Positions 1 through 64,000 of a stretch of 64,000 nt of DNA are shown here, in pieces (positions within the stretch are counted from its first letter, which is position 1; every line of letters starts with the position of its first letter). The notes beneath the pieces are model-generated. The model searched no databases and was not told where the DNA came from. It was given only the letters and a program-made list of their open reading frames with translations. This stretch comes from a virus. The stretch is taken from the IMG/VR virus record IMGVR_UViG_3300022752_000022, positions 1 through 64,000 of that record. One strand, written 5' to 3'. Position numbers and translations under genes: made by a program.

Positions 1-330
1 AACTGTTGCAAATGCTAGAACAACAGCAGCATCAGCAAATGGAGCTTCAACCATTGTTGCTAGAGATGCTTCAGGATCTTTTAGTGCTAATCTTATAACA
101 GCAACAACATTTTCTGGTTCTGGAGCAGCTTTAACATCACTTGATGGATCTCAAGTCACAACTGGAACTGTTGCAAATGCTAGAACAACAGCAGCATCAG
201 CAAATGGAGCTTCAACCATTGTTGCTAGAGATGCTTCAGGATCTTTTAGTGCTAATCTTATAACAGCAACAACATTTTCTGGTTCTGGAGCATCTTTAAC
301 AAGTATTCCTAATTCAGCAACAACAGCAGC
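1..330 (+). repeat. 165-bp (55-aa) coding tandem repeat
   Basis: aactgttgcaaatgctagaacaacagcagcatcagcaaatgg occurs at nt 1 and nt 166, with near-identical continuation for ~135 bp. Confidence 0.85.
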
Positions 331-1309
331 ATCAGCAAATGGAGCTTCAACCATTGTCGCTAGAGATGCTTCAGGTGCATTTAGTGCTGAAGTAATCACA
401 GCAACATCATTTAGTGGTTCTGGAGCATCTTTAACATCATTACCAGCAGGACAACTTAGCGGAACAATACCTAGCGGTGTATTAGGTAATTCATCTTTAT
501 TTGTTGGTACAACTTCTATAGCATTAAACAGAACAACTGCAAATCAAGGCTTAACTGGCATTTCAAGTATTGCAATGCCTGGCAGTTCAAGTGGAACAGT
601 GACAATTCAACCAACTGCTACAGCAGGAACAACAACTATAACATTTCCTGCAACAACAGGTACAGTAGTTACAACAGGTGACAGTGGCACCGTAACAAGC
701 ACAATGATTGCTGATGGTACCATTGTCAATGGCGACATTAGTGCTAGTGCTGCTATTTCAACAAGTAAAATTTCAGGTTTAGCATCATCAGCGACAACAG
801 ATACTACAAATGCATCAAACATTTCATCAGGAACACTTGCAGTTGCTAGAGGTGGTACAGGACTTACATCAACTCCCGCAAATGGCGCTTTAGACATTGG
901 TAACGGAACGGGGTTTACTCGAACTACACTAACTGCGGGTTCAGGGGTTAGCATTACAAATGGCGCTGGGGCGATCACAATTGCCGCAACAGGTTCCGGC
1001 GGAACTGTGACATCTGTAGGCATGACTGTGCCATCATTTCTTTCAGTTACAGGGACGCCTATTACAGGCAGTGGTACGTTGGCGGTGTCCTTGTCAGGCA
1101 CGGCATTACCTGTTGCTAATGGTGGCACAGGTAGGACTAGTCTCACGGAAAACAACGTCATTTTGGGCAATGGCACATCTGCTGTGAATTTTGTCGCACC
1201 GAGTACTGCGGGGAATGTGTTGACCTCCAACGGGACGACTTGGGTAAGTCAGGCAGCATCCGGGGGAGCGCAGGCTTTCGTCGCGTTCGGAACTACAGGC
1301 GGATTTTAA
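2..1309 (+). CDS. Tail fibre-like protein, 5'-truncated by the window edge
   Basis: The frame from nt 2 reads TVANARTTAASANGASTIVARDASGSF repeats and is in frame with ORF 575..1309. Gly/Thr/Ser-rich, with LAVARGGTG / LPVANGGTG fibre motifs. Confidence 0.8.
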   Translation, partial: TVANARTTAASANGASTIVARDASGSFSANLITATTFSGSGAALTSLDGSQVTTGTVANARTTAASANGASTIVARDASGSFSANLITATTFSGSGASLTSIPNSATTAASANGASTIVARDASGAFSAEVITATSFSGSGASLTSLPAGQLSGTIPSGVLGNSSLFVGTTSIALNRTTANQGLTGISSIAMPGSSSGTVTIQPTATAGTTTITFPATTGTVVTTGDSGTVTSTMIADGTIVNGDISASAAISTSKISGLASSATTDTTNASNISSGTLAVARGGTGLTSTPANGALDIGNGTGFTRTTLTAGSGVSITNGAGAITIAATGSGGTVTSVGMTVPSFLSVTGTPITGSGTLAVSLSGTALPVANGGTGRTSLTENNVILGNGTSAVNFVAPSTAGNVLTSNGTTWVSQAASGGAQAFVAFGTTGGF

Positions 1310-1327
1310 TTAAGTAAAGGAAATATA

Positions 1328-1888
1328 ATGGCTCAAACTATTGCACTTCAACGAGGATATACTAGTACAGCCGCGAGTGGTGGTAATGTGACATTGTTCA
1401 CCCAAAGTGGCGGAATAGCAACAAGAGTAATTGTGAATAATTTATCCGTTTGTGTAAGCCCAAGTGCCTATTACACAAATTATGTTCCGGGAATTCTGGT
1501 CAATGTAGCTCAATCCGGAGGAGGTTCTTACGTAATTGGGCATGCAAAAGTCCAAACTTGGAGTGGTTATTCGGCCATGCAGTTCCTACCATATGGCCCA
1601 GACAATGTGTTCATTACACAACATACTGGATATTTCCCTATGATTCTTATCGGCTACTCAAGTACTAGTGGGGTCGGAAATGCAAGTCTTAGTGGTGGTT
1701 TTAGTAGTAATGTACAAATTTCCTCCGGTAATAGTTACATCTACTCTGGCATAGCATCGAATTTTTATATAGGTCCGAATGATAGTGTGCAAATCAGGGT
1801 CTATGCTCAATACGGTGACGCTTATAGTGGTATTTATCCCTGTACTGCGTATATATACTATTCATTCACAACGATCACTGAATCTTAG
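1328..1888 (+). CDS. Putative fibre tip/receptor-binding accessory protein
   Basis: 186 aa, rich in beta-strand residues and Tyr/Gly/Ser; directly follows the fibre gene; AAGGA RBS. Confidence 0.55.
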   Translation: MAQTIALQRGYTSTAASGGNVTLFTQSGGIATRVIVNNLSVCVSPSAYYTNYVPGILVNVAQSGGGSYVIGHAKVQTWSGYSAMQFLPYGPDNVFITQHTGYFPMILIGYSSTSGVGNASLSGGFSSNVQISSGNSYIYSGIASNFYIGPNDSVQIRVYAQYGDAYSGIYPCTAYIYYSFTTITES

Positions 1889-1897
1889 GAGGCGCTC

Positions 1898-2206
1898 ATG
1901 TATACTTTGATTTTCGAGAAAGAGTCGAAATTAATCCTGCAAACACGACTTGATGTTTCGACGGGAATAAAAATGACACTACAGGAAATCTTAGATCATT
2001 TTTGTAAAGATAATGCAGTAAATAAGGAAACCATCGAAATCGTTGAAACAACAGCGAAAGATACGCAAGTAATAATCGGTAAGCACGCGTACAATAAATC
2101 CAATGATTCGATAGAAGTACACTCTGCATGGCGAGAACCACCAAGACTAGCCGAATCGGGCATCCCTACGACCGATTTGTCAAATAATCAAACAACGGAG
2201 GAATAA
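1898..2206 (+). CDS. Hypothetical protein, possible fibre assembly chaperone
   Basis: AGGAGG RBS; lies downstream of the fibre genes. Confidence 0.55.
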   Translation: MYTLIFEKESKLILQTRLDVSTGIKMTLQEILDHFCKDNAVNKETIEIVETTAKDTQVIIGKHAYNKSNDSIEVHSAWREPPRLAESGIPTTDLSNNQTTEE

Positions 2207-2208
2207 AA

Positions 2209-2610
2209 ATGTCATATCCAGAAATATCTGTAAGTTGCGTCGCCGCTGTGTATGTGCGGCAAATGCATTTTAAGAAAGCCGGTGACGTGGAGACGGGTCA
2301 CGCCCATTGTTTTGATCATCAGACGCTCGTGTCAAAAGGTAGCGTACAAATCGAGGTCGAAGGAAAGAAAACTATTTTTAAAGCTCCTCACATCGTGTTT
2401 ATTAGGAAGGACATTGTTCACGAGTTGACCGCTCTAGAAGATGACACGGTAGTATATTGTATTCATGCTCTACGCGATGGTCCTGACGTGTGCGATATAA
2501 TCGACCCGGCTTCAATTCCCTTGGGAGCTAAAGGGGAAGAAGCATTCGTCGTAGCTAAAAGCCTTACTCATACAAATGAGTCGATCAAAACGCCACATCT
2601 TGGTGGATAA
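2209..2610 (+). CDS. Cupin-domain protein
   Basis: GHAHCFDHQTLVSKG and HELTALED His motifs typical of cupin barrels. Confidence 0.75.
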   Translation: MSYPEISVSCVAAVYVRQMHFKKAGDVETGHAHCFDHQTLVSKGSVQIEVEGKKTIFKAPHIVFIRKDIVHELTALEDDTVVYCIHALRDGPDVCDIIDPASIPLGAKGEEAFVVAKSLTHTNESIKTPHLGG

Positions 2611-2700
2611 AAGTGCCGGAAATAATCTTAAATAGAGGGTTTTTAACGAATGAAGAATGTAAAGCGCTTAACTATTAGGAAATAAAAGAAAGGAACAAAA

Positions 2701-2853
2701 ATGAAATTGATATTACCAATTGAATTAAAGCGTATTGATGCTGGCGACTGGAGTGGCGCTGCCGATCAGTGTCTGTTGTGGAATAAAGCCGCTGGCAGGG
2801 TTTTGCCAGGTTTAACACGACGTCGTGCTGCCGAAGCTGCTTTAATGCAATAA
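2701..2853 (+). pseudogene. C-terminal remnant of a GH24 (P21-type) lysozyme/endolysin
   Basis: Hand translation MKLILPIELKRIDAGDWSGAADQCLLWNKAAGRVLPGLTRRRAAEAALMQ. The W-x-K-A-x-G-x-VLPGLTRRR-x-x-E tail is characteristic of GH24 endolysins; the catalytic N-terminal part is absent. Confidence 0.75.
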
Positions 2854-2883
2854 CTATGTTTTATTTACAACTGGAGGTTTACA

Positions 2884-2961
2884 ATGGCAACATCCAAGCC
2901 TGTTTGGGAAAAACAGCGACCAAAGTCATTAGGTAAACCAAAGTCTTTGTCGCCGCAGTAA
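2884..2961 (+). pseudogene. Probably truncated small basic phage protein
   Basis: Strong GGAGGT RBS followed by only 25 codons (MATSKPVWEKQRPKSLGKPKSLSPQ*). Confidence 0.4.
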
Positions 2962-3093
2962 AAGCGCCGGATAGTCTTGCATCAAACTTATGTTCTTTGA
3001 TGGTGGCGGTGTCATCCTTGTTATTCCCGACAGATCATTTTCTGGTTCGCCCATGATAGATACGCCATTTGGAGGTTGACTAAACTCCAAGAT

Positions 3094-3101
3094 TATAAAT
3101 A
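3094..3101 (+). promoter_or_regulatory. T4-type late promoter
   Basis: TATAAATA upstream of gp13. Confidence 0.85.
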
Positions 3102-3127
3102 GCCATGATACATTCTAAGGATTTTAC

Positions 3128-3871
3128 ATGGCTAAACCCACCACCAGAGAAGAATTCAAAGAGCATTGTCTACGCAGACTAGGCAAACCCGTTCTAGAAA
3201 TTAATGTTGATGATGACCAGATTGAAGATCGGATTGACGAAGCGTTAGCGTACTATCACGACTATCATTTTGATGGCACCGAAAAAGTTTTTCTTGCTCA
3301 TCAAATAACACAACAAGATATAGACAACAAATATCTTTCAATACCTGAAGCTGTTATCGGCATCATCAATATTTTTGACGTTGGTGATTCTTATTCAACA
3401 AATAATCTATTCAATATTCGGTATCAAATCGCATTGAATGATCTTTTCGCATTCAACTATGGCCCTTTTGCGCCATACTACATGGCACTTCAAAATGTAG
3501 CACTCGCTGAAGAATTGTTTGTAGGAAGACAAGCATTGAGATATAATAGACACATTAATAAACTTTATATTGATATGGCGTGGGGTGAAAAAGTACAAGT
3601 GAACGAATATATCATTATTGAAGCTTATCAGAAAGTAGATCCTGAAACATATTCCGACGTTTGGTCTGATCGTTGGCTTCAAAAATATGCTACATCACTT
3701 ATCAAAAAACAATGGGGTGAAAATCTGAAAAAATTTGAGGGTTTACAAATGCCTGGTGGTTTGACGTTCAACGGTCAAAAAATCTGGGATGAAGCGGTTG
3801 ATGAACTCACAGCACTTGAAGCTGAAATGATTAGTTCATATAGTCTTCCAGTTTCAGATATGATCGGCTAA
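3128..3871 (+). CDS. gp13: Neck protein gp13
   Basis: CLRRLGKPVLEINVDDDQIEDRIDEAL and KKQWGENLKKFEGLQMPGG motifs; synteny. Confidence 0.93.
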   Translation: MAKPTTREEFKEHCLRRLGKPVLEINVDDDQIEDRIDEALAYYHDYHFDGTEKVFLAHQITQQDIDNKYLSIPEAVIGIINIFDVGDSYSTNNLFNIRYQIALNDLFAFNYGPFAPYYMALQNVALAEELFVGRQALRYNRHINKLYIDMAWGEKVQVNEYIIIEAYQKVDPETYSDVWSDRWLQKYATSLIKKQWGENLKKFEGLQMPGGLTFNGQKIWDEAVDELTALEAEMISSYSLPVSDMIG

Positions 3872-3874
3872 AAA

Positions 3875-4720
3875 ATGGCACGCAATCGGTATTTCAATCA
3901 ATATGGTACACCGAGTGAGCAAAACGTTTACGAAGATTTGATCATTGAAGCAATTAAAATTTACGGTGTTCCGGCATACTATCTTCCACGAACACATGTT
4001 AATTTAGATAAACTTTACGGTGAAGATGGTTCTATGTATTTTGATGATGCTATAGAAATTGAAATGTACATTAAAACTTTTGACGGTTTTCAAGGTCAGC
4101 TTGATTTTATATCAAAGTTCGGTCTTCAAGTCGATGAGCAGATTACATTTTCTTTGGTAAAGAAAAGATTTCAACAAGCAATGAAGCCATGCTTGATGAC
4201 AGAATATAATTACAATTTAATTTTAGAAGATAGTGGAGAAATTTTGTATCAGAATGAAATGCTTTCTGATACAGACGGAAGAAAAATTGATGATTATGAT
4301 TATTCTGGTATATATAGACCACGAGAAGGTGATCTCATATGGTTGCCTCTAGTTCAGTCTATGTACGAAATCAAATTTTGTGAGGATAACGAATACTTTT
4401 TTCAATTAGGAAAAACTTATACATACGAATTACGTTGCGATAGATTTGATTACTCTTCTGAAATTATTGATACAGATGTTTCTGAAATTGATGAAATAGA
4501 GGATTCTTACAGTCTTGCTACAAATATTCTTGATGAATTGCTTGATGAAGATGGTGACAAGATGCTTCTTGAAGATTCAAATACAATCATTCTTGAAGGT
4601 GATACATTTGAAAATAGGGCAAATACAGCAGATAACGATTTCATCACATCAGAGGTAAATGATGATGATATTCTAGATTTCAGTGAAGCGAATCCTTTTG
4701 CTTTGACAAAGGAGTGGTAA
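3875..4720 (+). CDS. gp14: Neck protein gp14
   Basis: EQNVYEDLIIEAIKIYG..YYLPR, RPREGDLIW, FFQLGK and terminal DFSEANPF motifs. Confidence 0.92.
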   Translation: MARNRYFNQYGTPSEQNVYEDLIIEAIKIYGVPAYYLPRTHVNLDKLYGEDGSMYFDDAIEIEMYIKTFDGFQGQLDFISKFGLQVDEQITFSLVKKRFQQAMKPCLMTEYNYNLILEDSGEILYQNEMLSDTDGRKIDDYDYSGIYRPREGDLIWLPLVQSMYEIKFCEDNEYFFQLGKTYTYELRCDRFDYSSEIIDTDVSEIDEIEDSYSLATNILDELLDEDGDKMLLEDSNTIILEGDTFENRANTADNDFITSEVNDDDILDFSEANPFALTKEW

Positions 4721-5461
4721 ATGATATTCGGGCATGATTTTTATCACGGCACACTCAGACGCTACATTATAATGTTTGGAAACATTTTCAATGAACTCCA
4801 AGTTGAAAGATATGATTCAAGCGGTAACGTTATACAAAAAGTAAATGTTCCAATTGAATACGGACCTAAACAAAAATTTATCCGAAGAGTTACAACAGAT
4901 CCTCAAATTGGCAGAGAACAATTTAGCACACAGTTGCCTAGACTAGGATTTGAAATGACTTCAATTTCATATGCGCCGGCGAGAAAATTAAACACAGGAT
5001 TTAAACTTAAGAAAAATTTAGATCCTGATTCCGTAAATTTTTCAAGCACTTACGTACCAGTTCCATATGACATGAGTTTTTCTTTAAGCGTACTTGTAAG
5101 AAACGCTGAAGATGGTACACAAATTGTTGAAAAAATTTTACCATTTTTCACACCAGATTTCACTGTGACAATGAAAGCGTTGCCAAGCATGTCATTAAAT
5201 CTTGATGTGCCGATAGAATTAGTGACAATTTCATCTGAAGATACTTACGAAGGTGATTTTGATTCACGTAGAGTGATTTCATGGAATCTAGATTTTGTCG
5301 TAAAAGGATATTTATTTGGTCCAATTACCGCAAATAAGTATATTGCGAATACAACAATTAACTTTAAAAACGACTCAAATAGTGTAACAGAACCAGCCCT
5401 TGTTGCATCTTCTGTTATAACTTCTAACTCAGATTTTGGATTTACAATCGTAACATCATGA
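4721..5461 (+). CDS. gp15: Tail sheath stabiliser/completion protein gp15
   Basis: FYHGTLRRYIIMFGNIFN, VPIEYGPKQKF, QIVEKILPFFTP motifs. Confidence 0.92.
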   Translation: MIFGHDFYHGTLRRYIIMFGNIFNELQVERYDSSGNVIQKVNVPIEYGPKQKFIRRVTTDPQIGREQFSTQLPRLGFEMTSISYAPARKLNTGFKLKKNLDPDSVNFSSTYVPVPYDMSFSLSVLVRNAEDGTQIVEKILPFFTPDFTVTMKALPSMSLNLDVPIELVTISSEDTYEGDFDSRRVISWNLDFVVKGYLFGPITANKYIANTTINFKNDSNSVTEPALVASSVITSNSDFGFTIVTS

Positions 5462-5865
5462 AAAAAACACCAAACGAAAAGATAAGCGATGCCTTGGATA
5501 TTCCTTACTACGAAAAGTCTTCTCAAGAATATTCTGTTACACCTGTTGTGGAAAAACAAGAGGACTCTATTGACGATGATTATCTCTACGCTAGGGAAAA
5601 TCTTAAGCACTTTATTGAAAAAGGTAAAGAGGCTATGGATGAAATCATTCACTTAGCAAAAGAAGTGGAATCACCAAGAGCATATGAAGTTGTCGGTCAA
5701 CTTATTAAAACTTTGTCTGAGACAAATAAAGATTTATTGGATCTTTCTAAAAAAGTCAAAGAATTAAAACAAAAAGATGAAGAAAAACAACCGACTCATG
5801 TGACGAATGCTTTATTTGTTGGCAGCACAGCAGAATTACAAAAGTTGCTCAAAGGCAATGGCTAA
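5458..5865 (+). CDS. gp16: Terminase small subunit gp16
   Basis: DDYLYARENL, SPRAYEVVGQLIK, NALFVGSTAELQKLLK motifs. Confidence 0.92.
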   Translation: MKKTPNEKISDALDIPYYEKSSQEYSVTPVVEKQEDSIDDDYLYARENLKHFIEKGKEAMDEIIHLAKEVESPRAYEVVGQLIKTLSETNKDLLDLSKKVKELKQKDEEKQPTHVTNALFVGSTAELQKLLKGNG

Positions 5866-7501
5866 AAAAATATACTTAGGAAATCCGCTACTCAAAGCTG
5901 CTGGAGTTTCTGTACCATTTACAAAAGAGAACATTCAAGAGTACATAAAATGTTCTGAAGATTATATTTACTTTATTGAAAAATATTGTAAAATTGTCAC
6001 ACTTGATTATGGATTACAACCTTTTAAACTTTATGATTGTCAAAAAGAAAAACTAGATATCATTCATGAGAATCGTAAAGTTATACTCATGGAGCCACGG
6101 CAGCAAGGTAAAACTACAACTTCAGCGGCGTACATACTTTGGTATACTTTATTTCAAGGCAGTAAAACTGTAGCAATTCTAGCGAACAAAGCGACAGCAG
6201 CAAGAGAAGTTTTATCACGATATCAATTGATGTACGAAAATCTTCCACAATGGCTTCAGCAAGGCGTTAAGACATGGAACAAAGGTGACATTGCATTAGA
6301 GAATGGTTCAATTGTTTTCACAGCAGCAACAAGCAGACAAGGTATTCGTGGTAAGTCTGTCAATTTACTGTACGTTGACGAGACTGCGATCATACCAAAT
6401 AACATAGCAGAAGAATTCTTTACAGCGGTTTCGCCAACCATTTCAGCTGGTTCCACAACAAAAATTCTCCTTTCTTCAACTCCTCTCGGCTACAATCATT
6501 TCTGGAAATTCTGGAATGATGCTCAAAACAAACGAAATGATTTTATTCCACTTTTTATACCGTACTGGAAAATTCCTGGGCGTGATGAAAAATGGGCTGA
6601 AGAGCAAAAAAGACAGCTTGGTAATCTTAAATTTAATCAAGAAATTCTTTGTGCATTCTTAGGATCAAGTCTGACACTTATTGATGCTGATTCTATAGCA
6701 CAAATGTCACCATCTTTACCAATTTACAGCAAAGATGGATTAGATATTTACGAAAAAGTAGAAAGAAATGCATCTTACACGCTAGTTGCTGATATTGCAA
6801 AAGGCGTCGGTGGAGACTATTCAGCATTTACTGTGTTGAGAATCGATGAGATGCCTTACAAGCAAGTTGGTAAATTCAGAGATAACACCATCAGTCCACT
6901 TTTATATCCCTCTATGATTTATAAAATTGCTAAAGAATATAACAATGCTTGGGTTCTAATTGAAATCAATATATCTGAACAAGTTGCAGAAATTCTACAT
7001 AGCGAATATGAATATGAAAATATTATTTTTGTGAATCGGACAGCACAGGGCCAAATTGTTTCCGGTGGATTCGGTGGTGGTAAAACTCAGCTTGGTGTGA
7101 CAACTGACAAAAAAGTTAAGAGAGTTGGATGCATGAACTTTAAGTCATTAGTTGAAGGTAAAAAATTACTTATTCAAGATGCTGATACAATCGCTGAAAT
7201 TTCAACTTTTATAGAAAAAAGACAAAGTTATTCTGCCGATGAAGGATATCATGATGATTTAGTGATGCCTTTAATTCTTTTTTCATGGCTAACAACAAAT
7301 CCATACTTTAAAGAATTAACAAATATAAATATAAGAAAAGAGTTGTATGAGCAGCGTATGAAGACAATTGAAGATGAAATTACGCCATTTGGAATAATTA
7401 ACGATGGTCGTGAAGAAAATATAATTATTGATGGTTCCGGTCAAGTTTGGGAAATTGATAGAGAAATGGAAAGACAGGAAAAAAACTTTTTTAGGCTATA
7501 A
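5858..7501 (+). CDS. gp17: Terminase large subunit gp17
   Basis: YLGNPLLK N-terminus (likely start 5858), PRQQGKTT Walker A, LLYVDE Walker B, HDDLVM nuclease motif. Confidence 0.96.
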   Translation: MAKKIYLGNPLLKAAGVSVPFTKENIQEYIKCSEDYIYFIEKYCKIVTLDYGLQPFKLYDCQKEKLDIIHENRKVILMEPRQQGKTTTSAAYILWYTLFQGSKTVAILANKATAAREVLSRYQLMYENLPQWLQQGVKTWNKGDIALENGSIVFTAATSRQGIRGKSVNLLYVDETAIIPNNIAEEFFTAVSPTISAGSTTKILLSSTPLGYNHFWKFWNDAQNKRNDFIPLFIPYWKIPGRDEKWAEEQKRQLGNLKFNQEILCAFLGSSLTLIDADSIAQMSPSLPIYSKDGLDIYEKVERNASYTLVADIAKGVGGDYSAFTVLRIDEMPYKQVGKFRDNTISPLLYPSMIYKIAKEYNNAWVLIEINISEQVAEILHSEYEYENIIFVNRTAQGQIVSGGFGGGKTQLGVTTDKKVKRVGCMNFKSLVEGKKLLIQDADTIAEISTFIEKRQSYSADEGYHDDLVMPLILFSWLTTNPYFKELTNINIRKELYEQRMKTIEDEITPFGIINDGREENIIIDGSGQVWEIDREMERQEKNFFRL

Positions 7502-7512
7502 AAGCGCATTTT

Positions 7513-7520
7513 TATAAATA
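7513..7520 (+). promoter_or_regulatory. T4-type late promoter
   Basis: TATAAATA upstream of gp18. Confidence 0.85.
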
Positions 7521-7570
7521 AAATAAATCAAATCGTAAGATTGAATATCATTATAACAAGGAGAATATAA

Positions 7571-9460
7571 ATGGCAATCAGTCTAATTTCACCTGGGGTA
7601 AAAGTTACAGAGAGAGACTTTACTTCCGTTACGCCATCAACCGGCACCGTTGCAGGTGCTTTTACGGGTCAATTTCGTTGGGGTCCAGTGAATGAAGTTA
7701 CTCAAGTAACAAGCGAAAATGAATTAGCGACAATATTTGGTAAACCAAATTCAAATAATATTGTAGATTTTCTATGCGCTGGAAATTTTCTAAATTATAC
7801 TGGAAATCTATATCTTGTTCGTGCAGCAAATACTACAACAGCATTAAATGCTGTAGCAACGGGAGCGGCAACACTTGTCGAAAATACAGACGATTATAAC
7901 AATACAACATCATTTTCTAATGGCTTGTGGATAGCAAAATATCCAGGCGTTTTAGGAAACTCACTTAAAGTTTCCATTTGCTCTTCAGCGAATGCATGGG
8001 AAAACACATTATCAGGCACTTACGCAACGACATCAGGATCCACCTTAGTTATCGGTACAGGTTCAGCGGCGAATACAGAAATGCGTATCGGTGATTTATT
8101 CGTGTGTGAGGGTCGTTCAATTAAAGTTGCGTCTATTACAAATGCAACTCATTTCTCACTCGAAGCAAATTATCCAGTAACATTATCAGGTGTATCAGCA
8201 AAGCGCCGCTGGGAATACTATGACGAATTTGCAGCAGCGCCAGGAACTTCGGCAACAGCAGTTTCAGCAAATGCCCTCTATGACGAAATGCATATTGTTG
8301 TTGTAGATCAAGACGGCGATATTTCAGGCACACTTGGTTTTGTTCTAGAAAAATATGAAGGTGTGTCAAAAGGATCAAACGGAAGATCGCCAGATGGTGG
8401 TACTAACTATTATAAAGATGTGATCAATTCTCGTTCACAATATATTTGGTGGGCTGGGCACGACAATTCAAATACAAATCCAGATTCAGCAACTAATTGG
8501 GGATCGTCTTTAATTAATGCTGGAGCATTTGGTAGAAATTCAAATACCATTAACTTTAGTCTGAGTGGTGGTGCAGATGGTGATAATATATCAAACGCAG
8601 AAAGAATTACTGGATATGATAAATTTGAAAGTAAAGAAGCCATTGATGTTAGTGTTATCATAGCAGGACAATCTTCAAATACGGTGATTAATTCATTGAT
8701 TTCTGATATTGCGGAAATCAGGAAAGATGTAATTATTTGTTTTTCACCACCAAGATCGTATGTAGTTGGCGTTGCATCTCCAATTACAAATCTTGAGACA
8801 TGGTTCGGTGGAATTACACGCTCAACATATGGTTTTGCTGACAGCGGTTGGAAATATCAGTATGATAGATATAACGACACATATGTTTATGTGCCTTTAA
8901 ACGCTGATGTTGCTGGTGTAATTGCAAGAAACGATGAAAGAAGGGATCCTTGGTTGTCACCGGCTGGCACAACAAATGGTGTAATTTCTAATGTTGTAAA
9001 GCTCGCATACAACCCAAGTCAAACTGATCGTGATACACTATATAAATTATCCGTTAATAGTGTATTGAATAAAGTTGGTCGAGGCACAGTTCTTTATGGT
9101 GATAAAACATTCATTACAAAAAATCAATCACTTAATCGCATTAATGTTCGTAAATTGTTTATCGAATTACAAAAAACAATCACAACAACAGCAGAGGCAA
9201 TTCTTTTTGATCAAAATGATGCGGCAACAAGAGCAACATTTGTAAATTTAGTAACACCATATTTAAGAAGTGTTCAAGCAAGAAGGGGTATTGTTGATTT
9301 TAGACTTATATGTAATGAATCAAATAACACTGAAGATATTGTAAACTCAAATGGATTTGTTGCTGATATTTTTGTCCAACCAATTGGATCGATTAACTTT
9401 ATTCAGTTGAATTTTGTTTCTGTTAGAGGTACAGCAGCATTCGCTGAAATCGGTGCCTAA
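7571..9460 (+). CDS. gp18: Tail sheath protein gp18
   Basis: SPGVKVTERD, FRWGPV, KYPGVLGN, WLSPAG, RINVRKLF motifs. Confidence 0.95.
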   Translation: MAISLISPGVKVTERDFTSVTPSTGTVAGAFTGQFRWGPVNEVTQVTSENELATIFGKPNSNNIVDFLCAGNFLNYTGNLYLVRAANTTTALNAVATGAATLVENTDDYNNTTSFSNGLWIAKYPGVLGNSLKVSICSSANAWENTLSGTYATTSGSTLVIGTGSAANTEMRIGDLFVCEGRSIKVASITNATHFSLEANYPVTLSGVSAKRRWEYYDEFAAAPGTSATAVSANALYDEMHIVVVDQDGDISGTLGFVLEKYEGVSKGSNGRSPDGGTNYYKDVINSRSQYIWWAGHDNSNTNPDSATNWGSSLINAGAFGRNSNTINFSLSGGADGDNISNAERITGYDKFESKEAIDVSVIIAGQSSNTVINSLISDIAEIRKDVIICFSPPRSYVVGVASPITNLETWFGGITRSTYGFADSGWKYQYDRYNDTYVYVPLNADVAGVIARNDERRDPWLSPAGTTNGVISNVVKLAYNPSQTDRDTLYKLSVNSVLNKVGRGTVLYGDKTFITKNQSLNRINVRKLFIELQKTITTTAEAILFDQNDAATRATFVNLVTPYLRSVQARRGIVDFRLICNESNNTEDIVNSNGFVADIFVQPIGSINFIQLNFVSVRGTAAFAEIGA

Positions 9461-9486
9461 ATAGAAATAAAAAAAGGAGAAATATA

Positions 9487-10038
9487 ATGACATTTAAGAT
9501 ATCAGATTTTAGAACTGCACTAGGATCGGGTTCAAGACCAAATCTATTTCAAATTAAAGTTACGCTTCCAAATAGTTATGCCGTTACGGGCTTTGAATAT
9601 GTGTGTCGTGCAGCATCACTTCCATCAGCGACAGTTGGATTAATTGAAATCGCAACTGCTGGAGGAAGAAAACTTAAAATGGGCGGCGACAGACAATTTC
9701 CTGAATGGACGACTACCGTATTAAATGACGAAAATTTTATTATTCGTTCACGATTTGAAAAATGGCAAAATGACATCGTGAAAACAAATTATAATTTGAC
9801 AGCTATAGGACAAAGAACGGTTGGTGTGGGAACTTTACTTACAGGTGTGGTTGAAATTTATCAGCTTGATGTTGACGGAAAATCAGTCAAAAACGGTGAA
9901 TGTAAACTAATTAATTGTTGGCCAAGTGATATATCGTCAATCGATCTTTCATATGACACAACAGATGCGGTTGAAGAATTCACTATAACATGGGCATACG
10001 ATTATTATATTTTGAGTAGTAATGCTGTTTTGAGTTAA
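9487..10038 (+). CDS. gp19: Tail tube protein gp19, copy 1
   Basis: GSRPNLF, CRAASLP, GRKLKMGGDRQF..WTTT, IDLSYDT..VEEFTITW motifs. Confidence 0.9.
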   Translation: MTFKISDFRTALGSGSRPNLFQIKVTLPNSYAVTGFEYVCRAASLPSATVGLIEIATAGGRKLKMGGDRQFPEWTTTVLNDENFIIRSRFEKWQNDIVKTNYNLTAIGQRTVGVGTLLTGVVEIYQLDVDGKSVKNGECKLINCWPSDISSIDLSYDTTDAVEEFTITWAYDYYILSSNAVLS

Positions 10039-10065
10039 AATACTAATTTTGAGTTAAAATACTAA
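10028..10065 (+). repeat. 19-bp perfect tandem duplication TTTTGAGTTAAAATACTAA
   Basis: Copies at 10028-10046 and 10047-10065; a degenerate copy lies just upstream. Confidence 0.85.
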
Positions 10066-10095
10066 GATAACTTAAATACTTAAAGGAATAGTGAA

Positions 10096-10689
10096 ATGGC
10101 ACTACCAACAATTAATAATTTAAAAAATCGGCTTGGCATCGGTGCTAGAGCAAATCTATTTAAAGTCTCTCTTGTATGGCCAGAGAACGCGGCCGCTAAC
10201 GTTAAAGTGCTATCAGATGCGGCGTCTATTTTATGCAAATCAGCAGCTATACCGGCATTTACTGTTGGTGTTATTGAGGTTCCTTTTCGAGGCGGTCGCA
10301 GAATTAAAGTGCCTGGAGATAGAACATTTGGAGATTGGACGACAACATTTCTCGCTAATGATTCGCAGTCTTTGAGGGCCGGCTTCAATGCCTGGTTGAG
10401 TTTTATTAGATTAGAAAATTATGATGAGAATGCTATTCGAAGTAACAATGGTAAGGGATTTGATTACTTATGTGATATAAGTGTAGAACATTTAAATCAA
10501 TCTGGCGAAACAATTAGAACATATAAATTATTTGACTGTTTTCCAACTGATGTTGGCGCAATTGATTTGTCTTATGATTCAACTGATACCATATCAGAAT
10601 TTACTGTAACTTTTCAATATCATTCAATGACAGCATTTCAAACCAGCGCAATTTCTAGTTCTGATGTCGAACTCAATACAATTGTCTAA
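10096..10689 (+). CDS. gp19: Tail tube protein gp19, copy 2
   Basis: GARANLF, LCKSAAIP, RRIKVPGDRTFGDWTTT, FPTDVGAIDLSYDS..ISEFTVTF motifs. Confidence 0.9.
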   Translation: MALPTINNLKNRLGIGARANLFKVSLVWPENAAANVKVLSDAASILCKSAAIPAFTVGVIEVPFRGGRRIKVPGDRTFGDWTTTFLANDSQSLRAGFNAWLSFIRLENYDENAIRSNNGKGFDYLCDISVEHLNQSGETIRTYKLFDCFPTDVGAIDLSYDSTDTISEFTVTFQYHSMTAFQTSAISSSDVELNTIV

Positions 10690-10771
10690 AGTTAATTCTG
10701 CTACAGCAGTTTCAACGTAATGAGATAATATCTTTTCGCAACAATAAATAGTTGCGTAATAGTTATCAACC

Positions 10772-10800
10772 AAGGGGCTATTACGCCCCTTATTCATTTC
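10772..10800 (+). terminator. Stem-loop, possible terminator or leader hairpin before gp20
   Basis: AAGGGGC-TATTAC-GCCCCTT followed by a T-rich tract. Confidence 0.5.
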
Positions 10801-10813
10801 ATAAGAGATAAAA

Positions 10814-12469
10814 ATGGCCATAAAGTTATTTGGTTTTAAAATTGGTAAAGATGAGCCAGAAAAAACACAACCCCAATCTTTTGTTCCTAAAGCAGAGGAT
10901 GATGGTGCAGTAGCGATATCCGCCGGTGGTGTTTACGGAACATATGTTGATCTAGAGGGTCAAATTAGATCAGACACGGAATTGATCAATAAGTATCGTG
11001 AAATGGCAATGCAGCCTGAGTGTGATATTGCAATTGAAGATGTTGTAAATGAAGCAATTGTATTTGAAGAACATCAATATCCAGTTGAAATTGTTTTAAA
11101 TAATCTTCAACAGCCGGAAAGTGTGAAGAAAAAAATTCGTGATGAATTTACACATATTATGAAACTTCTCGATTTTAATAATAACGGATATGACATTTTC
11201 AGAAGATGGTATGTTGACGGAAGATTGTACTATCACATGATCATTGACGAAAAAAATCCAAGACAAGGTCTAAGAGAAATCCGATACATAGATCCACGAA
11301 AAATAAGAAAAGTTCGTGAATCAGTTAAGAAAAAGGATCCTACAGGTGTCGCACAGATTTACACGCAACCAAATGAATATTATATTTTTTCTGATAAAGG
11401 TTTTGCAAAAGATGGCGCACAAGGTTTAAAGATTGCTGCTGATTCTGTTTGCTATGTGCATTCTGGAATTTTTGATAAAGATGGTAAAGTTGTCATTTCA
11501 CATCTTCATAAAGCAATTAAGCCACTGAATCAATTGCGTATGCTTGAAGATGCTACAGTCATTTATAGAATCTCAAGAGCGCCAGAGCGTAGAATATTTT
11601 ATATTGATGTCGGTAATTTACCTAAAATTAAAGCTGAACAATATCTTCGTGACATCATGCAAAAATATAAAAACAAACTTGTATACGATGCACAGACTGG
11701 CGAAATTCGTGATGATAGAAGATTTCAGACGATGCTTGAAGATTTCTGGCTTCCGCGCAGGGAGGGCGGCAAAGGTACGGAAATTACAACACTACCTGCT
11801 GGCCAAAATTTAGGTGAAATGGATGATGTTTTGTACTTTCAAAAGAAACTTTATAAATCTTTGAACGTACCAGTTTCACGATTAGAAGCAGATAACGGAT
11901 TTTCCCTAGGTCGTGCAAGTGAGATCAGCAGAGATGAATTAAAATTTTCAAAATTTATATCAAGACTTCGCCTGAGATTTACACATTTATTTGATAAAAT
12001 ATTAGAGACACAATTACTACTAAAAGGTGTATGTACACGCCAAGAGTGGCTTCAACTTAAAGAAGAAATTAATTATAACTTTATTTCAGATTCACACTTT
12101 GTTGAATTAAAAAATGCTGAGATTATGAAAGAGCGAATGGCACTTTTAGGCGAAATTGATCCTTATGTTGGTAAGTATTTTTCCGTTAACTATATTCGCA
12201 CAAGAATTCTTCATCAAACTGAAGATGACATAAAACAAATGGATGAAGAAATGGAAGAAGATAAAGCGAATATGGAAGATGGGCCTATAGAAGCACCTCC
12301 ACCACCGCCGGTAGCACCTCCGCCACAAGAAGTTGTCGTGAGTGTGAAGAAAGAAGAAATTGAACCACGAATTGTTGATGACACTGATCAAAAAGAGTTA
12401 GCTAAATCTATGACAAGATTTTTTGAAACACTCACTGAAGAGACAAAGCATGAGCGAGGAGAAAAGTAA
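10814..12469 (+). CDS. gp20: Portal protein gp20
   Basis: FRRWYVDGR, YRISRAPERRIFYIDVGNLPK, EDFWLPRREGGKGTEITTLP motifs. Confidence 0.97.
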   Translation: MAIKLFGFKIGKDEPEKTQPQSFVPKAEDDGAVAISAGGVYGTYVDLEGQIRSDTELINKYREMAMQPECDIAIEDVVNEAIVFEEHQYPVEIVLNNLQQPESVKKKIRDEFTHIMKLLDFNNNGYDIFRRWYVDGRLYYHMIIDEKNPRQGLREIRYIDPRKIRKVRESVKKKDPTGVAQIYTQPNEYYIFSDKGFAKDGAQGLKIAADSVCYVHSGIFDKDGKVVISHLHKAIKPLNQLRMLEDATVIYRISRAPERRIFYIDVGNLPKIKAEQYLRDIMQKYKNKLVYDAQTGEIRDDRRFQTMLEDFWLPRREGGKGTEITTLPAGQNLGEMDDVLYFQKKLYKSLNVPVSRLEADNGFSLGRASEISRDELKFSKFISRLRLRFTHLFDKILETQLLLKGVCTRQEWLQLKEEINYNFISDSHFVELKNAEIMKERMALLGEIDPYVGKYFSVNYIRTRILHQTEDDIKQMDEEMEEDKANMEDGPIEAPPPPPVAPPPQEVVVSVKKEEIEPRIVDDTDQKELAKSMTRFFETLTEETKHERGEK

Positions 12470-13781
12470 GCTCACTGAGAATGCTCTTGTTGTAGCAACA
12501 TCAATTGCTTATACAAAAAAAGAGATTGGAAAACTACAAGAAAGAATAGATTCTCTTTCGTCACAAAAAGAAATTGTAGAAATTGTAGGTCCACAGGGCG
12601 ACCAAGGTCCTCGTGGATTGCCCGGCATCGCAGGCGAAAAAGGTGATCGTGGAGAAAAAGGCGATAAAGGTGACAGAGGAGAAAGAGGCGAACAAGGCGT
12701 CCAAGGAATTCCTGGTGCACCCGGCGAACAGGGATTCAAAGGCGACAAAGGCGACAAAGGTGAAAAGGGTGATGTAGGGCCACAAGGTCCTAAAGGTGAA
12801 AAAGGTGATCGTGGTGAACAGGGCGTTCAAGGTGAAAAAGGTGACAAAGGTAATAAAGGTGATAACGGTCTTCGTGGAGAAAAAGGAGACAAAGGTGATC
12901 CTGGTTCACAAGGTGAAAGAGGTGAACAAGGATTTCCAGGCAAAGATGGTAAAGATGGCGCAGCAGGCAAAGATGGAAAGAAAGGTGAACGTGGAGAAAA
13001 AGGTGATGTAGGACCGCAAGGACCACAGGGCGACAAAGGTGAAAAGGGCGACAAAGGTGATCCAGGAAAAGATGCAGATTTCACAGCGATACAAAATCAA
13101 GTCAATGATTTCAAAGATGTTCTACAAAAAGATGTAACACAATACAAAAACAAAGTCAATGCTATCATATCAAAAGGATTTGGTGGTGGAGGTGGTGGTT
13201 CAGGTGAAGTCAATTTAAGATTTTTAAACGATGTTGATCGTGATAGTATTCAAAATGGTTATGTTCTATCATACAATTCAACGACTGGAAAATTTACATT
13301 TGTAGCACAGTCCGGTGGAAGTGGTGATGGCACAGACGCATATGCTAGAAGTACAGCAAATGCTGCATATGCACAAGCGAACACGGCCACAAATATTGGT
13401 CAAGCGGCATATGATTATGCAAACACTTTAGTGTTATCTTCAGGTAGTTTGGACCAGTATGCTAGAAATATTGCTAACAACGCTTATATACAAGCGAACA
13501 GTGCAGTAACAATAGCACAAGCTGCATATGATGCTGCAAATAATGCAAATGGTTCAATTGATGTAAGTCTTATAGATACATCTAATAATTTAAGCAATAC
13601 TATATCTAACATATCAACTATAAGATTTTCTGAAGAGTCAGGATTTAGTTTAACAAATTTAGGTTCAGGTGAAGTAAAAGTTGCTGTAAATTTAATGACG
13701 CCAATTCTACAATTAGATATAGATTTCGGTTCTTTTTCTTCTCCAACTCCAAATCTTAATTTAGATTTAGGTAATATTTAA
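12450..13781 (+). CDS. Collagen triple-helix repeat fibre protein
   Basis: 54 uninterrupted Gly-X-Y triplets (12588-13073), then a GGGGGSGEVNLRFLNDVD motif and ANAAY(A/D)xAN coiled repeats. Likely ATG at 12450 overlaps the gp20 end. Confidence 0.85.
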   Translation: MSEEKSKLTENALVVATSIAYTKKEIGKLQERIDSLSSQKEIVEIVGPQGDQGPRGLPGIAGEKGDRGEKGDKGDRGERGEQGVQGIPGAPGEQGFKGDKGDKGEKGDVGPQGPKGEKGDRGEQGVQGEKGDKGNKGDNGLRGEKGDKGDPGSQGERGEQGFPGKDGKDGAAGKDGKKGERGEKGDVGPQGPQGDKGEKGDKGDPGKDADFTAIQNQVNDFKDVLQKDVTQYKNKVNAIISKGFGGGGGGSGEVNLRFLNDVDRDSIQNGYVLSYNSTTGKFTFVAQSGGSGDGTDAYARSTANAAYAQANTATNIGQAAYDYANTLVLSSGSLDQYARNIANNAYIQANSAVTIAQAAYDAANNANGSIDVSLIDTSNNLSNTISNISTIRFSEESGFSLTNLGSGEVKVAVNLMTPILQLDIDFGSFSSPTPNLNLDLGNI

Positions 13782-13796
13782 AAAAAGGAAATTATA

Positions 13797-14864
13797 ATGG
13801 CATTACGTTTACGCAGGGGAACAAATGCAGAAAGGTTAGGAATTACTCCTGCTGAAGGCGAATTAATTTATACTACTGATACGCAAATTCTCTTTGTTGG
13901 TAATGGCAATACTGCGGGTGGTATCGCTGTAGGAACACCCGAAATTTTTTATGGCGTCAATACAGCTGGTCATATTTTACCCACAGCAAATATGGCATAT
14001 GATATAGGTTCCAGTACATTACGATTTAGAGATTTATACTTAAGTGGAAATACAATTGATTTGGGTGGATCTTCACTAGAGGCTAATGCTAATGGTGGAT
14101 ATATTTCGTTTGTTCCTGCACCAATTGCGTCTAATCAAAACCCCAAAGCATTAATTGTTAGTAGTAGTGGTTATGTTTTTACAGTAAATACAACAAATGG
14201 AGTTTTATCAACAGGTGATGTTGCGTCTGCTATTAGTTCAAACTCCGGAATTAATCTTTTCAATCCTCCAGTATTAGTTAGAGTAGAAAATGCAAATACA
14301 AATGGAGGAAATGTATCAAATACAATCACATCAACCGCAAAAATTCAATTCAATGATGATGACGGCTTAAATCTGATCGCAACAGATAATACAGCACAGA
14401 TTAGATTAAATCAAGCACTAAAAACAACATCAAATGTAACATTCAATACCGTTCAGCATAGTGGCCTTGTTATGACACAAGGCACAAATATTGATCAGTA
14501 TTATGAATTAAATATAAATATGCAGATAACTGACGAGTGGCAAGACACGCCTATTAAATCTACTGCTTTGCCTACAGGAACTTATATTGTTCAAGTGTTT
14601 GCGAATGATAACAGTGTTGGTGGTCAACACTACAATGAAACGTATTCTGGTCTTATGTCATGGTACTCTTCGGACACAGATTCAACCATTTTTGATGAAA
14701 TTGTATTACATCGTGCTGGTCGTGGTCCAGGTTCCGGAGTATTATTTTTAAGAGTTCAAAGAACGGAAACATCAAATAGTGATGATTTAAAACTTCAAAT
14801 TTCTGGGACTATACAAACGGCTAGTTCTGTGCTTTATACGTTTAAATTTAGAAGAATGTTGTAA
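13797..14864 (+). CDS. Fibre/structural protein with Mtd-N/hyaluronidase-type N-terminus
   Basis: MALRLRRGT...AEGELIYTTDT..LFVGNG N-terminal motif and GHILPTANMAYDIGSSTLRFRDLYLSG fibre repeat. Confidence 0.7.
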   Translation: MALRLRRGTNAERLGITPAEGELIYTTDTQILFVGNGNTAGGIAVGTPEIFYGVNTAGHILPTANMAYDIGSSTLRFRDLYLSGNTIDLGGSSLEANANGGYISFVPAPIASNQNPKALIVSSSGYVFTVNTTNGVLSTGDVASAISSNSGINLFNPPVLVRVENANTNGGNVSNTITSTAKIQFNDDDGLNLIATDNTAQIRLNQALKTTSNVTFNTVQHSGLVMTQGTNIDQYYELNINMQITDEWQDTPIKSTALPTGTYIVQVFANDNSVGGQHYNETYSGLMSWYSSDTDSTIFDEIVLHRAGRGPGSGVLFLRVQRTETSNSDDLKLQISGTIQTASSVLYTFKFRRML

Positions 14865-14867
14865 AAT

Positions 14868-14875
14868 TATAAATA
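14868..14875 (+). promoter_or_regulatory. T4-type late promoter
   Basis: TATAAATA upstream of ORF 14913. Confidence 0.8.
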
Positions 14876-14912
14876 ACAACATTATATTCAAAATAATCAA
14901 AAGGAGACTTTC

Positions 14913-17264
14913 ATGACATTTAAGGTTAAAACTGGGATTAAAGTCAATAGCACTGATGTAATTAACTCAGCTGGCTATTGGATCGGTTCGACAATTACAA
15001 ATGATAAAACTTCAGCAAATACCGCTAATGGCTCATTAACAATTGTTTCGAGGGATGCTTCGGGTGCATTTGCAGCTGGAGCGATTACCGCATCATCATT
15101 TTCTGGAGATGGTTCTGCTTTAACATCTTTAAACGCATCAAACATTTCTTCAGGTAGTTTAGATAATGCAAGAACTTCAGCGGCGTCAGCAAATGGCGCA
15201 TCTACCATTGTTTTAAGGGATGCTTCAGGTGCATTTAGTGCCGGTCTAATTACAGCAAGTTTTAGTGGTTCTGGTGCTCAACTTACCAGTATTCCTAATT
15301 CAGCAACTACAGCTTCAGCAGCAAACGGCGCTTCTACAATTGTTGCTAGAAATAATCAAGGTGGTTTTAATGCGGGTGATATTACCGTAACTTCCGTATC
15401 CGGCGACGGTTCAGGATTAACATCATTAAATGCAACCAATATATCATCTGGAACATTAGATAATGCTAGAACTTCAGCAGCATCCTCTAATGGCGCTTCT
15501 ACGATTGTCTCTAGGGATGCTGCCGGCAGTTTCGCGGGTAATCAGATTACAGCTACAGTATTTTCTGGATCTGGTGCATCTTTAACAAATATTCCTAACT
15601 CAGCAACTACAGCTTCAGCGGCAAATGGGGCTTCTACGATTGTCTCTAGGGATGCTTCAGGTGCATTTAGTGCTGGCGCAATTACATCAACTTCTATATC
15701 AGGTGATGGCTCGGCATTAACATCCCTCAATGCATCACAAATTACATCTGGCACATTAGATAATGGTAGAACAACCGCTACATCTACAAACACGCCGTCT
15801 TCAATCGTTTCTAGAGATTCCAATGGCAATTTTTCAGCTAATGTTGTAAGTGCTACAACGGTTACTGGAGATGGTTCAGCACTAACTTCATTAAATGCTT
15901 CAAATATATCATCTGGAACTTTAGCAAATGCTAGAACATCCGCATCATCTTCTAATGGTGCGTCTACAATTGTTTCAAGAGATGCTGCTGGCGCTTTTAG
16001 TGCTGGTGCAATTACTGGATCGTCTTTCTCAGGTGACGGTTCCGCACTAACATCTTTAAATGCGTCAAACATTTCGTCAGGCACTTTAGACAACGCAAGA
16101 ACTTCCGCATCGTCTTCTAACGGTGCTTCTACAATTGTCACAAGAGATTCAACCGGTAGTTTTACTGCAAATACAGTCAATGCTACAACAATTAATGCAA
16201 CGTTTGTCGGCAATGGTTCAGGCATAACTGACGTTGATGCAACTAATATAACATCAGGCACTTTAGCAAATGCTAGAACAACAGCAGCATCGGCAAATGG
16301 TGCTTCAACAATTGTTTCAAGAGATGCTTCAGGAAGTTTTACTGCAAATATTGTCACAGCAACAACATTTAGTGGTTCTGGCGCATCTTTAACAAACATT
16401 CCTAACTCAGCGACAACCGCAACATCATCAAATACCGCTTCAAGTATTGTATCTAGAGATGGCAGTGGAGGATTTTCTGCAAATAATATTTCAGTTGTAG
16501 ACCTCACAGCTAGCGGTAATACCATTATTCATGGAAATCTAACTGTTAATGGTACAACTACAACAGTTAATTCAAACGTTGTTGATATCGGCGATAGTGT
16601 TCTTTTATTGAATAGTGATGAGGCAGGCACACCTTCACAAGACTCAGGACTTGAAGTTGAAAGAGGCACAAGCACAAATGTTAAACTGTTATGGAATGAA
16701 ACAGATGACAGATGGACGTTTACAAACAATGGAACAAACTATCATAATATTCCTGTAACATCAGAATACACGAATACAATATATTCTATTTCAGCAGAAA
16801 CACCAGGGTCTGGAAATGGTGCTTTTATTCGTTTATCAGGAACAGATAATACAACAGATGATGTTAGATTAACTGGTTCTGGAACGGTAACTGTTACACG
16901 CACCGATGCAAATACCATTACAATTAGTGCTACCGGTGCACTAGAAAGTACTACTTCAGGAATTACAAGTGCATCAGCAACTATCGTAGACACTTTTTCA
17001 ATTGGCACATATCGCACAGCAGAATACACATACCATGTGAAAACTACAACAGGAACACCATATTTTGCAACAGGAAAAATTAATCTTGTACATGATGATA
17101 CAAATGTTTATTTGACAGAATACGCAATGGTATCTACAAATTCAGATGACGATCTCGTTACGTTTACATCAAATATTAGTTTGGGCAACTTGAGACTATT
17201 AGCACAAGCAACAAATGCTACAGTCACAGTAAAAATAGCTGAAGCAGTTTATAGTACAGTGTAA
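14913..17264 (+). CDS. Repeat-rich fibre protein
   Basis: About 11 copies of the xNGASTIVxRDAxGxF motif; GNLTVNGTTTTVNS..SGLEVERG..LLWNETDDRW domain common in T4-like fibres. Confidence 0.8.
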   Translation: MTFKVKTGIKVNSTDVINSAGYWIGSTITNDKTSANTANGSLTIVSRDASGAFAAGAITASSFSGDGSALTSLNASNISSGSLDNARTSAASANGASTIVLRDASGAFSAGLITASFSGSGAQLTSIPNSATTASAANGASTIVARNNQGGFNAGDITVTSVSGDGSGLTSLNATNISSGTLDNARTSAASSNGASTIVSRDAAGSFAGNQITATVFSGSGASLTNIPNSATTASAANGASTIVSRDASGAFSAGAITSTSISGDGSALTSLNASQITSGTLDNGRTTATSTNTPSSIVSRDSNGNFSANVVSATTVTGDGSALTSLNASNISSGTLANARTSASSSNGASTIVSRDAAGAFSAGAITGSSFSGDGSALTSLNASNISSGTLDNARTSASSSNGASTIVTRDSTGSFTANTVNATTINATFVGNGSGITDVDATNITSGTLANARTTAASANGASTIVSRDASGSFTANIVTATTFSGSGASLTNIPNSATTATSSNTASSIVSRDGSGGFSANNISVVDLTASGNTIIHGNLTVNGTTTTVNSNVVDIGDSVLLLNSDEAGTPSQDSGLEVERGTSTNVKLLWNETDDRWTFTNNGTNYHNIPVTSEYTNTIYSISAETPGSGNGAFIRLSGTDNTTDDVRLTGSGTVTVTRTDANTITISATGALESTTSGITSASATIVDTFSIGTYRTAEYTYHVKTTTGTPYFATGKINLVHDDTNVYLTEYAMVSTNSDDDLVTFTSNISLGNLRLLAQATNATVTVKIAEAVYSTV

Positions 17265-17279
17265 ATTATATAATTAATT

Positions 17280-17299
17280 GGTGTGTCATATGACACACC
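17280..17299. repeat. Perfect 20-bp palindrome in intergenic region
   Basis: GGTGTGTCATATGACACACC. Confidence 0.8.
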
Positions 17300-17330
17300 T
17301 TAACCTCTGAGTTTAAACGGGACGAGGTAC

Positions 17331-19493
17331 ATGGCAAATTTTAAAGTAAAAAACGGCATCACGCTTGGTGCTAACGGTATTACATTTTCAGACGGCTCAA
17401 TTCAAACTGCTGCACCTGCCGGTAACACAACAGGATCTTCATCAAACACTTCAGGAACACTTGTACTTAGAAATTCTTCGGGTGGATTTTCGGCTGGAGC
17501 AATCACAGCAGAGTCTTTTAGTGGAAATGGCGCAAACATTTCAAATCTAAATGCTTCAAATTTAACATCAGGCACACTGTCAAACGACAGAACAACGGCT
17601 ACAGAAAACAATACAGCAAACACAATTGTTCTAAGAGATTCTTCAGGTTCTTTTAGTGCAAACAACATTACAATCACAGGCAATTTAATTGTCAGTGGAA
17701 CATATACAACAGTAAATACTGAAATTATTGATCTCGCTGATAATAAAATTGTACTCAATTCTAATCACACTGGCTCACCAACCGAAGATGCTGGATTAAT
17801 CGTAAATCGTGGATCTTCTTCAAACGTTGAATTAATATGGAATGAGACAGAAGATTATTGGTCCGTAGGAAATTTAAATTTTCAAGCAAATAATTTTATT
17901 GGAAATCTAAATGCTTCAAATTTAACATCAGGCACAATTAATGATGCAAGATTTCCCTCATCAGGAGTTACTGCTGGATCATATGGTAATTCATCATACA
18001 GCGCACAAATTGTAACAGACACATATGGCAGAATTACATCAGCATCAAACGTAGCAATACAAATATCATATTCAGCAGTAACCGGACTTGAAAATTCAGC
18101 AACAATTATTTCATCATCTTCAAATGGTGCTTCAACAATTGTTTCTAGAGATGCTTCAGGATCATTTGCAGCAAATACAATTACTGCAACAACAGTGTCC
18201 GGATCTTTTATCGGTGAAGGCGATTTATTACAAAACATTAATGCTTCAAATTTAACCTCAGGAACGATTAGCAGTGCAAGATTGCCCACATCGGGCGTAA
18301 GTGCAGGCACATATGGCAGTTCATCTCTTGTTCCGCAAATTGTTGTTGACACATACGGAAGAGTTACTTCTGTGGCAAATGTTGGATTTTCTCTTGCTGC
18401 TGCCAATGTTTCAGGTTTAGCAACATCAGCAACAACAGATACGACAAACGCTTCAAATATTACAACAGGCACTTTAGCAAATGCTAGAACAACAGCAGCA
18501 TCAGCAAATGGTGCTTCAACAATTGTTTCTAGAGATGCTTCAGGATCATTCACAGCAAATACAATTACTGCAACAACAGTGTCCGGATCTTTTATCGGTG
18601 AAGGCGGTTTATTACAAAACATTAATGCTTCAAGTATTATGTACGGCACTTTAAGTTCAGCTAGACTTCCAACAACTGGCGTAAGTGCAGGCACATATGG
18701 CAGTTCATCTCTTGTTCCGCAAATCGTTGTTGACACATACGGAAGAGTTACTTCCGTGGCAAATGTCGGATTTTCTCTTGCTGCTGCCAATGTTTCAGGT
18801 TTAGCAACATCAGCAACAACAGATACGACAAACGCTTCAAATATTACAACAGGCACTTTAGCAAATGCTAGAACAACAGCAGCATCAGCAAATGGTGCTT
18901 CAACAATTGTTTCTAGAGATGCTTCAGGATCATTCACAGCAAATACAATCACTGCAACAAAATTTGATGGTGAACACATAGGAGAAGGTTCTGGATTACT
19001 AAACATAAATGCTACAAGTATTATGTACGGCACTTTAAGTTCAGCTAGACTTCCAACAACTGGCGTTAGTGCAGGAACATATGGTAATTCTTCAAACACT
19101 GTTCAAATTGTTGTTGACACATACGGCAGAATTACATCAATTGCAAATTCTGCAATAAATTCATCTGGTGGAACCAGAGTCACTACAGTTTCAAGCGCAT
19201 CAAGTGTTACGATGAACGCTAATACGTCAGATATGGTGACGCAGAATAATACGGGTTCAGGAACACTTACAATTAATGCTCCAACGGGAACACCAAGTGA
19301 TGGCCAAAAAATAATGTTTCGTCTTAAATCGACAAATGTTCTAACATTTAGTTTTAATGCAATTTTTCAAGGATCAACTGATCTACCTTTACCAACATCT
19401 TCTTCAGGTAGTAATAAATACGACTATCTTGGCTTCATATATAACTCTGACGCAACTAAATGGCAATACATTGCTAAAATATTTGGATTCTAA
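17331..19493 (+). CDS. Repeat-rich fibre protein, paralog of 14913..17264
   Basis: MANFKVKNGI start resembles MTFKVKTGI; shared NGASTIVSRDASGSF repeats; GVxAGxYG..VDTYGR repeats; C-terminal PTGTPSDGQK..DYLGFIYN domain. Confidence 0.8.
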   Translation: MANFKVKNGITLGANGITFSDGSIQTAAPAGNTTGSSSNTSGTLVLRNSSGGFSAGAITAESFSGNGANISNLNASNLTSGTLSNDRTTATENNTANTIVLRDSSGSFSANNITITGNLIVSGTYTTVNTEIIDLADNKIVLNSNHTGSPTEDAGLIVNRGSSSNVELIWNETEDYWSVGNLNFQANNFIGNLNASNLTSGTINDARFPSSGVTAGSYGNSSYSAQIVTDTYGRITSASNVAIQISYSAVTGLENSATIISSSSNGASTIVSRDASGSFAANTITATTVSGSFIGEGDLLQNINASNLTSGTISSARLPTSGVSAGTYGSSSLVPQIVVDTYGRVTSVANVGFSLAAANVSGLATSATTDTTNASNITTGTLANARTTAASANGASTIVSRDASGSFTANTITATTVSGSFIGEGGLLQNINASSIMYGTLSSARLPTTGVSAGTYGSSSLVPQIVVDTYGRVTSVANVGFSLAAANVSGLATSATTDTTNASNITTGTLANARTTAASANGASTIVSRDASGSFTANTITATKFDGEHIGEGSGLLNINATSIMYGTLSSARLPTTGVSAGTYGNSSNTVQIVVDTYGRITSIANSAINSSGGTRVTTVSSASSVTMNANTSDMVTQNNTGSGTLTINAPTGTPSDGQKIMFRLKSTNVLTFSFNAIFQGSTDLPLPTSSSGSNKYDYLGFIYNSDATKWQYIAKIFGF
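18121..19140 (+). repeat. 384-bp (128-aa) near-identical internal tandem duplication, ~2.6 copies
   Basis: gtgcaggcacatatggcagt at 18301 and 18685; caacatcagcaacaacagat at 18421 and 18805. Confidence 0.88.
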
Positions 19494-19495
19494 TT

Positions 19496-19705
19496 ATGAA
19501 AATTTATAAATTTACGATGACATACGATGGCAAACCTTACACAGATGCAGTAAATTTGCCAGACGATCACACCCATACTGATGAAGAAATCATGCAAATG
19601 ATGCTTACAAAGTTTTCTACATGGAAAAATATGCTGGCAAATCCTGGCGATTTGAGCATTACAGAAGAACAACCTCTTTTAATTGAAGAGCCACCCGCCG
19701 AGTAA
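19496..19705 (+). CDS. Small hypothetical protein, fibre-associated
   Basis: 69-aa ORF tightly packed between two fibre/adhesin genes. Confidence 0.65.
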   Translation: MKIYKFTMTYDGKPYTDAVNLPDDHTHTDEEIMQMMLTKFSTWKNMLANPGDLSITEEQPLLIEEPPAE

Positions 19706-19707
19706 TT

Positions 19708-22700
19708 ATGGCAACTAAAACTTGGATTGGTGCTGCTGGTGGTTTATATGCTACAACAACAAATTGGTCACCAACGGGGGTTCCAGCTGCTGCTGACGAT
19801 ATAGTTTTTACTGGCGACGCTACACCTAATGTCAGTACCACTGCCAGAACGGTAAGAAATCTCACTGTCAACAGCGGCACTGTAACATTTAGTGGTACTG
19901 GTGCATTTACCATACAAGGTGACATTAATAATAGTGGTACTCTGAACATGACTACCATGACAGTAAGTTTTACCGGTGGTAACAGTCAAACGCTAAATTT
20001 AGGCACAAACAGTTTTGCCAGTTGCACCATCAATAAAACTAATGGTACAAATCTTACTCTAGGTGCTGCATGGAATGTCACAGGAACTGCCACTGCCACA
20101 CTAACCGTCACAAATGGTAATTTATATACTCAAGGTTATACTGTAACTTGTAGAGTATTTACTGCCAGTGGAAATACAGATAGAACTATTGATCTAGCTA
20201 ATGGTGCCATTTATGTTACAGGATCTTCGGGAACCTTATGGAATACCAGTCACACCACTGCTGTGGGCACCGCTTGGACTAAATTTGCTAGAAGTGGTGC
20301 AGCTTATATTCAGCCTAGTAGTGGTACAGCAACCATAGTGGTAACGGGTGGCGGTATTGCTAGTAATTACACTGCTGGTGCAACATTCAATGGTGTACCT
20401 CCTACTTTTCAATTAGGCAATAATAGAAATTATACTGTAACTGGGCAATTTGAAGATTTAGAAGTCAACGGTAATTTTGCAGGAACTAGTACACCGCAGA
20501 TTTGGGGCAGTCTGACTGGCACACCTGTAAGTTATAATAATGTAACAACAACTAATCCTGTTATCATAGGTAGAACTGACGTAACACAAACCGTAAATTG
20601 GCTGGCACAGGTAACAAGTTATACAACTCAAAATCCACTAAGTGGTACGCCAACATTTTATTTTGTCTACGCTAGAGCGGTGACATTTACACTGAGCAGT
20701 AATACATCAACTTATTTTTTATGGATCGACGGCAACGACACCACTGGAGCACCATGGCAAACCGCAGCTTTCACAGTTGTATGTAGTGGAAATAATAGCA
20801 GTTATTATGAAAACATAATACGTTCTACTAGTACATTAACATATACTGCAAACGGTACAGGATCTACATATTTACATACAAATTTTTATGATAATAGTAC
20901 TACATCAGCATATACATTTGGTGGAGATTCCAGTACCGTACACAATATTGCCAGTAGTTTTAACACTATAGGAACAGTAAACTTCAACTTAGGTACCTTA
21001 AATCTTGCAGCATCAATGTACTGTAGAATATTTGCCAGTGCTACAGGTACTGGTGCTAGCGGTAATCAGAGAGTTTTTAATTTTCTTGGATATTGGATCT
21101 ACATCAATGGTAATCATAGATCCAGTACTAACGGCACGGGTACTCTTACGATTGCCACATTAAATAACACAGTATGTACATCAGACAGTGAAACACAAAA
21201 TGGTGGTTTTTGGCTACAGACTACAGGTACATGTACTACTGGTAGTTGGCAAGGTGCTTATGCTTTGAGGTTTAGAGTTGAGGCACTTGCAGGTACCACG
21301 CTCAATGCTTCTATCACTGGATGCAATCTACGCAGTCTTGAGTTTTATGGGTCAGTTAATTTTGCCGCAGCCCAAACCGTAAACTTAATCAATCCAGTTG
21401 CATCGATTACTTGGGATGAACAAGGCGCAGCATTTAATTTAACTAATCTTACAGCAACCATTGCTTCCTCTACTGGCGGCACTTTCACAATTTTACAAAA
21501 TGCTAGTTCGCTGGCAAATGCAAATTATAGACTAGGAACATTGAGTACTTTAAATACATCAATGGGTGACGATCAAACTTATGATATTATTGGATATGTA
21601 AGAACACTAAGTTTAACCAAAAATACTGGTACATTTAATTTAAATATCGACTATGCACAAGTTCTTACATGCAGTGGCGGTGCCGGAACAACTTACAATT
21701 ATCAGAGCGTTACTACTGCTAATCCTTTTACTGCAACCTGGACTCCAATAACAGGGACCAGTGTAGCTGCTGCTATAACAAAATTCCAAGTGCCTGTTAA
21801 ATCTACTAGTGGTAGTGGTACTGGTGCAACTTTCAATATAGCTAAAACTGGTACTGGCACAACATATAGTGGAATTACCGTTGCTAATCTAGGCAGCGAT
21901 TATGCCGTAGGCGACACTATTACTCTAAGTGGTGCCAATTTAGATGGTGTAGATGGGACTAATGATTTAACATTTACTGTAACTGCTGCTACAAAGAATA
22001 GCTTAGGAGGACAAGCAGCAGGTAGCACACCTGCAAGTATAAGTGGTACCGCAGTGAACACCGCTCAAACGAGAACCAATGTGCCAGTTAAATCAAGTAC
22101 AGGTGGTGGTGAAGACGCACTTTTTTCTGTAACAAAAACTGGTACTGGTGTTGTGTATTTTGGCGTTACTACTGCAACTCTTACGTCAGGTACTTATCCC
22201 GCAGACGGCAGCACTATAGTACTCAGCGGAGCTGATTTAGGTGGCGTAGATGGTACCAATGATCTAACTTTTACGTTTAGAACACCAGACACACAACATA
22301 TTCTCAACGCAATACAATGTCGAAATACTCTCGATTTTGTAGCCGGTGATCTTAATTTCGCTAATACAGTTAATACCTTAGTTAGTTTTACCAGCACTTA
22401 TACTAATCGAAGAACTATTGATTTTAATAGTTATACAATTCCGCTAAGTGGAACAGTTACGATTGGTAGTACTAGTCAAAATTTAACTATTCAAAATCCT
22501 GGCGGATTTGATATACTGAGCACAGGCACCACCATTAACACCAGTGGATTAAGTGCCACTGGTGACAATAATTTTGACGTACACTGGAGAAACAGTAATA
22601 CATTTACTACTGGCAGTGCGATAAGAAATCTCTATATTTATAGCGGTGCTATTTTAAGTACAACTAGCGCAATAACCGTTAATATTAGAGGCGTAGTTAC

Positions 22701-25700
22701 TAGTGGCGATGGCGGAGGAGGTACAGGACCTTTTACAGGCTTAACCATTAGTTTTCCTGCTGTTGCTAATCCAGGAGAGTTGTTCCAGCAATTTAACATA
22801 GAAACACCCACAGTAATACCCAGTGTTACTGTGTTAGGCACTTGTACCATAAATTCCATTAGAACAACCACGTTGACCCTAAATCCAGGACCCAACTACA
22901 CTGCCACTTTAGACAGTGGTGGACATGTTACCACACTAGTAACAACAGGCACTGGTGGAACAATTACACTGACTAATTTAAATGCTTTACAAACTCGACC
23001 AGCATCATTAACTTTTTCAGGTAATGCCATCTATAATTGTGTCGGTTTTTTTAGTACAACAGGTGGTATAAGTTGCGCTGGTACTAGTGATAATTGTGTT
23101 TATAATCTTCAGGGCGCATACTTAATAGGTACAGGCACAGCTAATAGATTGTTATTTGATGGTCGTGGAACACTTAATCTGAATAGTAATTTGCAAGTAG
23201 ACAGATTTGATATAACTAACGCTACTGTGCCTAGAACTTTAAACTTTAATAATAACCCGATTTATTTTGGTTATCCTGCAAGTATAAATTGCAATTTAAC
23301 TACAACTACAGTTATTGGACAAACTAATGATAGTGGCGGTATAATTATAGCCGGAACTGGTACCTTTACCAGCGCAGATAATGTAACTGTTACTATAAAT
23401 GGACAAACAGAAAGTAATGCTTTAAATTTAATCGTGTATTATGTTCCCGTTACATTGGCTGGAACTCTTGTTTATCGAACTCTACAGCCCAATTTAGGAA
23501 TAAAAAATACTACAGGTACTCTTACTGTTTATGGTAACTATCAATTAGGTTCGTATTATGGTACATCATTTTCTGGTGTTACTATTAATTTTGCAGGCAG
23601 TAATCCTAATCAAACTCAAGCTATACTCACATCTAATATGGGACCAAATACAGCTACTATGAGCGGTGCAAGCCCTAAATCATTAAAGGGTGAGAATTGG
23701 ATAAAAACTTTGACTACTCAAAATACTACTGTTATAGTACAAGCACTCACTAATCTATATTGTGACCAAATTATAGTTCAAGGAACAACTTTTAAGGTCG
23801 ATGGAACGATTTATACTAACTATTGGAATAATACCGATCCTAGTACTTATTATTGGCAAGGATCTGGATATTTACGTTTATTAAATCCACAAACAGTAAG
23901 TCCTGCAAATTATGGTTTTGCGGGCAATACCACCTGGACAAGTAACGAACTATTTAACAGTAGAAGTAGTCGTGGAGCTGGCACAGGACCTAATTTACTA
24001 TTGGAAAGTACTGTGCAACTTGCTGCTTCAACTACACAGGATCCACATCGTGTAAGATTTCTGCGTAGAACAAGTAATCCTGGTGCTGGGCAAAGTAATC
24101 CTATTAAAATAAGTCATTTTTATGAAGAGGCTAGCGGTAATGCTGGATTTGAACAATTAAATCTTATTTTTGATCCTAGTGCAAGTAGTCAAAATAATTT
24201 TATAATCAGTAGTACATATAATATGTCCACAAGCAGCAATGGTGGTAACCCAATTACTTTACAAAATATTTCTTCAAGCAATAGTACTATAACTATTCAT
24301 CCAACATCTCGTTATCTTTTTTTAAATAAGATTCAATTTAATGATACAGCAAATACTAGATTAATTACAAATTCAAAAAATCTAACTGTAGGAAAAATTA
24401 TTTGTGGTAATGCAGAATTTGGTAATAGTGTGGTTACACTCACTGGCGGTAATGATACTATTTTTGACACTGGGGTTGTAGCAGCAAATAGTGCTGTTAG
24501 TAGTGTAAAAAATTATAGCACATATTTTGAAAATGGCACTTACTTGTCTGCAACCCCGGCGGCAGGACAAAATAATCTGAGTAACGCTTCTTTTACAATA
24601 GAATGCTGGGTTTGGCTAGAGGATACGTATTCTGACCAAACTCGAATAATCGGTAAAGACGAGTTTTTATACAGATGGCAAATATTTTTACAAGAAAATA
24701 CAAACTATATTGGGTTTTTTTGGCAGGGACAATTATCGGACAGTTCAACAAGCGAACTTGTACCATATATGTGGAATCATATTGCAGTAACTTTTAATAA
24801 CTCTACTGGAATATTAACTATATATTTAAATGGTGTTAATATTTTTCAAACTAATATTGGTGGTTTATCAGATACTAACGACAGCATAGCAATTGGTGGA
24901 GGTGATAATTTTAAAGGTTTCATAAAAGACGTAAGAATTGTAAAAAATGCTGTAGTTTATGCAAACAATTTTGCTAATAATTTACCTACACAACCACTAG
25001 AAATTCACAGCTCAGGAAATACACTACTATTAACTTGTCAAAATAGTACTTTTATAGATAATAGCACTAATCCAGCAACTTTAACTCCATCTACGAACCC
25101 CTCACCTCCTATCACCTATCTATTTTCGCCCACACCATTTGCTAGTCAATCTGAGATTGTAACAACAGGCCCAGGCAATAAAAATTTTGTTGTTCGAGAC
25201 AATAATCTAAATATAGTTACAAATGATAGCGCATTTTCACATACTGGCAGTGGTGATGGTATAGGTTGGTTAAATTTAGTACATACTGAGCCTAGAACAA
25301 TTGGCACTGTACGAACAAGTAGTGGCAACTTTTCTAAAGCCATAGCCAGTTCCGCCGTTTCAAAAAGCACAATATCTGCTAATACAGTTTATCCTAGTAG
25401 AACTACAGTTAGTGAAGGAGATACTATTACTTGGTATGTAATAACTAATAATATGGCAGATAATACTAGGCTTTATTGGACTGATAGTGGTACTACTAAT
25501 AGCAGTGATTGGGGTGATGATGCTACATCAGGCGATTTTATTGTTGTTAATAATGTGGCAACAATTACTAGAACTGTGGCTTTAGATTTAGACTCAGAAA
25601 GCACTGAAACTACTATTTTAAATATTAGAACAGGCAGTACTAGTGGTCCTATAATTGCTACAAGCGCCACAGTAGATATTTTAAATAAAACAATAACAGT

Positions 25701-26328
25701 GTCAGTTACACCTTCTTCTACAACAGTCAATGAAGGAGATACAATTACATGGACTGTTACAACTACTAATGTTACAGATGGCACAACACTTTACTGGACT
25801 GATAGTGCCCTTGGTACTACTAATAGTAGTGATTGGGTCGATGGAAACACATCAGGTAGTTTTGTTGTTAATAATAATGCGGCGACAATTAGTAGAACTT
25901 TACTTTTAGATTTTAACTCAGAAAGTACTGATACAAGTGTATTACGTATTAGACTAAAAAGTACCAGTTTGACTTCCGCCGCTATAAGTAATGCGGTAAA
26001 TATTTTAAATGCAACATTAACAGTAACACCTTCTTCTACAACAGTCAATGAAGGCAATACAATTACATGGACTGTTACGACTACTAATGTTACGGATGGT
26101 ACCACACTTTACTGGACTGATAGTGGTAGTACTAGTAGTAGTGATTGGGTTGGTGGAAACACATCAGGTAGTTTTGTTGTTAGTAATAATACAGCGACAA
26201 TAACTAGAACTGTGGCTTTAGATGCCTTATCAGAAGGTACTGAAACTAGTATTTTAAATATTAGAACAGGCAGTACTAGTGGTCCTATATTTGCTACAAG
26301 TAATACAGTAAATATTTTAAATGCTTAA
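19708..26328 (+). CDS. 2206-aa adhesin-like virion protein (beta-solenoid, LamG/concanavalin domain, three Calx-beta/Ig-like repeats)
   Basis: T/G/N/S-rich. FTIECWVW..WNHIAVT..IYLNG..FKGFIKDVRIVK LamG motif (~24510-25140). Three VTPSSTTVNEGxTITWTVTTTNVTDGTTLYWT-type repeats (~25390-26325). Confidence 0.8.
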   Translation: MATKTWIGAAGGLYATTTNWSPTGVPAAADDIVFTGDATPNVSTTARTVRNLTVNSGTVTFSGTGAFTIQGDINNSGTLNMTTMTVSFTGGNSQTLNLGTNSFASCTINKTNGTNLTLGAAWNVTGTATATLTVTNGNLYTQGYTVTCRVFTASGNTDRTIDLANGAIYVTGSSGTLWNTSHTTAVGTAWTKFARSGAAYIQPSSGTATIVVTGGGIASNYTAGATFNGVPPTFQLGNNRNYTVTGQFEDLEVNGNFAGTSTPQIWGSLTGTPVSYNNVTTTNPVIIGRTDVTQTVNWLAQVTSYTTQNPLSGTPTFYFVYARAVTFTLSSNTSTYFLWIDGNDTTGAPWQTAAFTVVCSGNNSSYYENIIRSTSTLTYTANGTGSTYLHTNFYDNSTTSAYTFGGDSSTVHNIASSFNTIGTVNFNLGTLNLAASMYCRIFASATGTGASGNQRVFNFLGYWIYINGNHRSSTNGTGTLTIATLNNTVCTSDSETQNGGFWLQTTGTCTTGSWQGAYALRFRVEALAGTTLNASITGCNLRSLEFYGSVNFAAAQTVNLINPVASITWDEQGAAFNLTNLTATIASSTGGTFTILQNASSLANANYRLGTLSTLNTSMGDDQTYDIIGYVRTLSLTKNTGTFNLNIDYAQVLTCSGGAGTTYNYQSVTTANPFTATWTPITGTSVAAAITKFQVPVKSTSGSGTGATFNIAKTGTGTTYSGITVANLGSDYAVGDTITLSGANLDGVDGTNDLTFTVTAATKNSLGGQAAGSTPASISGTAVNTAQTRTNVPVKSSTGGGEDALFSVTKTGTGVVYFGVTTATLTSGTYPADGSTIVLSGADLGGVDGTNDLTFTFRTPDTQHILNAIQCRNTLDFVAGDLNFANTVNTLVSFTSTYTNRRTIDFNSYTIPLSGTVTIGSTSQNLTIQNPGGFDILSTGTTINTSGLSATGDNNFDVHWRNSNTFTTGSAIRNLYIYSGAILSTTSAITVNIRGVVTSGDGGGGTGPFTGLTISFPAVANPGELFQQFNIETPTVIPSVTVLGTCTINSIRTTTLTLNPGPNYTATLDSGGHVTTLVTTGTGGTITLTNLNALQTRPASLTFSGNAIYNCVGFFSTTGGISCAGTSDNCVYNLQGAYLIGTGTANRLLFDGRGTLNLNSNLQVDRFDITNATVPRTLNFNNNPIYFGYPASINCNLTTTTVIGQTNDSGGIIIAGTGTFTSADNVTVTINGQTESNALNLIVYYVPVTLAGTLVYRTLQPNLGIKNTTGTLTVYGNYQLGSYYGTSFSGVTINFAGSNPNQTQAILTSNMGPNTATMSGASPKSLKGENWIKTLTTQNTTVIVQALTNLYCDQIIVQGTTFKVDGTIYTNYWNNTDPSTYYWQGSGYLRLLNPQTVSPANYGFAGNTTWTSNELFNSRSSRGAGTGPNLLLESTVQLAASTTQDPHRVRFLRRTSNPGAGQSNPIKISHFYEEASGNAGFEQLNLIFDPSASSQNNFIISSTYNMSTSSNGGNPITLQNISSSNSTITIHPTSRYLFLNKIQFNDTANTRLITNSKNLTVGKIICGNAEFGNSVVTLTGGNDTIFDTGVVAANSAVSSVKNYSTYFENGTYLSATPAAGQNNLSNASFTIECWVWLEDTYSDQTRIIGKDEFLYRWQIFLQENTNYIGFFWQGQLSDSSTSELVPYMWNHIAVTFNNSTGILTIYLNGVNIFQTNIGGLSDTNDSIAIGGGDNFKGFIKDVRIVKNAVVYANNFANNLPTQPLEIHSSGNTLLLTCQNSTFIDNSTNPATLTPSTNPSPPITYLFSPTPFASQSEIVTTGPGNKNFVVRDNNLNIVTNDSAFSHTGSGDGIGWLNLVHTEPRTIGTVRTSSGNFSKAIASSAVSKSTISANTVYPSRTTVSEGDTITWYVITNNMADNTRLYWTDSGTTNSSDWGDDATSGDFIVVNNVATITRTVALDLDSESTETTILNIRTGSTSGPIIATSATVDILNKTITVSVTPSSTTVNEGDTITWTVTTTNVTDGTTLYWTDSALGTTNSSDWVDGNTSGSFVVNNNAATISRTLLLDFNSESTDTSVLRIRLKSTSLTSAAISNAVNILNATLTVTPSSTTVNEGNTITWTVTTTNVTDGTTLYWTDSGSTSSSDWVGGNTSGSFVVSNNTATITRTVALDALSEGTETSILNIRTGSTSGPIFATSNTVNILNA

Positions 26329-26336
26329 AAAATATT

Positions 26337-26603
26337 ATGGCAATTACAATAAACAATTTACAAATTTCAGGCACTAGTAATAATCAAAACTACATTGAAG
26401 GTAATTGGACTCAAAATGATTCGGTTACCGCAATGAATTTTAGTTACTTAAGTGTTGCAAATAGTGCAGTTTCAGGAGGTGCACCTCCAGGATGGTATGC
26501 ACTGACAACGAATGGTGGAGTTAATTATGGAAATACTTCTGGATGGATTTTTAGTACTCAAGTCACAAGTTTTTCTTCAGGCAACTTTATATTATTTTTC
26601 TAA
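26337..26603 (+). CDS. Small protein resembling a detached adhesin C-terminal cap
   Basis: YLSVANSAVSGG..WYA..GGVNYGNTSGWIF..GNFILFF. Confidence 0.55.
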   Translation: MAITINNLQISGTSNNQNYIEGNWTQNDSVTAMNFSYLSVANSAVSGGAPPGWYALTTNGGVNYGNTSGWIFSTQVTSFSSGNFILFF

Positions 26604-26621
26604 GTTGCAAAGTGATAAATT

Positions 26622-26629
26622 TATAAATA
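26622..26629 (+). promoter_or_regulatory. T4-type late promoter
   Basis: TATAAATA upstream of the prohead core genes. Confidence 0.8.
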
Positions 26630-26651
26630 TATTGAAATGGGAGAATCATCA

Positions 26652-26876
26652 ATGGATCATATAAAGAATGCTATAGAATTCGCAGCACAATCAAAAGCAA
26701 TTGATTTTAAAGATTCTATTTACAGTGCGCTTGCTGATAAAATACAAGATGCGATGCTATTGAAAAAAATGGAAATAGGGTCAAAAATACTTTCAGAACC
26801 AGAAGAGTCTGAAATTGAAGATTCAGAATCATCAAATCAAATAGACACCGAGGAAAATGTCGATGAAAACCTTTAA
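26652..26876 (+). CDS. gp67: Prohead core protein, gp67-like
   Basis: Small, helical, with an acidic tail (ALADKIQDAMLLKKMEIG); position before gp68/gp21. Confidence 0.6.
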   Translation: MDHIKNAIEFAAQSKAIDFKDSIYSALADKIQDAMLLKKMEIGSKILSEPEESEIEDSESSNQIDTEENVDENL

Positions 26877-27420
26877 ATCTTATATTTCAGAGATTGAACA
26901 AGTTGATGAAGAACCTGGCTCACAAAGTCATCAAGCAAAAACAACTCTGAAACATATTAAATCAGGCACAGTTAGACAGAATCGTGGCGACAAAGCTGAC
27001 GCTGCAAAAATCAAATCAGGCACTAGCGACTATGCATCAAGACATGCTATGTTAACTAGAGCGAAGAAAGAAGGCCGTTTAAAAGAAGATCAGCAAGTTG
27101 ATGAAGCAGATTTCACTAAACAACAAACAAAAATGGCTCACACCATTGGCAAAGAATTTGAGAAAAAAGGTGTTGGTTACAAATATAAAGGTGGTCCATA
27201 TGCAGTTGCATCAGCGATGGTGCGTGATAAACCTGAAGCAGCAGCAAAGGCATACAAGACAATTAAAGGCAAAATGAAAGAACAATCTGAAGTTGATGCG
27301 CTTTTCAATCTTTATACCGAATTAAATGAAGAAAATCAAGAAATCTTCATGTTGCAATTGGAAGAGAATCCAGAAGCACTGATTGATTTCATTAATTCAT
27401 TGGAAGACACAAATGGCTGA
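26857..27420 (+). CDS. Putative internal head/prohead protein
   Basis: MKTFKSYISE resembles the T4 capsid-targeting sequence MKTYQEFIAE; several V/L-x-E potential gp21 cleavage sites. Confidence 0.6.
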   Translation: MSMKTFKSYISEIEQVDEEPGSQSHQAKTTLKHIKSGTVRQNRGDKADAAKIKSGTSDYASRHAMLTRAKKEGRLKEDQQVDEADFTKQQTKMAHTIGKEFEKKGVGYKYKGGPYAVASAMVRDKPEAAAKAYKTIKGKMKEQSEVDALFNLYTELNEENQEIFMLQLEENPEALIDFINSLEDTNG

Positions 27421-27874
27421 TACAGTAACATCACAAAAATTAAAAGATCATGCAACAGCATGGGCATATAAATTTACGAACATTTCCGATGGCACAGGCG
27501 AAACAAATGTTGTAAAAGTGAGTGCAAATACATTAGTCGCTTCAGACGGAGATGGTTCATCACAACGATTGACAATTAATAAAATATTCTGGAATGTAAG
27601 TTCTGGTACAACTCCGACATATACTCCAAGAGTTAATTTGCTTTGGAGAGGATCAACAAATACGTTGATTACAACATTGTCTGGATCTGGTTACTGGGAC
27701 TTGTCAACAAGTGGTCAAGCGCCGCTAATTAATAATGCTCCAGCTGCAAATGGTGATATACTTATTACAACAAATGGTTTCACTGCAAGTGCTGGATACA
27801 CAATCATTCTTGAAGGTAAGAAGACTGCTGGATATTCAAGCCGCGAAACAACTGACGATGGTATATCGCCATAA
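27413..27874 (+). CDS. Conserved T4-like structural hypothetical protein
   Basis: MADTVTSQ..KFTNISDGTGETNVVKV..GDILITT motif; lies in the head gene cluster. Confidence 0.65.
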   Translation: MADTVTSQKLKDHATAWAYKFTNISDGTGETNVVKVSANTLVASDGDGSSQRLTINKIFWNVSSGTTPTYTPRVNLLWRGSTNTLITTLSGSGYWDLSTSGQAPLINNAPAANGDILITTNGFTASAGYTIILEGKKTAGYSSRETTDDGISP

Positions 27875-27876
27875 AA

Positions 27877-28146
27877 ATGATTCGCTTTAAACAATTCTTA
27901 GAAGAAGGATCAACGATTAAAACAAATCGTGTGCGAAATCAAAAACTTCAAAGAAGACGAATCGTTTCATTGCGCCCTGGATATCGTGTACAGAATGGTA
28001 AGCTAGTTCGTATGTCACAGAAAGAAAGAATGGCTAGACATAGGGCTCAAGTAGTAGGCGCAAGAAAAAGAAAACCAATGCTAAGACAAATACTCAGAAA
28101 AAGAAATCTTTCAATGAGAGTTAGAACAAGATCGGGGTTAAAATGA
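27877..28146 (+). CDS. gp68: Prohead core protein, gp68-like
   Basis: Highly basic (RMSQKERMAR..ARKRK..RKRNLSMRVR); overlaps the gp21 start. Confidence 0.7.
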   Translation: MIRFKQFLEEGSTIKTNRVRNQKLQRRRIVSLRPGYRVQNGKLVRMSQKERMARHRAQVVGARKRKPMLRQILRKRNLSMRVRTRSGLK

Positions 28147-28790
28147 AACTTATCACAGAAATAAACGAACAAGTTAATATCATCAATGAAGCAACAGAAA
28201 GTGGTAAAAAGGATTTCTTCATTGAAGGTGTTTTTCTTCAAGCAGAATTGAAAAATCGTAACGGTAGAATTTATCCATTACAAGTCATGGAACGTGAAGT
28301 AAATCGGTACATGAATGAGTATGTAAATAAAAATAGAGCATACGGAGAACTTGGTCATCCTTCAGGGCCAACAATCAATCTTGAGCGTGTATCACACATG
28401 ACAAAGAGCATTCGAAAAGAAGGTTCTGATTATATCGGTAGAGCGAAAATCATGGATACACCATATGGCAACATCGTTAAAAATCTTATGTCAGAAGGCG
28501 CTACACTCGGTGTTTCATCGAGAGGCATGGGATCACTTAAAGAAAAGAACGGTGTAATGGAAGTACAAGATGATTTTTGGTTAGCGACAGCAGCAGATAT
28601 TGTGGCAGATCCATCCGCGCCTGATGCATTTGTTCGTGGTATCATGGAAGGTAAAGAATGGGTTTGGGATAATGGCATCATCAAAGAAATGGAAGTTGAT
28701 TCGTACAAAAAGACTATTCAAAAAACAACTGCAAAAGACTTAGAAAAAGTTCAAATGCGTGTATTTGAAGACTTTATTTCAAAACTATGA
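28143..28790 (+). CDS. gp21: Prohead protease gp21
   Basis: NRNGRIYP, AYGELGHP, GVSSRGMGS, DIVADPSAPDAFV motifs. Confidence 0.96.
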   Translation: MKLITEINEQVNIINEATESGKKDFFIEGVFLQAELKNRNGRIYPLQVMEREVNRYMNEYVNKNRAYGELGHPSGPTINLERVSHMTKSIRKEGSDYIGRAKIMDTPYGNIVKNLMSEGATLGVSSRGMGSLKEKNGVMEVQDDFWLATAADIVADPSAPDAFVRGIMEGKEWVWDNGIIKEMEVDSYKKTIQKTTAKDLEKVQMRVFEDFISKL

Positions 28791-28794
28791 TTTT

Positions 28795-28802
28795 TATAAA
28801 TA
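28795..28802 (+). promoter_or_regulatory. T4-type late promoter
   Basis: TATAAATA upstream of gp22. Confidence 0.85.
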
Positions 28803-28844
28803 TATTACAAATTGATTTATTCAATATACGCAAAGGAGAAACCC

Positions 28845-29600
28845 ATGGGTGTTGAGAAAAAAGAGATTTCTGAAAATGAAGACATGGAAAAAGAAATGGA
28901 CGATGTATCCATGATTTTTTCAGGCGAAGAACTTTCAGAAGAATTTAAAGAAAAAGCAAAAGCTATTTTTGAAGCAGCCGTTTTATCTAAAGTAGAAGAA
29001 AAACATGCAGAACTTCAAGAAGAATTTGAACAAAAACTTCAAGAAGCACAAAAAGAATTTACAGATGGTATGGTGTCTAAAATCGATGAATATTTAGACT
29101 ACGTTGTTTCTGAGTGGATGGAAGACAACAAACTTGCAATTGAAAAAGGTCTTAAAGCTGAACTCGTTGAAGATTTCATGGTCGGCTTGAAAAATTTATT
29201 CGCAGAGCATTATGTTGACATTCCTGAAGATAAAGTTGATGTGGTTGAAGAATTCGCAGAAAGAATTGATGCGATGGAACAAGAATTAAACACAGCAGTT
29301 TCAGAGAATGTTTCGCTTCGTTCTGAAATTAATAATTTCAAAAAAGATAAAATTGTTCATGAAGTTGCTGAAGGTCTAACAGATGTCCAAATTGCTAAAT
29401 TAAATTCTCTTTCAGAAAATGTAGAATTCATTTCAGAAGAAGATTACAAAGAAAAAATCGTTATGATTAAAAAGAAATACTTTGAATCTGATTCGATCAC
29501 AGAAAAGAAAGAAGAAGATGATACACAGCAATTAGATGAAGCATATAGTCCGTTGATGCAGCATTACGTCAATAGCATCTCACGTACACTCAGAAAATAA
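28845..29600 (+). CDS. gp22: Prohead scaffold gp22
   Basis: LSEEFKEKAKAIFEAAV, IDEYLDYVVSEW, LFAEHYVDIPEDKVD motifs; AAGGAG RBS before the ATG at 28845. Confidence 0.93.
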   Translation: MGVEKKEISENEDMEKEMDDVSMIFSGEELSEEFKEKAKAIFEAAVLSKVEEKHAELQEEFEQKLQEAQKEFTDGMVSKIDEYLDYVVSEWMEDNKLAIEKGLKAELVEDFMVGLKNLFAEHYVDIPEDKVDVVEEFAERIDAMEQELNTAVSENVSLRSEINNFKKDKIVHEVAEGLTDVQIAKLNSLSENVEFISEEDYKEKIVMIKKKYFESDSITEKKEEDDTQQLDEAYSPLMQHYVNSISRTLRK

Positions 29601-29606
29601 GTTTTT

Positions 29607-29614
29607 TATAAATA
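29607..29614 (+). promoter_or_regulatory. T4-type late promoter
   Basis: TATAAATA upstream of gp23. Confidence 0.88.
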
Positions 29615-29659
29615 AAAAAAGAGTTTAAAAAATACTCATTCGATTAAGGAGAAAGAGAA

Positions 29660-30994
29660 ATGAACATTGATTCCCTAGTTAAAAAATGGGCACCAGTTTT
29701 AGATCATCCGGATCTTGGAATTATTAAAGATCCACATCGTCGTGCTGTCACAGCACAACTTCTTGAAAATCAAGAAATCGATTCACGCACAAATGGTTCT
29801 GGTGGATATCGCAATCCACAATCATTGCTAGAAACAGCACCAACAAATGCAATGGGCGCATCATCTTCTACAGCAGGCGATGGCGCTATTGACATTTATG
29901 ATCCTGTTCTTATCAGTTTGATCCGTCGTGCAGCACCAAATCTTATCGCTTATGATATCTGCGGCGTTCAGCCAATGACGGGCCCAACAGGCTTGATTTT
30001 TGCAATGCGTTCACGTTATCGCACACAAGGCGGCACTGAAGCATTGTTTAACGAAGCAAATACAACATTCTCTGCTACAAACAGTAACGGCGAATTTGGT
30101 ACAGCACAGACAGGCGCAACACCAGCACTTGCTTCATCAGTAAACTATACTGTTGGCACAGGTATGACAACAGCACAAGCTGAAGCACTTGGTGACGCAT
30201 CTAACAATGCATTCCAAGAAATGGCATTCAGTATTGAAAAGATTTCCGTTGTTGCTAAGAGCCGCGCACTTAAAGCAGAATACACAATGGAACTTGCACA
30301 GGATCTTAAAGCAGTTCACGGTCTTGATGCAGAGCAAGAACTTGCTAACATTCTTTCAACAGAAATTCTTGCTGAAATCAATCGTGAAGTCGTTCGTCAA
30401 GTTAATCTTTCTGCTACAGTCGGCGCACAAGAAAACGTTGCAGTTGCAGGCACATTTGACTTAGACGTTGACGCTAACGGTCGCTGGTCAGTTGAGAAGT
30501 TCAAAGGCTTGATGTTCCAGATTGAGCGTGAAGCAAACGCAATTGCTAAAGCAACACGCCGTGGTAAAGGTAACATCATGATTTGCTCTTCTGACGTTGC
30601 TTCAGCACTTCAGATGGCAGGTGTTCTAGATTATACACCAGCACTTGCAAACAACCTACAAGTTGATGACACAGGCAACACATTCGCAGGTGTTCTTAAT
30701 GGTCGTATTCGTGTTTATATCGATCCATATTTTGCAGCATCTAGTGGTGTTCACTACGCTACAATGGGCTACAAAGGTTCTTCGGCATTTGACGCAGGTC
30801 TTTTCTACTGCCCATATGTTCCTCTTCAGATGGTTCGTGCGGTTGGTCAAGATACATTCCAGCCAAAGATTGGTTTCAAAACACGCTACGGCATGGTAGC
30901 AAATCCATTTGCTACATCCGCTTCTGATGGTGTAATTTCTTTCTCGAATAAGAATATTTACTACCGTCGCTTTGCAATCACAAACTTGATGTAA
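29660..30994 (+). CDS. gp23: Major capsid protein gp23
   Basis: KWAPVLDH, GVQPMTGPTGLIFAMR, KSRALKAEYTMELAQDLKAVHGLDAE, FQPKIGFKTRYG motifs. Confidence 0.98.
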   Translation: MNIDSLVKKWAPVLDHPDLGIIKDPHRRAVTAQLLENQEIDSRTNGSGGYRNPQSLLETAPTNAMGASSSTAGDGAIDIYDPVLISLIRRAAPNLIAYDICGVQPMTGPTGLIFAMRSRYRTQGGTEALFNEANTTFSATNSNGEFGTAQTGATPALASSVNYTVGTGMTTAQAEALGDASNNAFQEMAFSIEKISVVAKSRALKAEYTMELAQDLKAVHGLDAEQELANILSTEILAEINREVVRQVNLSATVGAQENVAVAGTFDLDVDANGRWSVEKFKGLMFQIEREANAIAKATRRGKGNIMICSSDVASALQMAGVLDYTPALANNLQVDDTGNTFAGVLNGRIRVYIDPYFAASSGVHYATMGYKGSSAFDAGLFYCPYVPLQMVRAVGQDTFQPKIGFKTRYGMVANPFATSASDGVISFSNKNIYYRRFAITNLM

Positions 30995-31014
30995 TCCGAA
31001 GCATATCGGATCTT

Positions 31015-31040
31015 AAGGGGATCGAGAGATCCCCTTTTTT
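31015..31040 (+). terminator. Rho-independent terminator after gp23
   Basis: AAGGGGATC-GAGA-GATCCCCTT followed by a T-run. Confidence 0.9.
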
Positions 31041-31074
31041 GTTTTCATAAATAGAGAACAAAAGAGGAGATACA

Positions 31075-31593
31075 ATGGCAGAATTTTCATTTGAACCGCA
31101 GAATAAAAGTTTTCTTTCAAATAACAAGTATGAATTTGTTATTAAAAGATTGCCCAATCTAACTTTTTTTGTTCAATCAATTAATCTGCCAGGAATTACG
31201 TTGCTAAATCCTTCAGTGAATAATCCTTTTGTGCTGACTCCTTTGCCCGGCACTCAACTTGTTTTTGGTCAATTGAGTGCAAATTTTATAGTGGATGAAA
31301 ATTTAGAATCATGGTTAGAAATTTATAATTGGATAACACAACTTGGAAACCCAGTCGGTCGCGATAAAATTGGTACACTCACAAAAACTCCTGGTAAAAA
31401 TAACAGTATTACATCTGACGCATCACTTTTTATTAAAACAAATTCAAATAATCCAAATAAAAAAATTAATTTTTATGATTTATTTCCTGTAGAACTCGGA
31501 GAAATCAATTTTTCGTCAACAGATTCTGGCCAAGAATTTTCTACAACAGCAGTTACATTTGGATACACTTATTATGACATGGATAGTGCTTGA
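31075..31593 (+). CDS. gp3: Tail completion/tube terminator gp3
   Basis: FFVQSINLPGI, FIVDENLESWLEIYNWI, SDASL, DLFPV motifs; CATAAATA late-promoter variant upstream. Confidence 0.85.
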   Translation: MAEFSFEPQNKSFLSNNKYEFVIKRLPNLTFFVQSINLPGITLLNPSVNNPFVLTPLPGTQLVFGQLSANFIVDENLESWLEIYNWITQLGNPVGRDKIGTLTKTPGKNNSITSDASLFIKTNSNNPNKKINFYDLFPVELGEINFSSTDSGQEFSTTAVTFGYTYYDMDSA

Positions 31594-31618
31594 CCATTAT
31601 TAATTAATATGTTATAAT
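31590..31618 (+). promoter_or_regulatory. sigma70-type promoter for uvsY-uvsW
   Basis: TTGACC-17 bp-TATAAT. Confidence 0.75.
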
Positions 31619-31644
31619 TTGTTACAAGTAACATATTTTATAGG

Positions 31645-32088
31645 ATGAACATGACACTTGATCAGATCATGAAAGAATGGACAAAAGATTCTGTTATAGA
31701 TCCGACAGAACTTGGTGAAGAGTCTATAAAAATTCCACAACTTCACAGCAAATATCTTAAAATTTATTACGAAGAGAGAAGAAAACTTAAAGCAATTGAA
31801 TTTAGCGGAAAAGAATTGTCTCTGAATAAGTATGAATATTACAACGGTAGAATGTCACAAGATGAACTTGATAAATTGGAATGGGCACCATTTCAAAAGA
31901 AACTTATGAAGCATGAAATTGAAATGCACATCGAATCAGATCAAGATATCATTAAAAATAACATGAAAATTGTAAACCAAAAAGAAAAAATGGAATTTCT
32001 TGAAGAAGTGATCAAAAATTTAAATCAAAGAAATTTTCAAATCCGTAACGCTATAGAATGGAAGAAATTTATTCAAGGTGTACAATAA
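31645..32088 (+). CDS. uvsY: Recombination mediator UvsY
   Basis: DSVIDPTELGEESIKIPQLHSKY and RNFQIRNAIEWKKF motifs. Confidence 0.9.
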   Translation: MNMTLDQIMKEWTKDSVIDPTELGEESIKIPQLHSKYLKIYYEERRKLKAIEFSGKELSLNKYEYYNGRMSQDELDKLEWAPFQKKLMKHEIEMHIESDQDIIKNNMKIVNQKEKMEFLEEVIKNLNQRNFQIRNAIEWKKFIQGVQ

Positions 32089-33532
32089 AATAATCATTAA
32101 AAGACTAGACGAAGTTTACGTAAAGATCAACTGTGAACGATCTATGGCCGCGGAGTTGTCTGAATACTTTACCTTCTACGTTCCAGGATATAAATTTATG
32201 CCTGCCTTCAGAAACAAGCTATGGGACGGCAAGATTCGCTTATTCAATACGCAGAATCATACACTATATGCTGGGCTGATTGATTATGTTAAAAAATTTG
32301 CATCTGAAAGAGAGTATAAATGTGAAGTATCTGATAATTTAGAACTTGAAACTGAATTTTCTATAAAAGAAGCAACGGATTTTATTAATAAATTAAACAT
32401 ACCATTTCAAGTTCGTGATTATCAATTGAATTCTTTTATAAGATGTGTTAGAAAAAATAGAGCATTACTTGTTTCACCTACTGCCTCTGGTAAATCATTA
32501 ATCATTTATTTACTTACACGATACTATAACGCTAAAACACTCATTATTGTTCCGACAATATCTTTAGTTACACAATTATCAAAAGATATGGAAGACTATG
32601 GTTATGATAGTGATAAATATATATATCAGATTATGGCTGGTGTAGATAAAAATCCAGATAAACAAATTGTAATTTCAACTTGGCAATCTATTTACAAACT
32701 AAAAGATGACTGGTTTGATCAGTTTGATGTTGTTATTGGTGATGAAGCACATCAATTCAAAGCAAAATCTCTTACAACATTGTTATCTAAAATGAAAGAT
32801 TGTAAATATCGATTTGGTCTAACCGGCACACTAGATGGAACACAAACACATAAATTGGTGTTAGAAGGTTTATTCGGTAAACAATTTTCTGTGACAACAA
32901 CAAAAGAATTGATGGACACAGGAAGACTCGCATCATTTAAAATTAAAGCATTGTTACTCAAACATAGTGAAGAAAATTGTAAGACGGCCAAAAATTATAA
33001 GTATCAAGATGAAATAGAATATTTAGTCTCCAATTACGAAAGAAATAGATTCATCAGAAATCTTGTTATAAGTTTAAAAGGCAACACACTTGTTCTTTTT
33101 CAGCTTGTTGAAAAACATGGTAAAGTTTTATATGATTTGATTTCTCAGTCTGTGCGTGATAGGGAAGTTTTTTTTGTTCACGGTGGTATTGATGTTAACC
33201 AAAGAGAATATATTCGACAGTTAACTGAAAAGCAAAATAACGCAATAATTATTGCATCATATGGCACATTTTCAACAGGAATCAATATACGAAATTTGCA
33301 TAACATAGTATTTGCATCACCGAGTAAAAGTAAAATTAGAACACTTCAGTCTATTGGCCGTGGTTTAAGGCTTGGTGAAAATAAAGAATCCGCTGTCTTA
33401 TATGATATTGCGGATGACATATCATATAAAGCAAAAAAGAATTTCACATTGATGCATTTTACAGAACGAATGAAAATATATGGCGAAGAAAAGTTTGAAT
33501 ATAAAATCTATACCATAGAATTAAAGGAATAA
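32078..33532 (+). CDS. uvsW: SF2 DNA helicase UvsW
   Basis: SPTASGKS, GDEAH, GLTGT, LQSIGRGLR motifs. Confidence 0.96.
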   Translation: MYNKIIIKRLDEVYVKINCERSMAAELSEYFTFYVPGYKFMPAFRNKLWDGKIRLFNTQNHTLYAGLIDYVKKFASEREYKCEVSDNLELETEFSIKEATDFINKLNIPFQVRDYQLNSFIRCVRKNRALLVSPTASGKSLIIYLLTRYYNAKTLIIVPTISLVTQLSKDMEDYGYDSDKYIYQIMAGVDKNPDKQIVISTWQSIYKLKDDWFDQFDVVIGDEAHQFKAKSLTTLLSKMKDCKYRFGLTGTLDGTQTHKLVLEGLFGKQFSVTTTKELMDTGRLASFKIKALLLKHSEENCKTAKNYKYQDEIEYLVSNYERNRFIRNLVISLKGNTLVLFQLVEKHGKVLYDLISQSVRDREVFFVHGGIDVNQREYIRQLTEKQNNAIIIASYGTFSTGINIRNLHNIVFASPSKSKIRTLQSIGRGLRLGENKESAVLYDIADDISYKAKKNFTLMHFTERMKIYGEEKFEYKIYTIELKE

Positions 33533-33536
33533 AAAA

Positions 33537-33914
33537 ATGATACCAGATAACATAAGACTATTGAAACTATCATCATCGGATGACATCTTAGGAGAAGTCA
33601 TAGAAGAAACAACTTCAACAGTTGTCATAAACTTTCCTTTGAAAATAGTGCCAATGCCTGCTAAAAACGATATTGGTATGAGCATGGGAATGATGAGATG
33701 GGATTTCTTCATGGACTATGATTCACCTATTCATTTCAACAAATTTACTATTATGGCAATGTCTCCTGTAACAGATGACGTAAAAGCATCTTACTGTCAA
33801 GCATTTCAAAAATATATGATGATGAAAAATATGAAAGAAAATGATCTTGGAGATAACTTAGATGAAGATATTCAAGCAAATGATTTAAATCTATCAAATA
33901 GAACTCTTCATTGA
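33537..33914 (+). CDS. Sm-like hypothetical protein between uvsW and gp55
   Basis: IRLLKLSSSDDILGEV N-terminal motif; ends RTLH. Confidence 0.65.
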   Translation: MIPDNIRLLKLSSSDDILGEVIEETTSTVVINFPLKIVPMPAKNDIGMSMGMMRWDFFMDYDSPIHFNKFTIMAMSPVTDDVKASYCQAFQKYMMMKNMKENDLGDNLDEDIQANDLNLSNRTLH

Positions 33915-33927
33915 ACTCAACACAGCC

Positions 33928-33956
33928 ATTATACAAATAAAAATATTTTTTGTCAA
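33928..33956 (-). promoter_or_regulatory. Perfect-consensus sigma70 promoter on the minus strand
   Basis: The + strand reads ATTATA-17 bp-TGTCAA, i.e. TTGACA-17-TATAAT on the - strand. Confidence 0.75.
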
Positions 33957-33973
33957 TACACAAAGGAGTGAAA

Positions 33974-34549
33974 ATGGGAAAAACACATTATGTGAACAAT
34001 GAAAAATTTTTAGAGCAGATGAAAGAATTTCGTGCTAATGTTATAGATGCTAAATCAAATAACTTGGAAAGACCGAGGGTGCCGGAGTATATTGGTGAGT
34101 GCATATTCAAAATTGCGTCACACTTAGCACGAAAACCAAATTTTGCTAATTATACTTTTAAAGATGACATGATTTCTGATGGTGTTGAAAATTGCTTACT
34201 CTACATAGATAATTTTGATCCAGAAAAATCAAGTAATCCATTTGCGTACTTTACTCAAATTATTTACTTTGCTTTTTTGCGCCGAATACAAAAAGAAAAA
34301 AAGCAATTGTATGTGAAGTATAAATCAATGGAAAACGAAGTGATTAATTCTTTGATACAAAATAATGGTGAAGATTTAATTGCTGGGCATCTAAATGGAA
34401 TTCTTCATGATAGTTATAGCGAAGAATTCATTCGTGATTTTATAAACACATTTGAGGATAACAAACGCAGAAAGATTAGAAAACGCAAGAGCAAACTTGA
34501 AGAATTTATGGAGGACGATGATGCAGACGCCATTGCCAGTACAAGTTGA
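33974..34549 (+). CDS. gp55: Late transcription sigma factor gp55
   Basis: HYVNNEKF, YIGECIFKIA, DDMISDGVENC, NPFAYFTQIIYFAFLRRIQKEK motifs; AAGGAG RBS before 33974. Confidence 0.96.
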   Translation: MGKTHYVNNEKFLEQMKEFRANVIDAKSNNLERPRVPEYIGECIFKIASHLARKPNFANYTFKDDMISDGVENCLLYIDNFDPEKSSNPFAYFTQIIYFAFLRRIQKEKKQLYVKYKSMENEVINSLIQNNGEDLIAGHLNGILHDSYSEEFIRDFINTFEDNKRRKIRKRKSKLEEFMEDDDADAIASTS

Positions 34550-34700
34550 ACATTGGTTAAAAATTATAGATAACAAAAGATCGCCGAACGATTTAAAGGA
34601 ACAAGCGATGTTGCATTTAACACACATTCGTGATACAATAGACAAACATTTAACCAGTGCAAAGTTGAAAAAACGTTATGAAAATATGTCTACTCGGTGA
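34518..34700 (+). CDS. Small hypothetical protein
   Basis: GGAGG RBS before ATG 34518/34521; overlaps gp55 and gp47. Confidence 0.55.
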   Translation: MMQTPLPVQVEHWLKIIDNKRSPNDLKEQAMLHLTHIRDTIDKHLTSAKLKKRYENMSTR

Positions 34701-35769
34701 TACACATTTTGGTGTTAGAAATGATAGCAAAGTATTTCATTCTTATTATGAAAAATATTATACCGATTTCTTTTTTCCTAAGCTGAAAGAACTCGGTGTA
34801 AACACCATTGTTCAATTAGGAGATTTATTTGATCGTAGAAAATATATCAATTTTCAAACGTTAGCGGAGTCACGTAGGTATTTCTTTGAACCACTTAAAG
34901 AATATGGTATGACGATGTATACGCTCTTAGGTAACCACGATATATTTTGGAAAGAAAGTGTGTCAGTAAATTCACCGGAATTGTTGCTTGCCGACTACTC
35001 TAATGTTCATGTGATTAAAGATCCAACTTCACTAAAGCATTTGAATGTGGATCTTATACCATGGATATGTAAAGAAAACGAACAGCAAATTATGGACTAC
35101 ATACAGAAAAGTAATTTACCAATTTGCTGTGGCCATTTTGAATTAGCTAACTATGCGATGATCAAAAATGTTCAGCCACATCACGAAGGGCTTGACGACG
35201 GCTTTCTTTCCAAGTATCATAGTGTCTTTAGTGGTCACTTTCATACATTCTCACAGAAAAACAATGTGACGTATCTCGGTACACCATATGAACTTTACTG
35301 GAATGATTATCGTGATCAAAAGTATATTGGTATTTTAGATACGAATACACTGCAAATAGAATACATTGAGAATCCTTATCGTATGTTCTACAAGATCAAC
35401 TACGACGATGCAAAAGAATATGGTGAACATGGATTTTTAGGTAATCTTCAGTACACAATGAGAGCAAACAATCTTTATAAAAATACATACGTTAAAGTCA
35501 TTGTAGTGAATAAAACAAACCAAATGTTATTTGACGATGTGATTTCAGCAGTTATGAAAACAGAACCAGCAGATGTTCAAATCGTAGAAGATTTCACTTC
35601 ACAAGTAGAATCAAACGATGATATAATTAATCAAGCGGAAGATACGATGACAATTCTTTCCAAATACATTGACGGCCAAGAATTGAGTGTATCATCAACC
35701 AAATTAAAAAATGTAATGCACAATCTTTATGTTGAAGCATTGTCCCTTGAAACTGAATCTAATGCATGA
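34678..35769 (+). CDS. gp47: Recombination nuclease gp47 (Mre11-like)
   Basis: GDTHFG, LGDLFDRRK, GNHD, SGHFH metallophosphoesterase motifs. Confidence 0.95.
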   Translation: MKICLLGDTHFGVRNDSKVFHSYYEKYYTDFFFPKLKELGVNTIVQLGDLFDRRKYINFQTLAESRRYFFEPLKEYGMTMYTLLGNHDIFWKESVSVNSPELLLADYSNVHVIKDPTSLKHLNVDLIPWICKENEQQIMDYIQKSNLPICCGHFELANYAMIKNVQPHHEGLDDGFLSKYHSVFSGHFHTFSQKNNVTYLGTPYELYWNDYRDQKYIGILDTNTLQIEYIENPYRMFYKINYDDAKEYGEHGFLGNLQYTMRANNLYKNTYVKVIVVNKTNQMLFDDVISAVMKTEPADVQIVEDFTSQVESNDDIINQAEDTMTILSKYIDGQELSVSSTKLKNVMHNLYVEALSLETESNA

Positions 35770-37478
35770 TAAATTTCAAAAAACTTAGATGGAAAAACTT
35801 CATATCAACTGGTAATTATTTCACTGAGTTGAATCTATGCGGTAATTCTACGACACTCATCATAGGCGCAAATGGATCAGGCAAATCTACTATGCTTGAT
35901 GCTTTGTGCTTTGGTTTATTTGGTAAGCCGTTTCGTAACATCAACAAACCTCAATTGCTAAACAGCATCAATCAAAAAGATTGTGTTGTAGAAATTGAGT
36001 TCACGCTAGGATCTAAAGATTATAAAGTCATTCGCGGGTTGAAGCCGGGGATCTTTGAAGTCTATTGCAATGACGAACTAGTTACACAAAATGCGTCTGC
36101 AAAAGATTATCAAGACCATCTAGAGAAAAATATTCTCAAACTTAATCATAAGTCTTTCACGCAGATTGTTGTTTTGGGTAGTGCATCATTTACACCATTC
36201 ATGCAGCTATCAGCAGCAGATAGAAGACAAATCATTGAAGACTTACTGGACATTCAAATCTTTTCAAAGATGAACGTTGTTCTAAAAAACAAACAACAAA
36301 CTTTGAAAGATGAATTGATTCAACTCAAGAGCGACATTGCAATCCATACAGAGCGTATGCAAAGCATTGTTGCATTGATACAAACATTAGAACGTAATAA
36401 TGCTGATAAGATTAAAACGATTGAAAGTCACATAGCAAACACTACAAATGAAATCTTTGAGTGTAAAATTAATCATCAAAATCTTTCTGATGAAAATGTA
36501 ATGTTGGCCGAACAGATTGTTGACTTATCATCGTCACAAAAGAAATTGTCAAAGCAAGAAACAATCAAAGTCAATCTATCAAAGACAAGTGATAAAATTT
36601 GTAACGATATTGCATTCTATCATGACACTGAAACATGCCCAACATGTAAACAGACAATCACGGAGTCTTTCAAACAAAAAGTTATATCAGATAAAAAATC
36701 TAAGCATGAAGAAGTGAACACTGCAATTAAAACACTTGAAGAAGAATCAGTAGCATTGAAACACAAAATTCATTTGTATGAAGGCATAGCAAATGCAATT
36801 GCAAATAATAATGTTGCCATCTCTAAATGGCAAATAAAAGCATTTGCAGCGAAGAGCGTACTAGATTCTTTGAATCGTGATTTAGACTCTGCAAAAAATT
36901 CTAAAGCAGATTTGAATGAACAGAAAGAAAAATTGAATATAGTCAAAAATGAATTGATTGATTTTGACGAAAAACAAAAACAATTCAACGAACAAAAAGC
37001 GTACTACGATGCTGCAACTTCATTGCTCAAAGATGGTGGTATCAAAACACGCATCGTTAAACAGTATATACCAATCATTAATAAATTAGTTAACAAGAAT
37101 CTTCAAGCAATGGACTTTTTTGTTAACTTCACACTTGATGAATCTTTTAAAGAAACCATCAAGTCTCGCCATCGTGATGATTTTAGTTATGCATCATTTA
37201 GTGAAGGCGAAAAACAACGTATAGATATGGCATTGATGTTGACATGGAGAGCAGTTGCGAAGTTGAAGAATTCTGCAAATACCAATCTGCTGATTCTTGA
37301 TGAAATATTTGATTCATCATTAGATGCAAACGGCACTGAAGACTTGATGAAAATTCTCGCAATGCTTGATGACAGTAATTTATTTGTGATCAGTCATAAA
37401 GGTGATGCTCTTCAAGATAGATTTGATAACGTAATTAAATTTGAAAAGGTAAATAATTTTTCAAGGATTGCAAAATGA
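35766..37478 (+). CDS. gp46: Recombination ATPase gp46 (Rad50-like)
   Basis: GANGSGKS Walker A, CPTC zinc hook, FSEGEK signature, LILDE Walker B. Confidence 0.96.
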   Translation: MINFKKLRWKNFISTGNYFTELNLCGNSTTLIIGANGSGKSTMLDALCFGLFGKPFRNINKPQLLNSINQKDCVVEIEFTLGSKDYKVIRGLKPGIFEVYCNDELVTQNASAKDYQDHLEKNILKLNHKSFTQIVVLGSASFTPFMQLSAADRRQIIEDLLDIQIFSKMNVVLKNKQQTLKDELIQLKSDIAIHTERMQSIVALIQTLERNNADKIKTIESHIANTTNEIFECKINHQNLSDENVMLAEQIVDLSSSQKKLSKQETIKVNLSKTSDKICNDIAFYHDTETCPTCKQTITESFKQKVISDKKSKHEEVNTAIKTLEEESVALKHKIHLYEGIANAIANNNVAISKWQIKAFAAKSVLDSLNRDLDSAKNSKADLNEQKEKLNIVKNELIDFDEKQKQFNEQKAYYDAATSLLKDGGIKTRIVKQYIPIINKLVNKNLQAMDFFVNFTLDESFKETIKSRHRDDFSYASFSEGEKQRIDMALMLTWRAVAKLKNSANTNLLILDEIFDSSLDANGTEDLMKILAMLDDSNLFVISHKGDALQDRFDNVIKFEKVNNFSRIAK

Positions 37479-37993
37479 AATACACTTTGATAAAAGAAAC
37501 TGCACCGATATTGAGAGTGCCGTGTGTTGAATTTGATTTTTCTGATCCGCCATGTGATCCGATTGAACTTGCAAATGATCTAAATGAAACAATGATTGCT
37601 AACGATGGTTTAGGTCTTTCTGCTAATCAAGTGGGATTAGAATATCGTGTTTTTGTTGTTCGAACGGAAGAAAACAAACCCCTCGCTTTGTTCAATCCAG
37701 AAATAGTTTCTGTATCTGATAAATTAATTTCTTTAAAAGAGGGCTGTCTTAGTTTTCCGTTATTATATTTAAATGTCAAACGCCCTGAGTGGGTTAGAGT
37801 TCGATATAAAGATCAGTATAGTGAAATTCATACTAAAAGATATATGGGTGTAACATGCCGAGTTGTTCTTCATGAATATGATCATATGGAAGGAAAAGTA
37901 TTTACTCACGCAGCATCAAAATTTGAGTCACAAAGGGCCCTAAGAAAAAGAATGATCTTGAGAAGACGAGTCAACGGACAAAAAGATGATTAA
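37475..37993 (+). CDS. def: Peptide deformylase
   Basis: GLGLSANQVG, EGCLS and HEYDHMEG, the three PDF motifs. Confidence 0.95.
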   Translation: MKYTLIKETAPILRVPCVEFDFSDPPCDPIELANDLNETMIANDGLGLSANQVGLEYRVFVVRTEENKPLALFNPEIVSVSDKLISLKEGCLSFPLLYLNVKRPEWVRVRYKDQYSEIHTKRYMGVTCRVVLHEYDHMEGKVFTHAASKFESQRALRKRMILRRRVNGQKDD

Positions 37994-38426
37994 AGAAAAA
38001 TACTTAGGCACTTACATGAAAACTGCTAGACTCTTTGCAGAGCATAGCAGTGCAGTCAGAAAAAAAGTTGGCGCAGTTGTTGTAAAAGATAATCGGATCA
38101 TTTCAATTGGCTATAATGGTATGCCAAGTGGATGGACAAATGAGTGCGAGCATTGGACCGAAACAGCAGAACTTCAAAGTGAATATGTAACAAAACCAGA
38201 AGTTCTCCATGCTGAAACCAATGCAATTGCTAAGTTAGCGAGATCCACCGAATCTGGTGATGGTGCAAGTATGTTTGTGACTTGCAGTCCATGCTTAGAG
38301 TGTGCTAAACTTATATTTCAAAGTGGAATTACAGAAGTGTTCTATAGTGAAGACTATAGGACAAATGATGGTATTAAATTTTTGAAACAATGTGGTATCT
38401 TAGTAAGAAAGTTGGAGAATGAGTAG
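37986..38426 (+). CDS. cd: dCMP deaminase
   Basis: IISIGYNG, HAETNAI, SPCLEC zinc motifs. Confidence 0.93.
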   Translation: MIKEKYLGTYMKTARLFAEHSSAVRKKVGAVVVKDNRIISIGYNGMPSGWTNECEHWTETAELQSEYVTKPEVLHAETNAIAKLARSTESGDGASMFVTCSPCLECAKLIFQSGITEVFYSEDYRTNDGIKFLKQCGILVRKLENE

Positions 38427-38646
38427 AAGACGATCTATAAATGAGGGTGCGTCATATAACGATGCTTCTAGAGAAATTAACAGATTTGTATATAAGAAAA
38501 AAGTTGAAACATATAAAGTATGTGATGCATGGAGAAAAGCACTTGCAGAAGATCCAAATTTGCAATATAGAATGACATTCTTAGAATTCAAAAGAAAATT
38601 TTTTAGAAAAAATCGTGGAGTAAAAAATGGTAAAGAAAAAAGCTGA
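38419..38646 (+). CDS. Small basic hypothetical protein
   Basis: 75-aa ORF overlapping both neighbours. Confidence 0.55.
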   Translation: MSRRRSINEGASYNDASREINRFVYKKKVETYKVCDAWRKALAEDPNLQYRMTFLEFKRKFFRKNRGVKNGKEKS

Positions 38647-38998
38647 AGTGAAATCAGTAGAAGAATCTACTCAGTATGAGAGTTTACTCGGTGTGAAAGA
38701 GAGTGCGACAACAAGTCTTGATCTAACTGAAATGATGGACTTGACTGAAGAAGAAAAGAAACTGGTTGAAATTGACGAAGAAGCAGAGTGGAAGAAACAT
38801 TGGCAAGGTATGCCAGAATTCAAACAAGAAGACAATCCTACATACAAAACAATCTACGTTCATTTTAGAAACAAAGAAGACTACGAAGATTTTGCGAAAC
38901 TGATTGACCAAAATCTCAGTGACAAAACTAAATCAATCTGGCATCCTAAACTTGATAGAACAGAGAATGCATTATTGCGATGGATCGTTGAAGAATGA
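38627..38998 (+). CDS. Small protein associated with phage DNA-modification glycosyltransferase loci
   Basis: WQGMPEFKQED..IYVHFRNKEDYEDFAKLI..TKSIWHP; ATGA-coupled to the methyltransferase. Confidence 0.6.
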   Translation: MVKKKAEVKSVEESTQYESLLGVKESATTSLDLTEMMDLTEEEKKLVEIDEEAEWKKHWQGMPEFKQEDNPTYKTIYVHFRNKEDYEDFAKLIDQNLSDKTKSIWHPKLDRTENALLRWIVEE

Positions 38999-39756
38999 AT
39001 TTCATAACAGCAAAGAAACAAGACCTCTTTAATCATTTCATTACAGATTATAAAACATTATTTGATGTTGATGAAAATCTTGCGAAGACATTTCTAAAAA
39101 ATGGTGAACTATTCAAGCGATTGACTGAAGAATGGTATCATCAATTAGAAAATGGTACACTTCAAGATGCATATCGTGTCTATGATGATGAATATTATTT
39201 TGTTGACATCTTCAATTGTTATGCAACTTATAGCAGAGATTATATCAAACGGATTATAAAATCTCCGACAGCACTTGCTTTACTCAAGGATTCCAAATCG
39301 TTCGTTGACATTGGATGCGGAATCAGTTATAGTACATGTGCATTGAAGCAAGTATTTCCAAACGCAAAAGCATATGCTATCAATTTGAGAAATACAAAGC
39401 AATGGAAATTCTGTGATATGATGAGCAAGACTCATCATTTCCATTTGATTGAATCAGTTGATGAAGTTGCAGGTGAAGTTGATTTTGTTTTTGCTTCCGA
39501 ATACTTTGAACACATTGAGAATCCAACTAGACATTTTCAAGAGATTGTAGATAAGATTCAGCCTAAATATTTTATCATTGCAAATGCATTCAACACATGG
39601 TCGATTGGCCATTATAAAACTTATGTGTATGATCATACGACGGTTGATCAAAGTAAGATTAGTAAATTATTCAATAGATACATAAGATTGAATGGTTATG
39701 AAAAAGTGAATTGTAACTTATGGAATAATAAGCCTACGATATGGAAGAAAGTATGA
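38995..39756 (+). CDS. Class I SAM-dependent methyltransferase
   Basis: FVDIGCGIS motif I and DFVFASEYFEHIENP post-motif II. Confidence 0.82.
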   Translation: MNFITAKKQDLFNHFITDYKTLFDVDENLAKTFLKNGELFKRLTEEWYHQLENGTLQDAYRVYDDEYYFVDIFNCYATYSRDYIKRIIKSPTALALLKDSKSFVDIGCGISYSTCALKQVFPNAKAYAINLRNTKQWKFCDMMSKTHHFHLIESVDEVAGEVDFVFASEYFEHIENPTRHFQEIVDKIQPKYFIIANAFNTWSIGHYKTYVYDHTTVDQSKISKLFNRYIRLNGYEKVNCNLWNNKPTIWKKV

Positions 39757-40670
39757 CGATTAATCCTGATCATCCTGTATACATCGTATCTAAAGGTAGA
39801 TCGGATACGATGATTACATCAAAGTCACTTTCACGCATGAAAGTGCCGCATTACATTGTGATTGAACCACAAGATCATAAGAGTTATGATACAGCATTAG
39901 ATACATTTAACATCCGTGATTATGTAACACTCTTAGTTGCACCATTTTCAAATCATGGTGATGGTCCCGGTCGTGCAAGAAACTATGCATGGGATCATGC
40001 GATTTCAATTGGTGCTGAAAAGCACTGGGTGCTTGATGATAATATTGCAGACTTTTATCGTCTGAATGAGAACAAAAGAATCCGAGTTGAATCTGGTGTT
40101 ATATTTTATGCAGCGGAACAGTTCATTGATCGCTTTGAGAATGTTCCGATTTCTGGATTTCAATATCGCTTTTTCATTGCACCCAATCAAAAGTATCCAC
40201 CGTATGTGAAGAATACCCGAATCTATTCTACATTGCTTATTTCAAATGATTGTAAACATCGGTGGCGTGGTCGGTACAATGAAGATACAGATATTTGTTT
40301 GCGTGTCCTGAAAGATGGTGATTGCACTATTCAATTCAACGCTTTTCTTCAAGGTAAAGCAGCAACACAAACAGTCAAGGGCGGTAACACCGCAGAATTT
40401 TATCATGCTGAAGGTGATCTAGATAAAAGCAAATGGCGAGATGGTAGACTGAATGCTCAGGGCACCATCAAGAAATCCCAAATGCTTGCTGACTTGCATC
40501 CTGATGTTGCGAGAGTTGTCTGGAGATATGGCCGCTGGCATCATTATGTTGACTATGGTCCATTCAAGAAAAACCAGCTGATTCTCAAGAACGGTGTGCA
40601 GATTGAAAAGGGTGTAAACAATTTCGGAATGAGACTGATTACGAATTATAAATCGCCTGATGTTGTGTAA
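39753..40670 (+). CDS. GT-A fold glycosyltransferase, TET-associated/GREB1-like type
   Basis: PVYIVSKGR, GPGRARNYAWD, HWVLDDNI, RWRGRYNEDTDICLRVLK motifs; ATGA overlap at 39753-39756. Confidence 0.78.
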   Translation: MTINPDHPVYIVSKGRSDTMITSKSLSRMKVPHYIVIEPQDHKSYDTALDTFNIRDYVTLLVAPFSNHGDGPGRARNYAWDHAISIGAEKHWVLDDNIADFYRLNENKRIRVESGVIFYAAEQFIDRFENVPISGFQYRFFIAPNQKYPPYVKNTRIYSTLLISNDCKHRWRGRYNEDTDICLRVLKDGDCTIQFNAFLQGKAATQTVKGGNTAEFYHAEGDLDKSKWRDGRLNAQGTIKKSQMLADLHPDVARVVWRYGRWHHYVDYGPFKKNQLILKNGVQIEKGVNNFGMRLITNYKSPDVV

Positions 40671-40710
40671 AAACAACAGTCTTGACTTTCTTGTCCAACC
40701 CATGTAAACT
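40661..40710 (+). promoter_or_regulatory. Early sigma70-type promoter with upstream TGTTG-N8-CAACA palindrome
   Basis: TGTTG tgtaaaaa CAACA (40661-40678), then TTGACT-17-TAAACT. Confidence 0.7.
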
Positions 40711-40733
40711 ACATAGGTAACTGAGAGGGAACA

Positions 40734-42917
40734 ATGACTAACCTAGAAACAACAAAATCCACGCTAGCCAGACTGCTAGCAACAGAGAATCTCAATATTG
40801 AGATCCGAAAAGCGGAAACAGCAGCATTCAATCCCAATACTCGGACGTTGATTCTTCCACTCTGGAAAGATATCTCTCCAGAACTCTATGATCTTCTGGT
40901 CGGCCACGAAGTCGGCCATGCATTAGATACACCCGCTGAAGGTTGGCATGATGCTATTGTAGAGAACATGAAGCCTGGATTCAAGTCTTTCCTGAATGTG
41001 GTAGAGGATGCTCGGATTGAACGGAAAATCAAAACACGTTACCCAGGGCTCCGCAAGTCCTTTGTGATTGGTTACCGTGAACTATGCGATAAAAATTTCT
41101 TTGGCTTAGACGGCAAGGATGTGAATGATTCTCTGCTAATTGACCGTATCAATGTACACTTCAAATTAGGCGTATCAGCCAACGTACAATTCAAACCAGA
41201 AGAGCAATACTTTCTGGATAAAATTGAAGCAACAGAAACCTTTGAAGATGTATACCAAGTGGCTAAAGAGTTGTACGAATATTGCAAAGAGGAAATGCAA
41301 GACCTTCAGCAACAGCCACAACCTGAGGCTGGATCGCCTGATGAAACTGGTGAAGATTCTGGCGATTCTTCTGGCGAAGGTGAGTCTTCAGGAACATCTG
41401 AACAGTCTGGTGAAAAACAAGAAATGCAAGGCGATGCTACCGACAGTAGTGACGGTGATGGAGAAGAGGAGGGCGAAGAGTCATCCGATACTGATTCTAG
41501 TTACGGTAAAGATTCTAGCAAGTCAGGCGATGCCGACAATTTTGATCCAGTGTCCGAGACTGATACAGCATTTCAAGAAGCTATGAAAAGCCTCAGTCAA
41601 ACCACTGGCGAATTGGTAACGGGTCATCTCCATCATCCAAACAATTTTGATTACGATAACATTGTTGTTCACTGGAAGAATTGCGTCGGCAAATTGGTAG
41701 AGGCTGAATACCAATTCAGCCCTAGTCTTCTAAAGGAATTTGAAGCCAAAAACAAGAATGCTCTTATGTATCTTGTTAAAGAGTTTGAAATGCGAAAGAG
41801 AGCATCCGAACTTCGCCGTGTGTCGGTTGCACAAACTGGTCAACTTGATACCAATAAGTTGCATACTTATAAATTTAATGACGATATCTTCCGTCGTGTT
41901 GCAAGTGTTTCACAAGGCAAGAATCACGGGCTATACATTGTGATTGACTGGTCTGGTTCAATGGGCGACAATCTTAAAGGTACGATTGAGCAATTGATTA
42001 CCCTTACTCAATTCTGTAAGAAAATCAACGTGCCCTTTGAAGTGATGGCCTTTGCTACTGAGTATCACATAAAAAATGAATTCGGTGGAAGAATTTCAGG
42101 AGTTCCACTTAAGCAAGGCGTTGATGTAAAAAATCACTTGCAAATTGGCTCATTCAATCTTTTGAACCTGCTTTCATCAACTATGCCTGATAAAGTTTAT
42201 CGGCAAATGTGTAATGATTTATTGAACGCAGGTGCAATGCGTGGTAGGTACTTGAAGAGTAATTTTCGTTTGGGTGGCACTCCGCTCAATGAAACAGTCA
42301 TGGTTCTTCCTAAACTTGTAAATGATTTTAAAATGAAGAATCGGTTGCAAATTGTGAATGTAGCCATTCTAACGGACGGCGAAGATTCCGATCACATTCC
42401 GGTGAATGGTACATTCGGTTTTTCTAGTGGAATTCAATCCAGCACAAACAATAGAACTTGTATCATTATTGATAACGAAACCAAGAAGAGTTACAAAACC
42501 GAGAGTCGCCGTGGTGCTGTTACCATTGCACTGCTAAAAATTCTCAAGGATAAAACTGGCTGTAATCTCCTTGGCTTTTACATTACGCAACCATGGCGCA
42601 GTGCTTACGCTGATGTTATGCAAAAATTTACTAATGATACTAAGTATAGCAGATACAAATCTCCTGAAACTGCAAGAGAATCCTATGCTAAGTGGAAAGA
42701 AACGAAGGTTGATGTTATTACCGATTGGGGCTTTGATGAATACTACATCATTCCTGGTGGTAATGAGTTGAATGTGGATGATGATGATTTGGACGATATC
42801 ATTGGTCAAGGTGTGAATGTTACGGCTCGCAAATTGCGTGGCGCATTCCTGAAGATGAATCAGAACCGACTGACGAACCGTGTGTTGCTCCGAAAATTCA
42901 TTGAGAAGGTGTCGTAA
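40734..42917 (+). CDS. CobT-like protein (HExxH peptidase-like N-domain, acidic linker, vWA domain)
   Basis: HEVGHAL, NVVEDARIE, Asp/Glu/Ser/Gly-rich linker, IDWSGSM MIDAS, GGTPL, LTDGE. Confidence 0.85.
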   Translation: MTNLETTKSTLARLLATENLNIEIRKAETAAFNPNTRTLILPLWKDISPELYDLLVGHEVGHALDTPAEGWHDAIVENMKPGFKSFLNVVEDARIERKIKTRYPGLRKSFVIGYRELCDKNFFGLDGKDVNDSLLIDRINVHFKLGVSANVQFKPEEQYFLDKIEATETFEDVYQVAKELYEYCKEEMQDLQQQPQPEAGSPDETGEDSGDSSGEGESSGTSEQSGEKQEMQGDATDSSDGDGEEEGEESSDTDSSYGKDSSKSGDADNFDPVSETDTAFQEAMKSLSQTTGELVTGHLHHPNNFDYDNIVVHWKNCVGKLVEAEYQFSPSLLKEFEAKNKNALMYLVKEFEMRKRASELRRVSVAQTGQLDTNKLHTYKFNDDIFRRVASVSQGKNHGLYIVIDWSGSMGDNLKGTIEQLITLTQFCKKINVPFEVMAFATEYHIKNEFGGRISGVPLKQGVDVKNHLQIGSFNLLNLLSSTMPDKVYRQMCNDLLNAGAMRGRYLKSNFRLGGTPLNETVMVLPKLVNDFKMKNRLQIVNVAILTDGEDSDHIPVNGTFGFSSGIQSSTNNRTCIIIDNETKKSYKTESRRGAVTIALLKILKDKTGCNLLGFYITQPWRSAYADVMQKFTNDTKYSRYKSPETARESYAKWKETKVDVITDWGFDEYYIIPGGNELNVDDDDLDDIIGQGVNVTARKLRGAFLKMNQNRLTNRVLLRKFIEKVS

Positions 42918-42985
42918 AAATGCAACAACACCATGTTGCAAAAAAACAACATGGTGTTGACATTTCAGCAAAACCTCTGTATGAT
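42910..42985 (+). promoter_or_regulatory. Early sigma70 promoter with two upstream palindromic boxes
   Basis: TGTCG-N8-CAACA (42910-27), TGTTG-N8-CAACA (42934-51), then TTGACA-17-TATGAT (42957-85). Confidence 0.78.
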
Positions 42986-43016
42986 TACATTATGAACTTT
43001 GATAAGGAACTTTGAA

Positions 43017-44210
43017 ATGACTAGCCGTGCAGATAAAATTGAATATCTCACCACAATTCTTAACCGCTTTGGCACTACGGTAACAATGGAGCAATTGAAG
43101 CAGTTGGACTCCGAGGGTATCAAGCGCCAGGTGTGGGTCTCTGGCGAAAAGTATCGTATTGGCCGTGGTCTGTACCAGCTCCCTCTGGCCGAGTACGGCA
43201 TCAATATGGCGGGTACTGTTATGCCCATGCGAAAGCCTGAGCCGGTAGCAGCGGCTCCAGTGGTTCCAGTTGCACCTGCAATTCCACAAGAGAAAGCAGC
43301 AACCAAAATCTCCAAGGTTCTCCGAATCGATGATGGTCCGACGGTGCCTAAGACTGATCCATTGTACGTACCATTCGGTTTCTACGATAAAATGCTTAAG
43401 ATTGTGACTTCAAAGCAATTTTATCCGGTGTTCGTTTCTGGACTGTCTGGCAATGGTAAGACAATGATGGTTGAGCAAGCCTGTGCTAAACTTGGTCGAG
43501 AATTCATGCGAGTCAATATCACGCCGGAAACGGATGAGGATGACTTGATTGGTGGGTTCCGCTTGATTGACGGTGAAACCCGCTGGTTCGACGGGCCTGT
43601 GCTCCAGGCCATGAAGTCCGGTGCAATTCTCTGCCTCGATGAAATTGACCGTGGCTCAAACAAACTTATGTGCTTGCAAGGCATTCTTGAGGGCAAGCCA
43701 ATCTTCGTAAAGAAGACTGGTGAAACCGTGTCACCTGGACCTGGATTCAACGTGATAGCAACCGCTAACACAAAAGGTAAAGGCGATGAAACTGGTCGAT
43801 TCATGGCTGCGACAATCCTTGATGATGCATTCCTGGAGCGGTTTCCAATCACGGTTGAGCAAGAGTATCCAGACACCAAAGTTGAGACTAAAATTTTAGC
43901 TCGTGTGTTTGATAGTCTTGGTCTCCAAGATAAAGAGTTCTCGGAGATCCTGGTAAAGTGGGCTGATATCATCCGCAAGACATTTGAAGAGGGTGCGATT
44001 GATGAATTGATTTCCACTCGCCGTCTGGTGTCTATTGCGAAAGCATACCAGATTTTCGAGAACCGTGAGGATGCGATTCAGTATTGTATCAACCGCTTTG
44101 ATGCTGAAACCAAAACAGCATTCATGGATCTCTACAGCAAGTTGGTTCCTTCTGAGCCTGTTGCGTCTTCAGCACCAGAAGCATCAGCCGATGAAGACAT
44201 ACCTTTCTAA
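43017..44210 (+). CDS. cobS: CobS-like MoxR-family AAA+ ATPase
   Basis: GLSGNGKT Walker A, LCLDEIDR Walker B, ATANTKGKG, AFLERF, STRRLV; TAAGGA RBS before the ATG at 43017. The symbol follows phage annotation convention only. Confidence 0.88.
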   Translation: MTSRADKIEYLTTILNRFGTTVTMEQLKQLDSEGIKRQVWVSGEKYRIGRGLYQLPLAEYGINMAGTVMPMRKPEPVAAAPVVPVAPAIPQEKAATKISKVLRIDDGPTVPKTDPLYVPFGFYDKMLKIVTSKQFYPVFVSGLSGNGKTMMVEQACAKLGREFMRVNITPETDEDDLIGGFRLIDGETRWFDGPVLQAMKSGAILCLDEIDRGSNKLMCLQGILEGKPIFVKKTGETVSPGPGFNVIATANTKGKGDETGRFMAATILDDAFLERFPITVEQEYPDTKVETKILARVFDSLGLQDKEFSEILVKWADIIRKTFEEGAIDELISTRRLVSIAKAYQIFENREDAIQYCINRFDAETKTAFMDLYSKLVPSEPVASSAPEASADEDIPF

Positions 44211-44227
44211 GAAGAAAATATTCTACG

Positions 44228-44255
44228 AAGTGGTCGAGAAATCGGCCACTTTTTT
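44228..44255 (+). terminator. Rho-independent terminator
   Basis: AAGTGGTCGA-GAAA-TCGGCCACTT followed by a T-run. Confidence 0.85.
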
Positions 44256-44296
44256 CATATATAATAATAATATGACAACTTTAAAATGGAGTTACT

Positions 44297-45133
44297 ATGG
44301 AAATAAGAATTGACATTGAAAAAATCAGGGAGAAAAAGGTGTTCATTGCGACACCAATGTACGGCGGCCAGTGTTATGGTGGTTATACAAAATCTATTGC
44401 AGACTTTATGGTCCTCTGTACTCGATATAAGATTGAATGCAAATTATTTTTTATGTTCAATGAATCACTCATTACAAGAGCACGAAATTACTTGGCCGAC
44501 GAATTCATGCGCTCGGACTATACTCATTTGCTTTTCATTGATAGTGATATAACTTTTAACGCACAAGACATTCTTGTGATGTTACATTACTCCGAAGATG
44601 AAGATAAAGATGTTATCTGTGGGCCTTATCCTAAGAAAGCAATCTCATGGGAAAAAGTAAAGGCTGCGGTTGATAAAGGCTTTGCTGATAAAGATCCACT
44701 TGCACTTGAAAATTTCACCGGCGACTACGTGTTTAATCCTGTAGACGGTACAGAAAGAATTGCACTAGGTGAACCCGCTGAAGTGAAAGAAGGCGGTACT
44801 GGATTTATGTTAGTGAGAAGAAATGTTTTTGAGAGAATGAGCGAATTATATCCTGAAAGATCGTACAAACCTGATCATGTACGAACAAAAGCATTTGATG
44901 GTAGCCGTGAAATTATGGCTTACTTTGATTGTGTAATTGATCCTGATTCAAAGCGATATCTATCTGAAGACTACATGTTTTGTCAGTATGCAAGAAAAGC
45001 TGGTCTTAAAGTTTGGATGTTGCCGTGGCTAGAATTAAAACACACAGGTTCTTACACTTGGGGTGGCTCTCTATCTGCACTTGCGGCAGTTGGTGCATCT
45101 CCAACAGCATCAAGGACCGCACCGAAACGATGA
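44297..45133 (+). CDS. GT-A fold glycosyltransferase-like protein
   Basis: VFIATPMYGG, ESLITRARN, HLLFIDSDI (DxD), GTGFMLVRR, YLSEDYMFC motifs. Confidence 0.8.
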   Translation: MEIRIDIEKIREKKVFIATPMYGGQCYGGYTKSIADFMVLCTRYKIECKLFFMFNESLITRARNYLADEFMRSDYTHLLFIDSDITFNAQDILVMLHYSEDEDKDVICGPYPKKAISWEKVKAAVDKGFADKDPLALENFTGDYVFNPVDGTERIALGEPAEVKEGGTGFMLVRRNVFERMSELYPERSYKPDHVRTKAFDGSREIMAYFDCVIDPDSKRYLSEDYMFCQYARKAGLKVWMLPWLELKHTGSYTWGGSLSALAAVGASPTASRTAPKR

Positions 45134-45537
45134 AGCCAATTGGTTATAAGTATAATGAAGATACACTTCTAAAGGAAATAGAAGCCTATATTGATGGTAC
45201 ATACGGTGAACACTATTCACAAAATAAATTTCAAGCTACAGAATTTATCATTGACTCTGGTCATGGTGAAGGTTTCACTATAGGTAATGTGATTAAGTAT
45301 GCACAACGTTATGGAAAAAAAGGAGGTCGTAATCGAAAAGACTTGCTAAAAGTAATTCACTATGCTATTATGATGCTTTATATCCACGACACTTATTATT
45401 ATGGAGAAGTGAAAGATGAAGTTAAACGAGAAGACACTGGAAGTCTTGAAAAACTTTTCAACAATCAACACAGGAATGATGTTTCGCAAAGGCAATTTGT
45501 TGAGGGTTATTTCAGCACAAAAAGCGATAGTCGGTAA
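45130..45537 (+). CDS. DUF3310-like protein (putative nucleotide-modification-associated)
   Basis: HYSQNKFQATEFI..GFTIGNVIKYAQRYGKK..DLLKVIHY; ATGA-coupled start at 45130; 3' end overlaps gp45. Confidence 0.75.
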   Translation: MKPIGYKYNEDTLLKEIEAYIDGTYGEHYSQNKFQATEFIIDSGHGEGFTIGNVIKYAQRYGKKGGRNRKDLLKVIHYAIMMLYIHDTYYYGEVKDEVKREDTGSLEKLFNNQHRNDVSQRQFVEGYFSTKSDSR

Positions 45538-46093
45538 AGCGATTATCAACGACATCATTCCTGATGAGTTTTGTATCTATGATTTGAATCGATTTCTTTC
45601 TGTTGTAGGTTCTCTAGAAGCACCTGAAATTACGATTCAAAAAACTAAAGACGGTGGTGCAGGCAGTGCAGTCATCAATTCAGGCAATGCTAAACTTGTC
45701 TATCGATTGACAGATGAATCTATGATTGTTGCAGCGCCTGATAAAGATATCAAAGTGTCTAACGCTGAAGTTCAATTCACGTTGAAAAAGGATCACCTGG
45801 TGCAAGTCCTAAAACTTTCAGGCATTCTCGGTTTGCCGCATATTGCTGTCACAGGCAATCGTGAAAAGATTACCATTGCAGCAGTAGATGGTAAGAACGA
45901 AGGTTCTGATACATTCTCACTAGAAGTTGGTGAGACTACAGCAGACTTTAGGTTCGTGTTCGGCGTCGGCAACTTCAAATTGATTCCTACAGATTATGAA
46001 GTCAATGCATCATCAAAGGGTATTGCACACTTTGAATCTAAGACGTTAGAATACTGGATCGCAATGGAACCTGGATCGAGGTACGAAGCATGA
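45416..46093 (+). CDS. gp45: Sliding clamp gp45
   Basis: MKLNEKTLEVLKNFSTIN, FCIYDLNRFL, YWIAME motifs. Confidence 0.93.
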   Translation: MKLNEKTLEVLKNFSTINTGMMFRKGNLLRVISAQKAIVGKAIINDIIPDEFCIYDLNRFLSVVGSLEAPEITIQKTKDGGAGSAVINSGNAKLVYRLTDESMIVAAPDKDIKVSNAEVQFTLKKDHLVQVLKLSGILGLPHIAVTGNREKITIAAVDGKNEGSDTFSLEVGETTADFRFVFGVGNFKLIPTDYEVNASSKGIAHFESKTLEYWIAMEPGSRYEA

Positions 46094-46347
46094 GTGTAAC
46101 TATTCCGTCGTCGCCAGAAGACAAGAAAAAAATTCGGCAAGCATTGCAAGAAATCTCCGATTCTCTGACTCGCATGGAAGCAGAAAGAGACTTGATCAAA
46201 GATATTCTTCAGACTGTTGAAGACAACTATCAGATTAAGAAAAAGTACACTCGGAGACTTGCTAAAGTCTATCATAAGCAAAACTTCACGCAAGTGCAAC
46301 AAGACCAACAGGACTTAGAAACACTTTACGAATCCGTTGCAAAGTGA
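46090..46347 (+). CDS. dsbA: dsDNA-binding protein, T4 DsbA-like
   Basis: ERDLIKDI..RRLAKVYHKQNF..LYESV resembles T4 DsbA. Confidence 0.7.
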   Translation: MSVTIPSSPEDKKKIRQALQEISDSLTRMEAERDLIKDILQTVEDNYQIKKKYTRRLAKVYHKQNFTQVQQDQQDLETLYESVAK

Positions 46348-46380
46348 TATAATGTTATTTTTTTATTATGTGGAGATGGT

Positions 46381-47322
46381 ATGCGTGAAGATTTTCTTTG
46401 GACTGAAAAACATAGACCAAAAAAGATTGCTGATACGATTCTACCTGACGATTTGAAAGCTACGTTTCAAGAATTTGTCAACAATCAAAACATACCTAAT
46501 TTGATTCTTGCTGGTGGACCTGGTGTTGGTAAAACTACCGTTGCAAGAGCGATGCTTGAAGAACTCGGTGCAGATTATATTGTTATCAATGGAAGTATGA
46601 ATGGTAACATTGATACTCTGAGAAATGAAATTAAAAACTATGCGTCTACAATGTCATTTGTTGGTGGTCGTAAGTATGTTATACTTGACGAAGCTGACTA
46701 TCTTAATCCTCAGAGCACTCAGCCAGCCCTTCGTAATTTCATGGAAGAGTTTTCTTCTAATTGTGGCTTTATTCTTACTTGTAATTATCTGAATCGTATC
46801 ATAGCACCTTTACATAGTCGGTGTTCTGTGATACAATTTAAGATTGTAAATGGAACAAGAAAGAAACTTGCAGCGCAGTTTATCAAACGTGTTGAAGACA
46901 TTCTCAAAAAAGAGAACGTTGAATATGATAAAGCAGTAATTGCTGAAGTCATTATGAAACACTTGCCCGATTGGCGCCGAGTGTTGAATGAACTCCAACG
47001 ATATGCACCAACTGGTAAGATTGATAGTGGCATTCTGTCTAATATGTCGGATGCAAATATCAAAGACCTTATCAAGCGATTGAAAGAGAAAGATTTTTCT
47101 GGTATGAGAAAGTGGGTTGTTGAAAATTTAGACAATGAACCGCAAGCAATCTTTCGTATGATTTTTGATCATGCAAATGATGCACTTGAATCTAGATCAA
47201 TTCCACAACTTGTTTTATATCTTGCTGAGTATCAATATAAAGCAGCATTCGTGGTTGATCAAGAAATCAATCTAGTAGCATTTCTTACACAAGTTATGGC
47301 AGATTGTGAGTTTAAATCATGA
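46381..47322 (+). CDS. gp44: Clamp loader large subunit gp44
   Basis: LWTEKHRP, GGPGVGKTT, ILDEADYL, PLHSRC motifs. Confidence 0.95.
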   Translation: MREDFLWTEKHRPKKIADTILPDDLKATFQEFVNNQNIPNLILAGGPGVGKTTVARAMLEELGADYIVINGSMNGNIDTLRNEIKNYASTMSFVGGRKYVILDEADYLNPQSTQPALRNFMEEFSSNCGFILTCNYLNRIIAPLHSRCSVIQFKIVNGTRKKLAAQFIKRVEDILKKENVEYDKAVIAEVIMKHLPDWRRVLNELQRYAPTGKIDSGILSNMSDANIKDLIKRLKEKDFSGMRKWVVENLDNEPQAIFRMIFDHANDALESRSIPQLVLYLAEYQYKAAFVVDQEINLVAFLTQVMADCEFKS

Positions 47323-47789
47323 GAACGCAATTAACAAGGGAGCAAAAGATTGAGATTCTCGGAAAGATGGGTGAGAAGTATGTAGGAAACTATCTTGCCG
47401 AGACTCGCAAGGTCCAACATTCGTTGGACAATTTTGATTCCGAAAAAGATATGACAGCAGATGGCAAAACTGTTGAAGTGAAAGTTGGCACACCATTTAT
47501 CGTTGAAAAATCTATTTCATTCAAACGAAGCCAACTACCAAAATGTAGAGGAGTGGATGAATTCTATTACGTTACAATTCCTGCACCGAAGTATAAGTAT
47601 CGCTGGAGTGGTTGGTTGTTTCGCATAGAAAACACATTCAAATGTCGCATAAGAAAAGTGACAAGATCAAATGGATGGATTGATGAAATGGCATTGATAC
47701 CGATTGAACAAGAAGCGGTCATTCCGATACATAAAGTGCCAGATTCTGTCATTGCTGAAATGATGAAATACACAACCTCAAATTATTGA
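47319..47789 (+). CDS. Putative PD-(D/E)xK nuclease
   Basis: LGKMGEKYV..KDMTADGKTVEVK fits E..D..ExK; lies between gp44 and gp62. Confidence 0.6.
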   Translation: MRTQLTREQKIEILGKMGEKYVGNYLAETRKVQHSLDNFDSEKDMTADGKTVEVKVGTPFIVEKSISFKRSQLPKCRGVDEFYYVTIPAPKYKYRWSGWLFRIENTFKCRIRKVTRSNGWIDEMALIPIEQEAVIPIHKVPDSVIAEMMKYTTSNY

Positions 47790-47793
47790 CAAC

Positions 47794-48201
47794 ATGACAC
47801 CCTTTGACTTTTTAAAAGCGATCAATCAGACAAAAGAGAATCTGATTGTAGATGAAGTTTCAGAGAAAGCATATACACCATTCATTGTCAATCGTGGCCT
47901 GTCATTCTTTCCAGATACGATTATGTTCGCAAATGAGGTGAATCTAAATTCAATCTTAGATAATAAAGCGCAATTTCTCTTTTTACTAAATAGCATCAGA
48001 CCAAAAAAGCGTTTCAGCAAATGGTTAAAGAGTGAAAAACTTGATGCTGTTGAAGTGATTTCAGAATACTTTGGCTACAGTTATAGAAAAGCTAAAGACA
48101 TTTCAAATCTCTTCACTAAGGATCAAATTCACCAGATGAAACTAAAATTAGAAAAAGGTGGTTTGAACAGTAAGGAGAAACAAAATGGCAGTGAGCATTG
48201 A
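47794..48201 (+). CDS. gp62: Clamp loader small subunit gp62
   Basis: MTPFDFLKAIN, YTPFIVNRGLS, KKRFSKW, EYFGYS, terminal KGG. Confidence 0.92.
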   Translation: MTPFDFLKAINQTKENLIVDEVSEKAYTPFIVNRGLSFFPDTIMFANEVNLNSILDNKAQFLFLLNSIRPKKRFSKWLKSEKLDAVEVISEYFGYSYRKAKDISNLFTKDQIHQMKLKLEKGGLNSKEKQNGSEH

Positions 48202-48586
48202 TGAATTATTGGAGGTGCGTCTAAAACAAGAAGATGATTTTTTAAAAGTGCGTGAAACTCTAACTAGAATTGGTGTAGCATCTAGAAAAGATAAAACTTT
48301 ATATCAATCTTGTCACATCTTACATAAGAAAGGTAAATATTACATAGTACACTTCAAAGAATTATTTGCTTTAGATGGTAAACCAACTGACTTTACGGAT
48401 AATGATCTAGGACGTAGAAATACAATTGCCAATTTATTAGCAGAATGGGGTTTAATTGAAATTGTAAAAAGTGATGTTGCCAAAGATATTGTTGCGCCAC
48501 TATCTCAAATCAAAATCATATCATACAAAGAACGTGACGAATGGCAGTTGACTACAAAATATAACATAGGTAAGAAAAAAATTTAA
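48185..48586 (+). CDS. regA: Translational repressor RegA
   Basis: DDFLKVRETLTRIGVAS, LYQSCHILHK, YYIVHFKELFALDG motifs. Confidence 0.96.
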   Translation: MAVSIDELLEVRLKQEDDFLKVRETLTRIGVASRKDKTLYQSCHILHKKGKYYIVHFKELFALDGKPTDFTDNDLGRRNTIANLLAEWGLIEIVKSDVAKDIVAPLSQIKIISYKERDEWQLTTKYNIGKKKI

Positions 48587-48606
48587 TTTATTGTCAACAA
48601 AATCTC

Positions 48607-48635
48607 TTGACATGCGTTAAATATAATGTGATAAT
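48607..48635 (+). promoter_or_regulatory. sigma70-type promoter
   Basis: TTGACA-17-GATAAT upstream of ORF 48666. Confidence 0.55.
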
Positions 48636-48665
48636 GTATCACATATTTTATTAAAGGAGTTTGAC

Positions 48666-48896
48666 ATGACAAAATTATTTGCAGCATTGATTCTATCATT
48701 ACCCATGATTGCAGTTGCGGCAGATCAGCCAAAAGCAGATGCTAAAGCAGCACCAAAAGCTGAAGCACCAAAAGCTGATGCTAAAGCGGAAGAAAAAGCA
48801 AAGCCAAAAGTGAAACGTCCGGAAGAGCGTAAAGCTGAAGCTGAAGCTAAAAAAGCAGCGGAAGCAAAACCCGCTGAATCAGCAGCTAAGAAATAA
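48666..48896 (+). CDS. Secreted Ala/Lys/Glu/Pro-rich small protein
   Basis: Signal peptide MTKLFAALILSLPMIAVA followed by PKADAKA repeats; AAGGAG RBS. Confidence 0.75.
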   Translation: MTKLFAALILSLPMIAVAADQPKADAKAAPKAEAPKADAKAEEKAKPKVKRPEERKAEAEAKKAAEAKPAESAAKK

Positions 48897-48934
48897 TTCT
48901 TAGTTTCGTTATTAACTTTGATGAGGAAATTGAC

Positions 48935-49156
48935 ATGACACAAAAAGAGAATTTGATTTCATACTTGAAAAATACCGGTCGCTGTATTTCTGGACCACAA
49001 GCAAAAGCAAGATTTGGAATTCAAAATCTAAGCGCACGTATGAGTGAACTTAGAAAAGAAGGTTTTACTGTTGTGACTGGAAAAAACAAAAGCGGTAATA
49101 CCACTTACGAAGTCACACAAAAATCGCAAACACGTTTCGAAAAAAGTGCTCGATAA
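48935..49156 (+). CDS. Winged helix-turn-helix protein
   Basis: ISGPQAKARFGIQNLSARMSELRKEGF motif. Confidence 0.75.
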   Translation: MTQKENLISYLKNTGRCISGPQAKARFGIQNLSARMSELRKEGFTVVTGKNKSGNTTYEVTQKSQTRFEKSAR

Positions 49157-49158
49157 CG

Positions 49159-49166
49159 TATAAATA
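49159..49166 (+). promoter_or_regulatory. T4-type late promoter for hsp20
   Basis: TATAAATA. Confidence 0.75.
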
Positions 49167-49172
49167 AGTTTA

Positions 49173-49270
49173 TCCCAGGGATGGGAACTAGGCTGGCATC
49201 CTAGTCAAATCTGCCAAATCGCTACGCCTTCGGGGTAGTATTTCAATTTTACTCGCTTAATAAAGGAGAA
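49173..49270 (+). ncRNA. Candidate structured 5' leader of hsp20
   Basis: TCCCA-GGGA-TGGGA hairpin; ACTAGG/CCTAGT stem whose loop TGGCA can pair with downstream TGCCA; C(TTCG)G hairpin. Confidence 0.5.
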
Positions 49271-49274
49271 CGTT

Positions 49275-49769
49275 ATGACTTTTGTACCACAATTGCCAGC
49301 AGCATTCAAAGACTTTGACAAATTCTTTGTCGGCTTTGATGACACCTACAATAGGTTGTCAAAACTACACGATGACGTAACAAAAAATATTCCAAACTAC
49401 CCACCATACAACATTCGCAAAGTAGAAGATAACAAATACGTTATTGAACTTGCGGTTGCTGGTTTTTCTAGTTCGGATGTTGAAATCACTTTTGAAGATA
49501 ACAAACTTATCATTTCAGGTAAGACACACGACGATTCAGAAAATTTCTTGTTTAAAGGAATTGCAAATCGTGCATTTACTAGAACATTTGCTCTTGACGA
49601 TCAAATCGTTATTGACAATGCTGAAATGATGAATGGTATGCTCAAGATTGCTCTAGAGCGTATCATTCCAGATCATAAGAAGCCTCGGAAGATTGAAGTT
49701 AAAAACGGCGAAAGTAAGTCTTCATCAAAGAAACAGTTGCTAGTAGAAGAAGATGATTGCAATCTTTAA
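49275..49769 (+). CDS. hsp20: Small heat shock protein (IbpA-like)
   Basis: NYPPYNI, IELAVAGF, KGIANRAFTRTF, NGMLKIAL..PRKIEV motifs. Confidence 0.94.
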   Translation: MTFVPQLPAAFKDFDKFFVGFDDTYNRLSKLHDDVTKNIPNYPPYNIRKVEDNKYVIELAVAGFSSSDVEITFEDNKLIISGKTHDDSENFLFKGIANRAFTRTFALDDQIVIDNAEMMNGMLKIALERIIPDHKKPRKIEVKNGESKSSSKKQLLVEEDDCNL

Positions 49770-49893
49770 GATCATCACCGATTACTTCATGAAAGCATCT
49801 AAAAACTATATTGAAGCATACTTAGCCAAATCTGTAGACAGAGCAGACTTTGCTTACAGAGAAAATCAACTCAAATATAAAGGCATTCTATGA
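49753..49893 (+). CDS. Small protein, DUF3563-like
   Basis: Hand translation MIAIFKIITDYFMKASKNYIEAYLAKSVDRADFAYRENQLKYKGIL; EAYLAxSVD motif. Not in the ORF track. Confidence 0.5.
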   Translation: MIAIFKIITDYFMKASKNYIEAYLAKSVDRADFAYRENQLKYKGIL

Positions 49894-50009
49894 AACAATA
49901 CTGGAATAAATTTATATCATGGCTTGAAGCGATCGGAGAAGCAAGGGCTGCAACCATAGCAGCACGTTATGGAAAAATTCAAGAGGCGAAAAATATAATG
50001 ATGAAGTGA
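49890..50009 (+). CDS. Small hypothetical protein
   Basis: Hand translation MKQYWNKFISWLEAIGEARAATIAARYGKIQEAKNIMMK; ATGA-coupled to the previous ORF. Confidence 0.5.
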   Translation: MKQYWNKFISWLEAIGEARAATIAARYGKIQEAKNIMMK

Positions 50010-50017
50010 TTTTCAAG

Positions 50018-50037
50018 AGGGGGCTTGCAAGCCCCCT
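50018..50037. terminator. GC-rich perfect palindrome, probable terminator
   Basis: AGGGGGCTTGCAAGCCCCCT. Confidence 0.65.
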
Positions 50038-50076
50038 TATACATAGTGTTGTCATCAACTACAACAGGAGACAGCC

Positions 50077-50289
50077 ATGACAAAGCATGAATATGACGAA
50101 TATCTTGAACATCTCCGTGGCGAACATCGCCAACTAGACAAAGCAATTTCCGTTCTTGAAATGGATCCTCAAAAATACTATGAAGCAATCAGTGAACTCA
50201 AAAAGAAAAAACTCAGACTTAAAGATGAAATTTATTTGAAAGAAAGGAATTATCATGACACTACGAATCCTCAGACTCTTAACGGGTGA
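50077..50289 (+). CDS. DUF465/YdcH-like coiled-coil protein
   Basis: HLRGEHRQLDKAI..ELKKKKLRLKDEI motif. Confidence 0.75.
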   Translation: MTKHEYDEYLEHLRGEHRQLDKAISVLEMDPQKYYEAISELKKKKLRLKDEIYLKERNYHDTTNPQTLNG

Positions 50290-50551
50290 AGAAGTAGTTG
50301 GCGATATAACAAACGAAGATGCAAATCATTATACAATAGAAAATCCATGTAGTCTAGGCCTTGCTATGACACAATCTGGTAAGCCTGCGTTGAACATGCA
50401 ACCTATGCTGATATTTTCTGAGCAGAAGGTGGTTAAAATTAACCGGCAGCATGTCATGTTTGATGTGAGTGTTGCAATTGAGATTCAAAACAAGTATAAT
50501 GAGATATACGGTTCTGGAATTGTTGTTGCTAAAGGCAAACTTATTACATGA
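50255..50551 (+). CDS. Sm-like hypothetical protein upstream of gp43
   Basis: ILRLLTGEEVVGD..YNEIYGSGIV motif. Confidence 0.7.
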   Translation: MTLRILRLLTGEEVVGDITNEDANHYTIENPCSLGLAMTQSGKPALNMQPMLIFSEQKVVKINRQHVMFDVSVAIEIQNKYNEIYGSGIVVAKGKLIT

Positions 50552-53037
50552 CAAAATTTTATACCAATTTTGCAAGATGCGGTAATCAGATTCTTGTCCG
50601 TGGTTATGAAGATAAAGTTAGATTCAAAGATAAAATTGAATACAGCCCAACGCTTTATATACCATCACGAACAAGGACTGATTATCGGACCATTGAAGGA
50701 TACTTTGTTTCTCCTGTAGAACAAGGTACAATGCGTGACGCCTCTGAATTTATTAAGAAGTATGAAGAAGTAAAGAACTTCAAAGTTTACGGCACAACTA
50801 ATTACCATTATGCTTATATCAACGAAGCATATCCTGGTGAAATTGATTATGATCCATCATTAATTAAAATTGCAAACATTGACATTGAAGTCGGATCAGA
50901 AAACGGATTCCCTGAGCCAGCTGATGCTGTTGAACCAATCACGGCCATCACATTCAAATGCGATGGTAAGATTCAAGTGTTCGGCTTAGGCGATTTCAAC
51001 AATGATCGTGACGATGTATGGTATCAAAAATGTAAAGATGAAGCATCATTGATTCTTCGGTTTCTTGAAGAATGGGAGTCAACAGCACCAGATATCATTA
51101 CTGGTTGGAATATTCAATTTTTTGATATACCATACTTGTACAATAGAATCTTTAGATTGTTTGGTGAAACAACTGCTAAACGCCTTTCTCCATGGAGACT
51201 CATCGGCGAAAGAACTACAACAATCAATGGTAAAACACAAACAGTCTTTGAATTGACTGGTATCGCTACACTTGATTACTTAGAGATGTATCGAAAGTTT
51301 ACATATTCGCAACAAGAATCATATCGGTTAGATCACATCGCAAACGTTGAACTCGGTGAAAAGAAACTTGACTACTCCGAATATGAAAGTCTTCATCAGT
51401 TATATAAATTAAATCATCAAAAATTTATTGAGTATAACATCAAAGACGTTGAACTTGTTGATCGGCTTGAAGATAAGATGAAGTTGATTGACATGGTTCT
51501 TGCGCTCGCATATGACGCAAAAGTCAATATCACCGATGTGTTCACGCAGGTGCGAATGTGGGATACGTTAATTCATAATCACTTGATGGACAAAAAGATT
51601 GTTGTACCTCAAAAAGTCAATACCAATAAAGATGCTCAGTATGCAGGTGCTTATGTAAAAGAGCCGAAGATTGGTATGTATGATTGGGTTGTATCGTTTG
51701 ATCTGAACAGTCTATATCCACATTTGATCATGCAATACAATATTTCACCTGACACAATTATAGACGGTGAACACTACTCAGTCACGATTGATAATTTATT
51801 AGATCATAATAAGTCTTATCATGGTGAACATTGTATGGCGGCAAACGGACATTTGTTCAGGCGAGATAAACAAGGCTTTCTGCCTGAGATGATGCAAATG
51901 ATGTATGATGATCGGTCTAAGTATAAGCGATTGATGATTGAATGGCAAAAGAAGAAAGAGATTGCTAAGAATGCTGATGAAAAATTTGAATGCGAAAAAC
52001 AAATTTCAAAATATAAGAATCTTCAATTGGCCAAAAAAGTGCAATTGAACTCCGCTTACGGCGCACTTGGCAATAAATATTTTAGGTTCTTTGATATTCG
52101 GCAAGCAGAAGGTATCACGCTCTCTGGTCAGTTATCTATTCGTTGGATTGAAAACAAACTCAATGAGTTTATGAACAAACTGATGAAGACTGATAACCAA
52201 GATTATGTAATAGCATCTGATACAGATTCCATTTATCTAAACTTAGGTCCCCTTGTATTCAAAGTTTGGTCAGATAAGTCATCGTCAGAAATCGTGGAGC
52301 TTATCAATAAAGCATGTGAAACAAAATTTGAACCATTCATTGATAAATCATACCAAGAACTTGCAAACTACATGAATGCATTTGACCAGAAAATGCAAAT
52401 GAAGCGTGAAGTCATTGCAGACAAAGGTATCTGGACTGGTAAGAAGCATTACATTCTAAACGTCTATGATTCTGAAGGTGTTCGCTTTGTTGAACCAAAG
52501 ATGAAGATCATGGGTATTGAAGCAGTCAAATCTTCAACGCCTGCTGTATGCCGTGATAAAATTAAAGACGCTTTAAAGATTGTAATGAAAGGTGATGAAT
52601 CTGAATTGCAAGACTACATTGCAAATTTTAGAACAGAGTTTCATTCACTATCATTTGAAGATGTTGCATTTCCTAGAGGCGTTTCTGGTCTAACTAAATA
52701 TCGTGACGCAAAGGATCTTTATGCAAAAGGCACACCGATTCATGTTCGTGGCGCACTTGTCTATAATCATTTGTTAGAAAAGCACAAACTGACAAAGAAG
52801 TATCAGACAATCAAAGAAGGTGAAAAGATTAAATTCTGCTACATGAAGACGCCGAACTCATTCCAAGAAAATGTGATATCTATTGCAACAGTTTTGCCTA
52901 AAGAATTTGGCATTGAACAGTACATTGATTACGATACACAATTTGAAAAGACATTTGTTGAGCCGTTGCGTAACATCATTTCAACTATCAACTGGACTAC
53001 AGAATCAGTTGCATCTCTGGAGAGTTTTTTCGCATGA
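50548..53037 (+). CDS. gp43: Family B DNA polymerase gp43
   Basis: DIEV exonuclease I, SFDLNSLYPH, KVQLNSAYG, SDTDS motifs; uninterrupted. Confidence 0.98.
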   Translation: MTKFYTNFARCGNQILVRGYEDKVRFKDKIEYSPTLYIPSRTRTDYRTIEGYFVSPVEQGTMRDASEFIKKYEEVKNFKVYGTTNYHYAYINEAYPGEIDYDPSLIKIANIDIEVGSENGFPEPADAVEPITAITFKCDGKIQVFGLGDFNNDRDDVWYQKCKDEASLILRFLEEWESTAPDIITGWNIQFFDIPYLYNRIFRLFGETTAKRLSPWRLIGERTTTINGKTQTVFELTGIATLDYLEMYRKFTYSQQESYRLDHIANVELGEKKLDYSEYESLHQLYKLNHQKFIEYNIKDVELVDRLEDKMKLIDMVLALAYDAKVNITDVFTQVRMWDTLIHNHLMDKKIVVPQKVNTNKDAQYAGAYVKEPKIGMYDWVVSFDLNSLYPHLIMQYNISPDTIIDGEHYSVTIDNLLDHNKSYHGEHCMAANGHLFRRDKQGFLPEMMQMMYDDRSKYKRLMIEWQKKKEIAKNADEKFECEKQISKYKNLQLAKKVQLNSAYGALGNKYFRFFDIRQAEGITLSGQLSIRWIENKLNEFMNKLMKTDNQDYVIASDTDSIYLNLGPLVFKVWSDKSSSEIVELINKACETKFEPFIDKSYQELANYMNAFDQKMQMKREVIADKGIWTGKKHYILNVYDSEGVRFVEPKMKIMGIEAVKSSTPAVCRDKIKDALKIVMKGDESELQDYIANFRTEFHSLSFEDVAFPRGVSGLTKYRDAKDLYAKGTPIHVRGALVYNHLLEKHKLTKKYQTIKEGEKIKFCYMKTPNSFQENVISIATVLPKEFGIEQYIDYDTQFEKTFVEPLRNIISTINWTTESVASLESFFA

Positions 53038-53432
53038 CTACGATACCGCAAGAATATTTAGGACTGAGAACATCAGAAGATTTTGGTTTCAGTGCAATAG
53101 ATGAAACTGAAGTCAAACAAACTGTCAATGAAAATACATTGGAGACAACCGTCATTCGTGAAGTTGTTTCTACTTCAAACGAAGCAGTTACAAGAATTGA
53201 AGCGAAAATGGACCAAATTCTATCATTATACAATGATGGTAAATTGGGGCTTGATGCAGAGCGAAAGCAAATGCAAGAAGATGTCAGAGGTAAATTGACT
53301 GAACTTGAAAAATTGATTATGCCTTTGTTAGTGAATCTCATGAAAAATCCTGATAAAGAATATATCTATTGGCCAAACAGAAAAGAAAAGATTCAAGAAC
53401 AAATTGATAAAGTGTTATCACTGACGAGATAA
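53034..53432 (+). CDS. Conserved hypothetical protein
   Basis: DFGFSAIDE..LIMPLLVNLMKNPDKEYIYWPNR motif. Confidence 0.7.
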   Translation: MTTIPQEYLGLRTSEDFGFSAIDETEVKQTVNENTLETTVIREVVSTSNEAVTRIEAKMDQILSLYNDGKLGLDAERKQMQEDVRGKLTELEKLIMPLLVNLMKNPDKEYIYWPNRKEKIQEQIDKVLSLTR

Positions 53433-54172
53433 TGTTCACACTTCTTCTATTCTTCACCGCTATAGGTATATCAGCGGTTGCAGCGTATTTTTCTATTGTA
53501 GGTTTGATATCAATCTTTACAGCAAGCCCTATAGCAATCGCAATCATGGGAGGTTCACTTGAACTTGGTAAACTTGTCACAGCATCTTTTCTCTATCGGT
53601 ATTGGTATAGTATTCACATTACTTTGCGGATTTACTTCACTACTACTGTTATCATTCTTAGTATCATTACTAGTCTTGGCATTTTTGGTTATTTGTCTCA
53701 GTCTCATTCTGGTTCAGGTGTGGATTATGTTACCAATTCTACAAGAATCGACAACCTTAACGAGAGACTTTCTATTGAAAAAAATAGACTGGAGATTCTA
53801 CTTAAGCAATCTGCTGGATATGCTCAACCCAATCAAAAATTGGAGCGACAAATTTCAGATACGCAGAACAAAATCGAGATTTTAACCAAAGAGATTCTAC
53901 CGCTTAAAGTAGAGAAGAACAAAGGCAATGCTGAAATTGGTGCGATCAGATATGTCGCTGAGTTGATTTATGGTAAGAATGATTTTGATACGATAGAAAA
54001 AGCTGTACAATGGATCATTATTGTGTTAATATGTGTCTTTGATCCACTTGCTATTCTATTATTGATCGCAGCAAATCATACACTTAAAATACGAAATTCT
54101 GGTGTAACAACCATTGAGCCGATTGCAATGGATGAAGAGAAACTGAAAAACGTTACGAAATTTGGAGATTAA
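53432..54172 (+). CDS. Membrane protein with coiled-coil loop
   Basis: Three N-terminal hydrophobic segments (SAVAAYFSIVGL, LELGKLV, TSLGIFGYLS), a coiled coil, and a C-terminal TM (VFDPLAILLLIAAN). Confidence 0.75.
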   Translation: MFTLLLFFTAIGISAVAAYFSIVGLISIFTASPIAIAIMGGSLELGKLVTASFLYRYWYSIHITLRIYFTTTVIILSIITSLGIFGYLSQSHSGSGVDYVTNSTRIDNLNERLSIEKNRLEILLKQSAGYAQPNQKLERQISDTQNKIEILTKEILPLKVEKNKGNAEIGAIRYVAELIYGKNDFDTIEKAVQWIIIVLICVFDPLAILLLIAANHTLKIRNSGVTTIEPIAMDEEKLKNVTKFGD

Positions 54173-54175
54173 TAT

Positions 54176-55072
54176 ATGAGCAATTTTTTCACATCTTTGG
54201 TGGAACAGTTGAAAGATGAAGATACGAAAATTCTTGCGGATGGTGGTGCGTCTGCTGAGTACACTGGTTGTATTGACACTGGATCTTATGCTCTTAATGC
54301 TCTACTTAGCGGTAGTATTTATGGCGGTGTTCCTAATAATAAAGTAACAGCATTTGCAGGCGAATCTGCTACTGGTAAAACTTTTTTTGTCTTGGGTGTT
54401 GTCAAACGATTTTTAGATGATCATCCTGAAGGTGGTGTGATTTACTTTGATACTGAAGCAGCAGTCACCAAGAACATGATGGAATCAAGAGGTATTGATA
54501 CAAAACGTGTAGTCATCTCTGAGCCTGATACAATTCAAAAGTTTAGACATACAGCGTTACAAATTATAGAAAAGTATTCTGCACAGTCTAAAGATAAACG
54601 AAAGCCTATGATGATGGTGCTTGATTCTCAAGGCCAATTATCTTCAACGAAAGAAATGGAAGATAGTTCAGATGGTAAAGAAACACGAGACATGACAAAA
54701 TCTCAGTTGATCAAAGCAACGTTTCGTGTTCTTAATTTGAAACTTGCAAAGATCAATGTGCCACTCATTGTAACGAATCATGTGTATGATGTTGTTGGAT
54801 GTGCATTGGCAGGAACTAAAATTCAAACTATAGACAAATTAAAAAATATTGAAGATATTTTGGTTGGCGATTATGTAAGAACCATGGTTGGAAATAAAAA
54901 AGTAACTCAAACTTTTAAGTATGAGTGTGACCATTATTATGAAATCGAAATGGAAAATAATTACAAATATTATTTGACTGAAGAACACAAATTAATGATT
55001 CAAGATGGAACATGGAAAAAAGTAAAAGATTTAACAGTAGAAGATGTTGTCATTAATGTCGGAACTATTTAA
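54176..55072 (+). CDS. uvsX: UvsX recombinase N-terminal part (208 aa) fused to split-intein N-half (90 aa, 54800-55069)
   Basis: AGESATGKT Walker A, FDTE, VLDS; TNHVYDVVG|CALAGTKI is intein block A and LTEEHKL is block B (TxxH); then a stop. Confidence 0.93.
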   Translation: MSNFFTSLVEQLKDEDTKILADGGASAEYTGCIDTGSYALNALLSGSIYGGVPNNKVTAFAGESATGKTFFVLGVVKRFLDDHPEGGVIYFDTEAAVTKNMMESRGIDTKRVVISEPDTIQKFRHTALQIIEKYSAQSKDKRKPMMMVLDSQGQLSSTKEMEDSSDGKETRDMTKSQLIKATFRVLNLKLAKINVPLIVTNHVYDVVGCALAGTKIQTIDKLKNIEDILVGDYVRTMVGNKKVTQTFKYECDHYYEIEMENNYKYYLTEEHKLMIQDGTWKKVKDLTVEDVVINVGTI

Positions 55073-55681
55073 TATTTTTCTGAGATGAAAATAGGAGTAT
55101 GGTGATTTGTTTGAAGCCTCTCTAATAGAATCATATATGATACCATCAACAGATATTTTCTTAGATTTTGGACTATTTTTTCTTTTAGCAATTTTAGAAG
55201 ATTCTGTTGACATGGCGTTTTTCCATTTATCTGATTTTTTTCTCGCATCAGATAATTTTTGAGACATATTATTTTTTATATAATTTTCTCTCATTAATTC
55301 TCTTAAATTTTCATCAATATGTCTATTTTGAAATTTTTCATTTTTCCAAGCAAGTTTTAATGACTCGGATATTTTTTGCTTATGACTATCAGTAATAATT
55401 TGTTTTTTTCTGGATTCTCGTATCTTATTAATCCATTTTTCTTTTCTGCTTGAATTTAAGAGAAATTTATTAAATCCATTATTAGCTAATAATATGCGTT
55501 CTTCTTCAGTCATTTTTCTACCAGAAAGACATTCCCAAGCAATTTTGTCTTCGATTTTTCTATACTTTTCCCAAAGAATTCTATGCGCTTCTGCGTGTTC
55601 TTCTATAGTTAATTCTACTAAATTCTCTGAATCATCTGATCCACCCATATGTTTTGGGATAATGTGATGAATATGTTTCAT
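55031..55681 (-). mobile_element. Free-standing HNH homing endonuclease
   Basis: HIHHIIPKHMGGSDDSENLVELTIEEHAEAH N-terminal HNH domain; C-terminal ISVDGIIYDSIREAS NUMOD1-like DNA-binding motif; AT-rich. Confidence 0.88.
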
Positions 55682-55715
55682 AGATGTGTTCGTTTTACTA
55701 TATTGTAGACATGAT

Positions 55716-55723
55716 TATTTATA
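55716..55723 (-). promoter_or_regulatory. T4-type late promoter driving the HNH gene
   Basis: + strand TATTTATA = TATAAATA on the - strand, ~35 nt upstream of the HNH start. Confidence 0.75.
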
Positions 55724-55740
55724 AAAAAGGAGTTTTTAAA

Positions 55741-56298
55741 ATGACTAGTGGTTTAAAAATTAAAAACATTAAAAAAATTGAGTGTGAAAATACTTCAGTT
55801 TTTGATTTTGAAGTTGAAGATGCACATCATTATATTCTAGAGGATGGCACAGTATCTCACAATTCTTATGTGCCAACGAAAGAAATGAGTGGTGGTTCAG
55901 GTTTGAAGTATACAGCATCCACAATTATATATCTTTCAAAGAAGAAAGAAAAAGACGGCACTGAAGTGATTGGTAACATTGTAAAAGCAAGATTGTATAA
56001 GAGCCGATTGACTAAGGAAAATAAAGATGTGGAAGTCAAAATCACCTATGACAAAGGGTTGGATCGACACTATGGTCTCCTCGACATCGCAGAAAAATAT
56101 AACATACTCAAAAAAGTATCAACACGATACGAATTACCAGACGGATCAAAAGTATTCGGTAAAGCAATCAACGACAATCCAGAAAAGTATTGGACCAAAG
56201 AACTCCTGGATATGATTGATGAAGTATGCAAGAAAGAATTCATGTACGGTCAACTTAATGAAATACCAGCTGAGGAGTTAGATAATGAAACTGAATGA
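55741..56298 (+). CDS. uvsX: Split-intein C-half (41 aa, 55741-55863) fused to UvsX C-terminal part (144 aa)
   Basis: AAGGAG RBS; [35 protein letters not shown]|[16 protein letters not shown] (intein blocks F and G, then the UvsX continuation). Confidence 0.93.
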
Positions 56299-56593
56299 AG
56301 ATTTTAAAATAACCGACTACGATCACACCGTAGCGAATACCGCAGTTTTAGAATTAATCGGTGGTGTTCATGATGGTGTTAAATTCTATTTCGGTACAAT
56401 GAGCGTTGAAGAAGCTAATGATGAGGGCATTCTTCATTTTGAATATAGCACAGTCGGCGACTATGAAAAGACTTTGACAGAGCAAGACAAAGCTGAGTTT
56501 GACAAAATGATGGGCGATGTAGTATTATCTATTCTTATGGATAACCTTGAAAAAAGAGAACACGAGAATGCGAATCGAAAACAAGATTCTTAA
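56285..56593 (+). CDS. gp40-like head assembly protein
   Basis: Small acidic protein between uvsX and gp41, as in T4. Confidence 0.55.
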
Positions 56594-57956
56594 ACACTTA
56601 CTACTAGACGAAGACTTTACACGCAAAACATTACCATTTCTGAAGAGTGAATATTTTCATGACGGTGCAGACAAAACACTCTTCACACAAATCAACGACT
56701 ATATCATTAAGTATAACACACTGCCTACATACGAAGCATTGGTTATAGAGATTGACAAAAAGAACTTAACCGAATCCTTATACAAAGAAACGATAGGAAG
56801 ACTTGATGAGATTGTTCAGAATAAAGAAACATCTGATACCAAATGGCTCATTGACACAGCAGAGTCCTTCTGTAAAGACAAAGCTGTCTACAATGCTATC
56901 ATGCAAAGTATCCAGATTCTTGACGCAAGTAGTAAAGGCACACTGGACAAAGGGAGCATTCCTACTCTTCTTGCTGACGCTCTATCAGTTGCTTTCGATA
57001 ATCATATCGGTCATGATTTCCTCGATGATGCCGATCCACGGTACGAGTTTTATCATAAAATAGAACAGCGAATTCCTTTTGATCTTGATTATCTGAATCG
57101 CATCACGAAGGGTGGTCTACCAGAAAAAACGCTGAATATTATTTTAGCTGGCACTGGTGTCGGAAAATCCTTGTTTATGTGTCATTGTGCAGCATCTAAT
57201 TTAACTCTAGGCAAGAATGTCCTGTATATTACACTTGAAATGGCCGAAGAACGAATTGCAGAGCGAATTGATGCTAATTTATTGAACATTGATTTAGATA
57301 AGTTGATCGCATTACCGAAAGAATCTTATTTGAAAAAGATAGAACGATTAAGATCCAACACTACAGGTAAACTAATTATCAAAGAGTATCCTACTGCAAG
57401 TGCGAATGTTTCTCATTTCAAACATTTACTCAATGAGTTGAAACTGAAAAAGCAGTTTATACCAGATATCATTTACATCGACTACCTGAATATTTGTTCA
57501 TCTTCACGCATCAAACAAGGATCCAATGTCAATTCTTATACTTATGTCAAAGCGATTGCTGAAGAACTTCGTGGATTAGCAGTTGAAACAAAGGTGCCGG
57601 TGATCTCGGCCACGCAAACCACGAGAGGTGGCTACGATAATTCTGATGTCAGTCTAACAGACACTTCGGAGTCATTTGGATTGCCGGCCACGGCGGATTT
57701 GATGTTTGCTTTGATTTCGACTGAGGAGTTGGCTGATTTGAATCAGATCATGGTCAAACAGTTGAAAAATCGCTACAGTGATCCGACGACAAACAAAAGA
57801 TTTGTCATAGGGGTTGACAGGGCGAAGATGAAGCTGTATGATGTAGAACAAGTGGCTCAGAACGGTTTGATGGACAACGGGCAAGTAGATAAACCAGCAT
57901 TTGACAGCACACCGACGGGCAAGAAGACTTCTAAATTTGATGGTTTTAAGATGTAA
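56568..57956 (+). CDS. gp41: Replicative helicase gp41
   Basis: [40 protein letters not shown] motifs; uninterrupted. Confidence 0.97.
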
Positions 57957-57958
57957 CT

Positions 57959-58189
57959 TTGATCATGACATTCAATCCATTACATAAAGTCGGTTACAGT
58001 GCGTGTACCGGTGCAGAAATGTTCCTTGTAAAAGATACATACTATGTTGTTTTTGAACAACAAGTCGTAGCATTTTCCAAATTTAAAGAAGACTGTTTTA
58101 TGAAAATGCTTGATAAAGACTTGATTGGAGAAGTGTTGCGTAAAAACAACGTGATGTTGACAAAGAACGTTTATTCAAGTATCATGTAA
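57959..58189 (+). CDS. Hypothetical protein
   Basis: ORF track only. Confidence 0.4.
58134..58185 (+). promoter_or_regulatory. Early sigma70 promoter with upstream palindromic box
   Basis: TGTTG cgtaaaaa CAACG (58134-51), then TTGACA-17-TATCAT. Confidence 0.75.
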
Positions 58190-58215
58190 GTATGATTAAA
58201 AGTGGAGAAATTGAC

Positions 58216-58359
58216 ATGGCTGAGAAAGAACTTTTGATTGAGTTTTATCGTGATTTTATTGCATCAATCATTGACACAGGTGATTTAGAATTATTCCTAA
58301 AGACGATGAATGAAGAAGTTGAAATGCTGATGCCTCCAAATGGTGAAACGATTCACTAA
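58216..58359 (+). CDS. Small acidic hypothetical protein
   Basis: GGAG RBS; MAEKELLIEFYRDF...NGETIH (47 aa, hand-translated). Confidence 0.5.
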   Translation: MAEKELLIEFYRDFIASIIDTGDLELFLKTMNEEVEMLMPPNGETIH

Positions 58360-58485
58360 TATGATAGAATACATACTGAAATATGATATTGCTATGAGGC
58401 TCTGGAATGCTTACTCTAGCATCAATATGACATTGACTGAAATGTTTTTACCACCAACCGTATTATTAATCGTACTATATTTTAT

Positions 58486-58836
58486 ATGATTATACACTCA
58501 CCGACCAAATTCAGGGGCAAGAAGAAGTGGTCCTCCGCTGACGCAAAGCGAAAGGATGCTGAACTTCAAGCGGAGTGGCAAGAATTCTTAAGCAAAAATC
58601 AGCCCACCATGAAGACTGTAAAAAAGTCTACATACACGCCTCCAAAGACTTATGTCCGTGATTTACCAGTCTATCCAAGTCACTCCACCACGCTACCAGC
58701 CACTTGCACAAAGCCGGTTGAGGGTAAAGTGTACACTGGCACTAAAATGATCGGCATAGGGACTCTCCACAAGTCCAATGCAGTGCCTATCTTCAGCGAA
58801 GAGGAAGCTAAGGATCAAGCGACGATGCGCCGATGA
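58486..58836 (+). CDS. Conserved T4-like hypothetical protein
   Basis: YTGTKMIGIGTLHKSNAVPIF..ATMRR motif. Confidence 0.7.
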   Translation: MIIHSPTKFRGKKKWSSADAKRKDAELQAEWQEFLSKNQPTMKTVKKSTYTPPKTYVRDLPVYPSHSTTLPATCTKPVEGKVYTGTKMIGIGTLHKSNAVPIFSEEEAKDQATMRR

Positions 58837-58838
58837 AT

Positions 58839-58846
58839 TATAAATA
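58839..58846 (+). promoter_or_regulatory. T4-type late promoter
   Basis: TATAAATA upstream of ORF 58872. Confidence 0.8.
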
Positions 58847-58871
58847 GTCCATTCAATCACTGGATGGACTA

Positions 58872-59369
58872 ATGAAATTTTTAGAATACATAGCCGAAGC
58901 AACATCAGGCAAAAATCTACATATGGAGCACATTGAGGATAATATTCTCAATGGCGGCGTCTACGGCGCTAGGGAAGCAATCAACTTCCTACGCAAAGTC
59001 CGTGACATGCTTGCGGGCAATTCCGAATCCAAAGTCAATATCACAGTCAAATGGGATGGATGTATCCACGAAGATACAATCGTTCTCACAAATCTTGGTG
59101 ATATGACAATCAAAGAAATAGTAGAGCGATGTCAATGGGACGATAGTCTTATGGTCATGGGCAAGGAATTGGATCTACCATCAAAACCTAATCGCATGGT
59201 TCCTATTTTGGGCGGAATGTTTCAGAATGGAAATAAAAAATGGGTTGAAATTCAACTAGAAGATGGAACAAAATATAAAATGACTGAAGATCATGAGGTG
59301 CATACAGCTAATCGTGGATGGGTAAAAGCATGTGAATTGACTAAAGATGACGATATTACCGAATTATAA
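58872..59369 (+). CDS. KWDG-motif protein (DUF6267-like) N-part (63 aa) fused to split-intein N-half (102 aa, 59061-59366)
   Basis: KNLHMEHIED..ITVKWDG|CIHEDTIV is block A; KMTEDHEVHTANRGWVKACEL is block B; then a stop. Confidence 0.88.
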   Translation: MKFLEYIAEATSGKNLHMEHIEDNILNGGVYGAREAINFLRKVRDMLAGNSESKVNITVKWDGCIHEDTIVLTNLGDMTIKEIVERCQWDDSLMVMGKELDLPSKPNRMVPILGGMFQNGNKKWVEIQLEDGTKYKMTEDHEVHTANRGWVKACELTKDDDITEL

Positions 59370-59403
59370 AGTGTGATGGTAATCATCTCAAAATGTCTTC
59401 TTT

Positions 59404-59411
59404 TATAAATA
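59404..59411 (+). promoter_or_regulatory. T4-type late promoter for the endonuclease and downstream IntC gene
   Basis: TATAAATA followed by an AAGGAG RBS. Confidence 0.8.
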
Positions 59412-59430
59412 AAATAAAAAGGAGAATGCG

Positions 59431-60066
59431 ATGACTGACGAAATGAAAGAAAAGTATATTCAAAAATATAAAGAAACATATTCGGTTTCTGAAATTTTAA
59501 GAACATTCAATGATGGAATTGGAAGAAAAAAAATCATAAATCTTTTAAAGGAAGAAGGTATATACGAGGGATTAAATGGACCAAATTATCTGAAAAAGAA
59601 AGTTGAAAATAATGAAAAAATAATGATGAAAAAATATGGTGTTATTAATTGGGGACAAACAAAGGATGGCGGTTACAAAAGCCAAAATAAAATACCATAT
59701 AAAAAAATATCTTATTTAAATGAAGAATATAAAGAATACAAAAATCAAGTTGAAAAAGAAACAAAACTTAATATAAAAAATATTGATTTACCTGAATATT
59801 GTTTTTACACAGGAATACAATTTGCAGATGTTGAGGGTCCCGTTAATCCGAATGATCCAAGAAAGAGAAGTGTTGATCATAAAATTCCAGTAATTATTTG
59901 TTATTTAAATGGCTTTTCTACAAATCAAGCTAGTGATTTAACTAACTTGATTTTCGTTTTGAAATATGTCAATTCAATTAAATCAAACACTGATCACGAG
60001 TCATTTTTGAAAATAACACATAAGATTAGGGAGGTATTTGTAAATGAGGGTTATAAGAGTAAATAA
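59431..60066 (+). mobile_element. Free-standing HNH-type homing endonuclease
   Basis: C-terminal CFYTG..RSVDHKIPV..DLTNLIFVLKYVNSIKSN (H-N-N beta-beta-alpha motif); KKYGVIN segment; AT-rich; sits between two intein halves. Confidence 0.78.
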
Positions 60067-61219
60067 ATTAGAAGAAAAATATACTCAGTATGATATTAGT
60101 ACGTCATCTAATAATTTTTATGTGCAAACAAATTCCGGTAGATATGTATTGATTCATAATTCTCCAGCCATTTTTGCTGGTCAAGATCCGTCAGACGGTC
60201 AATTCTTTGTTGCAAAGAAAGGCATCTTCAACAAAAATCCAAAACTCTACAAGACGAATGCTGAGATTGATGCAGACACTTCAGGTGATTTAGCAGACAA
60301 ACTCAAAGCATGTCTTCAATACTTGCCTGAAATTGGCATCAAAGGTGTCATCCAAGGCGACTTAATGTATACTCAAAGTGATCTAAAAAATGTAACAATT
60401 GATGGTGTAAAGTATACAACATTTCATCCAAATACCATTGTTTATGCGGTGCCTTATGATAGTGACATTGGAAGAACAATCCGCAATTCAAAAATGGGCA
60501 TTGTATGGCATACTAGATATGAAGGCGATACATTAGAAAATATGAAAGCAGTCTTCGGAACTGATATACTTGCTGGTATGAAAAAGTCTAGAAATGTCTG
60601 GTTTGACAATGCAGATTATAAAGATGTTTCAGGCAAAGCGTCCATGACAAAAGAGGAGACTGCTGAAGTGACAAAGGTGCTATCACAAGCAGGAAAAGTT
60701 TTCAATGCAATTGATGGCCGATTTTTAGATTCGCTTTCAGATTATCCAGGCTTCGGTGAAGAGTTGAATACAAGAATTAAAGCATTCAATAATTCTAAAA
60801 TTAAACAGCGCCAAAAAATTACAAATGTTCATAGTCATGTAACAGAAATGCTTGACGCACTCTTAGCACATTATCAGAGTGAGTTTGATAGCAAGAAAAA
60901 GCCTGATGCAAAGAAACGTGCTGAAGTCAAAGTCAATGCTATCAAAAGTATGATAAAATCAAAATACAAAGTTCAATTTGAACATATCTTTACGCTAATG
61001 AATTTGTTAGTTGACGCTAAAGATATGCTCAGTAAGAAATTAGATGAAGTAAAGAGTGTAAACACATTTTTATTAACCAAATCTGGATATCAAGTCACTG
61101 GTGTTGAGGGTTATGTCGCAATTGACAAATTGACTGGTGGTGCCGTGAAGATTGTAGATAGACTACAGTTTAGTTATGCTAATTTTTCTCCAGATGTAAT
61201 CAAAGGATGGGAGAGATAG
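60044..61219 (+). CDS. Split-intein C-half (39 aa, 60044-60160) fused to DUF6267-like C-part (352 aa)
   Basis: GGAGGT RBS; MRVIRVNKL..QYDISTSSNNFYV..VLIHN|SPAIFAGQDP..FFVAKKGIFNK..QGDLMY..FHPNTIVY..EGYV..VKIVDRLQFS. Confidence 0.88.
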   Translation: MRVIRVNKLEEKYTQYDISTSSNNFYVQTNSGRYVLIHNSPAIFAGQDPSDGQFFVAKKGIFNKNPKLYKTNAEIDADTSGDLADKLKACLQYLPEIGIKGVIQGDLMYTQSDLKNVTIDGVKYTTFHPNTIVYAVPYDSDIGRTIRNSKMGIVWHTRYEGDTLENMKAVFGTDILAGMKKSRNVWFDNADYKDVSGKASMTKEETAEVTKVLSQAGKVFNAIDGRFLDSLSDYPGFGEELNTRIKAFNNSKIKQRQKITNVHSHVTEMLDALLAHYQSEFDSKKKPDAKKRAEVKVNAIKSMIKSKYKVQFEHIFTLMNLLVDAKDMLSKKLDEVKSVNTFLLTKSGYQVTGVEGYVAIDKLTGGAVKIVDRLQFSYANFSPDVIKGWER

Positions 61220-61220
61220 C

Positions 61221-62522
61221 ATGGCACTATTCAATAAGAACACACAGCAATATTTAAATCAATCAAAAACACTTTTTGATGTTGTCATGCTTGCCGATCA
61301 ATACGGCAATCGGATTAGCGCAGCAAATCCGACAGGCGTTGCAACTGATGCGTTTGGTAGAATGAGAGTATCGACACCATTAACGCTTTTTGATTCGTCA
61401 CATCGCTATAAAGACAATGGCCTTTGGGCGACTGCAAATACTGCAAATACAACTTATGCGTTTTCATCAAATGAAGGTTTAATTAATTTAACTTTGACGA
61501 ATGGTGCAGCAAATAATGAAATTATTCGTGAAACGACAAAAGTTATGTCCTATCAACCAGGAAAATCGTTACTGATTTTGAACACTATGGTGATGAATGA
61601 AGCGAAGGAAAATTTAAGGCAGCGTGTTGGATACTTTGGCGCAAACAACGGAATCTTTTTAGAACAATCTGGAAATACAATCAGTTTTGTTGAAAGGTCT
61701 ATTGTAACTGGTTCAGTTGTAGACACATTAGCAATTCAAACAGATTGGAATTATGATAAACTAGATGGCACTGGTCCATCTGGAGTAATTTTAGATTTAG
61801 CAAAAGCGCAAATTTTCTGGACAGATATTGAATGGTTGGGTGTTGGCGATGTTCGTTGTGGTTTTGTTATCAATGGTCAATTTATTCATTGTCATTCATT
61901 TCGCCATGCAAATCAAATAACTTCAACATATATTACGACAGCATCACTACCTTTGCGATATGAAATTAAAAATGTTGGTACAGTTTCTGGCGGTAGCACA
62001 ATGAAACAAATTTGTTCTTCGGTTGTGACTGAGGGTGGGTATGAACTCCGTGGAGCACAGCAAGCAATAGGTACAGCAATTAATGCAGCAAGAACGTTGA
62101 CTACAGCAGGAACTTTTTATCCAATTGTTTCATTAAGATTAAAATCTACAGCATTAGATGCAGTTGTGATTCTTACAGCACTCTCTACGATAGCAGATAC
62201 TTCCAGTAATTTTAATTGGCAAGTTCGTGCAAACTGTACAACAGGTGGAGGAGCATGGGTGAGTGCTGGAACAGATAGTGCTGTTGAATATAACATTACA
62301 GGAACTAGCACATCAGGCGGAAAAACATTAGCATCTGGCTATTTTACTGCAACTCAGAGCACCAGTGTGTCTGTTGATATTCTTAAAGAAGCATTATTCA
62401 AATTTCAACTAGAAAGAAATGGTTTGACTGAAACACCATATGAAATTTCTTTAGTGTTAGCATCAAAAACAGGTAATGAAGGTGTGTATGCTTCCATGGA
62501 CTGGGAAGAAATTTCTAGGTAA
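61221..62522 (+). CDS. Probable virion structural protein
   Basis: DAFGRMRVSTPLTLFDS, YQPGKS, EWLGVGDVRCGF motifs; beta-rich; in a late operon. Confidence 0.65.
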   Translation: MALFNKNTQQYLNQSKTLFDVVMLADQYGNRISAANPTGVATDAFGRMRVSTPLTLFDSSHRYKDNGLWATANTANTTYAFSSNEGLINLTLTNGAANNEIIRETTKVMSYQPGKSLLILNTMVMNEAKENLRQRVGYFGANNGIFLEQSGNTISFVERSIVTGSVVDTLAIQTDWNYDKLDGTGPSGVILDLAKAQIFWTDIEWLGVGDVRCGFVINGQFIHCHSFRHANQITSTYITTASLPLRYEIKNVGTVSGGSTMKQICSSVVTEGGYELRGAQQAIGTAINAARTLTTAGTFYPIVSLRLKSTALDAVVILTALSTIADTSSNFNWQVRANCTTGGGAWVSAGTDSAVEYNITGTSTSGGKTLASGYFTATQSTSVSVDILKEALFKFQLERNGLTETPYEISLVLASKTGNEGVYASMDWEEISR

Positions 62523-62536
62523 TAAGGAGAGATAGT

Positions 62537-63355
62537 ATGGCAGCATCAGAAGGCGTAGATTTAGAATGGGCAATTGTAGAATATTCTAGAATTAGATTAA
62601 ACAAACAAACGAAAACGACTAGAAATTATTCTTCAAAAATTGATACGCAGGCTAAAGAATGCGTAGATCATATATTTAAGAAAATGGGAAAGACGTTTGA
62701 TATATATCACTCAGACGAACAAGTGCCAGGTATAGGTTCAATCTACGCCAAACCTGAGCCTAAGACTGATATTGTAATATTTACTAAATCAAATAAATAT
62801 TTTGTATCAGTTAAAATGGAAGGTGGCATACAACTTGCATCCGGTCAGGGTGCATCAACAGCGGAACTTTTTGAGTCTGCTGCTGAATCATTAAAAAATG
62901 CAAATCAGAGAAAAGTTCTCACTTCTATAGTGAAAGAATTAAAAACTATGCCGACAAGATTACTCTCTACGAGCAATTTTGATAGAATTGTGTCTGAAGG
63001 TAATGAAAAAATCATAAAAGAATTTATAAAGAATGGTAAGATTATCCAAGATAAAAGTTACGAGTATTGGTTAGAAAATAATAAACCGCATCTTCTAGGC
63101 GCACTACTTAAATTTGTTAAAGAAAATGACGAATACTACAGCGCAATCATATACGAAGCGTTGACAGGTGAAAAAACTCTTAAAAGTTTTAAAGGCGCCG
63201 TTGCAAATTCTATTATTTCACCATCTGGATTTTATGAAATTGATGATGCATACGTTAAAAAATTGAAACCTAAGATTAAAATGGATTTACGAGCCAAATC
63301 TAGAGGTGGTATTTCAAGTATCGCATTTAGAATTGAAACCAGAGGAAGCGTTTAG
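62537..63355 (+). CDS. Putative PD-(D/E)xK-like nuclease
   Basis: SEGVDLEWAI..PEPKTDIVI..FVSVK..QLASG pattern (E..D..SxK variant). Confidence 0.5.
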   Translation: MAASEGVDLEWAIVEYSRIRLNKQTKTTRNYSSKIDTQAKECVDHIFKKMGKTFDIYHSDEQVPGIGSIYAKPEPKTDIVIFTKSNKYFVSVKMEGGIQLASGQGASTAELFESAAESLKNANQRKVLTSIVKELKTMPTRLLSTSNFDRIVSEGNEKIIKEFIKNGKIIQDKSYEYWLENNKPHLLGALLKFVKENDEYYSAIIYEALTGEKTLKSFKGAVANSIISPSGFYEIDDAYVKKLKPKIKMDLRAKSRGGISSIAFRIETRGSV

Positions 63356-63363
63356 TATAAATA
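63356..63363 (+). promoter_or_regulatory. T4-type late promoter
   Basis: TATAAATA. Confidence 0.8.
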
Positions 63364-63369
63364 AAACAT

Positions 63370-63416
63370 CAGTTAGGCTAAGGCAAACCTGAACGGATAA
63401 GTCTAAGGAAAACTCC
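63370..63416 (+). ncRNA. Candidate tandem 22-nt structured RNA leader
   Basis: CAGTTAGGCTAAGGCAAACCTG and GGATAAGTCTAAGGAAAACTCC, which differ mainly by compensatory changes. Confidence 0.55.
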
Positions 63417-63421
63417 AGAGA

Positions 63422-64000
63422 ATGAAAGATAACGTTATTATATCATTTGGTCGTATGAATCCCATGACAAATGGTCATGAGAAACTTGCAACCAAACTTC
63501 AATCAGTAGCAAAGCAGAAACACGGTGATGCTATGCTCTATCTATCACATTCCACAAATCCAAAGAAAGATCCGCTAGATTTTGACACAAAAGTCAAATT
63601 CGCTAAGAAGGCCTTTGGTCCAATGGTAAAAAACTCACCAGCGAGAACAATTTTAGAAGTTGCAAAAGAATTGACAGGTAAGTATAAGAATCTCATTGTC
63701 GTTGTAGGCAGCGACAGAGTTTCAGAATTTCAATCTTTACTCACAAAATATAACGGTAAAGATTATAAGTTTGAGAACATAGAAGTCGTATCAGCAGGAG
63801 AGCGTGATCCAGATGCAGAAGGTGTTACAGGAATGTCTGGTTCAAAAATGAGAGCGTTCGCTTCCGCTAACGATTTTGAAAAGTTTAAACAAGGTGTACC
63901 GTCCAAACTATCCGACGCTGACGCAAAAGCGTTATTTACAGCAGTGAGAAAAGGTATGAAACTAGACGAACAAGTAGACGAATCAATTGTAAGTTTCGCA
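63422..64000 (+). CDS. Cytidyltransferase-like (HIGH superfamily) nucleotidyltransferase, 3'-truncated by the window edge
   Basis: Hand translation MKDNVIISFGRMNPMTNGHEKL..VVVGSDRV..SAGERDPDAEGVTGMSGSKMR. Not in the ORF track. Confidence 0.88.
   Translation, partial: MKDNVIISFGRMNPMTNGHEKLATKLQSVAKQKHGDAMLYLSHSTNPKKDPLDFDTKVKFAKKAFGPMVKNSPARTILEVAKELTGKYKNLIVVVGSDRVSEFQSLLTKYNGKDYKFENIEVVSAGERDPDAEGVTGMSGSKMRAFASANDFEKFKQGVPSKLSDADAKALFTAVRKGMKLDEQVDESIVSFA

Follow-up and report, generated by a model that had tools for sequence, protein, structure and literature searches.

The uvsX recombinase gene of an uncultured T4-like phage is cut into two genes by a cassette consisting of a split intein and, between the intein halves, an HNH homing-endonuclease gene on the opposite strand, and the enzyme is therefore most likely stitched together as protein. 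This split-intein uvsX with an antisense HNH gene is a real, conserved variation on the known fractured-gene layout; the analysis shows its anatomy, exact insertion, conservation of parts and purifying selection. We place a probability of roughly 0.85 on the reading that it is a mobile cassette, whereby UvsX would be produced by protein trans-splicing and the cassette would spread via HNH homing.

Anatomy of the locus and the insertion site

The locus was examined in a 64,000-nt stretch of the phage genome (the window). All elements that the first-pass annotation had described at uvsX, namely an N-terminal UvsX part running into a 90-residue IntN and a stop, an opposite-strand HNH gene overlapping the IntN 3' end by 42 nt, and a 41-residue IntC fused to the remainder of uvsX, were present (Table 1), as were the GGA|TCT junction codons it had proposed. 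The cassette comprises 1,064 bp (54800-55863) inserted exactly between uvsX codons Gly208 and Ser209. IntN forms the in-frame end of the upstream ORF and IntC the in-frame beginning of the downstream one. The arrangement is no product of chance: Pfam searches returned RecA plus Intein_splicing on both ORFs, the latter at profile positions 27-93 on the first and 122-155 on the second. The extein parts matched both the RecA family of Pfam and phrog_97, named UvsX-like recombinase in PHROGs.

Table 1. Features of the divided uvsX locus in the window
Feature	Position	Strand	Details
First ORF (N-extein + IntN), 298 aa	54176-55072	+	
uvsX N-extein, 208 aa	54176..54799	+	Walker A GESATGKT; C-terminal end NHVYDVVG
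IntN, 90 aa + TAA stop	54800..55072	+	block A C1 (CALAGT), block B T60-x-x-H63 (LTEEHKL)
HNH homing-endonuclease gene, free-standing, 216 aa	55031..55681	-	PF01844, phrog_655; PF20987 below its cut-off
IntN/HNH convergent 3'-end overlap, 42 nt	55031..55072	.	from ORF coordinates
TATAAATA box, T4 late-promoter consensus	55716..55723	-	34 nt upstream of HNH ATG
Shine-Dalgarno AAGGAG	55727..55732	+	8 nt before IntC start codon
Second ORF (IntC + C-extein)	55741-56298	+	
IntC, 41 aa	55741..55863	+	ATG at 55741; block F; block G VSHN
uvsX C-extein, 144 aa + stop	55864..56298	+	first residue = +1 Ser

Joining the exteins (208 + 144) yields a UvsX of 352 aa, the length previously given for the reconstituted recombinase. 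The two parts align end to end with the solved contiguous UvsX 9gbg, the N-extein to residues 2-207 (E 2e-75) and the C-extein to residues 208-334 (E 1.3e-55); all UvsX motifs are intact and the products cover the whole enzyme. The N and C extein parts abut without a gap in about 55 intein-less IMG/VR relatives. The genome designated L004 is collinear with the window at ~93 % nucleotide identity, lacks exactly this insert and carries a contiguous uvsX that is 98.6 % identical to the N-extein and 96.5 % identical to the C-extein. The region of insertion corresponds to the RecA DNA-binding loop L2. The residue following the cassette (+1) is tied to intein presence: all occupied alleles have Ser there, and 49 of the 54 close empty ones have Ala.

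The same cassette was carried by around 25 viral and metagenome contigs. The HNH gene was antisense in every related locus that had one (L002/L003, L066-L074, L150, L153 and all 15 metagenome loci, including TARA Oceans), and a single split allele, L143, had no HNH gene. The metagenomic derivation of the genome raises the prospect of an assembly artefact or an inversion specific to this record, to which we attach a negligible probability: orientation, overlap register and conserved spacer recur in independent contigs from many samples, and the record, 149.6 kb long with terminal repeats, represents a complete genome. It is extremely improbable that the interrupted uvsX is a dying gene in a phage that depends on another recombinase, as purifying selection acts strongly on both exteins of fractured alleles (dN/dS 0.05-0.10), every motif is intact against 9gbg and the layout is kept in the ~25 independent contigs.

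Intein halves and predicted trans-splicing

PF14890 scored 27.6 and 15.4 bits on the two intein halves, below its gathering score of 35.8, and the nearest solved structure to IntN was the gp41-1 split intein 6qaz (E 2e-4). The residue set of a class 1 intein is present, comprising Cys1, TxxH, block F Asp/His, block G His-Asn and a +1 Ser. C1, T60 and H63 of IntN were invariant in six diverged homologues, and D22, H29, H30, H40 and N41 of IntC were invariant too; across cassettes only 45-60 % identical, C1, T60, H63, D22', H40', N41' and S+1 did not vary. Both halves displayed low dN/dS (IntN 0.11-0.19, IntC 0.02-0.13), and in L002 the IntC homologue has the same start Met. Five metagenome proteins carried an IntN 89-91 % identical to that in the window, joined to N-exteins 86-89 % identical.

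Modelling of IntN with IntC in ESMFold2 gave an ipSAE of 0.69, against 0.00 for the best of three controls, and so cleared a threshold that 58 of 80 solved complexes and 2 of 110 mismatched pairs also reach. Contact agreement between runs was at least 96 %, partner pLDDT was at least 74 and the interface involved ~215 contacts. Solved split inteins exist, and the pass may therefore reflect likeness to those structures. Residues 35-55 of IntN (net charge -4) and 2-14 of IntC (net charge +3) are in contact in the model.

The size of this predicted interface would also suit a role in which the intein halves merely hold the UvsX pieces together with no covalent splicing, much as the NrdA of Aeh1 works in two pieces, and split genes can indeed function without splicing, as the Aeh1 nrdA gene split by mobE demonstrates (summarized in PMC2677866). 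We consider this highly unlikely for uvsX. Every catalytic residue is invariant across the diverged cassettes described above, the +1 Ser nucleophile accompanies the intein, most empty alleles having Ala instead, and a 131-residue HINT domain retained around L2 would probably interfere with DNA binding. The nrdA gene of Aeh1 is split without any intein, unlike uvsX here (PMC2677866, introduction). A group I intron or other RNA element in the gap was rejected, as Rfam gave no match at E <= 1 within 53500-57000. The earlier proposal that functional UvsX depends on trans-splicing thus draws computational support from the exact abutment of the exteins, the invariant catalytic residues, the link between Ser+1 and the intein, the predicted complex and the lack of an Rfam intron.

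From these data we infer splicing, nuclease activity and target, and promoter use along the following lines. The N half of a class 1 mini-intein, continuing the reading frame of UvsX residues 1-208, and the C half, fused to the last 144 residues and provided with its own ribosome-binding site, would be made separately as two polypeptides. The acidic central strand of IntN and the basic N-terminal strand of IntC would associate to rebuild the HINT fold, whereupon Cys1, the block B Thr/His, the terminal His-Asn and the +1 Ser would carry out protein trans-splicing to release the 352-aa UvsX. The HNH gene, transcribed probably from its own T4-type late promoter, would encode a nuclease that nicks or cuts, close to the GGT|GCT junction, the intein-less uvsX carried by co-infecting phages, and recombinational repair would copy the whole cassette, together with the Ser codon needed for splicing, into the cut allele. 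The recombinase interrupted here is itself needed for homing (PMC2988022).

The antisense HNH gene and movement of the cassette

In the ORF map of the 64-kb window, no minus-strand gene other than the HNH gene is credible. Its product matched PF01844 (22.4 bits, cut-off 21.4) and phrog_655, annotated as 'homing endonuclease' (E 1.5e-19), and its HNH motif, HIHHIIPKHMGGSDDSENLV...EEHAEAH, aligned to the HNH of the group II intron maturase 6me0. The catalytic His, Asn and metal-binding His of a beta-beta-alpha-Me motif are present. H5, H6, N20, H29 and H33 are invariant, as is the start MKHIHHI. The protein begins only three residues ahead of the HH motif and lacks ~48 N-terminal positions of the phrog_655 profile. 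A further match to the I-TevI DNA-binding domain (PF20987) reached 22.3 bits, below the cut-off of 27. The structure model was of low confidence (pLDDT 68, pTM 0.29), and a Foldseek search with it yielded no significant match, the best being the I-TevI DNA-binding domain (1i3j, E 0.16) and I-HmuI (1u3e, E 0.5). No second copy of the gene was found elsewhere in the phage genome.

Comparison of L066 with L073 revealed nucleotide identities of 93.5-96.5 % in the cassette, 78-80 % in the exteins and 68-70 % in the flanking genome, with a stepwise rise at the cassette junction. The cassette therefore moves, and it is shared horizontally and recently among these relatives. Identity matrices had made the IntN and IntC of the window look nearer to a distant phage clade than to L002. 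Maximum-likelihood (ML) trees showed agreement between HNH and exteins, and an intein tree without resolution in which the window and L002 had long branches. As the trees support no conflict, cross-clade transfer of the intein was withdrawn as an explanation; transfer between the window's clade and the distant clade is not shown by them, and the mobility of the window's cassette therefore rests on its presence here and absence from L004.

Whether the HNH gene drives this movement bears on a further alternative, in which the split intein works and the nuclease is no longer the mobility engine, being inactive, domesticated or directed at another target. The truncated N-terminus relative to phrog_655, the low-confidence fold model with its unproductive fold search and the HNH-less allele L143, which shows that the intein persists without the nuclease, all lean in this direction. 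We nevertheless judge it unlikely, since the catalytic residues and start are invariant, dN/dS of the gene in relatives is 0.17-0.32, and two phages with only 78 % identity in their exteins share 96.5 % identity across the cassette, HNH included. The conserved TATAAATA box upstream of the gene also favours an active nuclease gene, as do the free-standing antisense HNH homologues, 42-45 % identical, that immediately precede an intact uvsX in L075-L077 and L082.

The reading frames of IntN and HNH use the same codon triplets in their overlap because the distance from the start of the first ORF to the 3' end of the HNH gene (55031-54176 = 855) equals 3 x 285. Overlaps of 33-39 nt, every one a multiple of three, were found in L002, L070 and L073, and the C-terminal tail that forms the overlap is missing from the free-standing homologues in L075 and L077. 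At the other end of the HNH gene, a divergent spacer of 52-59 nt contains both its late-promoter box and the ribosome-binding site of the C half. The box occupies the same place in L002, L066, L070 and L073 and the remaining spacer differs; all four also have an equivalent GAGG/GGAG before IntC. In the window, TATAAATA occurs 14 times (6.1 +/- 2.5 expected), and for eight of the 12 copies on the plus strand an ORF begins 9-58 nt further on. From these sequence signals, the HNH gene is probably transcribed from its own predicted T4-type late promoter. No promoter was identified for the C half, the plus strand offering only one 7-of-8 match to TATAAAAA and weak sigma-70-like matches, and a search for intrinsic terminators between the halves gave one weak match, inside the HNH gene. 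Hairpins that sequester the ribosome-binding site have been described for other phage endonuclease genes. Such a hairpin was rejected for the HNH leader in the window (-1.2 kcal/mol, z = +1.2). A small inverted repeat was seen in the HNH leader of L066 and L070.

Late and restricted expression is the rule for free-standing T4-type homing endonucleases (PMC2988022). We tentatively raise, and on balance doubt, the idea that the inverted HNH orientation is functional rather than accidental and couples the timing of the nuclease to the supply of the C half. Lying antisense would protect the nuclease from being transcribed and translated through early read-through, and late HNH mRNA would be complementary to uvsX transcripts running through the cassette; coupling could then operate via transcriptional interference or RNA duplex formation.

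Comparison with known fractured genes and implications

Fractured genes were described by Dassa, London, Stoddard, Schueler-Furman and Pietrokovski in 2009 (PMC2677866) for gp41-1 to -9, NrdA, NrdJ, IMPDH, DnaE, ligase and terminase. The first-pass annotation matched the locus to this architecture, and the match holds for the broken gene, the intein halves and the free-standing endonuclease gene between them. The lengths of IntN (90 aa) and IntC (41 aa) fall within the published ranges of 88-105 and 33-54 aa, the break is at the usual position of the endonuclease domain, the interface strands carry opposite charges, and an allele without endonuclease exists in each case (gp41-7 there, L143 here). 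The match does not extend to the nuclease. In the published set all three coding regions are on one strand, a short non-coding spacer precedes the endonuclease gene, and the nucleases found were GIY-YIG and Vsr-like only, HNH being merely predicted (PMC2677866). Here, the nuclease is HNH, lies on the minus strand and overlaps the end of IntN, so the three coding regions do not share a strand. The type and orientation of the nuclease are therefore new relative to that set.

Contiguous inteins with an antisense or out-of-frame endonuclease gene are known from Gorbalenya 1998, as cited in the bioRxiv preprints 10.1101/2025.01.02.630785 and 10.64898/2026.09.14.751524, where the explanation given is that a free-standing endonuclease gene invaded a mini-intein. 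The uvsX cassette resembles such non-canonical inteins in having an opposite-strand endonuclease gene inside intein-coding DNA; it differs in being split and in carrying HNH, whereas theirs are contiguous, have a sense frame that reads through and contain an antisense LAGLIDADG or Vsr-like gene.

The first-pass annotation had referred to earlier split inteins in the UvsX of environmental phages, but no such precedent was found: uvsX is not among the host genes in PMC2677866, where UvsX features solely as lying next to fractured gp41, and our literature search, with subscription journals mostly outside its coverage, returned no paper on a uvsX split intein. SegA, which lies between uvsX and beta-gt and cuts uvsX (PMC2988022), is likewise a free-standing phage endonuclease associated with this gene, but is GIY-YIG and intergenic, unlike the HNH here. 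In L075-L077, a homologue of the present HNH is free-standing beside intact uvsX.

Sister fractured uvsX genes were identified in three cultured Straboviridae, Escherichia phage HY03 (KR269718), Proteus phage Pm5461 (KP890823) and Shewanella phage Thanatos-1 (MT457552), and also in L005. They share the host gene, a homologous IntN (~41 % identity) and two ORFs flanking a homing-endonuclease gene, but the insertion is 11 codons downstream of the site studied here (..TGG|T/S..) and the endonuclease is on the same strand, being Seg-like GIY-YIG as annotated in Thanatos-1 and HNH in L005. The pieces are annotated in GenBank only as RecA-like proteins, and we found no paper describing the fractured uvsX of HY03, Pm5461 or Thanatos-1.

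In T4-like phages UvsX is the recombinase behind recombination-dependent replication and behind homing itself, and uvsX would be added to the genes known to rely on protein trans-splicing in nature. The locus extends the 2009 fractured-gene model, which predicted that HNH genes could fracture genes (PMC2677866), and the antisense case indicates that neither orientation prevents a free-standing nuclease gene from entering a mini-intein and persisting there. Inteins occupy at least three sites in uvsX (P-loop, VVG|S and GG|S), which marks the gene as a hot spot, and some phages need two splicing events in this gene. The diverged, small (~90 + 41 aa) Ser+1 split inteins related to gp41-1 are candidate protein-ligation tools, whilst the sister cassette in cultured coliphages offers a tractable system in which to test the biology.

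Anatomy of the fractured uvsX locus

The virus record is complete (149.6 kb, direct terminal repeats), and the window is its first 64 kb. The phage is T4-like, marked by DNA polymerase, UvsX and a gp41-type helicase; its closest isolates by DNA are OM43 phage Melnitz and Pelagibacter phage HTVC008M, in both of which recA/uvsX is contiguous. In an ORF map of the window all credible genes were plus-strand, with the single exception of an HNH gene lying between two parts of uvsX. Pfam and PHROGs named the parts RecA/UvsX, Intein_splicing and HNH homing endonuclease, with the N part of the Pfam Intein_splicing match on the first ORF and the C part on the third. The first-pass annotation, which described a uvsX broken by a split intein with an antisense HNH gene, was confirmed in all three ORFs; its coordinates and lengths, the 42-nt HNH/IntN overlap and the GGA/TCT junction were likewise correct on sequence check.

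Features of the uvsX locus and of a second fractured gene downstream (slashes mark intein/extein junctions)
Feature	Coordinates	Strand	Description
N ORF	54176-55072	+	UvsX 208 residues to NHVYDVVG, then IntN, 90 residues (CALAGT start, LTEEHKL within), stop
HNH ORF	55031-55681	-	216 aa, N-terminus MKHIHHIIPKHMGG
TATAAATA, T4 late-promoter consensus	55723-55716	-	34 nt ahead of HNH ATG
AAGGAG, Shine-Dalgarno of C half		+	in 59-nt spacer, 8 nt upstream of 55741 ORF
C ORF	55741-56298	+	IntC, 41 residues to VSHN, then UvsX 16 + 128 residues
DUF6267 N part	58872-59369		DUF6267 (PF19782) profile 1-47, to ..VKWDG, + IntN (CIHEDT..TEDH)
211-aa ORF	59431-60066	+ (same strand)	HNH-like ..DHKIPV..N.. motif, no Pfam match; TATAAATA 19 nt upstream
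DUF6267 C part	60044-61219		IntC (..LIHN/S) + DUF6267 profile positions 48-373

Comparison with relatives indicates that the cassette (IntN, HNH gene and IntC, between Gly208 and Ser209, hereafter site a) is a precise insertion in a working uvsX gene. Alignment of the UvsX halves to a contiguous phage UvsX placed the N-extein on residues 2-207 (E 2e-75) and the C-extein on residues 208-334 (E about 1e-55) of the solved protein 9gbg, and ~55 related IMG/VR contigs have the N and C parts directly adjoining, with zero gap. L004, a close intein-less allele whose exteins are 98.6 % (N) and 96.5 % (C) identical to those of the window and whose flanking DNA is ~93 % identical, lacks exactly 1,064 bp, 54800-55863. 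Alignment to E. coli RecA put the insertion ~10 residues ahead of the GG in the TGGNALKF segment, a position that falls in DNA-binding loop L2 of RecA. Separately, the first ~170 nt of uvsX (54176-54350) differ from L004 by ~17 %, versus ~5 % in the remaining gene, which may mark a recombination boundary inside the N-extein.

Integrity of the intein and character of the nuclease

The split-intein reading is supported by the precise insertion together with the splicing residues, the +1 residue and the Rfam search. Among cassettes only 45-60 % identical, IntN C1, T60 and H63, IntC D22, H29/H30, H40 and N41, and the +1 Ser were invariant. Ser occupied +1 in every occupied allele, versus Ala in 49/54 and Ser in 5/54 close empty alleles, so that the nucleophile codon travels with the cassette. 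The Rfam search of the region gave no match to any family, including group I introns. The closest solved protein was the gp41-1 split intein. A predicted IntN/IntC complex scored ipSAE 0.69, a mark reached by 58/80 solved complexes and 2/110 mismatched pairs, whereas none of its three controls scored above 0.00; at least 96 % of contacts agreed across runs, and partner pLDDT was at least 74; because split-intein complexes have already been solved, this result speaks for likeness to split inteins rather than for binding. The strands touching in the model are oppositely charged (IntN 35-55, -4; IntC 2-14, +3).

In the nuclease gene, the HNH residues were invariant among homologues and the motif could be aligned to its counterpart in a group II intron maturase. 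The C-terminal part resembled the I-TevI DNA-binding domain only at scores below threshold, and the structure model of the HNH protein was too weak to extend this. The protein starts just three residues ahead of the HH pair, as in all homologues, free-standing ones included. Four contigs (L075-L077, L082) carry such free-standing homologues, 42-45 % identical, antisense and immediately upstream of an intact uvsX. These lack the last ~9 residues, a tail whose coding stretch in the cassette lies opposite the end of IntN. This overlap measures 42 nt in the window and 33-39 nt elsewhere, always a multiple of three, so that both frames share the same triplets. Given the missing tail and these lengths, the overlap looks as if the nuclease frame had simply run on into IntN, rather than being there by design. 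This fits the model of gene breaking proposed by Dassa et al. (2009; PMC2677866): a free-standing nuclease gene already targeting uvsX would have entered a mini-intein, here backwards, at the usual endonuclease-domain position, splitting it. In L075 (3347-4462) and L077 (2481-3596), the sole DNA polymerase sequence was a stand-alone C-terminal ORF of 371 aa that begins just ahead of the QLNSAYG motif, which suggests a split gp43 in those phages; the free-standing HNH gene lies between this ORF and uvsX.

The late-promoter consensus was enriched in the window (14 copies versus 6.1 +/- 2.5 expected), and 8 of its 12 plus-strand copies were placed 9-58 nt before an ORF start. It was kept ahead of the HNH gene in four related cassettes (L002, L066, L070, L073) in which the remaining spacer differs. 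Late expression is a known rule for phage homing-endonuclease genes (mobE, summarised in PMC2677866). No promoter for the C half of uvsX was identified at the locus, and no leader hairpin was predicted at the cassette spacer.

Recurrence and mobility of the cassette

The cassette recurred in many independent IMG/VR contigs (L002/L003, L066-L074, L150, L153) and in 15/15 metagenome contigs found by IntN profile, including two TARA Oceans scaffolds; five metagenome proteins carried an IntN 89-91 % identical. The HNH gene was antisense wherever enough sequence was present. One contig, L143 (915-4264), has a split intein at site a with no HNH gene and only a 56-nt gap. Across less saturated pairs, dN/dS ranged over 0.11-0.19 (IntN), 0.02-0.13 (IntC), 0.17-0.32 (HNH) and 0.05-0.10 (exteins).

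Between L066 and L073, nucleotide identity was 68-70 % in the flanking genome and 78 % (N) and 80 % (C) in the exteins, versus 93.5 % in IntN, 96.5 % in HNH, 96.2 % in the spacer and 89.4 % in IntC, with the jump located at the insertion junction. This comparison of relatives is evidence that the cassette moves; for the window, the evidence is presence/absence polymorphism against L004. Transfer between distant phage clades, first read from the identity values, was not supported by trees.

Several relatives carry further inteins. The uvsX C-terminal ORF of L073, L074 and L158 contains two, in the order site-a split intein with antisense HNH, 11-residue extein, and contiguous 132-aa mini-intein at GGG/SGLKY, the latter homologous to the L005 split intein at the neighbouring uvsX site. 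In L153 (416-3937) uvsX is in three pieces: the Walker A motif GESSTGK is followed by an atypically split intein (very short IntN, several small ORFs, long IntC), and the gene further carries the site-a cassette and its antisense HNH, such that two trans-splicing events would be needed. The gp41 helicase of L143 (597 aa), next to uvsX, has a contiguous mini-intein in its P-loop (AG/C...HN/TGVGKS). In the window itself, a second fractured gene, encoding DUF6267, lies 2.6 kb downstream of uvsX (58872-61219), so that split inteins break two genes of this phage, and the nuclease gene is sense in the DUF6267 gene and antisense in uvsX.

Relation to known fractured genes

The layout of split gene, intein and nuclease matches, as the first-pass annotation stated, the 'fractured genes' that Dassa et al. 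described in 2009 (PMC2677866), with three departures from the text of that paper. uvsX is outside their eight host types, appearing only as a neighbour of gp41; their nucleases were GIY-YIG or Vsr-like, with HNH merely predicted; and their three genes lie on one strand, whereas here the nuclease gene is antisense. Antisense endonuclease genes of LAGLIDADG and Vsr-like types are known inside contiguous inteins (10.1101/2025.01.02.630785; 10.64898/2026.09.14.751524). Fractured uvsX is also present, unremarked, in GenBank genomes of cultured Straboviridae: HY03 (L133), Pm5461 (L134) and Thanatos-1 (L135). There, unlike in the window, the insertion is 11 codons downstream (TGG/T) and the nuclease gene same-strand; L005 likewise has the downstream site and a same-strand HNH gene. 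GenBank labels the halves in these three phages 'RecA-like recombination protein' or 'hypothetical protein', with the intein unmentioned. The first-pass annotation had mentioned precedent for split inteins in environmental phage UvsX; our literature search found no such paper, nor one on any uvsX split intein.

The fractured-gene arrangement is thus already known, and the uvsX cassette is new in host gene, nuclease type and orientation. The anatomy and evolutionary evidence for the cassette are strong, and trans-splicing of UvsX and homing by the HNH protein are its predicted functions.

Follow-up and report, generated by a model that had tools for sequence, protein, structure and literature searches.

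The leader of a large modular late gene in an uncultured T4-like phage forms a conserved, structured RNA element of two similar hairpins, which lies on the sense strand in the interval from a late promoter to the start codon, spans the Shine-Dalgarno (SD) sequence, and occurs once in the genome, at this gene only. We infer that the element regulates translation, and we propose, at a probability of about one half, that it acts as a gene-specific translational operator bound by a factor, which is probably a protein.

The virus record to which the window belongs is 149,598 bp long and carries terminal repeats; the window, i.e., the whole stretch of DNA that was analysed, covers its first 64 kb. 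This genome (G000) is that of an aquatic myophage of the T4-like kind, whose DNA resembles that of Melnitz, HTVC008M, and cyanomyophages only weakly. Crude ORF calling placed 132 of its 144 ORFs on the + strand, and exact copies of TATAAATA occur 18 times on the + strand and 3 times on the - strand of the whole genome (149.6 kb). The motifs AGGA, GGAG, and AAGG are enriched 6-10 fold 5' of the genome's ORFs, mostly at a spacing of 5-9 nt, indicating that the phage uses SD sequences.

Just upstream of the two hairpins, the -10-like element TATAAATA marks a T4-type late transcription unit (Table 1). The original prediction had located this promoter, two aligned 22-mers, and an ATG; the sequence letters bear out all of these positions, as well as the placement of TAAGGA inside unit 2 and the end of unit 2 at 5 nt before the ATG. 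Hand alignment of the two units likewise reproduced the nine predicted differences (positions 1, 2, 3, 5, 8, 15, 20, 21, and 22), eight of which form four compensatory pairs (1-22, 2-21, 3-20, and 8-15). Hairpin 1 contains the pairs C70-G91, A71-U90, G72-C89, G77-C84, and C78-G83 (last digits of the 633xx coordinates), with an internal loop of UUAG (63373-76) opposite AAAC (63385-88) and the tetraloop UAAG (63379-82). Hairpin 2 is built in the same way, from G95-C16, G96-C15, A97-U14, U02-A09, and C03-G08 (last digits of 633xx/634xx), with UAAG (63398-401) opposite AAAC (63410-13) and again a UAAG tetraloop (63404-07).

Table 1. Features of the leader and of the gene that follows it (positions in the window)
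Feature	Position	Strand	Remark
T4-type late promoter TATAAATA	63356..63363	+	seen in sequence
Unit 1 CAGTTAGGCTAAGGCAAACCTG	63370-63391	+	22 nt, seen in sequence
Hairpin 1 (unit 1 plus closing U63369-A63392)	63369..63392	+	minimum free energy (MFE) structure, RNAalifold consensus, covariation
Linker between hairpins	63393..63394	+	3 nt (AAC) counted from the end of unit 1
Hairpin 2 (unit 2 GGATAAGTCTAAGGAAAACTCC)	63395-63416	+	22 nt; RNAalifold, covariation
SD-like UAAGGA	63404..63409	+	inside loop and upper stem of hairpin 2
Candidate for the regulated gene	63422..64000, on to genome position 66328	+	968 aa

The two-hairpin fold is strongly conserved among relatives. All 45 IMG/VR loci that were retrieved by protein similarity (66-90% protein identity) carry the element, in each case in the order late promoter, unit 1, linker of 3-7 nt, unit 2, and ATG, and the tandem element was present in every close homologue found in IMG/VR and in metagenomes, giving ~90 distinct related sequences with a covarying element among the matches listed. 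When 28 distinct leaders were folded with RNAalifold without guidance, the consensus was the same two-hairpin fold. In the final model-based alignment of 77 distinct sequences, 98.9% of the pair cells are paired and 10 of the 11 pairs show double compensatory changes; as controls, none of 500 shuffles reached the observed pairing values, and slid registers paired at 25-52%. In unit 1, the basal pairs change between GC/AU/GU/UA/CG (0-23), CG/UA/AU (1-22), and AU/GC (2-21), and the upper pairs between GC/AU/UA (8-15) and CG/UA/UG/GC (9-14), while the corresponding sets in unit 2 are GC/AU/CG (1-22), GC/AU (2-21), AU/GC/UA (3-20), UA/GC/CG/AU/GU (8-15), and CG/UG/UA (9-14). G-U pairs occupy 22 cells of this alignment and occur on the sense strand only, which argues for an RNA rather than a DNA palindrome. 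Identity among members is ~80% for the leader, as compared with 35-50% for the protein. Conservation and covariation in homologous leaders had been named in advance as the test of the original prediction, which passes it clearly, and we conclude that the two-hairpin leader is a real conserved structured RNA element.

Alignments fitted to a model lean towards the model's own structure, and three pattern scans were designed so as not to create the covariation result themselves. With the internal loops fixed, the scan returned at least ~65 true members, including new stem variants. With the loop residues fixed and all stem positions left free, 97 matches were obtained in IMG/VR; of the 16 new loci among them, 3 were repeat artefacts and the other 13 were members in which all ten pairs form. 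The same stem-free scan of metagenomes yielded at least 37 further distinct members, while 59 rejected matches were tandem arrays or unrelated DNA without the promoter and gene context. Since stem-free retrieval still gave members with their pairs formed, the concern of model bias is answered. Conversely, when the stems were fixed and the loops left free, the internal loops U(U)WAG / ARNC were still found in 55 of 59 matches. We also noted a weak degenerate copy at L317:6744-6802 (20.8 bits), which stands behind TAAATA, has several broken pairs, and may be a decaying member. The loop-pattern matches from metagenomes in L367 (~5977, - strand), L303, L313, L314, and L329 are tandem 30-nt repeats, e.g., AAATTAGTCTACGGGAAACTTT; these arrays are unrelated to the leader, and some are CRISPR-type in look.

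Taken by itself, the window leader folds no better than its shuffles (MFE of -9.6 kcal/mol, z = -0.28). Yet a descriptor of the single hairpin matched just these two sites in the 149.6-kb genome, at 0.1 matches per shuffled genome, and the element therefore stands well beyond chance given this rarity together with the covarying conservation in relatives. A covariance model (R1) found a single match of 76 bits in the same genome, the next best scoring 8.5 bits; in ~958 kb of related contigs, each matching contig likewise held one copy.

Across members, the conserved core of the element is the internal loop. Each unit starts from a basal stem of 3 bp, which is lengthened to 4-7 bp in unit 1, and continues through a purine-rich 4x4 internal loop (5' U-(U)-W-A-G opposite 3' A-R-N-C, with A6, G7, A16, and C19 invariant) into a 2-bp upper stem that is capped by a tetraloop of the YNMG/UNCG type. 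Among 71 members, the tetraloops of unit 1 are UACG (27), UAAG (19), CAAG (8), CACG (7), and UAUG (7), and those of unit 2 are UAAG (48), CAAG (14), and UACG (8); the sequence pattern Y-N-(A/C)-G with C-G-type closing accounts for 61/71 loops in unit 1 and 71/71 in unit 2, and UGCG is UNCG-like. The linker varies from 3 to 13 nt in homologues, and the distance from the end of unit 2 to the ATG from 0 to 11 nt. A late-promoter octamer lies 6-13 nt 5' of unit 1 in 64 of the 71 distinct members, with exact TATAAATA in 48 and xxTAAATA variants in most others; when the range is widened to ≤26 nt, one of the two octamers precedes unit 1 in 68/71 descriptor matches. The loop of unit 2 supplies the SD as AAGG in 61/71 distinct members, at a spacing to the AUG of 12 nt in the window and of 7 nt where unit 2 abuts the ATG (17/71). 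In the external-SD variants L371, L343, L318, and L138, the loop lacks AAGG and a new SD starts 0-2 nt past hairpin 2.

Several further structures were considered and rejected on the variants seen. A pseudoknot between the UUAG of unit 1 and a CUAA farther 3', in the linker or in the loop of unit 2, is broken by CCAA and CUAC variants, loop-loop kissing through CUAAG does not hold with a loop position 12 that varies freely, and pairing of the SD GGA (13-15) with UCC (20-22) fails because position 15 covaries with 8 and not with 20. By comparison of consensus sequences, none of the K-turn, sarcin-ricin, UAA/GAN, and 11-nt receptor motifs fits UWAG / ARNC, and a CsrA-type site is out, as unit 1 lacks a GGA in most members.

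The element has apparently not been described so far. A cmscan of window positions 62800-64000 against Rfam 15 (4227 covariance models, among them those of mini-ykkC, nadA, pnuC, preQ1, and phage motifs; E ≤ 10) gave no match on 63364-63420, and nine diverse members gave none on the motif at E ≤ 1, such that the Infernal search proposed with the original prediction assigns the leader to no known family. Genomes of isolated phages in INPHARED contained no match to the element at E ≤ 1, and among the first 120 matches listed from bacterial and archaeal genomes all were noise save one phage-like contig (L247). In the distant homologues of the gene in HTVC008M, Melnitz, S-MbCM100, P-SSM3, and S-CRM01, the gene overlaps the upstream ORF and has neither a leader nor the motif; hence, the element is specific to the closer relatives and not to the whole protein family. 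Full-text literature searches turned up no description of the element, although it may figure without a name in a 2023 catalogue (PMC10690425), in which >10,000 candidate structured RNAs from IMG/VR are listed anonymously. With its compensatory changes, its sense-strand pairing, and its place in the 5' untranslated region (UTR), the element is classed among the structured cis-regulatory leader RNAs. In architecture, it comes nearest to guanidine-II, the thrS operator, and the phage coat-protein and gp43 operators, but it lacks the defining features of each of these.

What follows the leader is one modular late gene module with a variable head, to which all downstream ORFs examined belong or which they head. 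In the window, the 968-aa protein combines an N-terminal HIGH-type nucleotidyltransferase (NTase)-like domain, an Arg-rich module, DUF5824, and further modules, with the NTase assignment supported by Pfam CTP_transf_like (E = 0.0075), by PHROG 'cytidyltransferase' families, and by a weak match to the phosphopantetheine adenylyltransferase 3l92. Five arrangements were seen. First, an NTase of the type FGRMNPxTxGH or GGGFQPFHxGH heads the protein, with or without an N-terminal extension that resembles the T4 capsid-targeting sequence (e.g., MKTFKASLTEA). Second, in L285 (5775-9911), a DUF6267 ligase-like domain precedes the NTase and the Arg-rich and other modules in a fusion of 1379 aa. Third, in L290 (5494-9049), the leader is followed by a separate 329-aa KTDG protein without a Pfam match, and a polyprotein of >855 aa with a HIGH motif and the Arg-rich module begins 2 nt past that gene; its N-terminus, MLSFKEILDE, resembles the T4 capsid-targeting sequence. 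Fourth, in L091, L108, L146, L426, and L433, the NTase is a separate upstream gene, and promoter and motif stand before the Arg-rich remainder (in L146, NTase at 4552-5097, motif at 5133-5191, and Arg-rich ORF from 5192). Fifth, in L292:4097-4471 (- strand), a 125-aa ORF with NUMOD3 (Pfam E = 4.7e-5) directly follows the leader at a position that the 329-aa KTDG protein occupies in the sister contigs L290 and L295; this ORF is probably a homing-endonuclease-type insertion beside a conserved leader. The leader thus persists through domain reshuffling of its downstream gene, and as the head domain behind the motif changes and the NTase sometimes lies upstream, the element is not an NTase leader as such. 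Of the link to a nucleotidyltransferase drawn in the original prediction, the NTase-like nature of the window gene stands, while the generality of the link is lost to loci with the NTase upstream of the motif or a ligase-like protein first; the suggested nucleotide or NAD ligand is weakened in turn, since the motif also precedes ORFs without an NTase. By contrast, in every case where the genes behind the motif were examined, the same mRNA also encodes the Arg-rich module.

Some features of the surrounding genes deserve mention in their own right. Upstream in the window (60044-61219), a DUF6267 (KWDG ligase-like) ORF begins with an intein-C-like piece (...YVLIHN|SPAIFAGQDP), and the homologous protein in L285 is uninterrupted (ISVKWDGAPAVFAGQDP); the pair of observations fits a split-intein reading. 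Downstream of the 968-aa gene (G000 66326-69057, i.e., L048:6326-9057), an 88-aa ORF is followed by an 820-aa Lys-rich protein without a family match, and then by an NT5C-type 5'-nucleotidase (Pfam E = 8.5e-8).

The placement of the element over the SD and the start codon fits the translational control that had been suggested for it. In the mechanism that we propose, the late transcript would begin at hairpin 1 or a few nucleotides 5' of it, and a factor would recognise the two identical internal loops and stabilise the otherwise weak hairpin 2, which would in turn keep the 30S subunit off the SD and the AUG. The factor would most likely be a protein that binds as a dimer or in two copies, and could be a product of the same mRNA, perhaps acting via the Arg-rich module, which is a guess. 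A protein is favoured because the element is gene-specific and restricted to related phages, because two like sites suit a dimer, because a bound protein would still occlude the SD sterically in the external-SD variants, and because T4-type phages commonly use such controls. Precedents are found in the T4-type gp32, gp43, and RegA operators, the MS2 and PP7 coat-protein hairpins, the autoregulation of P22 scaffolding protein, and the two-hairpin thrS operator, which is bound by a dimer. The element may be an autogenous operator, for which its single-copy, gene-specific nature and the consistent presence of the Arg-rich module provide circumstantial support; the module could just as well serve in DNA binding or capsid targeting. 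Both the shuffling of modules and the N-termini that look like capsid-targeting sequences are consistent with a capsid-delivered polyprotein, and control of how much of a packaged protein is made is a classic case for autogenous regulation. Several observations speak against the proposed operator: the stems of both hairpins are short, the MFE fold of unit 2 in the window leader alone is an alternative GGA/UCC pairing instead of hairpin 2, occlusion of the SD is less obvious in the L012 group (loop UACG, AUG 13-15 nt from the GGA), distant relatives with the Arg-rich module have a plain late leader (an IMG/VR search with this module retrieved close relatives and three distant loci, the latter without the motif), and the conserved internal loops would be accounted for just as well by a small-molecule ligand as by a protein.

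Such a ligand is the core of one alternative, a very small tandem riboswitch in which the internal loops would bind an ion or a small molecule (e.g., a nucleotide, cofactor, or polyamine), stabilise hairpin 2, and so gate the SD. Invariant unpaired nucleotides flanked by covarying stems, the location in the 5' UTR with SD overlap, and two units joined by a variable linker, which recall guanidine-II and NAD+-I, would all suit this explanation, as would downstream enzymes that use nucleotides (the HIGH-type NTase and the KxDG ligase-like protein). We nevertheless consider it unlikely. As a rule, the riboswitch classes known so far occur widely across cellular genomes, whereas the present element was seen only in related uncultured phages and at one gene module, with a single phage-like contig among the first 120 matches listed from bacterial genomes and no Rfam family; moreover, it persists where the regulated ORF lacks an NTase, and base pairing does not sequester the SD in the external-SD variants. 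Its more specific form, a phage-only, ultra-compact class whose two 22-nt aptamers would respond to a metabolite or ion of the host and thereby time the late translation of capsid-packaged enzymes, is likewise doubtful.

Alternatively, the leader could be constitutive and work without an effector, with hairpin 1 guarding the 5' end of the late mRNA from 5'-end-dependent decay and hairpin 2 aiding translation by displaying the SD in its loop or by shortening the effective distance from SD to AUG. T4 late transcripts start 6 nt after the late promoter element, and the start so predicted after TATAAATA falls, both in the window and in L001-L003, exactly where hairpin 1 has its base; the SD in an exposed tetraloop agrees with this reading too, and T4 gene 38 sets a precedent for structure-assisted SD placement. 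A constitutive role leaves unexplained, however, why eight internal-loop nucleotides are near-invariant and the same in both hairpins while the stems drift, and why the element stands at only one of the genome's late genes; in addition, the distance from promoter to hairpin ranges from 6 to 26 nt. On balance, we regard a leader of this kind as improbable.

A signal for transcription or processing, i.e., put-like antitermination along an extended late operon or cleavage by a specific endoribonuclease, is more improbable by far: two stem-loops right after a promoter, as in HK022 put, and long downstream ORFs (968 and 820 aa) would match it, but the tight placement at 0-11 nt from the start codon with SD overlap is unneeded for antitermination, and the element has no sequence resemblance to any Rfam element. 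Finally, DNA-level protein-binding palindromes or a chance resemblance, to which the non-significant single-sequence fold might point, are already contradicted and have next to no likelihood, given covariation with changing base identity, sense-only G-U pairs, ~90 distinct conserved instances among the matches listed, and 0.1 matches expected per shuffled genome.

We know of no previous information on regulation in this uncultured aquatic phage clade. Post-transcriptional controls that act on single genes are few in T4-like phages, and the element extends their list by a well-supported family of structured RNAs. At ~50 nt, with a modular build of two equal hairpins and clean covariation, it is easily tested by synthesis. 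If it is bound by a protein, the two partners together would set how much is made of a large modular late protein with NTase and ligase-like heads; if it is bound by a small molecule, it would represent a new riboswitch class of minimal size that is confined to phages. Furthermore, the element can serve as a marker for its gene module in metagenomes, as each genome yields a single match to the covariance model, at 40-80 bits.

The element shares traits with several known systems. Like the guanidine-II riboswitch (mini-ykkC), it consists of two tiny, similar tandem hairpins in the 5' UTR, with a variable linker and the ribosome-binding site at or in the second. In mini-ykkC, however, a conserved ACGR tetraloop binds the ligand and the loops kiss, whereas here the tetraloops vary in a YNMG-like manner, the ACGR sequence is not shared by both hairpins, and the 4x4 internal loop is the conserved part; moreover, the neighbours examined encode NTase, DUF6267, and the Arg-rich polyprotein rather than guanidine detoxification or transport. 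The NAD+-I riboswitch (nadA motif) similarly has tandem, similar bulged-stem domains 5' of a gene related to a nucleotide cofactor, but its domains are larger, follow another consensus, and occur in Acidobacteria; the Rfam nadA model does not match here, and the present motif also precedes ORFs without an NTase. HK022 put resembles the element in its two cis-acting stem-loops with conserved unpaired residues right after a phage promoter, but acts on RNA polymerase and not on SD and AUG, and the two have no sequence similarity. The thrS operator of Escherichia coli likewise places two similar hairpins just 5' of the SD and AUG, where its own homodimeric product binds and represses by competing with the 30S subunit, an interaction that is only proposed here; the thrS hairpins imitate the anticodon arms of tRNA and have 7-nt loops, while recognition of the present element would run via the internal loops. 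The operators of T4 gp43, gp32, and RegA, of the MS2 and PP7 coat proteins, and of P22 scaffolding protein differ from it in sequence and shape, and its tandem duplication is unusual among them. Yet these, too, are small gene-specific RNA elements at a ribosome-binding site, bound by a phage protein, often the product of the same gene, that balances amounts in assembly.
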